Source: Podarcis bocagei
Lineage: Eukaryota
DNA: 64,000 bases
Assembly: GCA_964188305.1 (NCBI GenBank)
Contig: OZ076888.1
Direction: 5' to 3' (one strand)
The translations under genes were made by a program, and so were the position numbers. How positions within the stretch are numbered: position 1 is the stretch's first letter; each line of letters begins with the position of its first letter. The notes under the pieces were generated by a model. It saw nothing but the letters and a program-made list of their open reading frames with translations. It did no database searches and was not told the origin of the DNA. Positions 1 to 64,000 of the stretch are shown here, piece after piece.

Positions 1-100
1 TGTACTCACTCTGCTGCGTGACTTGCTGCCCTGCCTGCCTGCCCCATCTGTCAAATCTTGCTGCGAGACCCTCCTTCGAGTTATGACCCTCAGCCATGTG
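1..100 (+). CDS. RRP12: RRP12 exon (window exon 1, 5' incomplete)
   Basis: [33 protein letters not shown]; donor GTGAGC at 101. Confidence 0.93.
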
Positions 101-3100
101 GTGAGCTCTCTTCTGTTGGTTAACAGCGGCTCTGTGGCGCTGCCTCTGCTCTGCGGATGCCACACCACCCAGTGGGGAGAGCCAGCATGCTTCAGTAAGA
201 ATGAAAGCATGAATAGTCTTTGTTTGTTACCAATGGGGGCTTGGTATGAATTACCTATGTTTCTAAAGTCCCTCTTCAGGATGGGAAATAATGGCCCTGT
301 CACTTTAAGAGGGACACTTCATTACCATATTTGGCACACTGGCTTTTGTGGGGAGCCAGTGTATCTGGTGCTTTTAAAATAACTTATTTTTACACATCTT
401 CTCTCCACCCCCAGCTAGTGACAGCATGTGCTATGAAAGCTTTCCACAGCCTCTTCGTTGCCCAGCCGCCCCCATCCTGCCTGCCAGCTGAACTCAATGC
501 CCAGATCATCGTGGTGAGTACTGTAAGAGTCAGACTAGATGAGTGGGGGGGGGTGCATAACCAGCCCTGGGGGCTCAAATATTTAGTTATTCGTTTTGGT
601 ACATATATATCCTACTTTTCAAGGCAAAAACCCTTCTCAAAGCAATTCACGAGCTAGTATCAATACAACTTTAAAATAATTCAGATTCAGTAAACAACCA
701 ATAACGCTATCTATTCTGCTTTACCAGGCCCTATATGACTATTTACCCAGGGAAAATGACCTTCAGCCTCTGCTGGCCTGGCTATCTGTCATGGAGCGGG
801 CACATGTCAATCTGGCAAAGTAAGGAGGAGAGTAGTGGGGAAGATGGATGGGTGGTGTTGGGTCTACTCCTCAGCTGGTCCATAACAAAAGGTCTCTCCA
901 TTCTCTAGGCTGCAGTGGGATCTGTGCTGGGCTCACCTTTCCCGCCTCTTCAGTGCGGCAGTGAACTGCTTCCTTTCTCCTCACACACAGGTGGCGGCAG
1001 CTGCTGCTCAAACCCTAAAGGTACTGTCCTACCTTTACTCCCAAGCATACCATGTAGGGCTGTCAAGAATTGTGTGCTGCTGAAATAAAGATTTGTTTGG
1101 CATTTCAGTGAAAGTATGCAACCCCACTCTCCCCAAAAGTCCTCTTTGTGAATACACACCTACAGAGAACTTTTGCATTGCCAGCTTCAGTTCAACCCCG
1201 TGATGTAACAGGATACTCGGACCTACAGCCAGTGCTGCAAGCACTGATTGGCACTCACCGAAAGCCTGCTTTAAGGAGGCATCCACTGTGCTGGTGGGGA
1301 ACTCCTTAGCACAGTCCATCACTGCAGGCTTACTATATAGCCATTCAGCTGACAGTGCGAGTTTCTCTTGGCAAGGAATAACTGGAGCACTTTAATGCTC
1401 CTGATTGTTTGGCATCTATGTCACCATGTGGGTAAGAGGGCATGGTTTGAGGAAAACTGCCTTGTGGGCCCAATTGGGACACATGCTGGACTTTGCCCAC
1501 CCCTGCTGTAAGGAGAGTGGGCTAGTGCTAAAGCTCTATGTGTGTGTGTTTGCCTCTTGTTGTAGGTCTTGCTCAATGAATGCGTGGCCCCCCACATGGC
1601 AGAGCTGGGGCTGGTTTCCTCTGCCACCCCCTCTGGACCGGCTGCTCACGTCTGCAAGATGTTCAGGTAGAAGAAGTGGCCCAGTAGGTTGAGGGAAAGA
1701 GGTCAAAATCCTGGTTTTGAAAGGCTGCGTGTTGAATAACTATTTGCTTTTCTCCTTGCAGAGCAGTGGAAGAGGGCTTGACATACCGGTTCCATGCGGC
1801 ATGGGCCTCCGTGTTGCAGGTTCTGAAGACTTTCTTTGAAGTGTGTGGGCATCAGTGCCATCTCACCATGTGTAAGGTAAAGGAGTTTCTGTGGTGACTG
1901 AGCCCTGTTCCACAAGAGACAAGAAGGGATCTCCATGGCAAAAGAACATTTGGACACTGAGGCCTTGCAAATCTCTGAGATGCATTGTTGCTAAACTTTT
2001 CTAGAGCTCTTAGGATCGTGAGCTGGAGTTTCGTGGATGCATAAATGTGTGTTATACAGTGGATATAAAGAAGTCAGTGATAGGAGTCATTATAAGAGGG
2101 TTGGCTGTTTTATAACACATGCTTACTTGTGTGATGCTCTCTTTTGTTTTCCTTTTTCTGCAGTGCTTACAGTCCTTAGCTGACCTGCGTGGCTCCCCAC
2201 ACTTTCCTCACACTGTGCTGCTCGACCAGACTCTAGGAGCTGCAGTGACCACTATGGGCCCCGAGGTGGTTCTACAGGCTGTACCCCTAGATATTGATGG
2301 CACAGAGTGAGTATAATCTCTGCCTTTCTGGGTTTCTGATGTTTCTATACCTTCCCATAAGACAAGCCCAGCTGGATCAAGCCATCTAGTTCAACATCCT
2401 ATTCTCACAGTGGCCATAGGCAGATTCAAATCAGATTTTGCTACCACCTGAATAGGATAGAAATGTGACTGTCTGAATGGGCATCTGCATCAGGGTTCAT
2501 ATGAAAAGAAAAGTTGGGATCCCATACTCTTCCATTAATTAGGAACACGGTTGCATGTTGCAAACGCTTGTTTAGAAGGGGTTAGCAAAATCGCATTTGA
2601 ATCTGCCTTTGTCATTTAGTTGGATACTCCAAGAACATAAATTTTTGGACAGGATTGTAGGCTGAGCTGGGTGTTTACTACTTGGGGCTTCCACACCTCC
2701 ACTATCTTATGGCATTGTTGTAGCTGAAATTACTCGCAAAGGAACATCGGCGCCAAAATCCAACATACCCAGGTACATTGCTTCCCCAATCCTCTTAATT
2801 TTGTCATTTCTGCTTCCTCCACAAGGGAGACACTGGATTTCCCCCGTAGCTGGCTCCTTCCTGTACTCCGAGACAGTATCCGAGATGCACCCCTTGCCTT
2901 CTTCTCCAGTTACTTCCTGCCACTGGCTGCCACTCTAAAACACAGAGGTAACTGACAATGTAGATGGGCAAGACCATGAGCACGTACCAGCAGACCTGAG
3001 TGTTGGACCTTAAAAGAGCACGACAACAGCTCCATCTCTAGGGTTTAAGATTGCAGTAGAGCTGTGGTACATTCCGCCTGGAGAATCCATCGGAAAGTCT

Positions 3101-4563
3101 ACCATACCAGACATCCCAAAACAAAATCCAGCTTCTAATGAGAAGTTTGGGCATACAGAATGAAAAAAAATACAGATGTTAAAGCTCCACATTTGAAGTC
3201 TCTGTCTTGGGATTTAGTTATAGTCTATTGCTGCATACCAGTACTGTTTGCATTCAGCAAGCAGAAATTCATCCTTTGGGTCTGCACCAATTGTGGTTTT
3301 GGATACGGGTTAGATCTGCACAAATATATGGGTCATCTATTGTATGGAATACATCATGACAGCAGTTGCCTGTTAATTTCATGAGATTTTGTATAATGTG
3401 CAAACTCCAGGTGTCCTACAGGCAGAGTGTATTGATTTCCCCCTTAGATTAGCTTCTTCATATATACTAAGCTACAGTCACAGACCTCTCTCTTACCTTT
3501 ATCCAGCCACAGAGCTTGACGAGGCTAAACGGCACTTAGAAGCCAAGATCTACGATACACTGCAGTGGCAGGTGAGGCAGCACCCCAACAGTTTTGCTTT
3601 GCTTGTTTTCTGCATCTAGGACTGGGACCCTGTGCTTAAAAGGTTTGGAGAGTAACTGTGGTTCATAACAATGCTCCTTTCTCTGTCTTTCAGATCTGGA
3701 CCCTTCTGCCTGGTTTCTGTAGCCAGCCTACCGATGTGGTATCCTCCTTCAAAGGACTGGCACGTACTTTGGGCATGGCCATCAGCGATCGCCCTGATCT
3801 GCGGCTCGTTGTGTGCCAAGCTTTGCGCAGGCTAATTAACAAAGGCTGTCAAACAGGTAAGATCTATCTGTGGAAGTGACCCTTGCTCAGTTTACTCTAG
3901 CCAAGTCACTGTGGCTGGAGCTGATCTGTGCTAGTTCTGCTTCTTGCTGAGAATGCAAGAGTGGAGAAAGAGGGGTAGAGAGCCTGGCAGGAGCCCTGCT
4001 GTTGATTCCAACATTTTGAAGCATGCTTCACCAGCAGCATCGTTCTCTTTCTTTCTTTCTTTCTCTCTCTCTCTCTCTCTCTCTATTCTCTATATTTGTT
4101 TGCTTCTCTTTGCAGAGGCCGAGCGTGCTGAAGTTGGGCGTTTTGCAAAGAACTTCCTGCCCATTCTATTCAATGCCTATAGCCAGGAGGGTGGTGCCAG
4201 CGAAAGCCCTGTACAGCGGCGTTCTGTGTTGGACACTATAAGGGCCTACTTGACTGTGACGGAGCCAGGGGTGAGCAAAACTCTGTGAACAACACCAGAC
4301 TTCTGAGATCACCACCACTTGCTTTATCATTCTACCTTTCCTCTAGAAAGTGGGAAGCCAGCAGGGTTACTAGTTTCCAAATTCTCAAGACTTGATTTTC
4401 AGGGCTTATTTTAAACTTTCTTTAATAGTGTGTTTTAATTGTTGTAACCTGCCCCAGGACCTTGGAATGAAGGGTGATTAACAGATTGTAATAGCAATAT
4501 CAATCACTTCATGTGGGCCAGCTCTATAAGTGAACAGCATTGCTAGGAATAATAATAATAATA

Positions 4564-4629
<66 letters not shown>

Positions 4630-7600
4630 TGTATGCCGCCCATCTGACTGGGGTGCTTCCAACAAATTATAAAACCACAGTAAAACATCAATCCTTAAAA
4701 ACTTCCCTATACTAGGCTGCTTTCAAATGTCTTCTAAAAATCAAATAGTTGTTTATTTCCTTGACATCTGATGAGAGGGTTTTCCACAGGGCTGGCACCA
4801 CTACCAAGAAGGCCCTCTGCCTGGTTCCCTGTAACCTCACTTCTTGCAGGGAGGGAACTGCCAGAAGGCCCTTGAAGCTGGACCTCAGACAAGGGCCATT
4901 CTCCTTATTTTAGTCTCTTAATAGAATTAATATATTTTTGTAGTGATAAAACAGGATGGATTGATGGGCAACAGTCTATACACATAAAAGACATTTTCCT
5001 TTTCTGTTGTAAGTCCCACATGTTAATATAAAAGCAGATGGGTGGATGTGCAGAACACTGACTATCAGCTCAAAATGAAAAGCCCTTTGCTAGAAAGGCT
5101 TCTCATCTGCCACTTTGGAATGTTCGCTCTTCAAGGTCGTATCAGGGAACTGAAAGAGTGCAGTGTTTGCTAGTATGGCTTCCAAAAGCACAAGTCAAAA
5201 TACTGTTTAACCCTGAAGTGTTCACGCAGGAGGCTTTATAGCTGAGTTCTCTTAGGCCTTGTCAGATCCAATATGGGTGCACTTCTGCTTGCTTCAGACC
5301 AACTGGATACAAGTTGGTCACATCTCTAAGGTCTGCCGGTGCTAGGAGACAGAGGGGCAGGTGTCTGTAGCTGGATGGATCTCAAATATGGGGGGCAGGC
5401 CTTTCCCCATCAGGCCTAGAAGAATGGGGCCCTGACTGATGACACCTACAAAAACTGAGGCTGCTCAGTTCAGTGGTTTTTGTTGGGGCAGGGTGCTACT
5501 GTTATGGATACTGATTTTTTTTTTGTATCCTTTTAAAGATTTTATAATAGCATTTATGTGGAAATTGTTCAATTTGTGTACTTTTTGATGTTTTATTTAT
5601 TGTTTATGACTGCGTTTGGTTATGTTTGTAATTATGTGTTTTCCCATGTTGTGAGCTGCCTTGCGCATGGTTTGAACTATGGAAAGGCAGCATACAAATA
5701 AAAGAATGTATGTGTGGTGCAAAAGGGAAGCTCTGGGGATGACACTCTCTTTATCTCTATTGCAGATGGTGCATGCTTTCCTAGAGAAAGCTAGTGAGAA
5801 ACTGACCAGCTCTGATAGTTCAGAGTTCACTAGGTAAGGACACGCCAGAGTTTGGATCCATCTTTTTCCATACAATGGAGAAGAGTGTCCTCAGATGGGT
5901 TGTGCTACCCTCTTTTCTATTGTGTAGGCCTATGTAAATCAGTATTGTTTTCATCTGTCTGTGGAGTAAACCCCTCTCTGTCCCACTCCTGTTAAGCTCC
6001 AGAGCACCTCACTGGAGGCCTGATTTTTTCCTCTGTTCCTCCCAGGTGCTCCCCTCTCCCTGCAAGTCAGTGAAGGCAGAGAGAGTGGGATGCACATGGC
6101 TTTTCCATTCCTGGCCCTAGTAATTGTGGAATCTGGTAGGTTTGCACTAATAAGTAGTTGGCTTTGTACTATTCCCAGGGAGAAGCAGAGTCCTAAAGAT
6201 TAGCTTTTGTGTTCACGCTTGCTAACTATGCCTTCCCTGTTGCAGGCTTTCTGTGTTGGACCTTGTTGTAGCCATGGCCCCTTACGCAGATGAGCCATCT
6301 CTGCATGATCTCTATAGCACCATCCAGTCCTCCTTACAGGTGAGCTACCTTTCAGTTGGCTGTTGGAGTGTATGCTGTGGCACATTGCAAGCTCCAGGCC
6401 TGCTAGCTTTGACCACCATGATCCCTGCTCTTCCTGAGAGTGCCATATTGACACCCTTAAAATCAGTTTAGCTATTACATTTAGGGAGATAGTGTCTTAA
6501 TCTATTCAGAAGGAGGCTGCAGAGTTGTTTGACCTTATCCTTTTTACTTGGCTTCTGCTCCCCAAAGTTGTGTGGAAGCAGTAAGGTGTGTTTGTCTATG
6601 ATGCATTGCTATCCTGGTCAGGCATAATCTGTCTGCTTTGGGCAACCCTATGGTCCTTGTTTCATGTTGAGTGCCTATCCTCTTGCATCTTCTTGGCCAC
6701 AGGGATAACATCCTAGGTGTTTTCCCAGCTGCTTATCCTTGAACATTTTCTGTGTAGCAAAGAGAATGTTCAGATGATCCAACTGATGCTGATTCTGTGC
6801 GAAAGACTCATGTAATTGACCCTCACATTCCATATGCTTGTGACATTTAAAGAGTCTCTCAACCACATGGAAACCTCTGGCAGATATTCAGCTCCTATGC
6901 AACTAAAATATCTAAAAGGGACTAGGTGGTCCTCAAGTCCCTTCCAACATTGTAATTCTATGATTCTATAGATGTGGCCTCTCCCTGGTTTCTGGAATAA
7001 TCTTCCCCCGACTTCCATATTGTGCAGGCTGGGAGCCTCTGTTCTTGTGTGCATGCAGTTTGTTTTTGCTAACTGATTTGTCTGGTATAATCATCCTAGA
7101 ACAAAGACCACAGGATACAGAAGAAGGCTTATCGGGTGCTGGAGGAAATATGTGCCTCTGACAGGCCTGCCTGTCAGAACTTTGTTAGAAGTCATCTGGA
7201 GGAGCTACAGAGTGCCCTGCTAGGCTCTTTGCCCAGTGCCACTTCACCTGCCAAGAGGGTAAGGAAGGTGTCTGGGGAGAAGACACTTACTTCTTTCCCC
7301 CTTGTAGTGGGTAGGGTGCTGAAGCACAGGTGGTGATAGAAATAAGCGATTGCTGTGCCTGCCTGTCTCTAACTCCACACTCCCATTCTTTGTTCCCAGC
7401 CCCGTTTGAAGTGCCTCTTCCATGTTGTCAAGCAGCTTGCAGTGGAGCATGAGGATTTCGTTACTGCCCTGGTGCCAGAGGTGAGCAGAAAAGGCAGTGG
7501 CAGGCAGGGTGCTGAAGGAATGGGGAAAGCATTTGTGTCCGCAGAAGATGGGGAGAAATAGTACTTCTGGGGCTAGAGGTGGGAGCATGCATGGAACTAA

Positions 7601-10600
7601 ATATTCATCTCCAAACAGAGCCAAGTTATGGTACAAGTTCTGCTATATTCTGAATCCACGCATCTTTCTGGCCCATAAATGGAATTTTCTCCTCTCCTAC
7701 CTGCTGCAAACAAACTCAAGCCCTTTGGCAAGTGTAGCTATGCAGCATGGAAATCCTCTCTAATTCCTTGCTTGCCTTGTTTCTTTTGCATTACAAACAT
7801 TCTCATGCTGTGAATAAGCTGTTGTAATTCAGAATTAGGAATTTTGCCTCTCCTACCTTGTGATGAGGGAATAAATATATTCCCCCATCAGTGGAGGAGG
7901 GTACCCTGTAGTGGGTTGCTGCTCCCACTTACTCTGACAGGCAGGGCTTATGCAGTTTTGTCTTAGTCCCTGACAGTTGGAAGTTACTGCCAGTTTCTGA
8001 CCTGCCTGCTCTGCAGTGCTCCATCTTCAGGTTCACCCGATTTGCTCTCTTTTTTAAAAGCAACGAACTAGAAATGTTTTCTCCCTCCTTGAATCTGGAT
8101 TAGATAGCTACTGCCTTTGTGAAATCCTCAGAAGAAGAAGTTCCCTACTGCTGAAAGTGTTTTGTCTGTTGTCACACGTTAAAAAAGATTTTAGGTCAAC
8201 TTGATGACTGTAGTTTTTGTGCTTGGGAAAGTCATAGATTGGCTGGAGCTCTGATTTGGTAATACATTTTAGACCAATGGCTTATATTTCAGTTCTCTCT
8301 GAAAGCTGATGCTGATAATACAGTGATGTTGAAAACTGTGGGGCAGGGGTGGTATGGGGTGATGACAGGTACCTTTGTATTTAGGTCATACTCTGCACCA
8401 AGGAGGTGTCGGTGGGTGCCCGCAAGAACGCTTACAACTTACTTGTAGAGATTGGTCATGCTTTCCTGCGCTTTGGCCCCACACCAAAAGGTGAGTCCTG
8501 GTTTGCCTACATTGGGCTGTTACCAAAAAGAGATGGACTTTTTTGCCCTGAGCAAAAAGTCAAAAGCTGTGTTGGCTCCTATGTACACTCCTTCTATTTT
8601 TTATTACCTTACATTGCTTTCCATCTCTGCTTCATTTATTCCAGTAATTTTAGTCAACTCTCCTCTTATCACTGGTCCATATAACCTTTTCTGAGTTTTT
8701 CCAAATTAGTCAAATTTTGCATTTAATTGCTGAATTGAGACCTGGATGAACTTTGTACGAACTGAAAATCTGTACATATTGATTTTTTTGTGTGTAATTC
8801 TGTTTAGCAGAGGGCAATCTATGCAGGGTACTGAAGTCTAACCCCCTGACTACTAGAAATCCTCCTTAATCTCCTGTTTCAGAGATCTCATCAGACAATG
8901 CCTACACATTTTTCAGATTATCCTTGAATCATAAGTACTAGAATTTTAAATTTGGCATCTGATATTAAATTCCACACTAATTAAAGAAATGCAGGATTCA
9001 CTTAGCCCAGCCTGAGGCTTTGAATATCCCAGTCTTCTACCCTTGCACTGTATAAAGCAGAACATATTTAACATTTCAGACTGGTTCCTGCTTTCAGAAG
9101 AAGGGTTTTCAGTAGCCAGAACATGGGGGCTTTTCTGTCGTTTCTAATTCAGTGTCTTATAACTGTTGCCTGTTCCCTTCCCAATATTGCCTATCTACTA
9201 TTGATATCCGTACTCTTGTCTTTTTGGTCTCTGATATTCCAGCTAATTCTGAGATCTGGATGTTAGCATTGTCTCCATAGTGCCTGGGTTCCTCTTTTGA
9301 AAACCATTCATTCACATTGGGTTTTCTGCATCATTGTAGCCATTTTCTGGGGGAGCCTCTTCAGCCCCAATGCTGTGTGATATAGTTGGTATCTTACTTT
9401 TAGCAGTTTCAGTGAAATAACCCCCAGCATTTATTCCCTCCAGATGGAATGCAGCGTTATCTCCTCCTGGTTTATGCGGGCTTGACCGGTTCAGTCACCA
9501 TGATCAGTTGCACGGTGCTCGCTCTTGCCCGTTTGCTCTTTGAGTTCAAAGGTGAGAGATCCGAATGCCAAAATCTTGCTGGATAATGTTTATAGCCTCA
9601 GTAGTTTAGTACAAAATTCTCCTGCGATTGGCAGGCACCAAAAGTTGGGAGGCACCAAACAGAGTTTGGAGACTGCTATTTGAACTGTGCTTATTGCATG
9701 GATGGACATGCTAACGGATATGTCTAAGGGTAACATGAATGGTTGTATTCACTATCCTGAGCAGAGAGCTGTGTGCCCTTGGGGTTCCAAGCACCACACC
9801 AGTTGTAAGCACTGTGAGGCCTGTGCTGAGTTGCTGCTGAGCAGAAAACTTGCTGAAAGTAATCTGAGCCCTGTGTTGTCTGGCTCTCAGTAGAATCTGA
9901 AGAATTGAAGTATGTCTAAGATTAGCTTTACTCTACTGCAGAACACGTTGGGTCAGATGCCCTGGAGCAGCTCATGCAGCATGTCTGCCTCATGGTAGGC
10001 TCACGGACACGGGATGTCGTCAAGTCAGCTTTGGGCTTCCTCAAGGTCGCACTCTTGCTCCTGGACACGGCACTGTTGAGTCGGCACTTGGAGACCATGG
10101 TGAGAAGAGGGAATACACTAGGGCAGCCTGTAGGAAGGAAGGTTCTGGGAATAAGAGTAGCTTAGTTTGCGTAACTTAAAGGAAGTGACGCAGAAAGGTG
10201 CCTGAATTGTTGGAACCTCTTTCTGCCCGTTGTCTTGTCTAGTTCCTGACTCAAGAGTTAATGGGTATATATTGGAATTAATGATCCACTCTTTTCCCAG
10301 CTTTGGTGAGGTGTTGTGCCACTTCTCGTGCTGTTGGGAAGCAGTAGAAGCCCGGGGAGCGGGGCAGGTTTGCACACATGCATGAGAGAGAGAACCAAGG
10401 GAATTCATTTCATGCAAGGTGTGGTTGGGGGGGCATCAAAATTCTAAAGCTTGTGCTCTGCTTACAGTTAGAAGCCATAGGAGGATTGACAGACGACATG
10501 AGACGCCATTTCCGCATGAAGCTGCGAAACCTCCTCTCCAAAATGATCCGCAAATTTGGGTAAGTTCTGGGGTTAGAGGGAGGACCGGGGAGATCCTGTG

Positions 10601-13600
10601 TTGTGATGCTCAGGAAGGAAAACTTCTAAGATCTATATCACATTGCTCATACACTGCTCACTCCAAAGCACTTGCTTCCTAGATGTGCTTGTCTTGAACT
10701 GTGCCCTTCTTGGATACAGCTTCATGCACACAAAACCTATCTTGAGAGTGATGACCAAGCACTTGATAGTAGTCCAGATGTTGCTGGACTCCAAATGACA
10801 TTAGCTCTAACCATTATGGCCAAAGGTCTGGGATTAGCTGGAATTTTAGTCCCAGCAGTTGGAAGACCACAGGTTAAGCATTGGTCTAATATCTGTCTGA
10901 CTTCTATGACTGGTAGTGGGGGATACGTGAGAGACTGATTTCTGTGACACTGTTCTTCCGTCTTTACTTCCCAGGTTTGAGCCTTTGCAGGCTTTGCTTC
11001 CTGAGTCGTATCGCAAGGTGCTGTTGAATATCCGCAAGGCTGAGGCAAGGAACCGCAAGCGGCAAGCTGTGAAACGGGCAGCAGCCACTTCTGTAGAAGA
11101 AGGAGGACCATCACAGCGTCCCAGGGGGGAGAGGTATTGATGTAGTGCTGGTCTTGTCTTCATGTCATGCCATTGTTGAACCTAAAAGCTACAGTTTTTT
11201 AAGGCTAGAGCAGGAGGGGTGTCTGCCATGACAAGTGCGTTAGAAAATGAAGTGTTCTTTATGTTCCTCTGCACCCTCAGTAAGTACTACTTGTATTGCC
11301 TCCTGCCTTCTTGTTTACAGTATGGAGGAGGTCCTGGCAGACTCGGACTCTGATCTTGAAGATGACATCAAGCAGCACAAAGGAAAAGAAACCAGGAAAG
11401 TGCTACGGCAACAAAGCCAGGCCTGGCTTAAGGAGGGAGAAGGCGATGAGCCCCTCAACTTCTTGGACCCTAATGTGGCCCAAAGGGTTCTGGGTAAGGA
11501 GCAGTTTGACAGTGGCACAATCTGCCTTTTCAGTTTGGGGAAAGTGGGAGATCATTTATGCTGAGATAAAGGGGCTGTCCTATCTCCTTGTAAGTCTTTT
11601 GTGATCTTCTTTTATGCAGCTACGAAACCAGGCATGGGCCAGGCTGCTAAAATCAGCCATGACTTCAAGGTATCAGCTGATGGCCGTCTCATTATATGTG
11701 AAGAGGAGGAGGAGGAAGAAGAAGAAGGGGCTAAAGGTACTGGTGGATGGTCTAATGTATTCAGCTTAAAACTGGCCATCAGTGGTCTACAAGCTATGAC
11801 TGGGCTTGGTATCCAAGCAATAGTTTATGTTAACCAGCTGTGGAGTCCAGTTCCACTATGATAGTATCAATATTGTATACGTTTATTGATCCTGATACTG
11901 TTTGATGGACTTGTTTGAAGTTAGATAACTTGGGCTTTATGTAGGCTGGTGAACATGTGATTTATTTGTTTTACTTTCAACATGTGATTCACTCCAGGGC
12001 TTTTGACACTTTTAGCCCTTTCAAATTAAGACTGTTCACTGTCTTCACATAAAATTATAATGTGCTTAAATATGTATTTACTTCAAACTATTTTTATACT
12101 GCCCTTCCATTAAAACAATTAAATAATTATAATGTAATAATATAATTTACTGGAAACATAAAGCAGTCCAATAAAACATACAATACAATGTAGGTACCAC
12201 CAGAGAGAAAGCACTCTTCCATGTAATCACAAATGGAGTTAGTGCCATAGGATGCAACGCAAATCAGCAGCGCCTCCTCCAAATATCTTAGGGAACATCT
12301 AAAATATGTTGCTCAGGGCTTACCAGCTGTTAAATGTTAACCCAACTTACATTGTTTCCTGGTAATAAAAAACAGCAACCAAAATGTGTGTGGATTACAA
12401 AAATGAAGCACTAGCAGTTTTTCAAAGAGTGTTCTGGTGTGCTTGTGGCATGATTGCAGTCCTGTCCATACTCTTCTGGGAGTAAGCTCCTTTGAACACT
12501 TTGGTGTTTGCTTCTGATTAAAGTTTTATCATTTCAATGTGTAAAAACATTTTGAACAGCTGCAATGCATACTTTTAACTATAAATGCAAATGATTTTAC
12601 GATGATGTTTTATGTATTGTTCTCACGCTGATTTTTGTTCTCTGTTACAGGAGTGGATGAAGAGATGGCAGATCTTATGCAGGAAGTCGGGATCCGAAGT
12701 GTAAGTACTGAGACATGGGCAGGAGGGGGGAAATAGGAATTTCAAGCATTTTCTTTAAAGGCCCACACAGTTGCCAAGGTGAATTGCTTGCTGAAATCAA
12801 AGGGGAACTGAGCTTGACTGTCAAATACAGTTCTTGTTACCAAGCAGATAATGCAGGAAAGGGAGAAGGCCTTGGAACCTAGTGAGAAGCCTAATTCATG
12901 TAGCAAGTGCTGATGCTTGGAAACTCTGTTGCAGAAAAAGGCTCAAAAGCGCAGATTCCGGGAAGAAGCAGATGATGAGGAACTGGGCACTGATGCAAAA
13001 CCACAGTATAAGGGTAAGTGCTTTTTTTCTGGGCTGGTGGTGTGGAGTTAGCTGCCTTATCACATTGGATACATATCCCTTTAATAGGGAAGGGAAAGAG
13101 AATGAGATGCTGCTTAAGGTTATTTATATACCACCATCTCAGAAAATTTCAGGATGGTATACAATGAAATGTTTACATAAAACACCATTAAAAAGAGTAC
13201 AAAATAATCATTTCAAGCAGCTGTATAGGCCTGCTGGCATATGAGAGATGCCTGAAAGTCAAAAGCAAGGATACCTGCCAAATCTCTGCTGGAAGAGTGT
13301 TCCACACCATGGCCAACTTCTACTCAAGTCCAGTTGAACCTCTGAAACAGGGGATAATGTGTTGTGCTTATGCTACAAAACCACTCAGTGCTATGTCTTG
13401 CTCCCAGTTAAACCTTAAAACAGATAGCCCATCCCCAGTGTGCTTTCTCGTGCTGCTGAAGCACAATGTGGTCGGGGAAGTGTTTCAAACAGGCTGGCTG
13501 CACTTCAAGCATTGTTGGCTACAAGAAGCCTACAATCCAGTGGCGGACTGGGCAGAAACCTTTTTGTACAGCTGAGAGAAGCCTAGAAACTATTCCATTA

Positions 13601-14969
13601 TTGTTTGTTCTTCACAGCTGGAGGTGTTGGAATCCATCGGCCTATTGGCAAGAATGCAGCACCTAGGCAAGCATACAAGGCAAAGGTAAGATTGTGATGT
13701 GAATAGTTAGGACCTGGCATTGTCATAACTCCCAGGAGTTGATTATTTGTATAGAGCCACTTTTCCCACATCATAGGAAGCCTTGTTTATTGGACTTACC
13801 AAGCAACTCAAGTACAGATTCATAGTATCAAAGTATGTTAAAAGATGTCTTGGTACAGACATTGAAGATTTCTTGTCTCCTACCAGGAAATTTCCTTGAC
13901 TGACTTATGGCAGTCTTCTACATAGCACAGCATTCTATTAACTCCCACCCTAAACACAGGACTGCAGGCTGGCTCCCTTTTAAAGACAAATCTCTGTATC
14001 TCTAAGCTAGATCCGGTTTTGAATAATTGATCTGAATGTGAGGCATTGATAGACGTTGTGAGAGCTGATGTGAAGGCCCATTTTGGCGGAAGTCTACATT
14101 TTTCCATGTCTTGCTTCTAGTCACTAAGCACTGATTCTCTTCTGTTTCTACAGAAAGGCAAAGGTGATATCAAGAAGGGCCGCCTGGATCCTTATGCCTA
14201 CATCCCACTGAACAGAGCCAAACTTAACAGAAGGTATGATATGGGGATGCTGTGGGGAGAGCATAGGAAGCTGCAGATACTAGGCCATACTGCTCATTCA
14301 TATAGCTGACTATTACCACAATGACCAATCACAGCTCTTCAGGGAGGTCTTTGCCATCACTTGCTACCTGGTTGGAGATGTTAAGCACTGAATTTGGCAC
14401 CTTCTGCAGGCAGATCATGTCCTCTATCACTTGGATTGATCCCTAGCCAGGAGAAAAGTGGAATGTGGAGGCATTCGGTTGTGCAGGTTACGGGTTGCAT
14501 CCATTGTTAGTTCTGCTTGGCGTGGAAACATTGAAATTAATGGCCTTGACTAACTTAGGCCCTTAATTTCAACAGGTCTACTAAGAGTAGAACTTAACTC
14601 TATGCAACTCAGTGTCACTGTTCAGGATTTCCCTCTATCTGTAAAATGCTGCCATGGAGTTGTGTGTGCTTGAAACCAGCAGTGTTCTCTTATCTCAAGC
14701 ACTCTGCTGGATATTCTTCAGATTTGAAGTTTCCTTTTTAACTGGTATCCCAGATCTGCTTTTGCTGCAGAAGCAGGGCACCTAAAGCCTCCATGGGAGA
14801 ACTACACATGTACCTGCTGTGCTTGTGGCAGTACTCATTCTAACCTCTTCTCTCTCTTTCTGGCAGGAAAAATGCAAAACTTCAGGGACAGTATAAGGGC
14901 CTGATGAAGGGGGCCCAACGTGGTGCCCAGGCAGGCAAGAGGCATCGTAAGAAGCAGCCCCATGTCTGA
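1..14969 (+). CDS. RRP12: RRP12-like protein (HEAT-repeat ribosome biogenesis factor), 3' portion, 27 coding exons in window; 5' part lies upstream
   Basis: Spliced translation is open across 27 GT-AG exons with consistent phases and matches recalled human RRP12 ([68 protein letters not shown]); stop TGA 14967-14969. Confidence 0.97.
415..513 (+). CDS. RRP12: RRP12 exon w2
   Basis: cag|[14 protein letters not shown]...ELNAQIIV|gtgagt. Confidence 0.93.
728..819 (+). CDS. RRP12: RRP12 exon w3
   Basis: cag|[30 protein letters not shown]|gtaagg. Confidence 0.93.
909..1020 (+). CDS. RRP12: RRP12 exon w4
   Basis: tag|[37 protein letters not shown]|gtactg. Confidence 0.92.
1566..1666 (+). CDS. 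RRP12: RRP12 exon w5
   Basis: tag|[14 protein letters not shown]...HVCKMFR|gtagaa. Confidence 0.92.
1762..1876 (+). CDS. RRP12: RRP12 exon w6
   Basis: cag|[29 protein letters not shown]...MCK|gtaaag. Confidence 0.93.
2164..2306 (+). CDS. RRP12: RRP12 exon w7
   Basis: cag|[17 protein letters not shown]...[18 protein letters not shown]|gtgagt. Confidence 0.94.
2826..2947 (+). CDS. RRP12: RRP12 exon w8
   Basis: aag|[16 protein letters not shown]...[12 protein letters not shown]|gtaact. Confidence 0.93.
3507..3571 (+). CDS. RRP12: RRP12 exon w9
   Basis: cag|[22 protein letters not shown]|gtgagg. Confidence 0.93.
3694..3856 (+). CDS. RRP12: RRP12 exon w10
   Basis: cag|[37 protein letters not shown]...KGCQT|gtaaga. 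Confidence 0.95.
4045..4084. repeat. (CTTT)/(CT)n pyrimidine microsatellite upstream of an RRP12 acceptor
   Basis: Directly visible. Confidence 0.85.
4116..4270 (+). CDS. RRP12: RRP12 exon w11
   Basis: cag|[24 protein letters not shown]...YLTVTEPG|gtgagc. Confidence 0.94.
4548..4888 (-). mobile_element. L2-type LINE 3' end fragment with (AAT)/(ATT) microsatellite tail
   Basis: Long (TAT)n run 4566-4628 abutting sequence typical of squamate L2 3' ends in reverse (GGGTTTTCCACAGGGCTGGCACCACTACCAAGAAGGCCCTCTGCCTGG). Confidence 0.65.
5766..5833 (+). CDS. RRP12: RRP12 exon w12
   Basis: cag|[23 protein letters not shown]|gtaagg. Confidence 0.92.
6246..6339 (+). CDS. RRP12: RRP12 exon w13
   Basis: cag|[31 protein letters not shown]|gtgagc. 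Confidence 0.93.
7100..7258 (+). CDS. RRP12: RRP12 exon w14
   Basis: tag|[20 protein letters not shown]...ATSPAKR|gtaagg. Confidence 0.93.
7400..7480 (+). CDS. RRP12: RRP12 exon w15
   Basis: cag|[27 protein letters not shown]|gtgagc. Confidence 0.93.
8385..8490 (+). CDS. RRP12: RRP12 exon w16
   Basis: tag|[35 protein letters not shown]|gtgagt. Confidence 0.94.
9444..9551 (+). CDS. RRP12: RRP12 exon w17
   Basis: cag|[36 protein letters not shown]|gtgaga. Confidence 0.93.
9942..10099 (+). CDS. RRP12: RRP12 exon w18
   Basis: cag|[36 protein letters not shown]...LETM|gtgaga. Confidence 0.93.
10468..10559 (+). CDS. RRP12: RRP12 exon w19
   Basis: cag|[31 protein letters not shown]|gtaagt. Confidence 0.95.
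10975..11133 (+). CDS. RRP12: RRP12 exon w20
   Basis: cag|[29 protein letters not shown]...RPRGE|gtattg. Confidence 0.92.
11321..11493 (+). CDS. RRP12: RRP12 exon w21
   Basis: cag|[12 protein letters not shown]...[24 protein letters not shown]|gtaagg. Confidence 0.94.
11620..11736 (+). CDS. RRP12: RRP12 exon w22
   Basis: cag|[27 protein letters not shown]-polyE-GAK|gtactg. Confidence 0.92.
12651..12700 (+). CDS. RRP12: RRP12 exon w23
   Basis: cag|[17 protein letters not shown]|gtaagt. Confidence 0.91.
12935..13013 (+). CDS. RRP12: RRP12 exon w24
   Basis: cag|[26 protein letters not shown]|gtaagt. Confidence 0.9.
13618..13685 (+). CDS. RRP12: RRP12 exon w25
   Basis: cag|[23 protein letters not shown]|gtaaga. 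Confidence 0.92.
14154..14233 (+). CDS. RRP12: RRP12 exon w26
   Basis: cag|[27 protein letters not shown]|gtatga. Confidence 0.94.
14867..14969 (+). CDS. RRP12: RRP12 terminal coding exon
   Basis: cag|[33 protein letters not shown]. Confidence 0.93.
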
Positions 14970-15285
14970 AGAAGACAGATCCCCTTGAAACTCCTCTGGG
15001 GTGCAGTTCCTGACTCTGGATCTGGTTGCTGCCACCTCACAACCTGAGCTGCTCTTTGAAAGTGGAATGAGATCACTAATTCCACACAGTTGCAGTGTAT
15101 ACTTTTCTCAGCCAAAAAACGGTGAAGATGTGTATTCTAGCCCAGACTCCCTTCTACTATTTATGGAGCTACGCAGTAGGGCTCTTCTCACCAGATGCTA
15201 CTGCCATTTTTTTTTGCACAACTATGTGTGCTTCATCTAGCCTTGAACTTTGTGCAAGAGAGAGAAGTGTAATGAACTTCTGAGC

Positions 15286-15291
15286 AATAAA
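15286..15291 (+). terminator. RRP12 polyadenylation signal AATAAA
   Basis: First AATAAA ~320 nt after the stop, followed by GT/T-rich sequence. Confidence 0.65.
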
Positions 15292-15820
15292 TGTAACCAA
15301 TGGAAGTTGGTTGTGTAAAAGCTGCTGTCCCCATCTGTCTACTTTTTCTGGCTTGAAAAGTGCCAGAACTAGCAACATAGTTGTGCTTTTGGGAACTATG
15401 CTAAACTTTCTAGGAAGTTTAACATTTCTCTGCATTTCAGGATTTATTCTTTGAGGAAAGTGACTGGTTGGTACTTGTGAAAATTAGAAAATAGTAGTAT
15501 TATAGTCAGAGGCAGAAAGCTATGATCAATTCTGAACCAAGTTCCATGTGCCCATTTTATATGTTCTCTTGCTACATACATCCCAGTCAAGGAGTGTACC
15601 AGTCACAACACATGCACAGGGACAGAACCAGTGAATCCACAATGAGGAGAATGTCCACCCCACACAATCAAAATCATGCCATAGTTCCTGCAATCAGTCC
15701 CAGTTGCTCAGGCAGCAACAACACACACTCCTTCACACAGTGAGTTTGAATCCCCCTCCGCTGCTCACAAGTCTTATTAATTAACAAAACACAAAGCATC
15801 CTTAACTTCCTTCATTGATT

Positions 15821-15991
15821 AGGTAAAGGTAAGGTAAAGGACCCCTGGACGGTTGAGTCCAGTCGAATTAGACACTCATCTCTTTCGGGACAAGAGAGTC
15901 AGCATGACCACAGCGGTACCTGTTTATCTACTCAAGCTGGTATGCTTTCGATCTGCTGGATTGGCAGCAGCTGGGACAAAGCAACAGGAGC
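15821..15991 (-). mobile_element. Degenerate Sauria SINE fragment
   Basis: AGGTAAAGGTAAGGTAAAGG is the reverse (ACCTTT)n tail; GCGGTACCTGTTTATCTACT and GCTTTCGA match the reverse of the copy at 21053. Confidence 0.7.
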
Positions 15992-17099
15992 CATTATCTC
16001 CTTATCTACAAGCTATCAATACAAGCTGGGGGTGGACCGTGAGTACACTGGCAAGGCAGATGTTAGGGGGAAAAACCTCAGCAAAAGTTTGCATGGCAGT
16101 TCATGAGTCACTAACCAGAGCAATAATCACCCAACCCTTTCTTATTTCAAAGGTTGACAAGAGCTACAAAAGCCATAATGCACCAAACTATTTTTTGATG
16201 CATGTGAGTCAGGGATGGGGTTGCCATTTAATATCTAGTTTGCAACAGTGACATTTCATTTGAGACAATACAGAGCCAGGCAGATTTGGTGTGAGCTCTG
16301 AGGAGAGTATTCCTCCTTTTGTAGATGCTTGTAATTGATGCTTTAATTGAGATCTCTGTATTGCAGGGGGTTGAACTAGATGATTTTCTGGGTCCCTTCC
16401 AACTCTATAATTCTATCATTTTATGAAGACTTAATCCTAAAAGCTATACTATAAAGATAAAACTACTAACTCTGGAATAGTTCCAGTGGCATTACAGAAA
16501 CAAGCACAACAGTTTACACTATTTTAATTCTAATATTTGGGTAAAAGATGAGTCTTCAGTAGGCCTTGACTAGCAGCACATAGTATTTTTTTGCCATTTA
16601 ACAGTTACATCTTATGCAAATGCAGTCAACAAACACAAATTTTCCCCTCCACAGGCATTTGAAATCAAATTAATTTGTGCTATTTTGTTATTTTATCAAA
16701 TACACTGCTAGCTGATGTGGAGTTGTAATACCTTGGGGGCGGGAAACCTCTCTGCCTTTTTATAGTGCAAGTAACAATAGGTTTGCACTGCAGAAAGTTT
16801 TAAAATATGTTCAGCTTTTGGGGGAAAGACCGTAACTGGTAGAATACAAATTTGTTGAACTGGTCCCTGTAGCTGTGCTTTCTCAGCTGATTTCTGTGTC
16901 TTGACTTACTAGGGAAGGCGCAAGAGCAGTCCTGGCATGCTTATTTTAATGGTTAGTTGGCAACCTTATTAGGACACCTACCAACTTGGAAGGGCAGGGA
17001 GCTCATACACAAGTGGACCTTTTGCCACACCAGCTCTACATCTCCCTGCCATGGCGACAACTACTACCTATTTCCTTAAGGGCGCAGGAAATATACGAG

Positions 17100-17660
17100 G
17101 GACGGGGAGAGAGCTGTTACTTCTAAGGGCTGAAAGCGCTGCCTTTCGCCTACTAGGTCACAGCATAACACCGTAGTTGTCAAGAAGGCGTTGGAAATGT
17201 CGCCGAGAAGACCACAAGCCCCAGAAAGCTTAAAGCCCCATTCTGGGTTTGCTCTCCCCGCCCACTTCTCTTTGTGGGGTATTTCTCCTCCTCCCCTCCC
17301 CTTGGTTTTCAACGGCGCTTCCAGGCCTGATGGTCGTTAGGCGTTTGCCGTGTTCGAACAGGCCAATGGCTGCGCGGCCACGAGGCGGCGGCGGGTGGGA
17401 CTATTTTGCAAACGACCAATAGGCTTTTGCAGTTGAAGCGACCAATCGGAAGGCAAGGCGGCAGATATGAGATGGCGGCGGCGGCGGCTCTGAAGGGGAG
17501 AGGAGGAGAGAAACGAGCGGGCAGGTAGGTCGGTCGGTCTGTCCGCCGGGCGGGCCGAGGTAGCGTGGCCAGAAGTCTTTGAGAAGCTGAAGTGGGTCAG
17601 GTGAGGGCGGGGTTGAGACAGAAACAAGGCATAGGATATACGAGGCTTTCGCTGTGGTGC
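17100..17660 (+). promoter_or_regulatory. ARHGAP19 CpG-island promoter: three CCAAT boxes, CHR-like TTCGAA, YY1-type motif at the ATG
   Basis: CpG-rich; CCAAT at 17363, 17416, 17442; TTCGAA 17353-17358; AGATGGCGGC at 17470. Confidence 0.75.
17472..17524 (+). CDS. ARHGAP19: ARHGAP19 exon 1 (coding part)
   Basis: MAAAAALKGRGGEKRAG-S; donor ag|GTAGGT; phase 2 joins exon 2 to give SDAIC. Confidence 0.85.
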
Positions 17661-20600
17661 CTCAAGCATTTGTGGGGCCTTGGGACGTGGGGCCTGTGGT
17701 CCTGCCTCTAGGGCAAGCTGTTTCATAGAGCGGAGGTGCAATGCTCTGAAGCCCATCCCTTCTGCTCTTGCTTTTTGCCCAGGGGCTGAGGAGAGCAAGG
17801 GGGGCGGATCTCCCTTCTCCCTCTAGACGCGCCTGGGCGAGGAGGAAGTCTGGGGTGGAGCAGCGACGGGAGTGAGTAAGGGGCGACATGACAGAAGAAT
17901 CTGATAACATTACGCGTGGCATAATAGATAGAGGAAGGTTTTCTCCCTCTCTCATAGCACTAGGACGCGTGGGCATCCAATATAGCTGAATGTTGGAAGA
18001 TTTAGGACAGATGAAAGACGAGGTCATAATTGGTCAAATTATGGAACTCGCCTTGCTGGGCGGCAGTGACGGCTCGAAAAGAGGATTAGACAAATTCATG
18101 GAGGAGAGAGCTGTCAATGACTGCCAGCCAAGATGTGGTTGTGCAATACCTCCACAGTTGGAGGCAGCAATGGTTCCAAATAGCAGTTGCTAGAAACTTC
18201 AGGAGGGGAGAGTAGGCTCACAGTGGTTTCCCACTGTGAGAACAGGTTGCTGGACTAGATCCAGCGGGCTTGTCTTATGTTCTTATGAAGGGAAATCCTA
18301 GTGATTCGGGACTGGGAAAGGTTTTGGGGTGGTTGTTGGATGGGATGAAGGAGAGATACAGAAGATGTAAACGTTCCAATCTAGTTGACATGTGGTTCTT
18401 CTAGATATTTATTTTATTTATTGCATTTATATACAGTACCAGTTTTTTCTCCAAGGAGCTCAGGGTGATGTACACGGTTCTTCCCCTTCCTCATTTTATC
18501 CTCACAAGAAGCCCATAAGTAGGTTAGTGCTGAGACACAGTGACTGGACCAATGTCTCCCAGAGAGCTTAATGGCCGAGTGAGGAATTGAACCCTTGGTT
18601 TCCTAGGTTCTAGTCTGGCACTAGCCACTATGCCACACTGTCTTTCCATGTGCCAGTGTGCCCACCTAAAGTACAAAGTGTGGGTTTCTGCCCTAATTTC
18701 GAAGGAATAGTGTTCATACAGAGCTAATGTGGTGTACTGGTCAGTGTAGGACTAGAATCTGGGAGACCAGGCTTCATATCTCTGCTTGACTCACTGGGTG
18801 ACTGTGGGCCAGTCAACCTCTCTCAGCACTAACCTACTCATAGGCTTGTTGTGAGGATAAAATGGGGAGAGGAAGAAGTATGTATGCCATCTTTAGCTCC
18901 TTGCAGAAAATGTGGGATGTAAATATATCAAGAAATGAATGCAATGTGTTAATGGGTTAATACAACCGTTGCTACTTCAACCATTATTGGAACAATACAT
19001 TTCAACACTATGCAAGAAACAAGTCAGAATAATTAATTTTTTTAAAATACATTTTATTAATTTTCCAGAAGACATTTTCAAAACAATTGGTTCCCTACTC
19101 CCCTAGAATAGAATACTAAGGTGTCAAATTTTCCCATAAATCTATATGCATAATTGGTGGGTGTCAGTCATCAGGGCATTTAGTTGAATATTTTATAATG
19201 GGATGCCATATCGCAACAAAATATTGGTTGCATCATTCAGGTCGTGTAACTCTCTTAGTTAGTTTCTCAGATGAAGCAAGTGTCCACATATTCTGTTTCC
19301 ATTGTGTGATGTGTAGATGATCAAGTTCTTTGCAGTTTTTTATATGGTTTTATTGCTATGAGTAGTTGTGCCACTACTAGAAGAAAGGTGGTAAGTTCTT
19401 TGTGTAATAAGGGCATTTTTCCATCTCCGCCAAGCTAAGCAGTTGGCTCCTTACCTCTCTCGCCCTGACCTAGCCACTGTGATCCACGCGACAGTCACCT
19501 CCAGACTGGATTATTGTAACTTGCTCTACGTGGGGCTGCCCTTGAGACTGACCCAGAAACTCCAGCGGGTGCAGAATGCTGCAGCGAGACTCCTTACGGG
19601 GTCCTCGCTGCGAGATCACATTCACCCGGTGCTATACCAGCTGCACTGGCTCCCGGTGGAGTACAGGATCAGGTTTAAGGTGCTGGTTTTAACCTTTAAA
19701 GCCCTATACGGCCTAGGACCCTCGTACCTACGGGACTGCCTCTCCTGGTATGTCCCACAGAGAAACTTACGGTCTTCAAATAAAAACATCTTGAAGGTCC
19801 CAGGCCACAGAGAGGTTAGGCTGGCTTCAACTAGAGCCGGGGCTTTTTCGGCTGTGGCTCCGATCTGGTGGAACACTCTGTCACAAGAGACTAGGGCCCT
19901 GCGGGACTTAACATCTTTCCGCAGGGCCTGCAAGACAGAGCTGTTCCACCAGGCCTTTGGCCAGGGCACAGCCTGACTCCCTCCTTCGGCAATCTTCACG
20001 GAGCTCCGGCCCAATGGCTGCCATTGGTTTGATTTGAATTAATTTTATAATGAATGATTTTAGAGTGTTGTGTTGTACTGTTGTACTGTTTTATTGTTGT
20101 TAGCCGCCCTGAGCCCGGCTTCGGCTGGGGAGGGCGGGATATAAATAAATTTTATTATTAATATTAATAAAATAAAATTTCTATTCTAGAAACATCCTCC
20201 TTGCTTTGTGACCATTTGATTTTTTTTCAGGGCTTCAGCATGTTTATTCTTCGCATCCTGTAGGTTAAATGGCTTCTTTGCTCAAGCTTGATGCAAGTCT
20301 GCTGTAGAGTTAATAGTTTATTTTCTGCTGTATTTTTCAGGGAGCACCAGTTCTTTTTTTAGGAACTGCAGTTGGAGCAATTATGTTTGATCTTACAATG
20401 TAATCTTCAAAGTCATCCATTAGCTTTGATACAGACAGCATGACTACGGCTCTGTTTGTAAGAAATGCCAAAATGAATGCTCAGTATTCATTTCTCCACA
20501 ACAGGCATGTTTTATTAAGCAGTTGGTTCCTCCATAGTTTATTTTCTGACCACCTTTCGTTGTTAAAAGGCCTTTCTTTGCAATCACTTTTAATGCCTTT

Positions 20601-23600
20601 ATTCCTTGAAATAGTTTTATGGTGCTGCAAGGCTCTGATATTGACCCTCTGGAAGTTGGCGATTACAGGAGAAACGTTTTCTTAACACTTATTTTATGGC
20701 ATAACCTTAAAGGTCTGCAATCCTTCAGATGCATGAAGTGTTATCCCGAATTGCAAGTATATGTACACATGGTTGGTGAGGATTAAAATCAGAGGAAAAT
20801 GAAATGCAAAAAGTATGAACAGTAATAAATATTAGCTTCTCATTCTCCAAACAGTAGCTGATGATAGCATAAGTATCCTAGCACTGATACAAATATACCA
20901 TGGTTCAAACCACAGATTACAGTTTGTCAATATTTTATATGTTAAGCAGACACAGTTCTGTGCTTAATCAATTCTTATCAATATTTCCCCCCTGAGGCCA
21001 ATTGCTCCTTGCAATATCTTTTATAGTTAAATTAACTGTTCTACTTATTAAATCCTGCCAACCTAGCAGTTCGAAAGCACGTCAAAGTGCAAGTAGATAA
21101 ATAGGTACCACTCCAGCGGGAAGGTAAACGGCGTTTCCGTGCGCTGCTCTGGTTCACCAGAAGCGGCTTAGTCATGCTGTCCACATAACCCGGAAGCTGT
21201 ACGCTGGCTCCCTCGGCCAATAAAGCGAGATGAGCGCTGCAACCCCAGAGTCGGTAACAACTGGACCTAATAGTCGGGGTCCCTTTACCCTTTACCTTTA
21301 CTTATTAATATCTCTCTGTACCTGCCGTGACTGAACAATCAACTTTTACTGTGGCCTTACCTTGAATGCATGTGGGTGTTCTTCACCTTATTTATATTTA
21401 TTTATATGTATTTTATAGCCTACTCCACCCTGTAATCCCAGGTTGAATTACATACAAGTAACATGCCTTGCCATAAATTTAAGCATATCAAAGCAAGCAA
21501 CATCAGTAACAACACTGCAGTGGAATTCATATTCTTTACTAATCCTGTACCCCCAAAGACCTATGCAAAGAAGTGTGTCTTGACCCACCGACAATGTAGT
21601 TACAATAATACGGCCAGATGCATCTTAGAGGAAAAGCATTGCACAAGCTGGGGGCCACATCAAAGAAGGCCCTCCCACCCTCTGTCAGGGCCCAAACCAC
21701 CTGTAGGATCTACACTGCAGACCTTAACATCCAGGCGAGTCAGTACGTACTAGAGGTGCTCTTCAGATATTTCAGCTCCAAGTATTAGGTACTTAAGCAT
21801 AGGGTCCTAACCACCAAGTTAAAAGTTCTGGAAGCTGTCAGAGGCTCAGCCTTGTGTATGACTGAAAAAATATTATATGCTACTATAAGATGCCTAGATG
21901 TTGCTTCAATAAAAGCGATCACATAATTCCATTAGTCTGTCTTTCTATTGAGCCCAGCTCCCCTTTGTTTTGCTATGGCACTAGATCAAAGTCCTTGAGG
22001 ATTTTATTCCATTCACAAAAGTCTTCTCATTCATGTCATTGTCACTCATCCTCCCCCCCCCCCCCGCCCCAACCCCTTCATGAGCAAAACATTGCCCTTG
22101 CTAATTTGGTTTTTCTTCAACCTTGGTCACAAAAACGAAATAATCTTTTCTTCCTTCTCCTGGACACCCACTTTCTAATTGGACGCAAATAATAGAGAGG
22201 GGGTAAAGCAGTAACACTGAAGGTTATTGCACTGGTGATTGTAATACTGTGGTGTAATACTATGGTGATAAAAGCAGAGAATCCAAGCTGCAAAGCAAAC
22301 AAGATTGCTCCCCCTGCCCACACCAGTAGCTGCTCTTTTCTAATATTATGCAAACTGGGGGAGTGGGCTGTACACATCCTCCTCCTGCTTTAACATGGCT
22401 GCAGTACAGGGCTTTTTCTATTGTGCAGGACTGGGCTGCGAGAAGGGTTCTGATTGTATGTACTGTCTCGCATTTCCATTTCATTAGCGTTAATAATAGG
22501 CAGGCATATTTTTGTGCGGGGGAGTGTTGCTGATAAAGTGACCTTTCAAAATTACGAAGCCCAGTAAAATGTAGCACGGAATAAGGGGGTTTAGAGCTGT
22601 TTCCAACTGTGAGGTCTCTAATCATAAAATTGGGTTGGATTTCAGTTGTCCGGGCAAGACAATAAATGGACTGCAAGCCCATTTCTTTGTTACAGTATGC
22701 CCCAAATGCATGGGGGATTAAAGAATTAAAACAAGGGGAAAGCTATACTCAAAAGATCCTTCAGGCTGGTTTCAGATGAGAAAAAGGCAACAAGAAGAGA
22801 TGGAATGTAACCTCTAATTATTTATGGTATTGTTTTCTTTTGATTGTTAGGTTTTTGAGAGTACCTAAAATAAAATTTAAAAATAAATTGGGTGGGGGAG
22901 ACAACAAATGATGGAGGCAGGCTGCCCCACGATCTTATGCAATGTAGTTACACACGGGAATGAATTCAGTTACAGATAGGTAGCCGTGTTGGTCTGCCAT
23001 AGTCAAAAAAAAAAAAAAAAGGTGCTACTGGAAGGATTTTTTTTTATTTTGACTGGGGAATGCAAAACATGAAAAGGGGAGATTTTTAAAATATTTCTTT
23101 TTATTAATTATTTTGTTATTTTACTTGTAGCCAGCCTTTCACCAGCCCTTCTAACCAGGGCAGGTTAGAAAAATATCACAACTAAAAGAGTACAATTGAA
23201 TTAAAACCTCAAAAAATATAACCACAAAATTCATCAGTAATGCAATTGACAAAACAACAGCCCAGGATAGTAATTGAAGAGGAGGGAGGATATCCACTCA
23301 ACCAAAGGTCTGCATAAAGAAAAGTAGAAATGTGGTAAGTCTAGATGGAGATGATGCACGAAAGGTTTCTAGTAACTGGGAATGGTGAAGTCAATGGAAG
23401 AAGTAAAAAAATTTGGGGTTAAGTGCTAAGGTTGCAAGCTTTTGGAAGTCTCCAGCAGTGAGTGACATCAGATCCACCAGGTAGGATAGGTAGGGCACAG
23501 TCATGAAGGTACTAAGGCAAAGACAAGAATTTTATGCAGAAGATGTGGAAGAAAAGTCAGTAGAGATGAGAGTTTATATATTGTGTGAATATGCGCGCGC

Positions 23601-26600
23601 GCACACACACCCCATGCATATACACATAATATACTGGACATGAATGAGGGGAATGTACCAGCATGAGTCCAAGAGCTATTTTCAACTACGGTGTCTAAAC
23701 TATTGTAAGGGTTTGCTTAAAATAGAAGAAATCTTAAAAGTAATGGTTTAAAATCATGGGCAGAGTCTGTCAATGAATATGACAAGGACACTTCTCTCCA
23801 TTCAGTGTTCAAGTCTGATTCAGGTGACATGCCTAGTGTTCCATCTGTCACTTTTCTGTGGGGTAGGAAAAGTGGAGAAGAAGTTGGTTAGCCTGAGTTC
23901 TGCTTTGGCTCCATATCAAGGTTGATGCATTTGTGCCAAGAGGGCTAATAAATGAGTCTTTGTGTTGTTTAGTGTGCATGGAATTTGCATAGGCTGTGCT
24001 GGAGCAGGCAGATCTCTTTCTGAGAACAAGGAGCAAGTTCTTCTCGCTGTGTCTCTGCTTCCCAATGCCTCATCAGAAGCTTTCTGCACTTGTGTAAGCA
24101 ATCTGACTTTCTGTGTTTATTAAGTAATAGGGGCTATCAGATTTCCTAGAAGTTTAGATTTGAAACCCTACAAATAGGTATTGCATGAATGACAGTCAAA
24201 TTTAGTTCAGTGGATTTTCTTTAATATCTAGATCATGACTGAGACACTGGGGAGGGAAGGGTGAATAACTGGCATAGCTATTCTTTGGAACGATCGGTTT
24301 TCTTGGGTGAAGACACTAACTACTGCATTAAGCAAGTAGAGAGAAGTTGGATCTAATTAGATTACAATGTATTTTGGACAAAACGTACTTAGTGGTGGAG
24401 CTGGCCTGGGCTGACATGTATAAGACAGCAGAATGTGCTGCAAGTGGAAGGTCAATCGACAATCATTCCCAGCTGCTTGAGCTGAACTGCTCCATCTTGT
24501 CCTCGGCTTGTTAAGCACGTCAAACTGCAGGGAAGTCTACCGAGCAGCACTGGAATCAGACTGCACTTGGCAGCCAACTCACCAAGTGGTTGGAGAAAGC
24601 AGTACTCCTCCATGCTTTGCTGCTTTTGGAGTGATTTTGCCAACTTAATTGCTCCAATTATTCAGAACCTACTGTCCAGTTACAACTCACCCCTAGGCTG
24701 GCACTGCAGCAGGGTATTACCTACAGGGGGTGGCTTTCAGGTAATCTTCATAAAAATATCCCACTGCATCACGGCATTCAAGTGCATAAGAGATAATTTG
24801 GTTAAATTCATGTGACAGCCTTTCTTCCTGTGTGTCTTTAAATGTTTGACTTGCAACAAATTTTTCATAATACTTCACCTCTAAGAAAACAGATAATTAT
24901 ATTTGTGAGTCCAATTGAACCCCCTCATGAAACAGGAATTTGCTCTCTTTGCATAGAGATAAACCTGGCACAGAATGTCACGTCTCAGAAGATGATGCAA
25001 TTTCTACCTCAAATCTGTTCTAGATTATTTTCATACAGGTTTAGTAATTCGCAATGTAAGTTAAATTGTTGGTCTTTTTGTTAGGTATTTTGATCAGGGT
25101 CTTAATACCAAACTTTGGCCAGTTATAAGGTCTTGCCATATGTAGGGTCAGATGTGTAATATGAGAGGTGAGTGCATCCCTCAAACAGAGACCATGCTGA
25201 AGGAATATGCAGGTTGTACTTGGTTGAATGCTAAATGATGTGCTATCTGGTCAGCCCCACCTGACTTGATTTATACATGTTGTGCTGGTATCTACAGCAA
25301 GGATAAGAAGCCTCAGGCCCCGGGGACCAAATGTGGCCCTCCAAGCCTCTCTATTCAGCTCTCAGGACGGCCAAAGCCCGTCACCAGCCCTGCATCCTCA
25401 AGTGCTTTTATCTAGGTTGAATCTATTCTTAATTATTGTAACATCACTTTATTGCCTTGCTGCAGAGCTTTGTGTGTGTGTTTTAGAAACCTTTATGTGG
25501 TGGTTGTACCTTACTGTATAAAAAGTCACATACCTGCCTCTGGCTCTACCCTCCACTGGTATGTGGCTCCCAGGAAGACGGTCCATGAGGGAATGCTGTC
25601 CTCGGGCTGAAATAGTTTCCCTACCCCAGATCTGCAGGTGGCTCCTGCGTAGCTGAGTATTTTAGTTTGTGTTCAGGTATGTCTCCCAAAGTAATGTATC
25701 TTTGTTTCTCTCCCTAGTGATGCCATTTGCAGTTTAGTTATCTGCAATGACTCCTCCCTTCAACGGCATCAGATCATCTTCAATCCAGACTTCTTTGTGG
25801 AGAAGCTGCGACATGAGAAACCTGAGGCATTCACAGAGCTTGTGGTTAGTAACATCACCCGGCTGATTGACCTGCCTGGAGCAGAGCTAGCCCAGCTGAT
25901 GGGACAGGAGGACCCCCAGTTGCCTGGCACATCCTCAGGGTTTTTCCGTTCCCTGATGTCTCTGAAACGCAAAGGTGAGCCTGATGTGTTGGCTAAGATT
26001 TTTCCCTTAATTTTTTTATGTTAAGTCCTGGTATCCTGGGTACAGCCTCTACTAAGTGTCCCACATATGTGGCAACAACTCCAAGGAAGTATGTGAAAAC
26101 TTTTCTGGTCCAAGTACAGTGCAGACCAGCCCCTTATTAAAAGAAAATAAGAAGGGCAGTACAGGCAATTCTCATTTTACATGGGGGTTCAGTTCTGGAC
26201 CCCTGCACGTGTTGGCGTAGCGTGCGTAAGCCCATTCTACTCCCACTCTGTTCCACCCCCGTTCTTCCCTTTTTCAGGAAATCTTTATGATGCTTCAGGG
26301 CTACTTCTGGGTTTGGCACTGTGTGCGTGATCATGCATCATTCGGACACTGCTAAATCAGTCATTGCCTGTAAGACAATGACAATGTTTATTTAAATACT
26401 TGATTTACACAAGGGGTGGGAAACCTGTGGCCCTAAGATGCTGCTGGACTCAAAGTCGCATCAGTCCCAGCCAGCATGGCCAGTGATGATCAGGGATGAT
26501 GGGAATTATAGTCATCAATATTTGGAAGGCCACAGGTTCGCCACCCATGGTTTTCTTTATCATCCCTTTCAATTCCATTCTTATGGAGGACAAAGCTCTT

Positions 26601-29600
26601 GTTTTGGCAGCCATAATGGTGCCACCCATGCTAGAAGGTAGTATATGCATCTTTATTTTTTTTAAAGCAGGTTAAAAAAAAAAGTCCCGAAACAGAAAGG
26701 GAAAAACTGCATGGGTGTGTGCTCCTATGGAGGGTGGGAAGAGGAGGTGGAAAGCAGCAGAGAGTGAGGAGGGTGTGCTGTGCAAAGATGCCTGCCCACA
26801 ACATGAGATCCACTTTTACAGCTGCAATAGTAACGGACTGTGCCTCTTGTTTCATCTGGAATAGGAGAGCTGGGGAGAGACCTTAGCTTGGTGACAGAGC
26901 ATGCGCTTTGCATTTGGAAGGTTCCACATATAATCCCTGGCATCTACAGTTAAAACTAATGAGAAAAATGTTTGCCTGAGATCCTAGACAGCTGCTGCCA
27001 GCCAGACAAATAGTCTTCTCTGATCTAGATGAGCAAATAGTCTGAGCAGTGTAATCTATGCCTTATATCTTACCTAGAAAAGCAATCACTAGTTCAGCTG
27101 CCAGCTGGTGTACCCTTTTCCTCCCATTGTGCTGCCTACACTTTTGGGTGTGCCAGGTTTGGATGAATGTTGTGCTCCCACCCATACTTGTAAAACATTT
27201 ATGTTTAATTCTTTGGTCAGCTGGTCATTCTGTGCTACTAGCAGGCAAGAGGATTCCTATAGCTAAACTCTCCGGCTTCAGCTGGCTCTTAGTCTCGGTT
27301 CCCTTTGAAGATACCCTTATTTGTATCTCCTCTTCAAAGTCTTAACTGGACCTATGTAGCTGCTAAGAGCAATGTTCCCATGGTGTTGCTTAGAGATGCT
27401 GAACAAGGAAACAGTCACTTAAGTTGGGAGAAAGAGCTTCTATTGATCTGGTAGACAACCAGCCTTGGACTCTCAACCTGCATTTCTACTTGTTTCTTTT
27501 CTGGCAAATTTATTTTGCTGGAAGACAATCAGAGTGGCTGGGGCAACCCAGTCAGATGGGTGGCATATTATTACTATTGGTAATTACTTTTCATCTTCAT
27601 CATCTAGGGACATATTCCTTCCAAACTGAATTAAAATATGCAGCCCTTATTTCCACTGCAATATATCTTACAAAGGTTTCCATCTTGCCCTGGCAACAAG
27701 GTAATTAACGTCACATTTAAAGGATGAAATGTGAGATTGCTTGAACAATCCTTTACCTGCCTAAATATGACTACAAATATCAGCTCAAATATCTAAGATG
27801 TAGTTTTTCTACAGATGTTCTATGCCCTAGGAATATTGGGGTGGGAGGGAGTAGGCTTAATGAAAGAACGAAGAACTTTTGGGTTGGGGGGATGGAAACA
27901 TGCAGGGTGATGTATAATGCTGAAGAGAAGAGGGATGAATTTGGAGGAGATTACTGGAAGGTGAATGATAAAGATTTGGGTGGAAGAAGGATTTTAGATA
28001 TGAGCAATAATTTTGCATGGTGTGTAACTGGATGGCGCACATGCCATGTGGCCCTTGAAGGGGTGTTCAGCCCTCAATGCCAAATAAAGTTAGCCACCCT
28101 GTTCTGGGGTATTTCCCTGTAGTGGGGAGGGGATCCTTGGATAGCTTGTCCCTCCCACTTGCTCCACTGGGCAGAATTATTCAAATGAGATAGCTCTTAC
28201 CTTCCAGTGGGAGGGTGACTCCTCCAGTTCCTTCCTGTCTAGCTCCTTGCACAGGAAGAATGTCATGGGACTGGCAAATTGATTCCCTTTGTGGCCATGT
28301 ATCAAAATTCATTTTTACTTTAATGTCAATCACATATTGGAAGTTACCATGTTTTTCTATTCCCCTTTAAAGCTGCTAAATGTATATGGCAGTGTTCTGC
28401 TAATGCTTCCTCCCACCCCTCCTCTGCCATGTACTCCCCACACTCTCCCCAGAACTGCTCCAGAGAAGTGAGGGAACACATTGAACAGAATTTGGGGCAT
28501 GTGAGGAGAGAAGAGAAACATCAGCCTACAGGTATCTAAATGGAGTTCCATGTGCTGAGGCTGTGTACCTATGAATTCCAGATGATGGAGACAAATAGGG
28601 AAGACCATCCTTGCTATGAAATGTTCAATTAGGCCTGCTGGAAACAGAATGCTTGTCAAGATGGACTTTGGGTTTGCTCCAGGAAGTTAGTTTTTATATA
28701 TTGCCTATCCTTCTGTGGAATCTGTTCCTTTGGGTCATTTTGAAACAGATCCAAGTTTAGAAAACCCAAGTATCTGTTTTACAGCATACTTTCCTTTCCA
28801 GCAAGAGTTTTTTGTTTGCTTTTTTTAAAACCTGAGGAGATGAGGAGTTGCATTTGCAAGAGAAAGGGTCAAAGTGAACACACAGTGAACCGGGGCTTTT
28901 TAATTCTGCCTTTTCATTATAGTATGGAAATGCTTGCACATTTCTGGGTCTCACAGCAGTTGATGATGTTGGCTACTCATTATCTCCTTCTTTTCATCTC
29001 TAGAGAAAGGGGTGGTTTTTGGAGCTCCACTGACTGAAGAAGGTATTGCTCAAATATCTCAACTGATAGAATATCTGCATAAGAGTAAGTGGTTTGTGGT
29101 TTCCTTTCTATCTTTGTTTAGTCAAGGATAGTGGACTGGTCTGGGGGCACAGATTTAACTCACTGCTGAGCTGAGGATGTCCTAAGAGCTATGTGATTCT
29201 AGGCACTAACCTTTTCCTGCCGCCCGCCCCCCCATATCAAATGTTTAGTGATTTTTTTTGTACTAGACCTCTGTAGGATGTTCAGATAATGTGGCAGGAA
29301 GAAAAGGAAAGTATAAAAGGTTAAGAAGCTTTGTCAATATATTAGAAGAGGACAACATTTTATCTAACATATTCTTAATACCCCTTTTGTCTTTCTTCTC
29401 ATGGTGCAGATCTGCGGGTGGAAGGCTTGTTCCGAGTGCCAGGAAACAGTACCAGGCAGCAGAACCTGAAAGAAGCCTTAAACAGTGGGACAGAAATTGA
29501 CTTGGATTCAGGGGAGTTTCACTCCAATGATGTGGCCACTCTGCTGAAGATGTTCTTGGGAGAATTACCAGAGCCTTTGTTGACCCATAAACATTTCCAT

Positions 29601-32600
29601 GCACACCTCAAAATTTCAGGTGAGTCAGCCTTGAAGGGAAGTGGGAACCAGCCCACAGGATGTTAGCATCAATAATTTGGGGTTTGCCTTGTTCAGTGAT
29701 AAAGCTGTTGGGTTAGGATCAGAGAAAGGCCTGCTTTCTCTGCCCATGTCATAATAGGAATATATAAGCATGAAACCTTCGGGATTTCTGATTTATGCTG
29801 AGGAAAAGAAGAGTTGCAAAGGAGTGTGATGGCAAGTTGGGAATGGGCAGTTGATAAAATAGTGTATAGTTTCCTGAAATGTGTGTGCAACTGAAGTTTC
29901 TTGAGATGTTTTCCTGTTAATAGATCTGATGCAGTTTGATGACAAGGGCAACAAGACCAACATACCCGATAAGCAGCGTCAGATTGAAGCACTGCAGCTC
30001 CTCTTCTTGATCCTGCCAGCCCCCAATCGCAACCTGCTCAAATTGCTGTTGGATCTGCTTTATCAGACAGCCAAAAAGCAGGACAGAAACAAGATGTCAG
30101 CTCATAACTTGGCTCTTATGTTTTCACCTCACATTTTGTGGCCTCGAAATGTAAGTGGTGTTAGATTTTTAGGCAGCAGTACAAAAAACCAGGCTGGGAA
30201 GGAGTTATTCTGAAAATAAACCTACCTCTACCAGGGAGCCTACCTCTACCAGGGAGTGTATCTTACCTACACTCTCCTAAGGATTCTGCTTTGGTGTTTC
30301 CCACTATTGCCAGGTGACTGCCAGTGATCTACAGGAAAACATTCCCAAGCTAAATAACGGGATGGCTTTTATGATCAAGCACTCGCAGAAGCTCTTCAAG
30401 GTAGGTGTTTCAAAAGGAAGGGACAATCTCTATCTCTCTTTCAGTATCTGCTTAGCAAATGTCTCAGGCTGTCCTCTCCTGGAGGAAAATATGTTATGTG
30501 CACAGTCCTGACACTGTCAAGCCTGACAACTTTTTATCTATTACTTCCTTGGAGGTGCTGTGTACTGTGCCTGCTCCCTTTGCTGGGTAGATCACAAGTG
30601 GCACTGATATGTGAAAACAAGGCCTCCTATTCTAAATGGCAAGATATCCTGCACATGTGAGTGTCCTTGTAGTTACCGTGCCAAGCTCTGCCTTAACCAG
30701 ACAGTGCCCCTTTCCTGATCAGTTACTATCATGGCCTCTGAGGCTGCTCTTTGGGTCCTCATCTGTCCCTCTTTGCCATTTAGCTTAATAAATATCCCTA
30801 TTAATGGCTAAAATCTCTAGAAAACTAGGCAGGTTCACATTTAATTGTCAAAAAGTGAGACTCCTAAAGCATCTGGTAGCATACAACATATCTGAGATGA
30901 TAAAGGACTGAATGTTTGCCCTGGGTGACCCTCCTACCTATAAAGGAAGCACGCTTCAGAAGATTTTGCATAGATTACATTCAAAGTTGAAGTTGCTGGT
31001 CTGGTGGGGTGAGTGCCTGGAGCAACTGCTATAGGATGGAACCTCAGAGTTAGGGAGACTTCAGCTTAATTGTGTCTGACTCCTTCTGTTTCACTCTCCT
31101 TCCAAGGCTCCCTCATATATCCGGGAATGTGCAAGGCTGCATTACTTGGACTCCAGAACACATGCCTCAAAGGTAAGAGCAGTCCATGACATTGGTTATG
31201 AAAGGGAGCACCCAACATGGGCACCAGCAGGTCAGCAAACTGATGACTAAAACAGAGAGAGAATTTCCAGTAAGGGATTCTTCGGGGGAAATCTATTCCT
31301 TAGGAAGGCAGAAAAGATGTAATTAGACCTCAGTTTTGCCACTTGGACTGCTACATATCCCCTCTACTAAAATGTGTTCTAGTTAAGCTAAAATTCTAGA
31401 GAACGGAACAAATTCTCATTTAACTGCCAAAAACAGGACAACATTTAGTATCGCACATGCATATTTTGGGGAGAGAGGAAAAGATCGGGCCCTCAGCTGT
31501 TCACCCAGGTCTGACTTTGCTACTGGATACGAAGCTCGGACTACCTTTATTAGTGTGATGAAAGGCAAGATAGCTATCATTGGGAGTGGGTTGCTATTGG
31601 ACAAAGCAGCCTGAAGTGCAGAGTGTTTTTTTGAATTTTTGCAGGATGACTTGGACTTGCCTGTGCCCCGGAATTTCAAAGACTTCCAGCTTCTGAAATT
31701 CAAGAAGCGAGGACTGGTGGATCCCTCTGCCCACCAAGAAGACACACAGCAACATACAGAAGAAGCGCTGAAAGAGCTCTTCCACCATGTTCATAATATG
31801 CCAGACTCTGCCAAGAAAAAGAAGCTCATTCAACAGGTAGAAGGGAGACTTGGGTAACTGACTGGAGCAAAGAGGCATAAATGGGGCTTGGTGCTTGGAA
31901 TGGGAACCAGGATCAATCTTTGGGATAGATGGGCAATGCTGCAGAGTTAATCATGCTATAAAGTGTGTGTTCTAGTTTCAGAAGCACCCTGAAGCTCTCA
32001 CTCCTCAGGCAGGTGTACCCACACCCCGGACCCAAAAGCGGGCTCGCACTCGTTCCTTCAGTGGCTTAATCAAGGTATGGCTCTTTATACCATTAACAAT
32101 AACTTCGGCTGCAGTGGCGCTGCTCAAGTTACTTCTCGCTGGTGTACATATCGGGCATATTGTCTGCTGTCCAGATGCATAAGCTTTCTGATGGTATGGG
32201 GTGTACATATTCAGGCTTCTATAAATAAGCCCTATTCTGTTCTGTTGCCTTTTTCTTTCCGTTCCCCAGTCACAATCCCAGTGTTTTCCTTTTCTTCATA
32301 CAGCGTAAGGTGCTGGGGAGTCAAGGGTCTTTGGATAAAAAAGGGAAGGATGCAGTTTTGGAATCAGCGGGCATGAAAGAGCAGAAGCACGGCAGCAAGG
32401 AGAACGTTAGCATGGTAAGGCCAGCTGGAAGAACAATCACTGTGCACTCATAATGGGGTTGGTTCATGAAGGGGGTTGCTGCTAGCTATTGCCTGCAGTT
32501 CATATCTGTCTGCACTGATGTGGCGCCCTAAATTATCCTGAGCACAACAGGAAGTCTGGGAATAAGCCTAAAGCTCTAGATCAGTGTTTCCCAACCACTG

Positions 32601-35297
32601 TTCCGCGGCACACTAGTGTGCCGCGAGATGTTGCCTGGTGTGCCGCGAGATGTTGCCTGGAGGGAGGCGGGCGAGTCAGGCGGCGAGAGGCGGGGCGGCG
32701 GCGGCGAGGAGAGGCCGCCCAGCGCGGGGCTCTCGCCGTCTGCCTGCCTGGCTGCCTGCAAGCTCGGCGGGCAGCGCCTCCGCCCGCACCGCCCGCCTCG
32801 CGGCTCTCATTCCCTGCCCCTGCCAAAGCTCACCCAGCCAAGCCGCGCTCTCCTTCCTGCCTCGCTTTGCTGCCTCCCCCCCCCAAAGCTTGGAGGTTCC
32901 CCGGCAAGGGGGAGGGAAAAAAATTGAAACTTACACTTTCGTGCGTCCCTCCCGGCGTGACGCTGCGCGCTGACGTCATGGGGCTGTAATGGTGGTGTGC
33001 CTCGAGATTTTTTTCATCAAACAAGTGTGCCTTTGCCCAAAAAAGGTTGGGAAACACTGCTCTAGATGCATCACTCACATGACTAACGGAGCAGCCCTAA
33101 GCTGTGTTGGTGCTGGGGCCTGGAATATGCCACTGCTATGCGAGTGGAATGGCTACTAAATGCAGTACCTGCTCAGCCCTGGACATGAGTGGGGAATGGA
33201 GGGAAGACACACCAGCCAACTTCCTTGGAAACACTGCTATTGTCCACCAGTTTCAGAATGTGGTAGAAATGATACCTCCCATGCTGCCCAGAAACAAAGG
33301 GAGCCAAACCACACTGGCTGGCTTGTGAGTGGAGCCATGCTAGCTACCACTATGCTTCCTCAATACACAGCATCCCAACATGTGAGCCTCAGTAGCACGG
33401 CTCCCAAGAGGCCCCAGGCAGCCTTGTAGGAAAGGATCCAGCACCTCAAATACCCCATCCCACATAGTTGCACACCAGCCTCAGATCCCTGGCAGCCCAT
33501 AGAACCAACCCCCAACCACCCTGTGCCTGATGGCCTCTGCCTTCTGGGTAGCATCCCATCCCTCACTGACTGCCTCATATCCCCTGGCAGCAACACTCAG
33601 CCCCCTGGTGCATTCTCAGTGACCCATCTGTGGAGCCAGAGGAAACAGGAAGTGGGGGAGTCCAAGTCACATCCAACCTCCCTACCCACCCTCCTTCCAA
33701 GAGTTGCATCCTAAAGCCACTTGAACCTGATTCAACACTTATGGAACATTGATGTTTTTTTATTGAATGGCACCTGATAGAGTGAATCTGAAAAAATAAA
33801 GAGGCATGTACATGGTTACTGACCAATCATCCCAGCAGAGGTTTTGTGCTGAGTGGCCAACCCTACAGAGGAGCAACTGGAAGGGAAATTTTCTGTGCCA
33901 TGTTTGGTATAAAGATGTACTGTTGATGTTGACATGGATGTGTATTGAAGGGGTACGGGATCCAGCATAAGTGCTGCTTGTCTCTGTTGCCCATAGCTGT
34001 GACGCTTTCCAGATACGTATGTCACTGGCTGAGCGTTCTGCCAGCATATCTGTTGTGGCAGTGACACATGTGGCATTCTTCCAGTGCCGCAGGGTTTCCA
34101 CTGAATCTTGTAACCCCTGATCCAGTGTAGGAGTAAGCCCTAAGCCCATCTGCCCTGCTGCTCTTAGAACTCTTTCTTTCCCAGTGTAACAAAAGGCTGT
34201 TTCTTTCCTTTCCAAATCTGGGGAATTGAACTTGATGCCTCTGCTCCTATTGGCTGATGGCCATTTTTGCATTTGGATGCTCCTTCCTTCTGAATTAAGG
34301 CTCCATTTTTTTTCCCGGAGCAGCTTAATTTCCAGAAGTTTGGCAGACAAGTGTGTGACATGGCAGGCTAGTAAATCTATGCAGCATGAGTAAGATCATG
34401 TTAGAAGTTGACTTGAATTTAGGCAGGCCAGTTGCTGGCAACTGAACCATCCTATCTTAGAGAGTGACAGCAAGGTTCAGAGGTTAGAGTTTTCTCATCT
34501 TCCCTAGTTACAGAAACCTGCTTCCTCTCCAGCCATCAATGTGATTTGAGCAAGTCTTAGGTCCCCTGAGGACAGGAAAGGGGAGTTCAATTCCGTATGT
34601 ATACATTACCATGTATAAGCAGCAGCAGCTTGCAATCTCATGTTCTCCTTTTTGGTATGAAGCCTATGGACTTACAGAACTGCCTTTTGGAATAATAGAA
34701 TCATAGAATTGTAGAGTGGGAAGGAATCCCAAGGGTCATCTGGTCCAGCTCCATGCAATGCAGGCATCCTGCCCGCAGCCACCCCTGGGTGGGCCTGAAC
34801 CATCAACCTCTGGTTAACATCCAGACACATTGACCTATTGCAGCACAGAGGCTGCAAAGATTCTTTTGAAGTGTGTGATGTGTGTCTATAGCTTGATGCC
34901 TAAACTCATTGCCAAGAATTGACCAAGAAGCTGCTGTCAGGATAGTTAACTTTTATCTGACAGATAAAACTAGTGAATAGATTTAAAGTGTTAATGTTAG
35001 TCCTCAAACTGCCTTGAGTAGGCTATTTCTGTTGGCAGCATCCGTGAATGAAAGGAAGATGTGCAGAGAAGCAACCAAGCTAGAAGAGTGGGTTAAAATG
35101 GTCCTTAGCCTTAAATCTGCTCTTCTCAACAGGAAGTAGAGGTGTAATGTGGTGAAATGTTTCCGTGGCTTCCTATCCTTTCCTAATGCTTGCAAGCACA
35201 GCTCAGTACAAATGTACTAATTATTCTCCTTCTGGTACAGGACTCCCGGAAATATACTCGATTCCATGGTTCCTCGACAAAGGAGTCTTCCATTTGA
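17472..35297 (+). CDS. ARHGAP19: Rho GTPase-activating protein 19, 12 coding exons; in-frame TGA in exon 11 gives 474 aa, versus 508 aa if it were a sense codon
   Basis: Translation matches recalled human ARHGAP19 (DAICSLVICNDSS, FNPDFFVEKLRHEKPE, arginine finger EGLFRVPG, QFDDKGNKTNIPDK, KRARTRSFSGLIKRKVLG); phases consistent; synteny with RRP12 and SLIT1. Confidence 0.95.
17993..18287 (+). mobile_element. CR1 LINE 3' end fragment
   Basis: GGATTAGACAAATTCATGGAGGAGAG...GCTGGACTAGAT...TCTTATGTTCTTATG, typical squamate CR1 3' end. Confidence 0.7.
18405..18645 (-). mobile_element. MIR-like (Squam3-type) tRNA-derived SINE
   Basis: TTTA tail, TTTATCCTCACAA core, reverse B-box GAATTGAACCC; reverse complement of the copy at 18720. 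Confidence 0.7.
18720..18941 (+). mobile_element. MIR-like (Squam3-type) tRNA-derived SINE
   Basis: A-box-like TGTGGTGTACTGG, core GTTGTGAGGATAAA, A-rich tail. Confidence 0.7.
19036..19413 (-). mobile_element. Old L1/Tx1-clade ORF2 C-terminal remnant
   Basis: Reverse translation with frameshift and stop: LLHKELTTFLLVVAQLLIA / HITQWKQNMWTLASSEKLT...FVAIWHPIIKY; poly(T) and TTTATT at the left end. Confidence 0.55.
19414..20165 (+). mobile_element. L2-clade LINE, 5'-truncated, fairly young (open ORF2 C-terminus 19443-19976)
   Basis: L2 motifs VTSRLDYCNLLYVGLP, LQRVQNAAARLL, LHWLPVEYRIRFKVL; CpG retained; 3' UTR ending ATAAATAAA. Confidence 0.88.
21052..21298 (+). mobile_element. Sauria SINE, 5'-truncated, 10-bp TSD
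   Basis: CCTAGCAGTTCGAAAGCACGTCAAAGTGCAAGTAGATAAATAGGTACC body, CCCTTTACCCTTTACCTT tail; TSD TACTTATTAA at 21042-21051 and 21299-21308. Confidence 0.9.
22963..23055. mobile_element. Short Penelope-like-element terminal remnant with inverted structure
   Basis: GGTAGCCGTGTTGGTCTGCCATAGTCAAAA and GGTGCTACTGGAAGGA resemble recalled squamate PLE termini in opposite orientations; flanked by GGGAATG direct repeats. Confidence 0.5.
25293..25629. mobile_element. Degenerate hAT-type MITE
   Basis: Subterminal GGCCC motifs (GGCCCCGGGGACCAAATGTGGCCCTC) and right end GGGCTGAAATAGTTTCCCTACCCCAG. Confidence 0.5.
25718..25974 (+). CDS. ARHGAP19: ARHGAP19 exon 2
   Basis: tag|DAICSLVICNDSSLQRHQIIFNPDFFVEKLRHEKPE...FFRSLMSLKRK|gtgagc. 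Confidence 0.95.
26162..26370. mobile_element. Tc1/mariner-pogo-type MITE remnant
   Basis: TA|CAGGCAAT...ATTGCCTG|TA: inverted termini with TA flanks. Confidence 0.6.
26410..26549. mobile_element. Palindromic ~140-bp MITE (abundant squamate family; related copies near 10777, 35954, 36653, 36988, 37875, 41283/43714, 55735)
   Basis: GGGGTGGGAAACCTGTGGCCCT...GGCCACAGGTTCGCCACCC inverted arms. Confidence 0.7.
26872..27055 (+). mobile_element. tRNA-Ala-derived SINE, degenerate
   Basis: TAGCTTGGTGACAGAGCATGCGCTTTGCAT...ATCCCTGGCATCT resembles tRNA-Ala(TGC); tail GCTGCTGCCAG...CTAGATG...GTCTGA. Confidence 0.55.
29004..29084 (+). CDS. ARHGAP19: ARHGAP19 exon 3
   Basis: tag|EKGVVFGAPLTEEGIAQISQLIEYLHK|gtaagt. 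Confidence 0.95.
29410..29619 (+). CDS. ARHGAP19: ARHGAP19 exon 4 (RhoGAP arginine finger)
   Basis: cag|NLRVEGLFRVPGNSTRQQ...HAHLKIS|gtgagt. Confidence 0.96.
29924..30150 (+). CDS. ARHGAP19: ARHGAP19 exon 5
   Basis: tag|DLMQFDDKGNK...NKMSAHNLALMFSPHILWPRN|gtaagt. Confidence 0.96.
30314..30400 (+). CDS. ARHGAP19: ARHGAP19 exon 6
   Basis: cag|VTASDLQENIPKLNNGMAFMIKHSQKLFK|gtaggt. Confidence 0.95.
31107..31172 (+). CDS. ARHGAP19: ARHGAP19 exon 7
   Basis: aag|APSYIRECARLHYLDSRTHASK|gtaaga. Confidence 0.94.
31645..31836 (+). CDS. ARHGAP19: ARHGAP19 exon 8
   Basis: cag|DDLDLPVP...HTEEALKELFHHVHNMPDSAKKKKLIQQ|gtagaa. Confidence 0.94.
31976..32074 (+). CDS. ARHGAP19: ARHGAP19 exon 9
   Basis: tag|FQKHPEALTPQAGVPTPRTQKRARTRSFSGLIK|gtatgg. 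Confidence 0.93.
32304..32414 (+). CDS. ARHGAP19: ARHGAP19 exon 10
   Basis: cag|RKVLGSQGSLDKKGKDAVLESAGMKEQKHGSKENVSM|gtaagg. Confidence 0.9.
32582..33059. mobile_element. Young non-autonomous hAT transposon (478 bp) in ARHGAP19 intron 10
   Basis: Perfect 15-bp TIRs CAGTGTTTCCCAACC/GGTTGGGAAACACTG; perfect 8-bp TSD CTCTAGAT at 32574-32581 and 33060-33067; CpG-rich interior. Confidence 0.93.
34508..34594 (+). CDS. ARHGAP19: ARHGAP19 exon 11 (87 nt, phase 0-0) with in-frame TGA at 34547-34549
   Basis: TTTTCTCATCTTCCCTAG|LQKPASSPAINVI*ASLRSPEDRKGEFNS|GTATGT; loosely aligns with recalled human LLFSGSPAVTMTPTRLKWSEGKKE. Confidence 0.72.
34693..34852 (-). mobile_element. tRNA-Asn-derived SINE with CR1-like 3' tail
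   Basis: Reverse strand GCCTCTGTGCTGCAATAGGTCAATGTGTCTGGATGTTAACCAGAGGTTGATGGTTCAGGCCCACCCAGGGG resembles tRNA-Asn(GTT); tail ...CTCTACAATTCTATGATTCTA. Confidence 0.75.
35241..35297 (+). CDS. ARHGAP19: ARHGAP19 putative terminal exon 12 coding part (DSRKYTRFHGSSTKESSI*)
   Basis: TTCTCCTTCTGGTACAG acceptor, open in phase 0, CpG-retaining, ends in a class I PDZ-like motif, followed by 3'UTR-like sequence. Confidence 0.62.
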   Translation, partial: DSRKYTRFHGSSTKESSI

Positions 35298-37531
35298 AGA
35301 TCCACTCAATGGTCGGTCTCTCTCTTTATATCAATATATATCTACACACAGCAAAGACTTGCAGCTCTGTGGATAATGCCTGCTACTCCCTGCTACTGTG
35401 AGTCAGGACTCGCTTATCCCTCTAACCTCACTTATTGGAGCCTGGCCTACAACTGTGTGTCTGCCAGAATAACAGACTCTTCCACTGAACATGAGGAAAC
35501 CACTATTCAACCACTTGTCTAGCCTGAGAATGGACTGGACAGTATCTGCAGTATAGCCTCTCTTTGGAGAGGTTGCTTTGTATGCCTTGTTCTCTCAGCT
35601 GTCCATCTTTCTAACAGTTCTTTGGGACTTGGCTTACACTGTCCTGTTTTGTGGCTGGTGTTTGTTTGTTTGTTTTTTGATTTTGGCTTTTAGTGTGTAC
35701 GCACACTGTTTCTTTTACCCCTGCAATTCCCATTAGCATCCACAGTAGAGTCAAGCTTTCAGATCCCCTTGGCAGCTAGGCTCATCTCGGCCTCTCTTTG
35801 TATGGAAGTCTCTCTGTTGTGGTTACTGATGGGATTTGAGAAGTAGCTGTGCTCTTAGCTGCCTCTCCCAGATTGCAGGGATCTCCCTCAGGCCTGTGGC
35901 TCATCTGTCACAAATCCCAGCGTCTGATGTATCCGAACTTAGACATCTTAAACCAGGGATGCGGGGAGCCTGTGGCACTCTAGATGTTGTTGGAGTCTCC
36001 AGTTAGCCCAGCCACTATGCCCTATTCTTGGGGATGATTGGGAGTTGTAGTCCAGCAATATCCCTCATTTAAGAGCAGCGGTAGCAGGAAATAATTTCTG
36101 AAAACTGCCCCTTTAAAAAAATAGAGCCCAAGGGCTCCTTGGCTGAATTCTAGCATGTCTGGTGAATCACCTGCAATGTGATTACATCTTTCTCCCCTCA
36201 AAAGGCCGCCAGTTCTGTTGCCACAGACACTTGCCTTCTGCCTGCTACGATTATTCTTCCATCAGCGCTGATTGCCAAGACAGCGTTTTGGCTGAGGCTC
36301 TGCCTGATGGAGTCTGTTTCACTGCCCCCTACCTGTCACATTCCCATTATCTGTGGCCCAGGCTCTGATGTACGTTGCTCAGGCAGGACAGGGGGCTGAC
36401 AGTTTAATGACTAACAATCTGCTGAAAATGCACTGAAAGAGAGGAACTTGCAAATACAGAAGGCTAACTGACTTGCTCCCTGGAAAGGAGGAGAGGCTGT
36501 CAAGATGAATAAAAGAAATGTTCCTGTTTCCTTCCATCAACAAGAAGAGGGCAGGTGGGAGGGTGGTGCAATGCTATAGCAATACTGCTATTTACAGCTC
36601 TGTATTTGCTAAGCTTTCCCCTGTACCTAAAGTAACAAGTGTCTGTCTGGGTCAGGGGTGGTGAACCTGTGGCCCTCCAAGTTGTGTTGGACAAAACACC
36701 TATTAAAACTCCCACCTATTACCTGTACACTGTCACCAGCCCCAGCTAATGTGGCTGAGTTGAACAACATCTGGAGGGCCACTTACTATTCCTGATAACT
36801 GGCTTCTGCCTTAGTCTCAGAGAGATTTGGCTCAAAGGCTTTTGCAAAGGCACTGTATATTTGAATTTCCTAAATATGCGAGGATTGAGCTTCCTTTTAT
36901 TATTCTAAAAAGAATGTCGTAAATCTGTGTCAGGGACCCTGTCAAATGGTCTTCTGATGTGTGGAGATGTATACACCCCTGTTAAAGCAGGTATGGGGAA
37001 CCTGTGGCCTTCCAGGTGTTCAACTCGACCTCTTGTCACCCACAACAAGTAGCCATATGGTCTGGAGCTGATAAAGAGTTTGGGGTCCGACCACACCTGG
37101 AGACTAACAGGTTAGCTGCTTCTATGTTCCTCATCTCCCCAACCCCCAAGCTGGCATGTAGCTTCAGCCAAAGAAGTAGAAAGCTGCTAACACTTGGGAG
37201 GTCATAGGCAAGACTGAAAAATGCCCCAAAAAATGTCAGGGGAAGCAATCATAGTGGGCAAAACCAGTTTCGACTACTCTAGATCTTAAGCTTGGGTCAT
37301 TCAAATCTTAGCGGTATTGTAAGTGAAAGCAGGACTGCCCCCCATTGTTGTGTCAGTGTTGCTTGTGCAGGTTCTCTGACTGCCCCCATTGTTTTTCATG
37401 TTTTACTGTTCTGTTCTCTTAACTTATCCTTATGTGGACAACCTTTACTTATTTATGCAATGTAGTAATGTAAGTAAAATAATATGTTGTTTCTTGTGGT
37501 GTATTGCCCTCTGTTAATGTGAAAATCCCAC

Positions 37532-37537
37532 ATTAAA
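37532..37537 (+). terminator. Probable distal ARHGAP19 poly(A) signal ATTAAA (proximal AATAAA at 36508-36513)
   Basis: Preceded by AT/TGTA-rich sequence and followed by GT/T-rich elements. Confidence 0.45.
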
Positions 37538-40500
37538 TACTGGTGGTTATTGGTGCCTTCTTAACAGACTCTTGGCTAATTTTATTTTTTATTCAGAATG
37601 GAGATCGGATTTAAGAGACGGAGAGTCTGTGACCATAAGTATAATGACTTTAAAAGTGTGCGCTTTTGGAGCTGGGCTTGACTAGGGGACTCCTGTGCCC
37701 GTTCCCTTCCAACTATCAGCAACCCACTTCTTTTCATCTTGCTCTTTCCCATGATTCTATATTCTTCCCATTACTGGCCCAGCATTCCACAATGGTATAG
37801 AAAGTGGGCATCACACTAGTCCTCATAGACATTGTAAAACGGAAGGGCAAACTGATGGTCCTCCATTCTGTTATTGGAGGACAACTCTCATCTGCTCTAG
37901 CCAGCACAGCCAATGGTCAGGGATGATGGGCATGGTGGTCCACTAACAGCTATAGGGTCACTGGTTCCCCATCTCTGCTGTAGGGCTTCTGAAAAGACAT
38001 TTGGGGAAAGAGGGAGCCTGTGTTAGATGATCACTATGAAAAGAAGGTTCTTCCCATGGACTGAGTTAATGGAGTAGAGAACCAAGACAACAATGCAGTC
38101 AGAATCCACCCCACTTCTCCACAAGGCTTAATTTGAGGGGAAGGCATCGTTAGGCTTCCTGCTGGCATTGACCCCTGTTGAAAACCCCTGGGGAGCCACT
38201 GCCAGTCAGCCTAGACAATGCTGGACTAGCTGCACCATTTCTCTGGCTCAAGGCAGCTCTACATCCAAGTTATTTCAGAACAAAGTGATTGGGAAGAGGC
38301 TATACCTTGCAATCATCCAGCAAGCTACCAATAACTACCTTCTGCCAACCCATGTAGGCAATGCTACTTCTGAAGCATTAGCATTGCTAAAACCCAGAGA
38401 AGTTATTTGTTGCCATGTGCTGACAGTCAAAACTGAGGGAATCAGAGAGATCCTGAACTCAAAACTACTTCCCTGGAGACTGACCTTGGGAAAGCTCCCA
38501 AAGCTATTTTCCCTGGAAAATGAAATTTCGTGACAGTTTGAAAAGTCACGGCAACAGTGATGATAGGATGTGAAACCTGGTTGCCTTCCCATGCATGCAA
38601 GTGTCTGTCTATAACTGGGTGGAAGGACCTGATACTCGTCTGCCAATTTCCTTTCTCCGATATTAAAATCTAAGCAAACGGTACTTTATTCTTGGGAACG
38701 AGAGGAAAAAAACTTCTGCTACAGAGCCACAAGAGGGAGCTATTTGCTCATCCATGCCTTGTGATTTCCTGTCTACACACCTTAGCATGATCAGCTGGTA
38801 GGTGAAAGGGATTGTGACATGAGAGGTGATGGAGCAAAGGATTGCTATTCTCATTCTTGGTTTGGCCAGTTTTAGCAGATGGGGCCCTGTGATTTATTTT
38901 CTCTATTGCCTTCACTTGATGCAAACTGCTCCAGATTCCTTAAGCCAAGCAAAATGGGGCCCACACACCAACCCGATGACATGCTGTAATGCAGTTCCTA
39001 ATGCAGATGAAACGCAACAGTCCTGTAGCAGTTATTAATGACTCCCATCCCAAGACCACCTTCTAGCTAGCCATAAATACAGAGAAGACAACTCCTTGGC
39101 ATCTCTATCAATAAAGCAGGACAGGACTATTATGCCTCCCTCTCTTGTCGGGCCAGGGAAAGGGTTTGGTGGGCTCCATGCAAAGGAAAATCAAATGGAG
39201 TTGAAGAGAAGCAATGCGATGCCCAGTGTACTTCCTTTTGAATCCTTCCTGCCCCCTTCCGGGAGCCAAGGCAATCAGGAAAAACCCTTGGGAACCAAGT
39301 CCTCTCCAAAGAGGCATGAGTTTATTGCAGTAAAACTGCAGTGTTTGACACGATGGAGAAATATGCCAGACATACTTGGCAACAGCAAGTGGAAAGTTAG
39401 CCTAATAAGCAGTAAATTATCCCACTCTTTCCCCGAGGAGGGATAATGAATTTCTCCAAGTAAAGGAACAGAGAGGGAGAGAGAGGAAGAAAGTGTAACA
39501 GTGAGTACAAACAGGGTCTCTGGCTTAGAGATTCTACATGGAACAGTAACCAAATTCCCACAAATTTGTCACATGTGTGTGGAATTTGATCCATTTTGTG
39601 TAAACGATGGCTAGAATGCGGTGGGGGAATAGCTGGCACATTCTGCAGCATCTGTTAGGAAAGCTATTGTAATAAGAGTCTCTGAGGGTTCCAGGACAAT
39701 AACCATCTCAAGTCCACGTACCTGCAGTTGAAGCCAGTTTCCTGAGCCACCCAAGTGGTGGGATCTTTCCTTTTGCCCGTAGGAAATAGACTAAGAATCA
39801 AGATTACAAATAAATACTTTCTCTGGGCTGGGAGACTGCTACAGTCAATTACCCAAACAACCGTGAAGGCCCTTGGTAGGACCGAATAACAAATCCCAGA
39901 AGCTACGACCAAAATAGGCTTCTGTTGTAACCAATAATGTGCTGCATTATGGAACTCTGGATGGCTTTAAAGGCTGGAATAAAGCCATATTGGAAGGGGG
40001 AGGTGTTGTGTGTCCTCTGACTTGACAATATCAGAACTAAAGGTGGCGGAAATCCAAGTATTTAGCAGCTACTATGATTGCTTTTAACCTATCTTTTGAG
40101 GGCATATGTAAATTCCACCTCCACACTTGCACATGTTGTTGGCCACCATGTCGAATCAGCAACCAATGGCTGGAATTGAGTCATATTTTGAAAAATGTAC
40201 TCTCTGTCTTTCTAAACCCAGCAGGACACGAGCAAATCCATGCCTTTTCTGCTTGTATTGCCATGTAAACATTAATAATCAGCATTGGTAGCAACATTGT
40301 CCCCAAAACAGGAGTGCAATAATTGTCACGGCCCACTTGCACGAGGGCTGCTCTTATATCAAGGCAATAAGTCTTGGATAGACCCCTGTAAGTTAAGGAA
40401 ATGGCAGGAGTGGCCTTCAGGTGACTTGACTAACTGGTGTTCTCAAATATTACTAGTCTGACGCTGGATCTGCCCGTTTTTGACAACAATTACTTCTAGA

Positions 40501-41331
40501 AGTTGTTCTGGAGATGTGGCAACCATACAGGCTTTGAGCCCAGTTAACCTGGAAATGAAGAGCACAGCAGGCCAAATGCTAGAAAGGAAGTCTTCCCCTA
40601 GTGGTTAGAGGCCACTGGAAAGGAGGCAAGATGGGTCTCACTTGGAAGGGAGTTCCAAATTCTAGGGCCGCCCAGAGCCTTTCTGCTATTTATTACCTAC
40701 TTTTCTTCCTCTGCATTTCTCATGGGTACGCAATATGCCGCACCTTATAGCTATAAAGCAAAGTGGTTCATGCGGTAGCTAAAACATGTTTGTTAGTGTG
40801 AACAAGAGCTGTGGAAGCTGGATATTCTGAGCTGGAAGTCTTGTTTATATCTGAGCTCAGGGTGATGAGAGAAATTATCCTGCAGGTACAGCACTCATTT
40901 TGTGTTTTAGCCACATGTTCCAAGGCTCAGCCTAGGACTGGAAAAAAGACTCCAGAACTGATCCCTGTCTCAGGTAAGTCCTGCTTTTTCTAGCCCCTTT
41001 TATTTGGTCTGTCTTCTTGCACATACCATGCTGCTCACAAGTGCTCAGAGATGTTTTTCCCTGACATCTTATGGTTCTCTGTGTTAGTAGCTGTAAGTCA
41101 AAGTTGTTGGAGATAACCTTTTACACAAAGAGCTCATGATAGGGGGCCTTGCAAATAAACAGAGGACTTTGAGCCACACCTTTCATTGCATTTTCTCAGT
41201 CATTGTTGTTTCATCAGGAGAGAGACTTTCAGAGTCCATCTTGGATGCTATGGCTAAAATTCCATCTCCGTATCTCTTTATGGCAGGGGTGGTTCTCATT
41301 ATGTTGTTGGACTACAGCTCCCATGATTCTT

Positions 41332-43693
41332 TTTTTTTTTTTTTTGTAAAATTTTTTATTGCGTTTCTTTCCATAGGTTAACAAGTTAATTTACATAGCA
41401 ACATACAAGAAACATTTTTTTTATATATATATGAAGAAAAGTAGAAAAAAGAAGACAAAAGTTAAATATCATCAAATTCACTTTCTTTTGGACCTCCTCG
41501 CATCCTCTCAGCATTGCTTTCATTATTCTAACCAGTTCAGCAATTTATTATCTTGTTTCACATCTTATTGTACCTTTGAGTTTATTATGTTACCAATTTC
41601 AGAAATTTGTAGTTTGTTTTCAAGACTTTTAATAAACATAATATTTTGTTTCTAATTTATCTCGTTTTTTTCGTCATTACTTACTTTATCATTTACTTAG
41701 ATAATTTGCAGAAGCGTGACGTTTCTTAATCGTGCAAATCTTAACATTCAAACAACTTATAGTATTTTTGCAAATAGTCCTTAAATTTTTTCCAGTCTTC
41801 CTCCATTGTTTCTTCGCTCAGATCTCGGATTCTGCCAGTCATTTCTGCCAACTCCATGTAGTCCATCAGCTGCGTCTGCCAATCCTCCAGTATGGGTAAA
41901 TCTGGTGTCTTCCAGAACTTTGCAATAAGGATCCTTGCTGCTGTGGTTGCATACATAAACAAAGTTCTATCCTTCTTTGGCACCTTCCGGTCCACCATGC
42001 CCAGAAGAAAGGCCTCTGGTTTCTTAGAAAAGGTATATCTGAATACCTTTTTCAGCTCATTATGTATCATTTCCCAAAAGGCCTTTACTTTCGGGCAGGT
42101 CCACCAGAGGTGAAAGAATGTCCCTTCTGCCTCCTTACATTTCCAACACTTATTATCAGAAAGATGATATATTTTAGCCAACTTGACTGGGGTCATGTAC
42201 CACCGGTATACCATTTTCATAATGTTCTCTTTCAAGGCACTACATGCCGTGAATTTCATACCGGTGTTCCATAACCTTTCCCAGTCCTCAGACATAATGT
42301 TGTGTCCTACATCCTGTGCCCATTTTATCATAGCAGATTTAACTGTCTCATCCTGTGTGTTCCATTTAAGCAGCAAGTCATACATCCTCGAAAGTACCTT
42401 AGTCTTTGGTTCTAGTAACTCCGTCTCCAGTTTCGATTTCTCCAACTGAAAACCCACTTTTTTATCCATTTTAAATACCTCTTGAATTTGAGCATAATGT
42501 AACCAATCTCGCACCTTATTTTTTAGTTTGTCCTGGCTTTGGAGCTTCCAATTATCTCCAACTCTTTCAATCAATTCCCAATATTTTGGCCAGTAGGCCT
42601 CCATATTGGGCCTTTTTTTAGAAATCTTGGCTTCCACTGGTGATAACCACCTCGGGGTCTTGCTTTCTAATAAGTCCTTGTACTTCATCCAGACGGCAAA
42701 GATTGATTTTCTGACAATACGGTTTCTAAACAGTTTGTGAACCTTCGCCTTGTCATACCACAAGTATGCATGCCAACCATACACATTATCAAACCCTTCC
42801 AGATCTAGGACATCGGTGTTTTCCAACAAAAACCAATCCTTCAACCAGCAGAAGGCTGCAGCTTCGTAGTACAACCTTAAATCCGGCAGGGCAAACCCCC
42901 CTCTTTCTTTTGAGTCAGTTAGTATTTTAAATTTTATTCGGGGCTTTTTGCCCTGCCAGACAAACTTAGAGATATCCTTCTGCCATTTTCCAAAACATTC
43001 CATTCTGTCCACGACCTGAAGGGTTTGAAATAAGAATAACATTTTTGGCAGAACACACATCTTTATAGCTGCGATTCGGCCTGACAAGGTAAGTTTCAAT
43101 CTTGACCAAATATCCAAGTCTTTTTTAATTTCCAACCAACATTTTTCATAATTATCTTTAAAAAGGTTTAAATTTTTAGTGGACAAGGATACCCCCAGGT
43201 ATTTCACTTTTTTAACCACACTTAGCTCTGTCTCTTTCTGGTACCCTTCTATCTCTGTAGGTGTCAGATTTTTGACCAAAACCTTAGTTTTTTGTTTGTT
43301 TAGCTTAAATCCCGCCACCCGACCAAACTCCAAGATAAGTTCCAGAACTCTTTTTGTGCTAGATTCTGGCTCCTGTACTGTCAAGACTAAGTCATCTGCG
43401 AAAGCTTTCAGTTTGTATTGTTTCGCTCCGACCACTATACCCTGCACCAACTGGTCCTCCCTGATCATATTCAGCAATACCTCCAGAACAGAAATAAATA
43501 GCAGAGGGGATAGAGGGCACCCCTGTCGTGTCCCTTTTTCAATTTGGAGTTCCTCCGATACCACATTGTTCACTATCAGCTTAGCTTTTTGCTCTGAATA
43601 AATTGCTTCTAGTCCATTTTCAAACCCCCGTCCCACTCCCATCCCTTTCAAGTTTTTCTTCATGAACATCCAAGAAATGTTGTCAAATGCTTT
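41332..43693 (-). mobile_element. L1-clade LINE, 5'-truncated, young; open partial ORF2 (41741-43693), 3' UTR, poly(A), 20-bp TSD
   Basis: RT motifs KAFDNISW, QGCPLSPLLF, FADD, KYLG; C-terminal CCHC knuckle CWKC...HLWWTC; T-run 41330-41345; TSD CTACAGCTCCCATGATTCTT at 41312-41331 and 43694-43713. Confidence 0.95.
41741..43669 (-). CDS. LINE ORF2 fragment (reverse transcriptase C-half plus CCHC domain), N-terminally truncated
   Basis: 642-aa ORF in the track; the frame continues to the truncation point at 43693; no endonuclease domain, so not autonomous. Confidence 0.85.
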   Translation of the reverse strand: MFMKKNLKGMGVGRGFENGLEAIYSEQKAKLIVNNVVSEELQIEKGTRQGCPLSPLLFISVLEVLLNMIREDQLVQGIVVGAKQYKLKAFADDLVLTVQEPESSTKRVLELILEFGRVAGFKLNKQKTKVLVKNLTPTEIEGYQKETELSVVKKVKYLGVSLSTKNLNLFKDNYEKCWLEIKKDLDIWSRLKLTLSGRIAAIKMCVLPKMLFLFQTLQVVDRMECFGKWQKDISKFVWQGKKPRIKFKILTDSKERGGFALPDLRLYYEAAAFCWLKDWFLLENTDVLDLEGFDNVYGWHAYLWYDKAKVHKLFRNRIVRKSIFAVWMKYKDLLESKTPRWLSPVEAKISKKRPNMEAYWPKYWELIERVGDNWKLQSQDKLKNKVRDWLHYAQIQEVFKMDKKVGFQLEKSKLETELLEPKTKVLSRMYDLLLKWNTQDETVKSAMIKWAQDVGHNIMSEDWERLWNTGMKFTACSALKENIMKMVYRWYMTPVKLAKIYHLSDNKCWKCKEAEGTFFHLWWTCPKVKAFWEMIHNELKKVFRYTFSKKPEAFLLGMVDRKVPKKDRTLFMYATTAARILIAKFWKTPDLPILEDWQTQLMDYMELAEMTGRIRDLSEETMEEDWKKFKDYLQKYYKLFEC

Positions 43694-45455
43694 CTACAGC
43701 TCCCATGATTCTTGATCATTGCCTCTGCTGGTAGGGGCTGATGGGAGTCATAGTCCAACAACACCTGGAGGGCTCCCGCTGCTTTATAGAGGACGCTGTG
43801 TGCAATAATTTTGCCAGCCTCAAGAGGGTGCTGGTGTGACAAGACAAAAAATGAATAGCGGTAATGATTGTTGAAATTACTTTCCTAATGGCATATAATG
43901 TAGAACCTGATGTATTCCATTAAGGCAGCAATCAAATTATAGTCATGTAATGACACATCTCAAACTTCTATAAAAAGACTTTGTAGGAAAGGAATGGTGG
44001 GAAGAGATTTCTATAATAAATTATGAAGAGAACTAGAATTTGTGAAAATTTTAATTGTTCTGCCTCCGCCAGGAACATGAGAGAGGAATAATGAACTGCC
44101 CTAGTTGAATATGAAAGCAAGGTTCTGCTTCTGTCGTAAAAAGCAATTGAGGAGGTGCCCGGTTTCACTAAGGGGTAAATGTGTGGATAATGACTGGTGG
44201 GACGGGAAAAATGGGCTCAGAGCTTTAGATGATCTCTTTGAATTATGTTAGTCTTGTGGGAGAATAAAGGATTTGATCGATCAATACAGATCCAATACCT
44301 GGTCTTGTGTGAAGCAAATGAAAAAGCAAGGCAAGGCACAGTACACAATACATTTGTCCAGGGTCACCCAATCTGCTTTTTGGGTGAATGGGAATTTGAA
44401 ACTGGATCTTCCCAGACCAAGTCCAGCACTCAAACTATTCCACCATCCCATGTCAACTAAATACTCAATGATTTGGTTAGCAAATCTTAATTCTTTCACA
44501 AAGACCATCTAGTGGCAAAGGCATTTCAATCATGAGTTTAAAAAATCAGTAACAAGCCACTTGTCTATAGCTACAATCAAGACTTGGTGATCTACAGCCA
44601 AGTACATTACTGCAGAAAACATGTGCTGTGTTGTGTGACTTTCAGTTCTACTTGTGTCTAATCTATCTGCATGCAAGCTATTTGATACTAATACTGTTAT
44701 TCAACAACTTTTGAATCTTGGTCTTCATTATCTCCAGATGAAGCATCACAAGCAGAGGTTTTGTGACCCACTTGTTATGCATGTTGAAAGTTGAACATGA
44801 GGAAGCAATGATGGATTAGCCTAGTGGAAAAATGTGCAGTATGTGCAGTGAATGGTAGCCAGACCTCTCTCTGAGCTTCTGGCAGGACTTGCTGGCTTTT
44901 CTACAGAATGCTTTCCAATTACATTGTAATAATCCAATCCAAAATTGGTAACTGATAGACAAAAAGCTCAATTTCACTTACTAACCCAAAAGCTTATTAA
45001 AGTCGTTAATAAATTGTTGGTCTATAGTTTTCTGATAGTTCTTATTTGTTAGTGTTGTAACCTGCTCTGAGGTCTTCTGACCAAGAGCGGGATGTAAAAT
45101 TTAAAAATACATAAATGAAAATTCATTGGCCGCATCTCAATATGAGCAGCTTGTTGTTCTGATTGAAAGTGGAGGGTAGAGTAGCCTCTTATTTTCAGCA
45201 TGCTTTTTGCTTCCTCGACATTCCTACTTTCAACCCTGAAATCCTCAGTGACACCCCCCCCCCTTCTTCTCTTACTCTGGTGGGAACAGACAGGGACACC
45301 CACCATAATCGGTAAGGCAGGAATAGTTCATAGATCCACTGTGGGGAGTCTAGGAGTCCTGAGCATCTGGCAGGGCTGGCCTGAGAGGATTATATGCCCT
45401 GGAGGAAAAATAGCTCTGCACCCATCCTCAGCTTTGGGTCTCTACTTTTCCCAGT

Positions 45456-45458
<3 letters not shown>

Positions 45459-45507
<49 letters not shown>
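45459..45507. repeat. (AC)n microsatellite within a degenerate hAT-like MITE
   Basis: Directly visible. Confidence 0.9.
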
Positions 45508-45510
<3 letters not shown>

Positions 45511-46065
45511 CTTGTCCTGACTGTCACTGACTTCTGAAGCTGTGCTGCCCAGCAAGGGAATGTGTTTCACAGTTGCTAGGTAACTGCAAAGCTCAGTCCT
45601 CAAGGATCTGGTTAAGCGTGGGTGGGGGTATACATGCCCCAGCCCCTCTGGTATCCCAGGTTAGGTCAGACTCCCTGTTTCTCAAAGTTAGCACCAGCGA
45701 GCTTCCGTGGGGCCTGTCCCACATGTTGCTATTCTGACTCCAGCTGCACCGATATGCACATGAACGGCTTCCCCTCCCACATCTCGAGAGCCATAGCAGG
45801 GCCTGCTCCAAACCCAAAGCCCTTTGAAGTGTGTCAGAAGCATTAAACAAAGAATGCAGTCTCCATGGAGATGGTACCCCACAAACTTGACCAATCTGCC
45901 TCAGCTCCCTCCCCCTTAACCGCACAGCACTCCATGTCCAATTATAACAAATCAGATAGGAAGAGAGATGGTTGGGTAGGATAAATGAGATGGAGGACTG
46001 TTGCAAAATGCCAAACTGCATGAGGAAGCTTAATCTGCAGATACAAATAGTTATTCAGAGATGTT

Positions 46066-46131
<66 letters not shown>
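46066..46131. repeat. Compound (GT)n(GA)n microsatellite
   Basis: Directly visible. Confidence 0.9.
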
Positions 46132-46132
<1 letters not shown>

Positions 46133-46511
46133 TCTGTTCCTATCTAGCAACCCATTCAAGGTGCATAGTATTTGTGTTTATGCCCAAACCTATTGTCCAG
46201 CCTACAGCTGATTATGTAATGATAATGCAATTGGTTCCCTCTTCTCTATAATGTCCACTGTTACTGTATCCCCAGCACCACCACCATTTTCCGGGTCACA
46301 ACCACACCACACATTTATAGCACATAGCTTCATCCAAAAAATCTTGGGAATGGTAGTTTGTTAAGGCTGCTGGGGAACTGTAGCTGTATGAAGAAGTAAA
46401 CTACAGTTCTCAGAATTCTTTGGTGGAAGCCATGTGCTTTAAATGTATAGTGTGAATATTCCTGCAAACTAGCTCCCTTCAGAGTGAATGGTGTGTGCTT
46501 GTGTATATATA

Positions 46512-46737
46512 CAGTGGTACCTGGGGTTACAGACGCTTCAGGTTACAGACTCCGCTAACCCAGAAATAGTACCTCGGGTTAAGAACTTTGCTTCAGGATG
46601 AGAACAGAAATTGCATGGCGGCGGCACGGCGGCAGTGGGAGGCCCCATTAGCTAAAGTGGTGCCTCAGGTTAAGAACAGTTTCAAGTTAAGAACAGACCT
46701 CAAGAATGAATTAAGTTCTTAACCCGAGGTACCACTG
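46512..46737. mobile_element. Tc1/mariner (Tigger/pogo-like) MITE
   Basis: TA|CAGTGGTACCTGGGGTTA...TAACCCGAGGTACCACTG|TA; internal GGTTAAGAAC repeats. Confidence 0.88.
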
Positions 46738-47904
46738 TACCAGGTAAGGAAGAAACAGCATTAAACTGGCTTGTAGGAATTGAGATGTTTTCCTTATCAA
46801 GGAAAGTTTTGGGGTGCAGAAATCTAAGTAGGAAGCCCAAGGTTGAGGAAGCAGTGAAATATGAAGATAGACTAGCTAGACTCCCAAATTTCTGTCGATG
46901 GCCCCAGGGGCCAAGAGCAAAGAATGCCAGTTGTGTTACCTTTGTGTTGTAGTTGTAGTTGTAGTTACATGGTTCAACAAGGCCCAAACAGTTTTCTCTT
47001 TGCCTGCAGTGCTTGTGAACATTGTGCATGAGGATTAATTATCATTCCAGCCTTTCCTCATACACCTTTCCTTCCATATCGTTCCAGCGTTTTTATGGAA
47101 GAGGGAAAGCAAAATAGCACGGCTACTCACCAATGAAAGGGGTGGGAAGGTGTTGCTTAGTTAATTGCCTAATGTTAGAAGAGCTGCCCCAGAGTCTGAG
47201 ATAGGAGATTGTGCACCCAAGAGAGGAAGGTAAGTACTGAATATTTAGCATCTTTTAACAAAGATAGCATATTCTAAACAGAAGCCTTTTCAGGAGTTAA
47301 CAGAGTTCCTTCCCTTGTGCACTGAAATCCAACACAGCAAACTCCTGTGCACACTTTCTAATATTTTCTTTTGCCATGAAAATAATTCAAACTAAGGGCC
47401 CATGGAGAGGTTTGGGGCTGGAGCCACTATAAGCTGATGGTTCAGACTTCAGCCATTTCAGTCCCACTTGCCTCCCAGGTCCCTTTCTCTCTATATTGCT
47501 TGTACTGTTGGGTTCTCTCCAACAAAGAAGCCTTGCAGGGTTATTTTACTGATTAATAGACTAGCTTTCTACTTGCTGCTGCCAAAACTGCCTGCTGTAT
47601 TTCTTCATGCTGTCACTCTGTGTTGCCTTCAGGACAAAAAAAAAAAAGAGTCTAGCCCACCCTAACTGAACTTGTGCAGAGTTACTGACTTCCATGATTA
47701 AGAATTACATTTTCCACAGCAGCAAGGCCTCTAAAAGTCTCTATGGAACCAGATAGTGCACAAACCCCATTGACCCTTCTCCAGCAATTAGAGGGTGAGA
47801 TCCTGGCTAACTCCTGCTGTCTCTTTCTGGATCTGCCATTGCTGAAAGGGGCTAATAATGTTCTCTTGCTTCTCACCTAACTGTGGAAGAACTCATGAAG
47901 CCAT

Positions 47905-48035
47905 CATTGGGTGACCCACCTCACAGGATTGTTGTAAAGATTACATGAGTGGAGTAGGGGGACACAGACACCATCCTGAGCTCCTTGGAGGAAAGGCAGG
48001 ATAAAATTTAATTAATTAATTAATTAATTAATTAA
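47905..48035 (+). mobile_element. MIR-like/Squam3-type SINE 3' fragment with (TAAT)n tail
   Basis: CCTCACAGGATTGTTGTAAAGATT...GAGCTCCTTGGAGGAAAGGCAGGATAAAA then (TAAT)n. Confidence 0.6.
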
Positions 48036-51000
48036 CAAGTCAAGCTCTTTCCCTCGTCCCATGCCTCATGTTTTACAGTTGTGGTGATACAATTCTGACT
48101 GACAGAAGTTCCTAAATATTTTTTATTTAATAATTTGTTTAATTCTCCCAACCAAACTGTGTTACAAAAGTAATATTGATTATTGTATAAATGTAAATGT
48201 AAATATAAATATTAAATATAAATTGCCCCTCCCCCATGAGGATATCAGGATTCAGATTACATTTCTTTAAAACATAATATAGTCTACAAGTCCAATTAAA
48301 AATCTTATATTTAGCATAATATTTGATGTTCTATGATATATAACACTAATTTTTCCTTTACAGTGTTCATTCTGTTCTATGAAGTTCCTAAATAAGTAGT
48401 GGGACCTCTTTTTAAAATGCTGTGGTTTATCTCTTTAGGATTCCAGTCAGACCCTATCCCAACATTTTCCCAAAAGCTGTGGAGTAGAGGCAAAACTTGG
48501 TCATGGTTTAAGCAGGCCTAATTTTTTGTCTTGAGGGCAGAAATGTCCTCTGCCTGTTTTCTGCAATGTTAAGAAACAGAAATTGCTGACAAGGCCTTAG
48601 TCAAATTAAGAAAATACACCATTGTGAAGAAGTTACAATATTTTTACTCAATTGCAGCTGGCAGCTCTGAGTGACCTTCACAAGTCTCTTTGTGCCCTGA
48701 TAAGGCTCAAAGACATGCCAGTTCCTCAGAACAATGGAAACCTGTTTCTGCAGGTGTCTGCCCCATGACCTTTCATTTACTATTTTGCCTTCTCTTTAAG
48801 AAAAGGGATTTCTTGCTTTAAATTTGTCCCTTCTTCATGTTCGGAGCTGCTTGTGGCCATTTTCCTTCTTGACTAGTCCTTTGAGACTGGGGCTTTGGTT
48901 TATGAACAATCTTAAGTTTTATATACACAATTTTCTTATTTTATTTTCACTTATTGACTGGTGAGGTTTAAACATAAACATTTTATTATTCAGCCTTTTC
49001 CCTCCAAAAAAAATTCATCTAGATCCTACCAAAGTATCTAGAATTTATCTCTTAACACTCCTCCGAGTCCACAGAAACCTGTTCCTTTGAACCTCTGCTT
49101 GGTTGGTAGCCTTAATATTCTTTTTAAATTCTTTCCTTACTATTTGGGGGAGTTACTGTAGAGCCATAGCATAGCAAAGCTCTTAACTAGTTTGGAAAGG
49201 TGGAAGTGCTAGGTGGTAAGTCAAAGAAGAGCTGAATAGTTAAAATTGTTGATAATTTTGCATGTTATAATTATGTTTCGTTGTTTCGATGGTTTTCTCC
49301 CTTCACTGTGCCTAGATCACTTTGGTCTCAAGCTTTGCACACCTGTCACAGGAGAACTGTGGAGGAAGCCAATTCCACTGCTCCCTGGGAAGGGCAGGTG
49401 TAGGCCTGATGCATCCTCTCCTCCCATAACTCAAAGTAATTACTCATAGCCTTGAAAATCATCCTCACCTGAGGTTCAGAGGAACAGGTGGGCAGGGAGT
49501 TATATACTGTATTTCACTTTTGTTGCTGTTGGTTGCTCTACCACAAGTTTTACCTTGGTGTCATAGACCGACTATTTCCTAGTAAGGTCTGGACTGATGG
49601 CAATAGTCCTCCCCCCCCCCGCCTTGCAGTGTGGAGATTGGCTGCTCCCAGAAACTTGGGGAAGCCAAGGGATTGCTGGATGCTATGGGAGGATTCTCCA
49701 TGACTGGCCCTGGTCTTGCTGTGTAATGGTAAGAGAAACATTAACATAGTTACTCATGAGGGTGCACTCTCCAGCAGTGTGGAGGAGCTCTGACGGATGA
49801 AACAGGCAGGATGGTGGCTAAGGTGGTACAAATGTTGTATCAAATGCAACCAAACATAGTCAAGATTGCATAATCATGCCTACCACATAGCAGTGAAGGA
49901 GGCCTTGAGAAGTTGTCCAGCAGAACTTTTCTTAGAGATGATGGGGTTGGTGGGAACTTCCCTGGAGGGCAATAGACTAGAACCCTTTGACTCCTGTTGA
50001 GACAGGTTTGCTAGGCACTTTGGTGGCAAAGTTGCTCACATCTGGGCTAAGCTTATGACAGGTCTAGTGGGGTGTCTAGAGCACTGGTCTTCAACCTAAT
50101 CCAAGGTGGTTTGCAGCAGGAGCACTCTACCACCATGCATGGTACAAGATTACGAAATGGGTCCCCAAATGCATGTTGGGTTTAAAAGTGGGTCCTGGGC
50201 CTGAAAAGGTCTAGACTACTGGTCTAGATTGCTCTTATCTGGTTTGGGATGAGTTTCTCTTGATGAGGCTCAAGGTTGTAGACAAGATACTTTAAAGCAT
50301 TTGGCCTACCACCTGAAATCTCAACCTTTGCACTTGGCTTGTAAGAGCTAGTCAAGGGGGAATGACTGTGGGTGGCTAATTCCACCTTTCAGGAAGGGAA
50401 TGTGCCAACTGCTTTGGAAGAGGCAGTGCTGTACTCCTTCCTCAAGAAGACCTCCCTGAACCTGGGAGAGTGTAACAATGATGAGTTTTCTTTGAGCTTG
50501 ATCTGGGAGTGAAAATGGTACCTTTCGCAGAACAAAAATTACTGAGTGTGTTTCTACAGTGAGCCTACTGCTCAAATGATGCATGTCTTTATGCATGCTG
50601 AATACACCTTAATTGTACGTAAGATAAATGGACAGCCCTTAGCAATTTAGAGTAAACAGAATAAAAAGCGGAGAAAGCTATATATTGTTGTATGGGTAGA
50701 ACGGCTTCACTATTTGTATTTTGAACACCTTAAAAATGGCACTAGCCTTAACAGGCAGTCATATTCAACAAAATAAGAACTCAGTAGTTTAATCTAGAAT
50801 TTGCTTTTTTGTTGACTGAGGTGATAATGCCAAGTTGGCTGTGTCTTTCTCAACCCTACCCATGTGCATATGGTTAGCCTCTCTCTTTAGCTGTCATTAA
50901 GGAAGACTTCCAAGTTGGTGCTGTATCTGCATTGAATGCAAATAGGTGTTTCCTCCTTGCTGCCAAATTTGCACCTGCTTCTAGTAAGGAAAATGTACCA

Positions 51001-51534
51001 AAAGATTGCCAAATCTGGTACCATATGCTCCAGATTTACCACCAGTCAGAATCTAAGACTGCCTAATGAATGAGTCTGCCTTTTGACATAACGAATAGGT
51101 ATGTGGGATGTAATATACACCTAAACAGACAAATAAATTGTGGGCTACCCTAAATAGTAAGCAGAATGACCCTAAATAGTAAGCAGAATGCTACCCATGG
51201 ATTGGTTGTGGAGACCAACATTTGTGGCAAACAAGCAGGATCTTTGGAGATAGGATCAATCAGCAGCATTTGAAGAGTTATTGTTGCTGTTTAGAGGCAG
51301 AATTGCTCAGATTTGGACAAAATTGGATACCACAATTTGAGCAAGTCCAATGAGGATGTCTAGAGTACTGTCTGTTCCATCTATACTGGATTAGCTTACA
51401 TTATTGCAGCCTGATAATGTGGATAAGTTGCTTCAAGAAGTACAGCCAACCACCTGCCTCCTTGTGCCTTGCCCATCTTGGTTTATTGGAGCTAGTCGTA
51501 GGGAGTAGACTGGGTGGGTTCAGGAACTTCACTG

Positions 51535-52130
51535 GAGAAGGGGTAGATGGAGGCAGTGGTTTGTCCCATCCTTAAGGAGACCTCCCTGGACCCAGAAGTG
51601 TTAACAGTTATTGCCGTGGAGAATAGAGAGTTGACAGTCTACTTTCAGGCCTGCTTGGAGGAAACTGATTACTCGGAGACATTCAAGTCTGGCTTTAGGT
51701 CTGCTTGTGGCACTTAAGCTGCCTTAATCACCCTGGTTTATTACATTTGTCAGGAGAGAGATGTGTGGGCAGTATGACCCTGCTCATTCTCCTCAATCTC
51801 CCAGTGGCTTTTGATACTGTTAACCATGGTTTCCTTCTGTAGCATCTCAGGGAGGAGGTGGGGCTTGAAGGCACTGTGCTTCACTGGTTGCACTCCTACC
51901 TCTAGAATGGTTTCCAGAAAGTAGATATGGGGGGCTACAGTCTGGCATGATGGGAGGTGTCCTGTAGTGTCTGTCCCACTGGATTTCATCTTGCCCCGAT
52001 GCTATTTAACATTTATATGAGGCTTCTGGGAGCTGTCATTAGGAGATTTTTGGTGAAGTGCCATCAATAAGCAGATGGCACCCAGATTCTAGTCCATTTG
52101 AATCTGGAGAGGAGGTTGAGATGTTAGAAT
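51535..52130 (+). mobile_element. Degenerate L2-clade reverse transcriptase fragment (shorter related piece at ~50400-50480)
   Basis: Broken RT-like reading (EAVVCPILKETSLDP, SGFR, AFDTVNH-like). Confidence 0.6.
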
Positions 52131-52839
52131 GGTGCTTGGAAACTCTTACTGGGGGGACACCAGCATGCCCAGGTGGGTGTGTTACCTGTCTGTAATAGAC
52201 ATCAACAGTCAATATAGGAGTAGACGAGAGATAATCAGTGGTGGTCTGATATTGGGCTTGGGCAATCATCTGCATGTGAATATCCAAATGGTAGTGTCAT
52301 ATATAGGTAGGGTAAGGTAAGGTATGATAAGGACATATGTGGACCCCATTCTCTCATCATCAGTTTGACCACCTTCAAGTTAAATTCCAAACCCCAGCAG
52401 CTATGGATAGTCTAGTTTCCTGTAGATTAAACACCCCCACACCCACACCCCCTACTACACCTGAGAAGCTGATGCGATTCCAGGTATCTTAAGGTTACAT
52501 CCCTTTGTTTTTCAGCCCCATTGATACTGAAAGCTCAGGGTGTTCGCAGATTCCCTTGTGTTCCCCAAAGGGCATGGCACCATAGCTTGCCAATTCACTT
52601 TAGAAGAGTCTTCCTTTGAAACTTACATCACCCTGGCAATTGAACTAAAAAACATGCATTTATTCAAGGGGAGTTGGGTGGACTCATTGATCGGGTGAGA
52701 TGGTGGAAAAAGCCAATATGGTTTGTTTTGTGTTCTTGTATAGATCGGATTGTGACCTCAAAGAGTTTACATCAAAACACAACCTATCGACAGAAATCAT
52801 ACACAAAAAACCCTGTTTATCACAAAGGACACCACAGTC

Positions 52840-54400
52840 CCATTGTGTGTGTGTGTCCGAGTACGAAGGGCGACTCTTCTTCTCTGGGCCTGTGTGTCTG
52901 TCCTGCTACTTTCGGACGCTCTTCGCCTATTTTTCCTCTATGTGCATCTTTACTGCGTCTCTCCACGACAGACTCTCAGAGCGTGTGCTTCGCTGCGTGT
53001 GTGTGTATACACACGTACGTGTGTGTACACGCGCGTGTATAGCTCTCTCTTCCACGGAGGTGTCTTGCCTCTTGGCTGGTGATTCCGCGAGTGCGTTATG
53101 TGGGAGCCTCCTCTCTGCTCCCTGGGCAGACAGTGCGCGCCTTTCTCCCGGCCCTCTGTCGGAGAAGAGGGTGGGTGGGTGGCGGTGGCGGGGAGAGATC
53201 TGTGCGCCCGAGGCGGGTGAGGAGACTGAAGGGGGGACGGGGGCGGAGCCAAGGCTGCTCCTGCTGTCTGGGCTTGATGGATGAGACGGGGGCTCCCGAT
53301 GTGTGTCTTTGAGAGCGAGGCAGCGAGACGCGAAGGCAGCGCGTGTTCCTGTGCTTAACCCTCCCGGGCGGCCGGAGCTGCTTCTTCCTGCGACCCGGAC
53401 AGGCGACGAAGTGGAAGCAGCAGCAGCCGGGGTCGCCCGCCTTCGCCAGAAGGCAGCCTCTCCACGCCGCCTCGGCGAGCGCGCCGTGCGATCATGTGCG
53501 GGGCAGCCCCTCGCTAGCCAGCGCAGGCAGCATGGCTCCCGCGAAGCGAGCGGCGTCGGGCGGCGTGTGGCTGCGGGCGGGAGCCTGCCTCTTGGCCTGG
53601 GCGGCCTTTTGCCGGGTCCGGGCGAGCGCCTGTCCCGCGCCGTGCGCCTGCAGCGGCACCACCGTCGACTGTCACGGGCTGGGGCTCCGCAGCGTCCCCA
53701 AGAACATCCCGAGGAGCGCAGAAAGGCTGTAAGTGCTGGGGGGCGGGGCGGATCGCGGGCCTCGGAGGGGGAGACGTTTGCGACCCCGGGGGGTCCTGGG
53801 GGTGGCCCCTCTCTCGGGTAGGGGCTCCGCCGGTGCCGGCCGCCACACCCCCTCTCCCGCCCTCACAATGGAGCCCCGCCGCTTAGGATGTGCAGCTGCG
53901 AGACGCGCTCAGACGGTCCGAGATGGGGGGCAGACAATGATCCATCTGGGGGACGTCGGGAGGGAGTTGGGTCGGGCTGAGGCGGCCGCCGCAGATCCCT
54001 TCGGAGTCTCCGGGAACAATCACTCGATTGCCTTTGTTAGGGAACTGCGGCGCGCGCCCGTGCGGGTGTGCCCCCCTCCCAAACCATTGGGTGGGTGTGT
54101 AACGTCTTCCCAATCCACCCCGCCTCTCACACGTGCGCCAGAGTCCGGTGGCCTGCAGGTCCGGGTCAGGTTTAGAGCAGCGCGGGTCGGGGGGGGGGAT
54201 TCCTGCTGGGCGCGATCCGGCCGTTGCGCTGCGCCTCCTTGCAGCGCGTGAGATGCCCGGGACCAGGCTAACTTTAGCTGCACGAGCTGGCTGCTCGGCG
54301 AGGTTCCGGAAACGGGGAGCACGCACCGTGGACGCGTATGTGTGTGCTGGCGCGTTCACGCGGGTGTGAATCTCCTGTGGGCCGGCTGGCGGGGGCTGCT
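52840..54400 (+). promoter_or_regulatory. SLIT1 CpG island / promoter and first exon region
   Basis: Sharp rise in GC and CpG density around the SLIT1 ATG; GC box GGGGCGGAG near 53240. Confidence 0.85.
53532..53728 (+). CDS. SLIT1: Slit homolog 1, exon 1 (signal peptide plus LRRNT); later exons outside the window
   Basis: [66 protein letters not shown]; donor ct|GTAAGT (phase 2); position after ARHGAP19 matches SLIT1 synteny. Confidence 0.93.
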
Positions 54401-57176
54401 TATTTTCTCCACTTATCTGCATGCAGTGTGTGTATGTTTGTTCGTGTTCTGTCTGCTCTAGTAAGACTCTCTGGGGAAACTGCCTCCCTCTTCTGTGGAG
54501 CTAGATGGATGCCTTTTGGGGGCCCTTCCTTGGAAATGGGAGCTTACGAGTGAGAGGGTCAAGTCCTCTTTAGGAGCGTAGCCCCCTTTCCTACCCCTTG
54601 TGTAACTGGCCACACCACATAAGTGTATCTGACACGATAAGGCTGCACCCACACTATACATTTATTTTCCTCAAACAATCCTGGGAACTGCAAATTGCAT
54701 GCCCCGAGCTACAATTCCCAGCACCCTTAGCAAACTACAGCTCCCAGGATTCTTTGAGGGAAGAAATGGGCTTGAACTGTGGGTGCGACCTTTGAGACAG
54801 AGGAGCTCTGTGGAGCAGGAGGAGGTGTGTGTGGAGGATGGAATCTGGACCGTGGAGTCTTGAGTGTCCCTTGCTGCCTCTTCCAAACCCCTACAGGAGG
54901 GGGCTTGCTGTCTCTAGCCAAGGCTGCAGCCCTGGTGACTGTCCTTTCCCATCTCTCCCTTTGCTCCCTCTTTCGACAGTTTAATGAGGGGTGAAGAAAG
55001 AGGATCCATGGGGGGGGGGGGAAATCCTCTCCCCATGATCAACCCTTCCCACTCAGGCAATATCCATGGCAAAAGCAGAATACCAGGCAGATAAAGGGGA
55101 GATCAATTGGGGAGGGGTTTGAACATGGGGTGGAAGAGACAGACAAGGGAATGGCAGCCCAGGCACTGTGTGTGCCTTTCATCTCTGCATGTGAGGTTCT
55201 GAATTATCCAGAATAAAGGCAGGAGGGGAGGGGAGGGAATGGGAGCTCAACTGGAACAGGGGCTGATCATTAACGCACACACAGACCCCTCCTCATTACA
55301 CACTTACCGTACTTAATGCTGGCTGGAATGCTCCTCATTCCTTCGCAGCAGCAGCAGCCTGACGGTGTCCATTGCTTTGGTTGGGGGTGCAAAGGGAAGT
55401 AAAAAGCTGGAGGGGATGCTAAATAATTCACCAGAATGCAGCACTGGAACGTGCTGTTTAGGCTGGGGGGAAACAAGGGGGCTGAGTGGTTGGATTTATT
55501 GCAGTCAAGCAGGATATTCCCTCCTTGCACCTCTTAAGGCCTTGCGATTCTTTCCGTTTCTTTTCTGCTTTTACGCTTGAAACGGAACGGACAAAGTCTG
55601 TAGGAGAGAGTCAGGACCCTTGAGCCTGCCTTGCAGCTCCTGTGCAATTGCTGTCTGGGCTCCCCCAGAGCCTCTGCTCAAGCCCCTTAGTCTCTGTTCC
55701 TAGCCTCCCTCCAGCCTCCCCCAACCTGGCGCTCTCCAGATGGCTTGGACGACAACTCACGTCAGACCCGGACAAGTACAGCTTGTTGCGGTCCCAAACA
55801 TCTGGAGGGGGAGGAAGGCTGACCTACTGCTCTCCCCACCACCCAATTTGCTGTCTCTTGATCTCCTCTGAGGAATGTCTCCCTCTGTCGCCAGACAGGC
55901 TGGGACGGGGCTTCATGTGTAGGATACTCTTTCAGATTTATGCTTGACTGCAGGGTAACCTAGAAAAGAATGGGGGTGGCATGTGGTGTAAAATGTGAAT
56001 GTGGAAGATTCCTATGAGCATCAGGTGCAGCAGAAACTTGGTGGGCAGGGGGTGCTCCCCTAGCTACCCAGAGAGATGCTAAACCTGAAGTTAAGCAACT
56101 TTGCATAAAAGGCAATACCATGAATATTCTCGCAGCGGGTAATTATAGCAGTTTTATTTAGATGCAGCCCTTTTCCTGGTCTCTTGTGAGGGTAGCATCT
56201 TGTCTCTGGTCAGCATGGTTCAAGACAAGTCCACACCAAGGCACCAAAGCTTTCCTGCTTCTGGGTATCATCTTCTTTGCTCTCGTCTGAGCTCATTATT
56301 GGGCCAGGCATGGGGATATGATCCATCTACCCAGTTCTAAGTGTGGCAGTGCAGTGGGAGCACAACAGTCCTCCCTCCCCTTGAAGTCCTGCAGATTCTA
56401 AGAGTTTCAGAAGCCATATTCCAGGTGCTAAGGCAGGCCTGGTCCGTTGTGTGTCATGAGGATCTCCTACAAGGCAATCCACCCATTCCTATTATCATTT
56501 CTTCTACAAACCAATTAGTCCCCTCAGAGTGAGCCTAATTAGGTCAGGGCCCTGTAGATGCTTCTATGCACAACAAAGCAAGCTTGGTGAACTCAGTTAG
56601 TAGCACCGCGGGACACCTTCTTTAAAAGGGCACCTTCTTTAATGGCATTTCCTTCTCTGGCACCTTAATTACCTTCATTGAAGTTGTTATCATGGCACAG
56701 ACATGGGGAGCTGCTTTGTGAGTACAGAATGAGTGTGCTGCCCACAAGCACGAAACTTGGCTCAGATCTGAAATGCCAGAACACCAGGAAGGGCTACCAT
56801 TCCTGTTTTGACAAGAGGGACCTCAATTGCCACTCACAGTTGGAGCACTACTTCTCATGGTCATCCTACTTCAGAGGTGGGGAATCTTTTTTGGCCAAGG
56901 GGGCCAGATTCTTTATCTGTCTCAGTCTTCCATGGACTAACTTTGACAGGTGGGCAGGACAGCCCATTGAGAGGGTAAGACCTACCCACTCTGTATGGAC
57001 ATAAAGAGGAATACATCTTCCCTGTACCCCACACATAGACTGGCCCCAGAAGTTTTACCGACATCTCTCCTTGAGAAAGAAATGGGATGGGGAACGGTGT
57101 TAGGATTACAAAAGCACTGAAAACTTCCTTCCACCATCTGATGAGAAATCTGACCATTAGATATCTCTAACTTGGC

Positions 57177-57295
57177 AGGTTAGAGTGTGGTGCTGATAAC
57201 GCCAAGGTTGCAGGCTCGGTCCCCATATGTAGCAGCTGCATCCTCCTGGACTGCAGGCGGTTGAACTAGATGATACTCAAGAGTCTATGGTTCTA
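57177..57295 (+). mobile_element. tRNA-Ile-derived SINE with CR1-like 3' tail
   Basis: GGTTAGAGTGTGGTGCTGATAACGCCAAGGTTGCAGGCTCGGTCCCC resembles tRNA-Ile; tail GCAGGCGGTTGAACTAGATGAT...CTATGGTTCTA. Confidence 0.7.
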
Positions 57296-60200
57296 ATCCA
57301 GAGGCGTTACCTTGCCCTGTTGATCCTAGCCAATGAAAGATTTGGGTGTGTACACACTGTACAATAATGTGCATTCAATGATGGATGCCAGTGCCTTTTC
57401 GTAATGCTGCACATTACAATGCCATCCCTGTCCCACACTATATGGCAACCTAAAGCACATTCTACCGGAATGGCTATAAACAGTTTTGTACCAAGAATGC
57501 GCTTCTCAAGTGCTTGCAGCATGCATGTGTGCACAAGAGAGCGCTTTCTCAGGTCACCTGTTGGGACAGGCCTACTTGCTGTTGCAGGGCTGCCTCCCCC
57601 TCATCAAGCTCACCTTGTCTATGAATGAAAGAAGCAAATAGGAAACAGGACAGCAACCTAGCTGTCTCTTTATACTCTTATATTTCTTCTGAATATCATC
57701 ATACCAGCGTTCAGCCCCTCTCTTTCAAAAGGCGGTTAAAAATATTTATTCTTTGAAAAAAGGTCTGTGGAAACACTTAATTGACAGGAGGGGTGTAGAG
57801 AACACTATTGAGCACTAGTCTGAAAACGTGCCCACCTGCACTCAAAATTTGCCAGGCACCAAGCTCATTTTGCACCTGGGTATCAGCCACTTGTGACGAA
57901 GTGAAGGTGCCTGGGCGCTAGGATGTCTCTAGACGTCTCCACCATCTGGAGGCGCATGCCTGGGAATCCTTGGGTCATGACTATTTTCATACACTAGCAA
58001 CATTTCCTGTAGAATTCTATCTGTTATATTTTATCCACACAATCAGAATGAATTTCAGGAACCAAAAGTCGTATTGAAAAATACAACTTTTGAGTTGTCT
58101 AGCCCTAAACAACAACTAGGCGTTCTGTTTTGGTGACTGTAACCCTGGTTTAAGGAGCCATTTGCCACCTAGCTTATATATTTGAGTTTCTAACACTGTA
58201 CAAATAGCACAGATGATAACTGCCACTTTAGATAACATTTGTTGTGTGAAGGTTTGTACAATTGCGAACCGTAATGTACAAAAGCCCACTGTGTGGGGTG
58301 GGCGGTGGGGGGTGGAATCCCTGTGCACTTCAAAGGCTACGTGTGTGTACACAACCATAGAAGAGAGGATTATAGTTGGTTGTTCTGATTTGCTGTAAAT
58401 GTTCAAACTTCCAAGGATCCTTTGTCAAGACAGAGGATTGAAACACAACACAGTTAACTGAACAATGTGGAATGATGTATGTGCAGAGAAATCATTTTGT
58501 CACACAATTTTGGACAAATGATATCTGGTAATTCAATATCTGAAGAGAAAATTACACATTTCAGGGCAAGGTGTACATTTTATGCATTTATTTAGTTAAT
58601 TAGGTGTTCATAATCCATGAAAGGTTTGGATGAAAAATGATGGCTTCTTTATTCACTTTATTATATATTTATACAATCCATCCAAAGATTCTTAATATAT
58701 GCTAAATCTAATATTTAACTGTTAAATGCATCGTAATTTATTGTAATATGCTTATGAAATAAATGATTTTTTTCTTCTCAAACAGAAACAAAAAGCACCA
58801 CCACGTGGGCAGATGTAAAGTATAAATTTGGTAATAATGGATACAGCTGGAAGCAATTCCTGTGATCACAGTGGCACTTTCCCCAGTTGCTGTAATTGCT
58901 GCTGGTTGAATCTGCAAAGGCCTGTTAACATGCTATAATGCCCATGCAGATTCATACTTTGAAAAAGAATGCAGGTGTTTATTCTGAGAAGGAAATGTGT
59001 TGTAGAAATCAGCCCTTAGTCTGATGCGATGAAAAGATGGCTCAAGGCTCAAGGTATGGTGGCACAATTCAGACATCATGCCAGGCCATGCTTAATGAAG
59101 TTTAACCATGGTTTGCCTTGATGTCTGAATTTACAAACTCGGTAGCAGCTTGTGTGGTGGGGAAGAACCATCCTCTTGATGATGGCATTGCTACTGCTTT
59201 ATTTGGTTTGGTGTGGGTTGGCAGTGAGGTTGAGGACATGTGGTTGCATCAGTGGGACTACTGCCACCCATCTCAGACTGCTTCAGCTGCAGCCACACAT
59301 TCCCAATCTCACTGCCTCTCTGTCCTGGCAAAAAGCAACAGCACTAGTGTTAGATGGTGGCTTCAAAGCTCCACCTCAGCATGTACTCGGCTACTGGACA
59401 AACCATGGCTTGTGATCTGCCAGCAACCAGAATCAGAAACAATGATTTGAAGTGGGCTGTTAAACCATGGCCTGGCATATTTATATTTACAAACCATAGT
59501 TACGGTCAACAGTCTGTCTATAGAGAGTTTGCTGCACTGTGGAGACAGGAGTGAACTTAGGAATTTATGAAGCTGTGTGTATGTGTCGGGGTGTGTGTGT
59601 GGGGATAACAAAAGGAGACAAGCATTTCTACATCATGATTTGCTTGTTGTACATTTTGAAGCTTGAACTGCAGTTTGAGTTCTAAACTATGGTAAGCACA
59701 ATCAATGGTTTGGAGTGATATCTGAACGGAACCAATAACTCTTAAGTTGGTTTCCCTTGGTCCAAGTTTTGCATTTTTGCAGCGGAGGAACAATCTTCCC
59801 TAAATGGTGACAAACTGAAAGTTTGACTAAAAATGGCTCTTCACCATTTAGAAAGCTGCTGAGCCTTGAGCAAACACTTCCTAATTTTGGCCATCTATGA
59901 GATAATATTCACTTCCTCTCTACCCCACCCTGCTTTTGCCTGATTTGAAATCCTATATTTCTTGAGTTCTTTGGGCAGTTGCCACTGTTGTCCTGCCTTG
60001 GATATTGCTGGGCAGCTAAAATGTTGCATTGTGCACGTTTTATTTTTATTTTTGAGAGAAATGGCTTCTGATCACTGAAGCTAGATCTCTAGGTGCCGCT
60101 TACATATACAATTTTTTGTTTCTCTTTGACTGTTTCCCAGTGATGAAAATATATGGGGTCCACTCTTTAAAACTGTGTGCCATCATGTTGTCTGTCTTTA

Positions 60201-61766
60201 GAAATAAATAAATCTCAATCTTGTAAAGGTGTGTGTAGGTCAATATTTTGGCAGGAAAGCAATGCATGTGAGAAGCAACAACAATCTCAGGATGTTGTCA
60301 TGCCGTTCGGAACAAACTACATTCTGCAAGATACTAAAACCAAATTAAATTTAGTACCCAGTACCCACACAGATTGACATGCATCGAACCAGGCACAGAA
60401 AATAAAATAATGCAAACATATGCTATTGGCTAAACACTAAGGACCAGATTCAAATGAGTAGTTTTGCTAGCAGGAGCCCTCGCAAGGGCTCCCCCTAGAG
60501 CAGTAGGGCTTTCCACTCTCTCCCTGTGTGCCAACTCCATCAAATCAGTCCTGCGGGGGTCAGGATAATCCATTGAACAGTGTGCAGGGGGAGGAGAGGT
60601 GAGGTTCTTCTGCTGGGCAAGCAAAAATACTTGTGCGGTTGAAATTGGTTTAGTGCAATGTTGAATTCTTCCCTCTTAGGTTGTATTTAAGAAAGTCATG
60701 TTCATTGACTTCAGTGGGTCTTTTCTGAGTAAGAGTAGCATTGAATGCCACCCTAAGCTTTGACTTAGCAGTGCAAAGCTATCCATGTCTACTCAGAAGT
60801 AAGTCCCTTTGAGTTCAGTGGGGCTTAATCCCCAGTGAGTGGACCTAGGAGTGCAGCCTTAGCCACCACTGGCAGGCACAATGGCAGGACACAGATGGTG
60901 TGGGAAGTTACTCAGTCTAGATGTTCTGGTCAGAAGCAGAGCCTGTGACACAGTATTTTTGGTCTTAGAGGTATGGCATGCATGACACATGGTCAGTTGA
61001 CAACTTATCAAGTGAAAAATGAACCCTTGTTCGAAACAAAACCCAAACATTGTGAAAGGCCCAATTCTTTTAAAACCTAAATGGACAGGAGGCAGACCCA
61101 CTGTGCTGTGGTGCTCCCCATGCTGCTTTGGCAGTGGTGGAAAGGAAACAACCAGGCCAATGGGCATGATAGCTTTCCTCTGCGGCATCACCAGCAGAGC
61201 AATGTCAGAATGGGAAGTGGCCATGTTTCAGGCGGCCTGTGCATGCATTTCTTCTCTTTGCATGTTGCCAGAAAGGTGTGGGAAATGACCAGGCTACAGT
61301 GACTCCTATGTCCCCATACTGTTAGGACAGGAATATACATTGAACCATTATTCAGCCCTGGACTGTCTTTGTTCATGTAAATCATCGTGCTGTGTGTACT
61401 TCAAAAGCTTTTCAAGATAAGAAATTCTTCAAATTTCACTGTGATTCACACGGAAGGTGTTTGTCTAACTGAGGCCTGTTCTTGATGCCTTAGAACTATT
61501 GTTCTCTAAATCATGGCAGCCTGCTGAGAGGACTTGAATATTTAAATGTTGAAATGGCCCACATGTGTAAATTAGGTTTTGTACATTCCGGAAATTAAAC
61601 CTCATGTAGAAGAGATGGCCTTGTCAGAACAAAGACTCTCATTTGAAATCGGCCAGGCATACCAAAGGATACCTTTTTGGGATACATCAAATATAGATGT
61701 TCTTTATATAATGCAAGAATAAAAATACACAACAATTCTCTCCTAAAGCTACCTTATGCCATCAAC

Positions 61767-62062
61767 CAGTGATTCCCAATTGGCGGTCTGAGGACCCCAA
61801 TAAGTCTGTGGCACATACCCATCAACTGGCCAGGATATCCCATTTTGGGGCACCATGCTCTTGTATGGCTCACATGACTCATGTGGGAATGTAGTCTGGA
61901 AGACCCACGATCCGGTTTTGCGTTAGGATGTCTTGGAGGGTATGGTGGCACCATTCACATTACAGAAACTATCACAGAGAGATCAGCATTTTCAAAAGTA
62001 GGGGTTCCATGGCTTGGCTTATGAAAAACGGGGGGTTCTCTGTACTTAGTTGGGAACCACTG
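61767..62062. mobile_element. Older hAT MITE
   Basis: TIRs CAGTGATTCCCAA/TTGGGAACCACTG; imperfect 8-bp TSD CCATCAAC/CCATAGAC. Confidence 0.7.
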
Positions 62063-62369
62063 CCATAGACAATTAAGCACGTAGGTTCTTCTGCCCTGTC
62101 CACATATCTGTGTTATGTATCTTCTGAACTCATCCCCATTCTGTCCTGTGTTACACTGAATGTATCCCTCTGGAGCACGTGGCCTCAGTGCAAAGTCCAG
62201 GGATGCGGTGGGCACTCTGTAGAGCCCCCCAAAAGAAAAGCGGGTGGCAGTGATGGGCAGGTAGCAAGGCAAGCATCCGAGGGATGAAAAATGACTGCTG
62301 ACCAGGGCAATTGCCCCAGTCTGCCTAATGGAAGGGATGGCCCTTTGGAAGTGCCATGATGCTGCTAAG

Positions 62370-62458
62370 CTTACCACAGGCACCTCGTTGGCCACCATCA
62401 GCACAGAATGCTGGACTCGACAGGCCTTTGGCCTGATCCAGCAGGGACCTTCTTATGA
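62370..62458 (+). mobile_element. CR1 3' tail fragment
   Basis: CACAGGCACCTCGTTGGCCAC...GCTGGACTCGACAGGCCTTTGGCCTGATCCAGCAGGG...TTCTTATG. Confidence 0.6.
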
Positions 62459-63549
62459 TCTCACTTCATGTTTTCTCAAGAGTTTAAAACTGAGCAGCCT
62501 CTTCCCCAAGATTCACACCTGTCACTTCCATAGTCTAGCGAAGCTCTCTTTCCTACCCTTTCCTCTTGTCTTGTATCCCTGCTTCATGGCATGCTGCTTG
62601 TGCAATATGTGCGCTGCCACAGCCATCCCCTGATCTAGGCAACAGTTGCAGTATGTTCCCGCTCTCCCTTTTTGTCAGAGTAAAGCTGTCTCTTACCGTG
62701 CAGCTTCACCGATCCCCGTATGTTCCATTCCAAGTTGCTTGCTGTTTGAATAGTGAAAGGCTGCTGCAGAGACTTTGAGGGTTGAGTGTCTCCTTAATCC
62801 AGCATCTCTGGATGGATTAGGCAAGAAATCCACAGAGTGTAGGATGCTGCTCAAAAGGGAAGCATGGGAAGTAAAATTGGAATGGTAAAAAACTGCCTTC
62901 TGCCCACATTTAATGCCAGCCGTGCTGTACAGAGCAGAATGGCAGGTGTGGCGCTGGAACAAACCCAGAAGTGTTTCGCAGCTTTGGCAGCTATCAGACT
63001 CCAGCCTGCAACCTAAAATATAGAAATAAGGTGGTTTTTTTGTGTGTGTGTGTATAGAGAGAGGGGAGTGTGAAGGCTGAGCATGCTTGGATAGCATTTA
63101 GCCTCCCAGATGATTGAGGTTTCTGGCCCTTTCCTCATATTGCTTTGGAACTGGGCACAGGATTGCCAATGGCATGCCAGCCGCCTAGGGATTAAGCTGG
63201 CATCAATTCTAAACAAGCCGCTTGGGGGCAAGAGTTGGTTGAGGTGCATTGGGCTCCCGCTTTGCTAGCACTGCCACAGCCCGCAAGTTCTGAATTTCTG
63301 TGCTTGTTAGTATTGTGCGCCTAGGTAAATGGATCAGATTTCAAGGGAAATCTTTCCTCATTTTTCCCTTCTGTTGCTTTGTGGTACTACTGGGGAGGGG
63401 GAGAGTTTGTATTGCAATGGTTAGGAGCCAAGAGAAAGTCCCCTTTCCCGGTATTCGCTCACATATGTTCACATTGATGTATTGCAGTAAGCTAGGCATC
63501 GCAAGTAGCAAATGAATAACAGGCCCTCTGGTTTCCTATTGGACTTTAT

Positions 63550-63602
63550 GTGAGTGAGTGAATGAGTGAGTGAGTGAGTGAGTGAGTGAGTGAGTGAGTG
63601 AG
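63550..63602. repeat. (GAGT)n tetranucleotide microsatellite
   Basis: Directly visible. Confidence 0.9.
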
Positions 63603-64000
63603 ACAGACGGACAAGGCAGGCAGGCAAGTACATCTAGCTTATCTAGCTGAAATGGGAGTTCAGATCCCACCAGGGAGCTTCCTAGCTTGGCAGAAGGTGC
63701 TCCCGTGTTGAAACAGCGTGGTAGGCTTGTGGTGGATCACACTGGCAGTCATGTTGCATTTCCTTTCCTTCAGATCCTTCCCTGGGTTGTGGGGAATTTG
63801 CAATTCTATTCCAGTTTCTCCCTTCAGCTACTTCCCAGGCAGATGCTGTCTATGCATTGCCATGGCAACGCTGTGTTCGCCTCTCCATGGAATTGCATGC
63901 TGGAAAAATATTAGTTTAAAAACTATGCAGTGTTTGTATTGATGGAAGCCGAGGTTGTTAGCAGGGATGGATCATCCCAGGCATGAAGGAAGCCCCAATA

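Follow-up and report, generated by a model that had tools for sequence, protein, structure and literature searches.

Does an in-frame TGA near the end of a conserved gene truncate its protein, reflect an error or an unusual decoding event, or mark an exon that has fallen out of use? This question is raised by ARHGAP19 in a stretch of 64,000 nt of Podarcis bocagei DNA (contig OZ076888.1, assembly GCA_964188305.1; hereafter the window), which is free of N. A sequence-only reading had placed the TGA in a penultimate exon with good splice sites, followed by a last exon that ends in a PDZ-type motif.

ARHGAP19 in the window

The assignment of the gene to ARHGAP19 by that reading holds. Two exons match the RhoGAP domain PF00620 in Pfam (29379-29663, E 4e-17; 29905-30210, E 2e-16), the best-matching proteins are named ARHGAP19 and the exon peptides are identical or near-identical to those of Podarcis RefSeq ARHGAP19. 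RRP12 is located upstream of the gene, as in P. muralis, and the DNA of the locus is 97.4% identical to P. muralis and about 96% identical to P. raffonei. Judged by these comparisons, the gene is ARHGAP19 of a Podarcis-like lacertid. A tblastn map resolves it into 12 exons, which were compared one at a time. Two of them define the 3' part of the coding region:

32304..32414, plus strand: ARHGAP19 exon 10, RKVLGSQGSLDKKGKDAVLESAGMKEQKHGSKENVSM; peptide identical to the P. muralis proteins
35241..35297, plus strand: last coding exon, DSRKYTRFHGSSTKESSI followed by a TGA stop; conserved E-S-S-I end

Exon 10 ends at the donor ATG/gtaagg (the slash marks the splice point), with a second GT 9 nt upstream (GAGAAC/gttagc), and the acceptor of the last exon (...ctggtacag/) ends at 35240. 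Exon 10 and the last exon encode the same peptides as in isoforms X1-X3 of P. muralis (XP_028586369.2) and isoforms X1-X2 of P. raffonei (XP_053245449.1), and the RefSeq proteins of both species share with the window an extra 53-residue exon after exon 2. Small differences exist, for example SREVREH in the window versus SRELREH in this extra exon, and the N-terminal peptide of exon 1 differs from both congeners. The proteins of Rhineura floridana (XP_061490390.1) and Tiliqua scincoides (XP_066477574.1) agree with the window gene in the RhoGAP domain, the exon structure and the ESSI end, but they retain a 25-residue exon 11 (LQRPASSPTINVIRARLKSLEHGKE) that Podarcis lacks.

The probable relic of exon 11

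In the window, the counterpart of this exon can be described by the following features:

34488..34507, plus strand: acceptor region of the relic, ...ttttctcatcttccctag; intact, identical at 20/20 positions among three Podarcis, acceptor shared with Rhineura
34508..34582, plus strand: relic of ancestral exon 11, 75 nt or 25 codons, reading LQKPASSPAINVI, stop, ASLRSPEDRKG; orthologous to Rhineura LQRPASSPTINVIRARLKSLEHGKE and to other squamate proteins
34547..34549, plus strand: TGA derived from CGA (Arg); TGA in the window, P. muralis and P. raffonei, CGA in Rhineura, Tiliqua and Eublepharis
34580..34585, plus strand: lost 5' splice site, GGGGAG in Podarcis; GAG/GTGAG, GAG/GTATG or GAG/GCAAG in outgroups
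34595..34600, plus strand: cryptic donor gtatgt (TCC/GTATGT); of ancestral intronic origin, 14 nt downstream of the true donor in Rhineura

The sequence-only reading had drawn an 87-nt exon from 34508 to 34594, encoding LQKPASSPAINVI, the TGA at 34547-34549 and then ASLRSPEDRKGEFNS. Every coordinate was checked and found to be right, as was the geometry, with the TGA ending 45 nt before 34594 and both junctions in phase 0. The acceptor (...cttccctag/) ends at 34507 and gtatgt begins at 34595; a second AG lies 6 nt beyond the acceptor (ttacag/). The 33 open codons alone would be weak evidence of coding, as a frame of this length stays open by chance with a probability of (61/64)^33, or about 0.2. 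The frame around the TGA is nevertheless judged to be more than chance because both of its sides are orthologous to a real squamate exon.

At the position of the TGA, arginine is found in every other squamate protein read at exon 11, a sample comprising geckos, skinks, a cordylid, an anguid, Varanus, iguanians, snakes and Rhineura. The loci of Rhineura, Tiliqua and Eublepharis read ATT CGA G there, which agrees with the origin from CGA that had been suggested, and carry a 75-nt exon that has canonical splice sites, its donor directly following ...AAA GAG. As read from these loci and proteins, ancestral exon 11 is a phase 0-0, 75-nt cassette exon coding for ...SSP..INVIRARLKSLEHRKE in other squamates, and it can also be recognised in turtles, crocodilians, birds, amphibians and basal fishes. 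The alignment of orthologues that had been proposed as a check shows a conserved coding exon of 25 codons with Arg in squamates, and none of the orthologues read outside Podarcis stops at this point. Other lacertids such as Lacerta and Zootoca formed no separate cluster in searches with full-length proteins and were absent from the cluster members listed. Likewise, when the last 118 residues of the P. muralis protein served as the query, the protein collection yielded no lacertid transcript fragment; the matches were confined to one fragment from a snake and to distant ones that came from fish or bore no name.

The two splice sites of the relic have fared differently. Its acceptor, which had been called good, is intact and invariant in the three Podarcis species. 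The donor had been called good as well, but the ancestral GT is destroyed and the site proposed in its place is weak and cryptic. The alignment at the lost donor shows a 2-nt gap in Podarcis (GGGG--AG) with neither GT nor GC left, common to all three species. This loss is a second lesion, one that the sequence-only reading had not described. The 2-nt loss also puts the cryptic donor 12 nt past the ancestral donor point and hence, by chance, in frame. With a crude donor matrix, the cryptic site scores -2.5 versus +5.9 for the exon 11 donor of Rhineura; four of the five scorable, correctly placed ARHGAP19 donors range from +4.4 to +6.9, the exon 8 donor reaching +0.6.

Variation among the three Podarcis species was compared across the region. 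The relic is variable at 3 of 87 positions (3.4%, from few sites) versus 50/1372 and 25/626 in introns (3.6-4.0%), and the coding part of exon 12 and the 3'UTR vary at 1/57 and 6/401 positions, respectively (1.5-1.8%). This is consistent with neutral drift of a relic that now varies like its flanking introns. Its nucleotide divergence from Rhineura amounts to 16%, which is not above that among other lizards in this fast-evolving region. The loss of exon 11 may be recent, since the divergence of the relic from Rhineura is not raised.

Splicing in Podarcis and the readings of the TGA

All five RefSeq isoforms of the two congeners (P. muralis X1-X3, P. raffonei X1-X2) join exon 10 (...SKENVSM) to the last exon in frame, and the junction between exons 10 and 12 in their proteins reads ...SKENVSMDSRKYTRFHGSSTKESSI, with the ESSI end kept. 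None of nine cluster members ends at ...INVI. These isoforms are Gnomon models, and the splicing evidence accordingly comes from models of P. muralis and P. raffonei. They are built exactly as the suggestion that skipping exon 11 would restore the tail had implied. A 474-aa protein without the tail, the other product that had been put forward, is not expected to be the main one, for the annotated mRNAs of the congeners lose nothing at the tail. P. bocagei, we infer, splices as its congeners do and skips the relic.

The explanation that we favor, with a probability of about 0.8, is that the TGA lies in the relic of a 75-nt exon that was disabled in Podarcis and is skipped in the mRNA, an ordinary lineage-specific exon loss. 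Two disabling changes are present in ancestral exon 11, CGA to TGA at codon 14 and the loss of the donor GT via the 2-nt loss and a substitution. Exon 10 would then be joined directly to the last exon, a join that the length of the old exon, a multiple of three, leaves in frame. The protein would be shorter by 25 residues of a disordered C-terminal region but would retain its RhoGAP domain as well as the conserved ESSI end, and the relic would drift as intron within the present last intron. The locus shares several features with known cases of cassette-exon loss that leave a pseudoexon in an intron: a symmetric phase 0-0 exon in outgroups, a nonsense codon, a destroyed 5' splice site, flanking exons joined in frame in annotated mRNAs and variation consistent with that of introns, the skipping here being taken from the gene models of the congeners. 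The exon is coding in outgroups, and both the TGA and the donor loss are present in three Podarcis species, as expected of fixed lesions.

Other readings of the TGA have been considered. An assembly error or a nonsense allele private to the sequenced animal, both of which had been offered as the simplest explanation, is plausible a priori in that CGA to TGA is a common CpG transition. Beyond this it has no other support, and the same TGA occurs in P. muralis and P. raffonei, whose chromosome-level assemblies were made independently and diverge from the window by 2.6% and about 4%, respectively. The sharing of the TGA by three Podarcis genomes rules this reading out for practical purposes. Decoding of the TGA as selenocysteine or by programmed readthrough, with translation of the whole exon, is very improbable. 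The frame does stay open for 15 codons past the TGA and, by way of the cryptic donor, on into the last exon, but fifteen open codons arise by chance about half the time. No SECIS element was matched in 34000-37000 at E<=1, and orthologues carry Arg at this position, neither Sec nor Cys, so selenocysteine was rejected. As had been remarked, the context is TGA-G and not TGA-CTAG; it corresponds to no strong readthrough motif that is known. Only Podarcis has the stop, the exon is without its canonical donor and residues conserved elsewhere are changed past the TGA, all of which speaks against readthrough. A native stop followed by a chance open reading frame in the last exon was dropped as well, because orthologues show that the ESSI exon is real.

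A more serious competitor, although an unlikely one, is that the cryptic donor at 34595 still brings the relic into the mRNA to a meaningful extent and that exon choice toggles the tail. Apart from the intact acceptor, this reading draws on the 87-nt, in-frame exon that the cryptic donor provides after the 2-nt loss, and on alternative splicing of the C-terminal region elsewhere, as exon 10 is missing from Anolis X5 and three residues (VSM) at the exon 10 end distinguish X1 from X2 in Sceloporus. The position of the TGA, 45 nt before a possible last junction, would also fit. Stop codons usually escape NMD when the last junction follows within about 50-55 nt. The likeness to this type of penultimate-exon NMD escape consists in that distance, and the rule would come into play here only with use of the weak cryptic donor; according to the annotation, the TGA is intronic and never read. 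The very low score of that donor, the absence of the relic from all five congener isoforms and its variation, which is consistent with that of introns, argue against meaningful inclusion, as does the sequence past the TGA, where residues conserved in other squamates are changed (R/K to S, L/S/F to P), as expected without selection. The switch by splicing or readthrough that had been envisaged is unsupported: the exon occurs in no annotated isoform, no SECIS element was matched and conserved residues beyond the stop are altered.

Exon loss remains the preferred reading, yet some inclusion of the relic may persist, given its invariant acceptor and a cryptic donor that is in frame. Were the relic included, the mRNA would be NMD-insensitive and the protein would end in ...PASSPAINVI without the ESSI tail. 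Still less probable is a tissue-restricted version of this idea, in which the relic would be included in some tissues via the cryptic donor and the formerly constitutive exon would have turned into a poison-free cassette that switches the tail off. If so, a form of ARHGAP19 would exist that keeps GAP activity and is devoid of the deeply conserved E-S-S-I end.

For annotation of the locus, exon loss implies that the correct model runs from exon 10 to the last exon and that the TGA should be treated neither as a truncating variant nor as an assembly error or a recoding site. The locus would then represent a small and clean case of exon death, with a nonsense codon and a donor loss both fixed in a genus.

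The last exon and its surroundings

One further feature lies in the intron that separates the relic from the last exon:

34780..34852, minus strand: tRNA-like stretch, Rfam tRNA 29.5 bits, E 0.002

ARAGORN called no tRNA gene at these coordinates, and scanning 34000-36500 for repeats turned up nothing of relevance; the stretch is probably the head of a tRNA-derived SINE.

The protein encoded by the last exon is identical to that of all Podarcis RefSeq isoforms, with one synonymous difference among the three species. The exon is genuine, and the S/T-x-hydrophobic motif that had been noted at its end is conserved across vertebrates. With the terminus ...KESSI-COOH, S at position -2 and a hydrophobic residue at 0 follow the class I PDZ ligand pattern (S/T-x-hydrophobic-COOH), and -S-S-I-COOH is a putative ligand by sequence. 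A literature search yielded no report of an ARHGAP19 PDZ ligand, and no binding partner is known; the conserved E-S/T-S-I/V end of non-mammalian ARHGAP19 is not mentioned in the literature searched. An ESSI, ETSI or ESSV end occurs in 53 of the 253 ARHGAP19 cluster representatives or members of at least 430 aa, and E-[ST]-S-[IV] persists in lineages that range from coelacanth and sturgeon through amphibians to turtles and lizards. This distribution marks the ESSI-type end as ancient. The teleost end, E-[IV]-S-[LV], falls outside class I, and therian mammals and snakes are without the tail.

At the level of protein sequence, the exon lost in Podarcis corresponds to a stretch reading TPTRLK in mammals. 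Thr476 of human ARHGAP19 is a reported CDK1 site (PMC12646654) and, from its position in the 494-aa protein, probably lies in this TPTRLK stretch.

ARHGAP19 and its penultimate exon

ARHGAP19 was located by tblastn with ARHGAP19 proteins from the representative search; the gene's 12 exons occupy about 17.3 kb to 35.3 kb of the window, on the + strand. The window contains no N. RhoGAP (Pfam) matches fall in two exons, within 29379-29663 (4e-17) and 29905-30210 (2e-16). The upstream neighbor is RRP12, as in Podarcis muralis, and identity of the window is 97.4% with the locus of P. muralis and about 96% with that of P. raffonei, which makes it a third genome of the Podarcis-like lacertids.

The 3' exons of ARHGAP19 in the window
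32304-32414 (+), exon 10, ending ...SKENVSM, then gtaagg
34508-34594 (+), relic exon (exon 11 as first read), 87 nt: acceptor ...cttccctag ending at 34507, LQKPASSPAINVI, TGA at 34547-34549, ASLRSPEDRKGEFNS, then gtatgt
35241-35297 (+), last exon: acceptor ...ctggtacag ending at 35240, DSRKYTRFHGSSTKESSI and stop

As read, the relic exon has phase 0 at both junctions, and 45 nt separate the end of its TGA from 34594. The sequence-only reading had described these two exons in exact agreement with the window.

Orthologues were searched with single exons as queries, and the alignment rows consist of separate exon pieces and two database proteins. A 25-residue exon 11 occupies the orthologous place in every other squamate ARHGAP19 protein read there, and in all lizards among them it is followed by the exon encoding the ESSI terminus, confirming the last exon as real. 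In Rhineura, exon 10 (...KENVNM) precedes exon 11 (LQRPASSPTINVIRARLKSLEHGKE) and the last exon (DSCKHTVFHGTSTKESSI); the corresponding exons of Tiliqua are FQRPASSPTFSVIRGRLKSSEPRKE and DSYKRTWFHGTSAQESSI. The same arrangement was found in Eublepharis, Gekko, Paroedura, Sphaerodactylus, Hemicordylus, Elgaria, Varanus, Sceloporus, Phrynosoma, Anolis and Pogona. All these squamates, Rhineura and Tiliqua included, carry Arg at the codon that is TGA in the window, and the genomic loci of Rhineura, Tiliqua and Eublepharis have CGA there (ATT CGA G). In the same three loci exon 11 ends with ...AAA GAG, followed by gtgagc, gtatgt and gcaagt, respectively. The last of these (L005:23091-23096, leopard gecko, Eublepharis macularius) is of the GC-AG type and otherwise matches the donor consensus perfectly.

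Lesions and probable skipping of the exon in Podarcis

P. muralis (ATC TGA) and P. raffonei (ATT TGA) share the TGA in their chromosome-level assemblies, which rules out an assembly error or an allele of one animal, as had been considered. Since the three outgroup loci carry CGA, the proposed CpG transition CGA>TGA is correct as an evolutionary event. In addition, the ancestral donor GAG|GTGAG of the outgroups reads GGGG--AG in the three Podarcis; one substitution and a 2-nt loss leave neither GT nor GC. What had been taken for a good donor, gtatgt at 34595, is a cryptic site in ancestral intron sequence with TCC on its exon side. Its distance beyond the true donor position is 14 nt in Rhineura but 12 nt in Podarcis, so that it is in frame by accident. 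With a crude donor frequency matrix, an approximation rather than MaxEnt, this site scores -2.5, the Rhineura exon 11 donor +5.9, and four of five correctly placed ARHGAP19 donors +4.4 to +6.9 (exon 8, +0.6).

Every RefSeq isoform, X1-X3 in P. muralis and X1-X2 in P. raffonei, reads ...SKENVSMDSRKYTRFHGSSTKESSI, passing straight from exon 10 into the last exon, and none of the nine members of the Podarcis 90% cluster ends in ...INVI. From these gene models of congeners we infer the splicing in P. bocagei. Because the ancestral exon measures 75 nt with phase 0-0, skipping would cost 25 residues and nothing else. These five isoforms bear out the earlier suggestion that skipping preserves the tail and argue against a tailless protein as the main product. 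A regulated switch by splicing or readthrough is not supported. No case was seen for readthrough, given the TGA-G context and the lost donor, and selenocysteine was rejected, as no SECIS element was found at E<=1 in 34000-37000 (Rfam) and orthologues carry Arg rather than Cys or Sec. The relic is best read as the remnant of a lineage-specific exon loss, an event of a known type, and the exon-skipped gene model is already public in the annotation of the two sister species.

Variable sites among three Podarcis (window, P. muralis, P. raffonei)
Relic exon: 3/87 (3.4%)
Flanking intron, upstream: 50/1372
Flanking intron, downstream: 25/626
Exon 12 CDS: 1/57
3'UTR, first 400 nt: 6/401

Variation in the relic relative to the introns and exon 12 points the expected way, in small numbers. 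Squamate-conserved positions 3' of the TGA are altered in the relic (R/K to S, L/S/F to P, E to G). The relic differs from Rhineura at 12 of 75 nt, no more than other lizards differ among themselves in the same tail, which suggests that the loss may be recent. This tail region is fast-evolving and probably disordered.

The C-terminal end across vertebrates

The PDZ-type terminus noticed earlier, a putative ligand, is genuinely conserved across vertebrate ARHGAP19; a literature search found no paper on ARHGAP19 as a PDZ ligand.

C-terminal ends of ARHGAP19
Coelacanth: ...THESSI
Sturgeon, gar: ...ESSV
Amphibians: ...ETSI
Turtles: ...KESSI
Lizards: ...ESSI
Birds: ...DSSSL
Teleosts: E-[IV]-S-[LV], not class I
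Snakes: early stop within the last exon, ...RKEDASKNT or ...DACKHT
Therian mammals: terminus shortly after the exon 11 equivalent, ...KKEGRKGIL or ...KGFF

The E-S/T-S-I/V end is absent in all snakes seen (proteins P0133, P0134, P0290, P0295 and others) and in therian mammals (P0170, P0148, P0171), which end a few residues past the exon 11 equivalent; the putative PDZ-type tail seems to have been lost independently in the two groups. The mouse exon 11 equivalent reads ...TVTPTRLKW. Thr476 of the 494-aa human ARHGAP19 is a reported CDK1 site (PMC12646654) and would correspond to the TP of this stretch, where squamates have VIRARLK, without TP.

Other features of the locus

In lizards the C-terminal region of ARHGAP19 is an alternative-splicing hotspot. 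Two potential donors of exon 10, 9 nt from each other, lie at 32400-32420 (GAGAAC|gttagcatg|gtaagg); use of both would fit the three-residue difference between Sceloporus X2 (...KEN|LQRP) and X1 (...KENVSM|LQRP). Exon 10 is missing altogether from Anolis carolinensis X5. An extra 159-nt exon (28373-28531, +; phase 1-1; AAKCIWQCSANASSHPSSAMYSPHSPQNCSREVREHIEQNLGHVRREEKHQPT) separates exon 2 from the EKGVVFG exon; five of five Podarcis RefSeq isoforms include it, and no other squamate ARHGAP19 protein seen does. It has no DNA match at the Tiliqua and Eublepharis loci, and Rhineura matches its downstream flank only; exonization in Podarcis or in lacertids, or an annotation artifact, may explain it.

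The last intron holds a SINE-like insert (34700-34852), of which 34780-34852 (-) is tRNA-like (Rfam, 29.5 bits), with no tRNA gene called there by ARAGORN. Downstream of ARHGAP19 lies a 5'-truncated LINE copy (41744-43669, -), an open frame of 642 aa that includes a reverse-transcriptase domain (Pfam RVT_1, E 3e-18). A G+C-rich block (0.55-0.57) spans 52000-56000 and contains long GC-rich open frames in both orientations; it is probably the CpG island of the next gene's 5' end.
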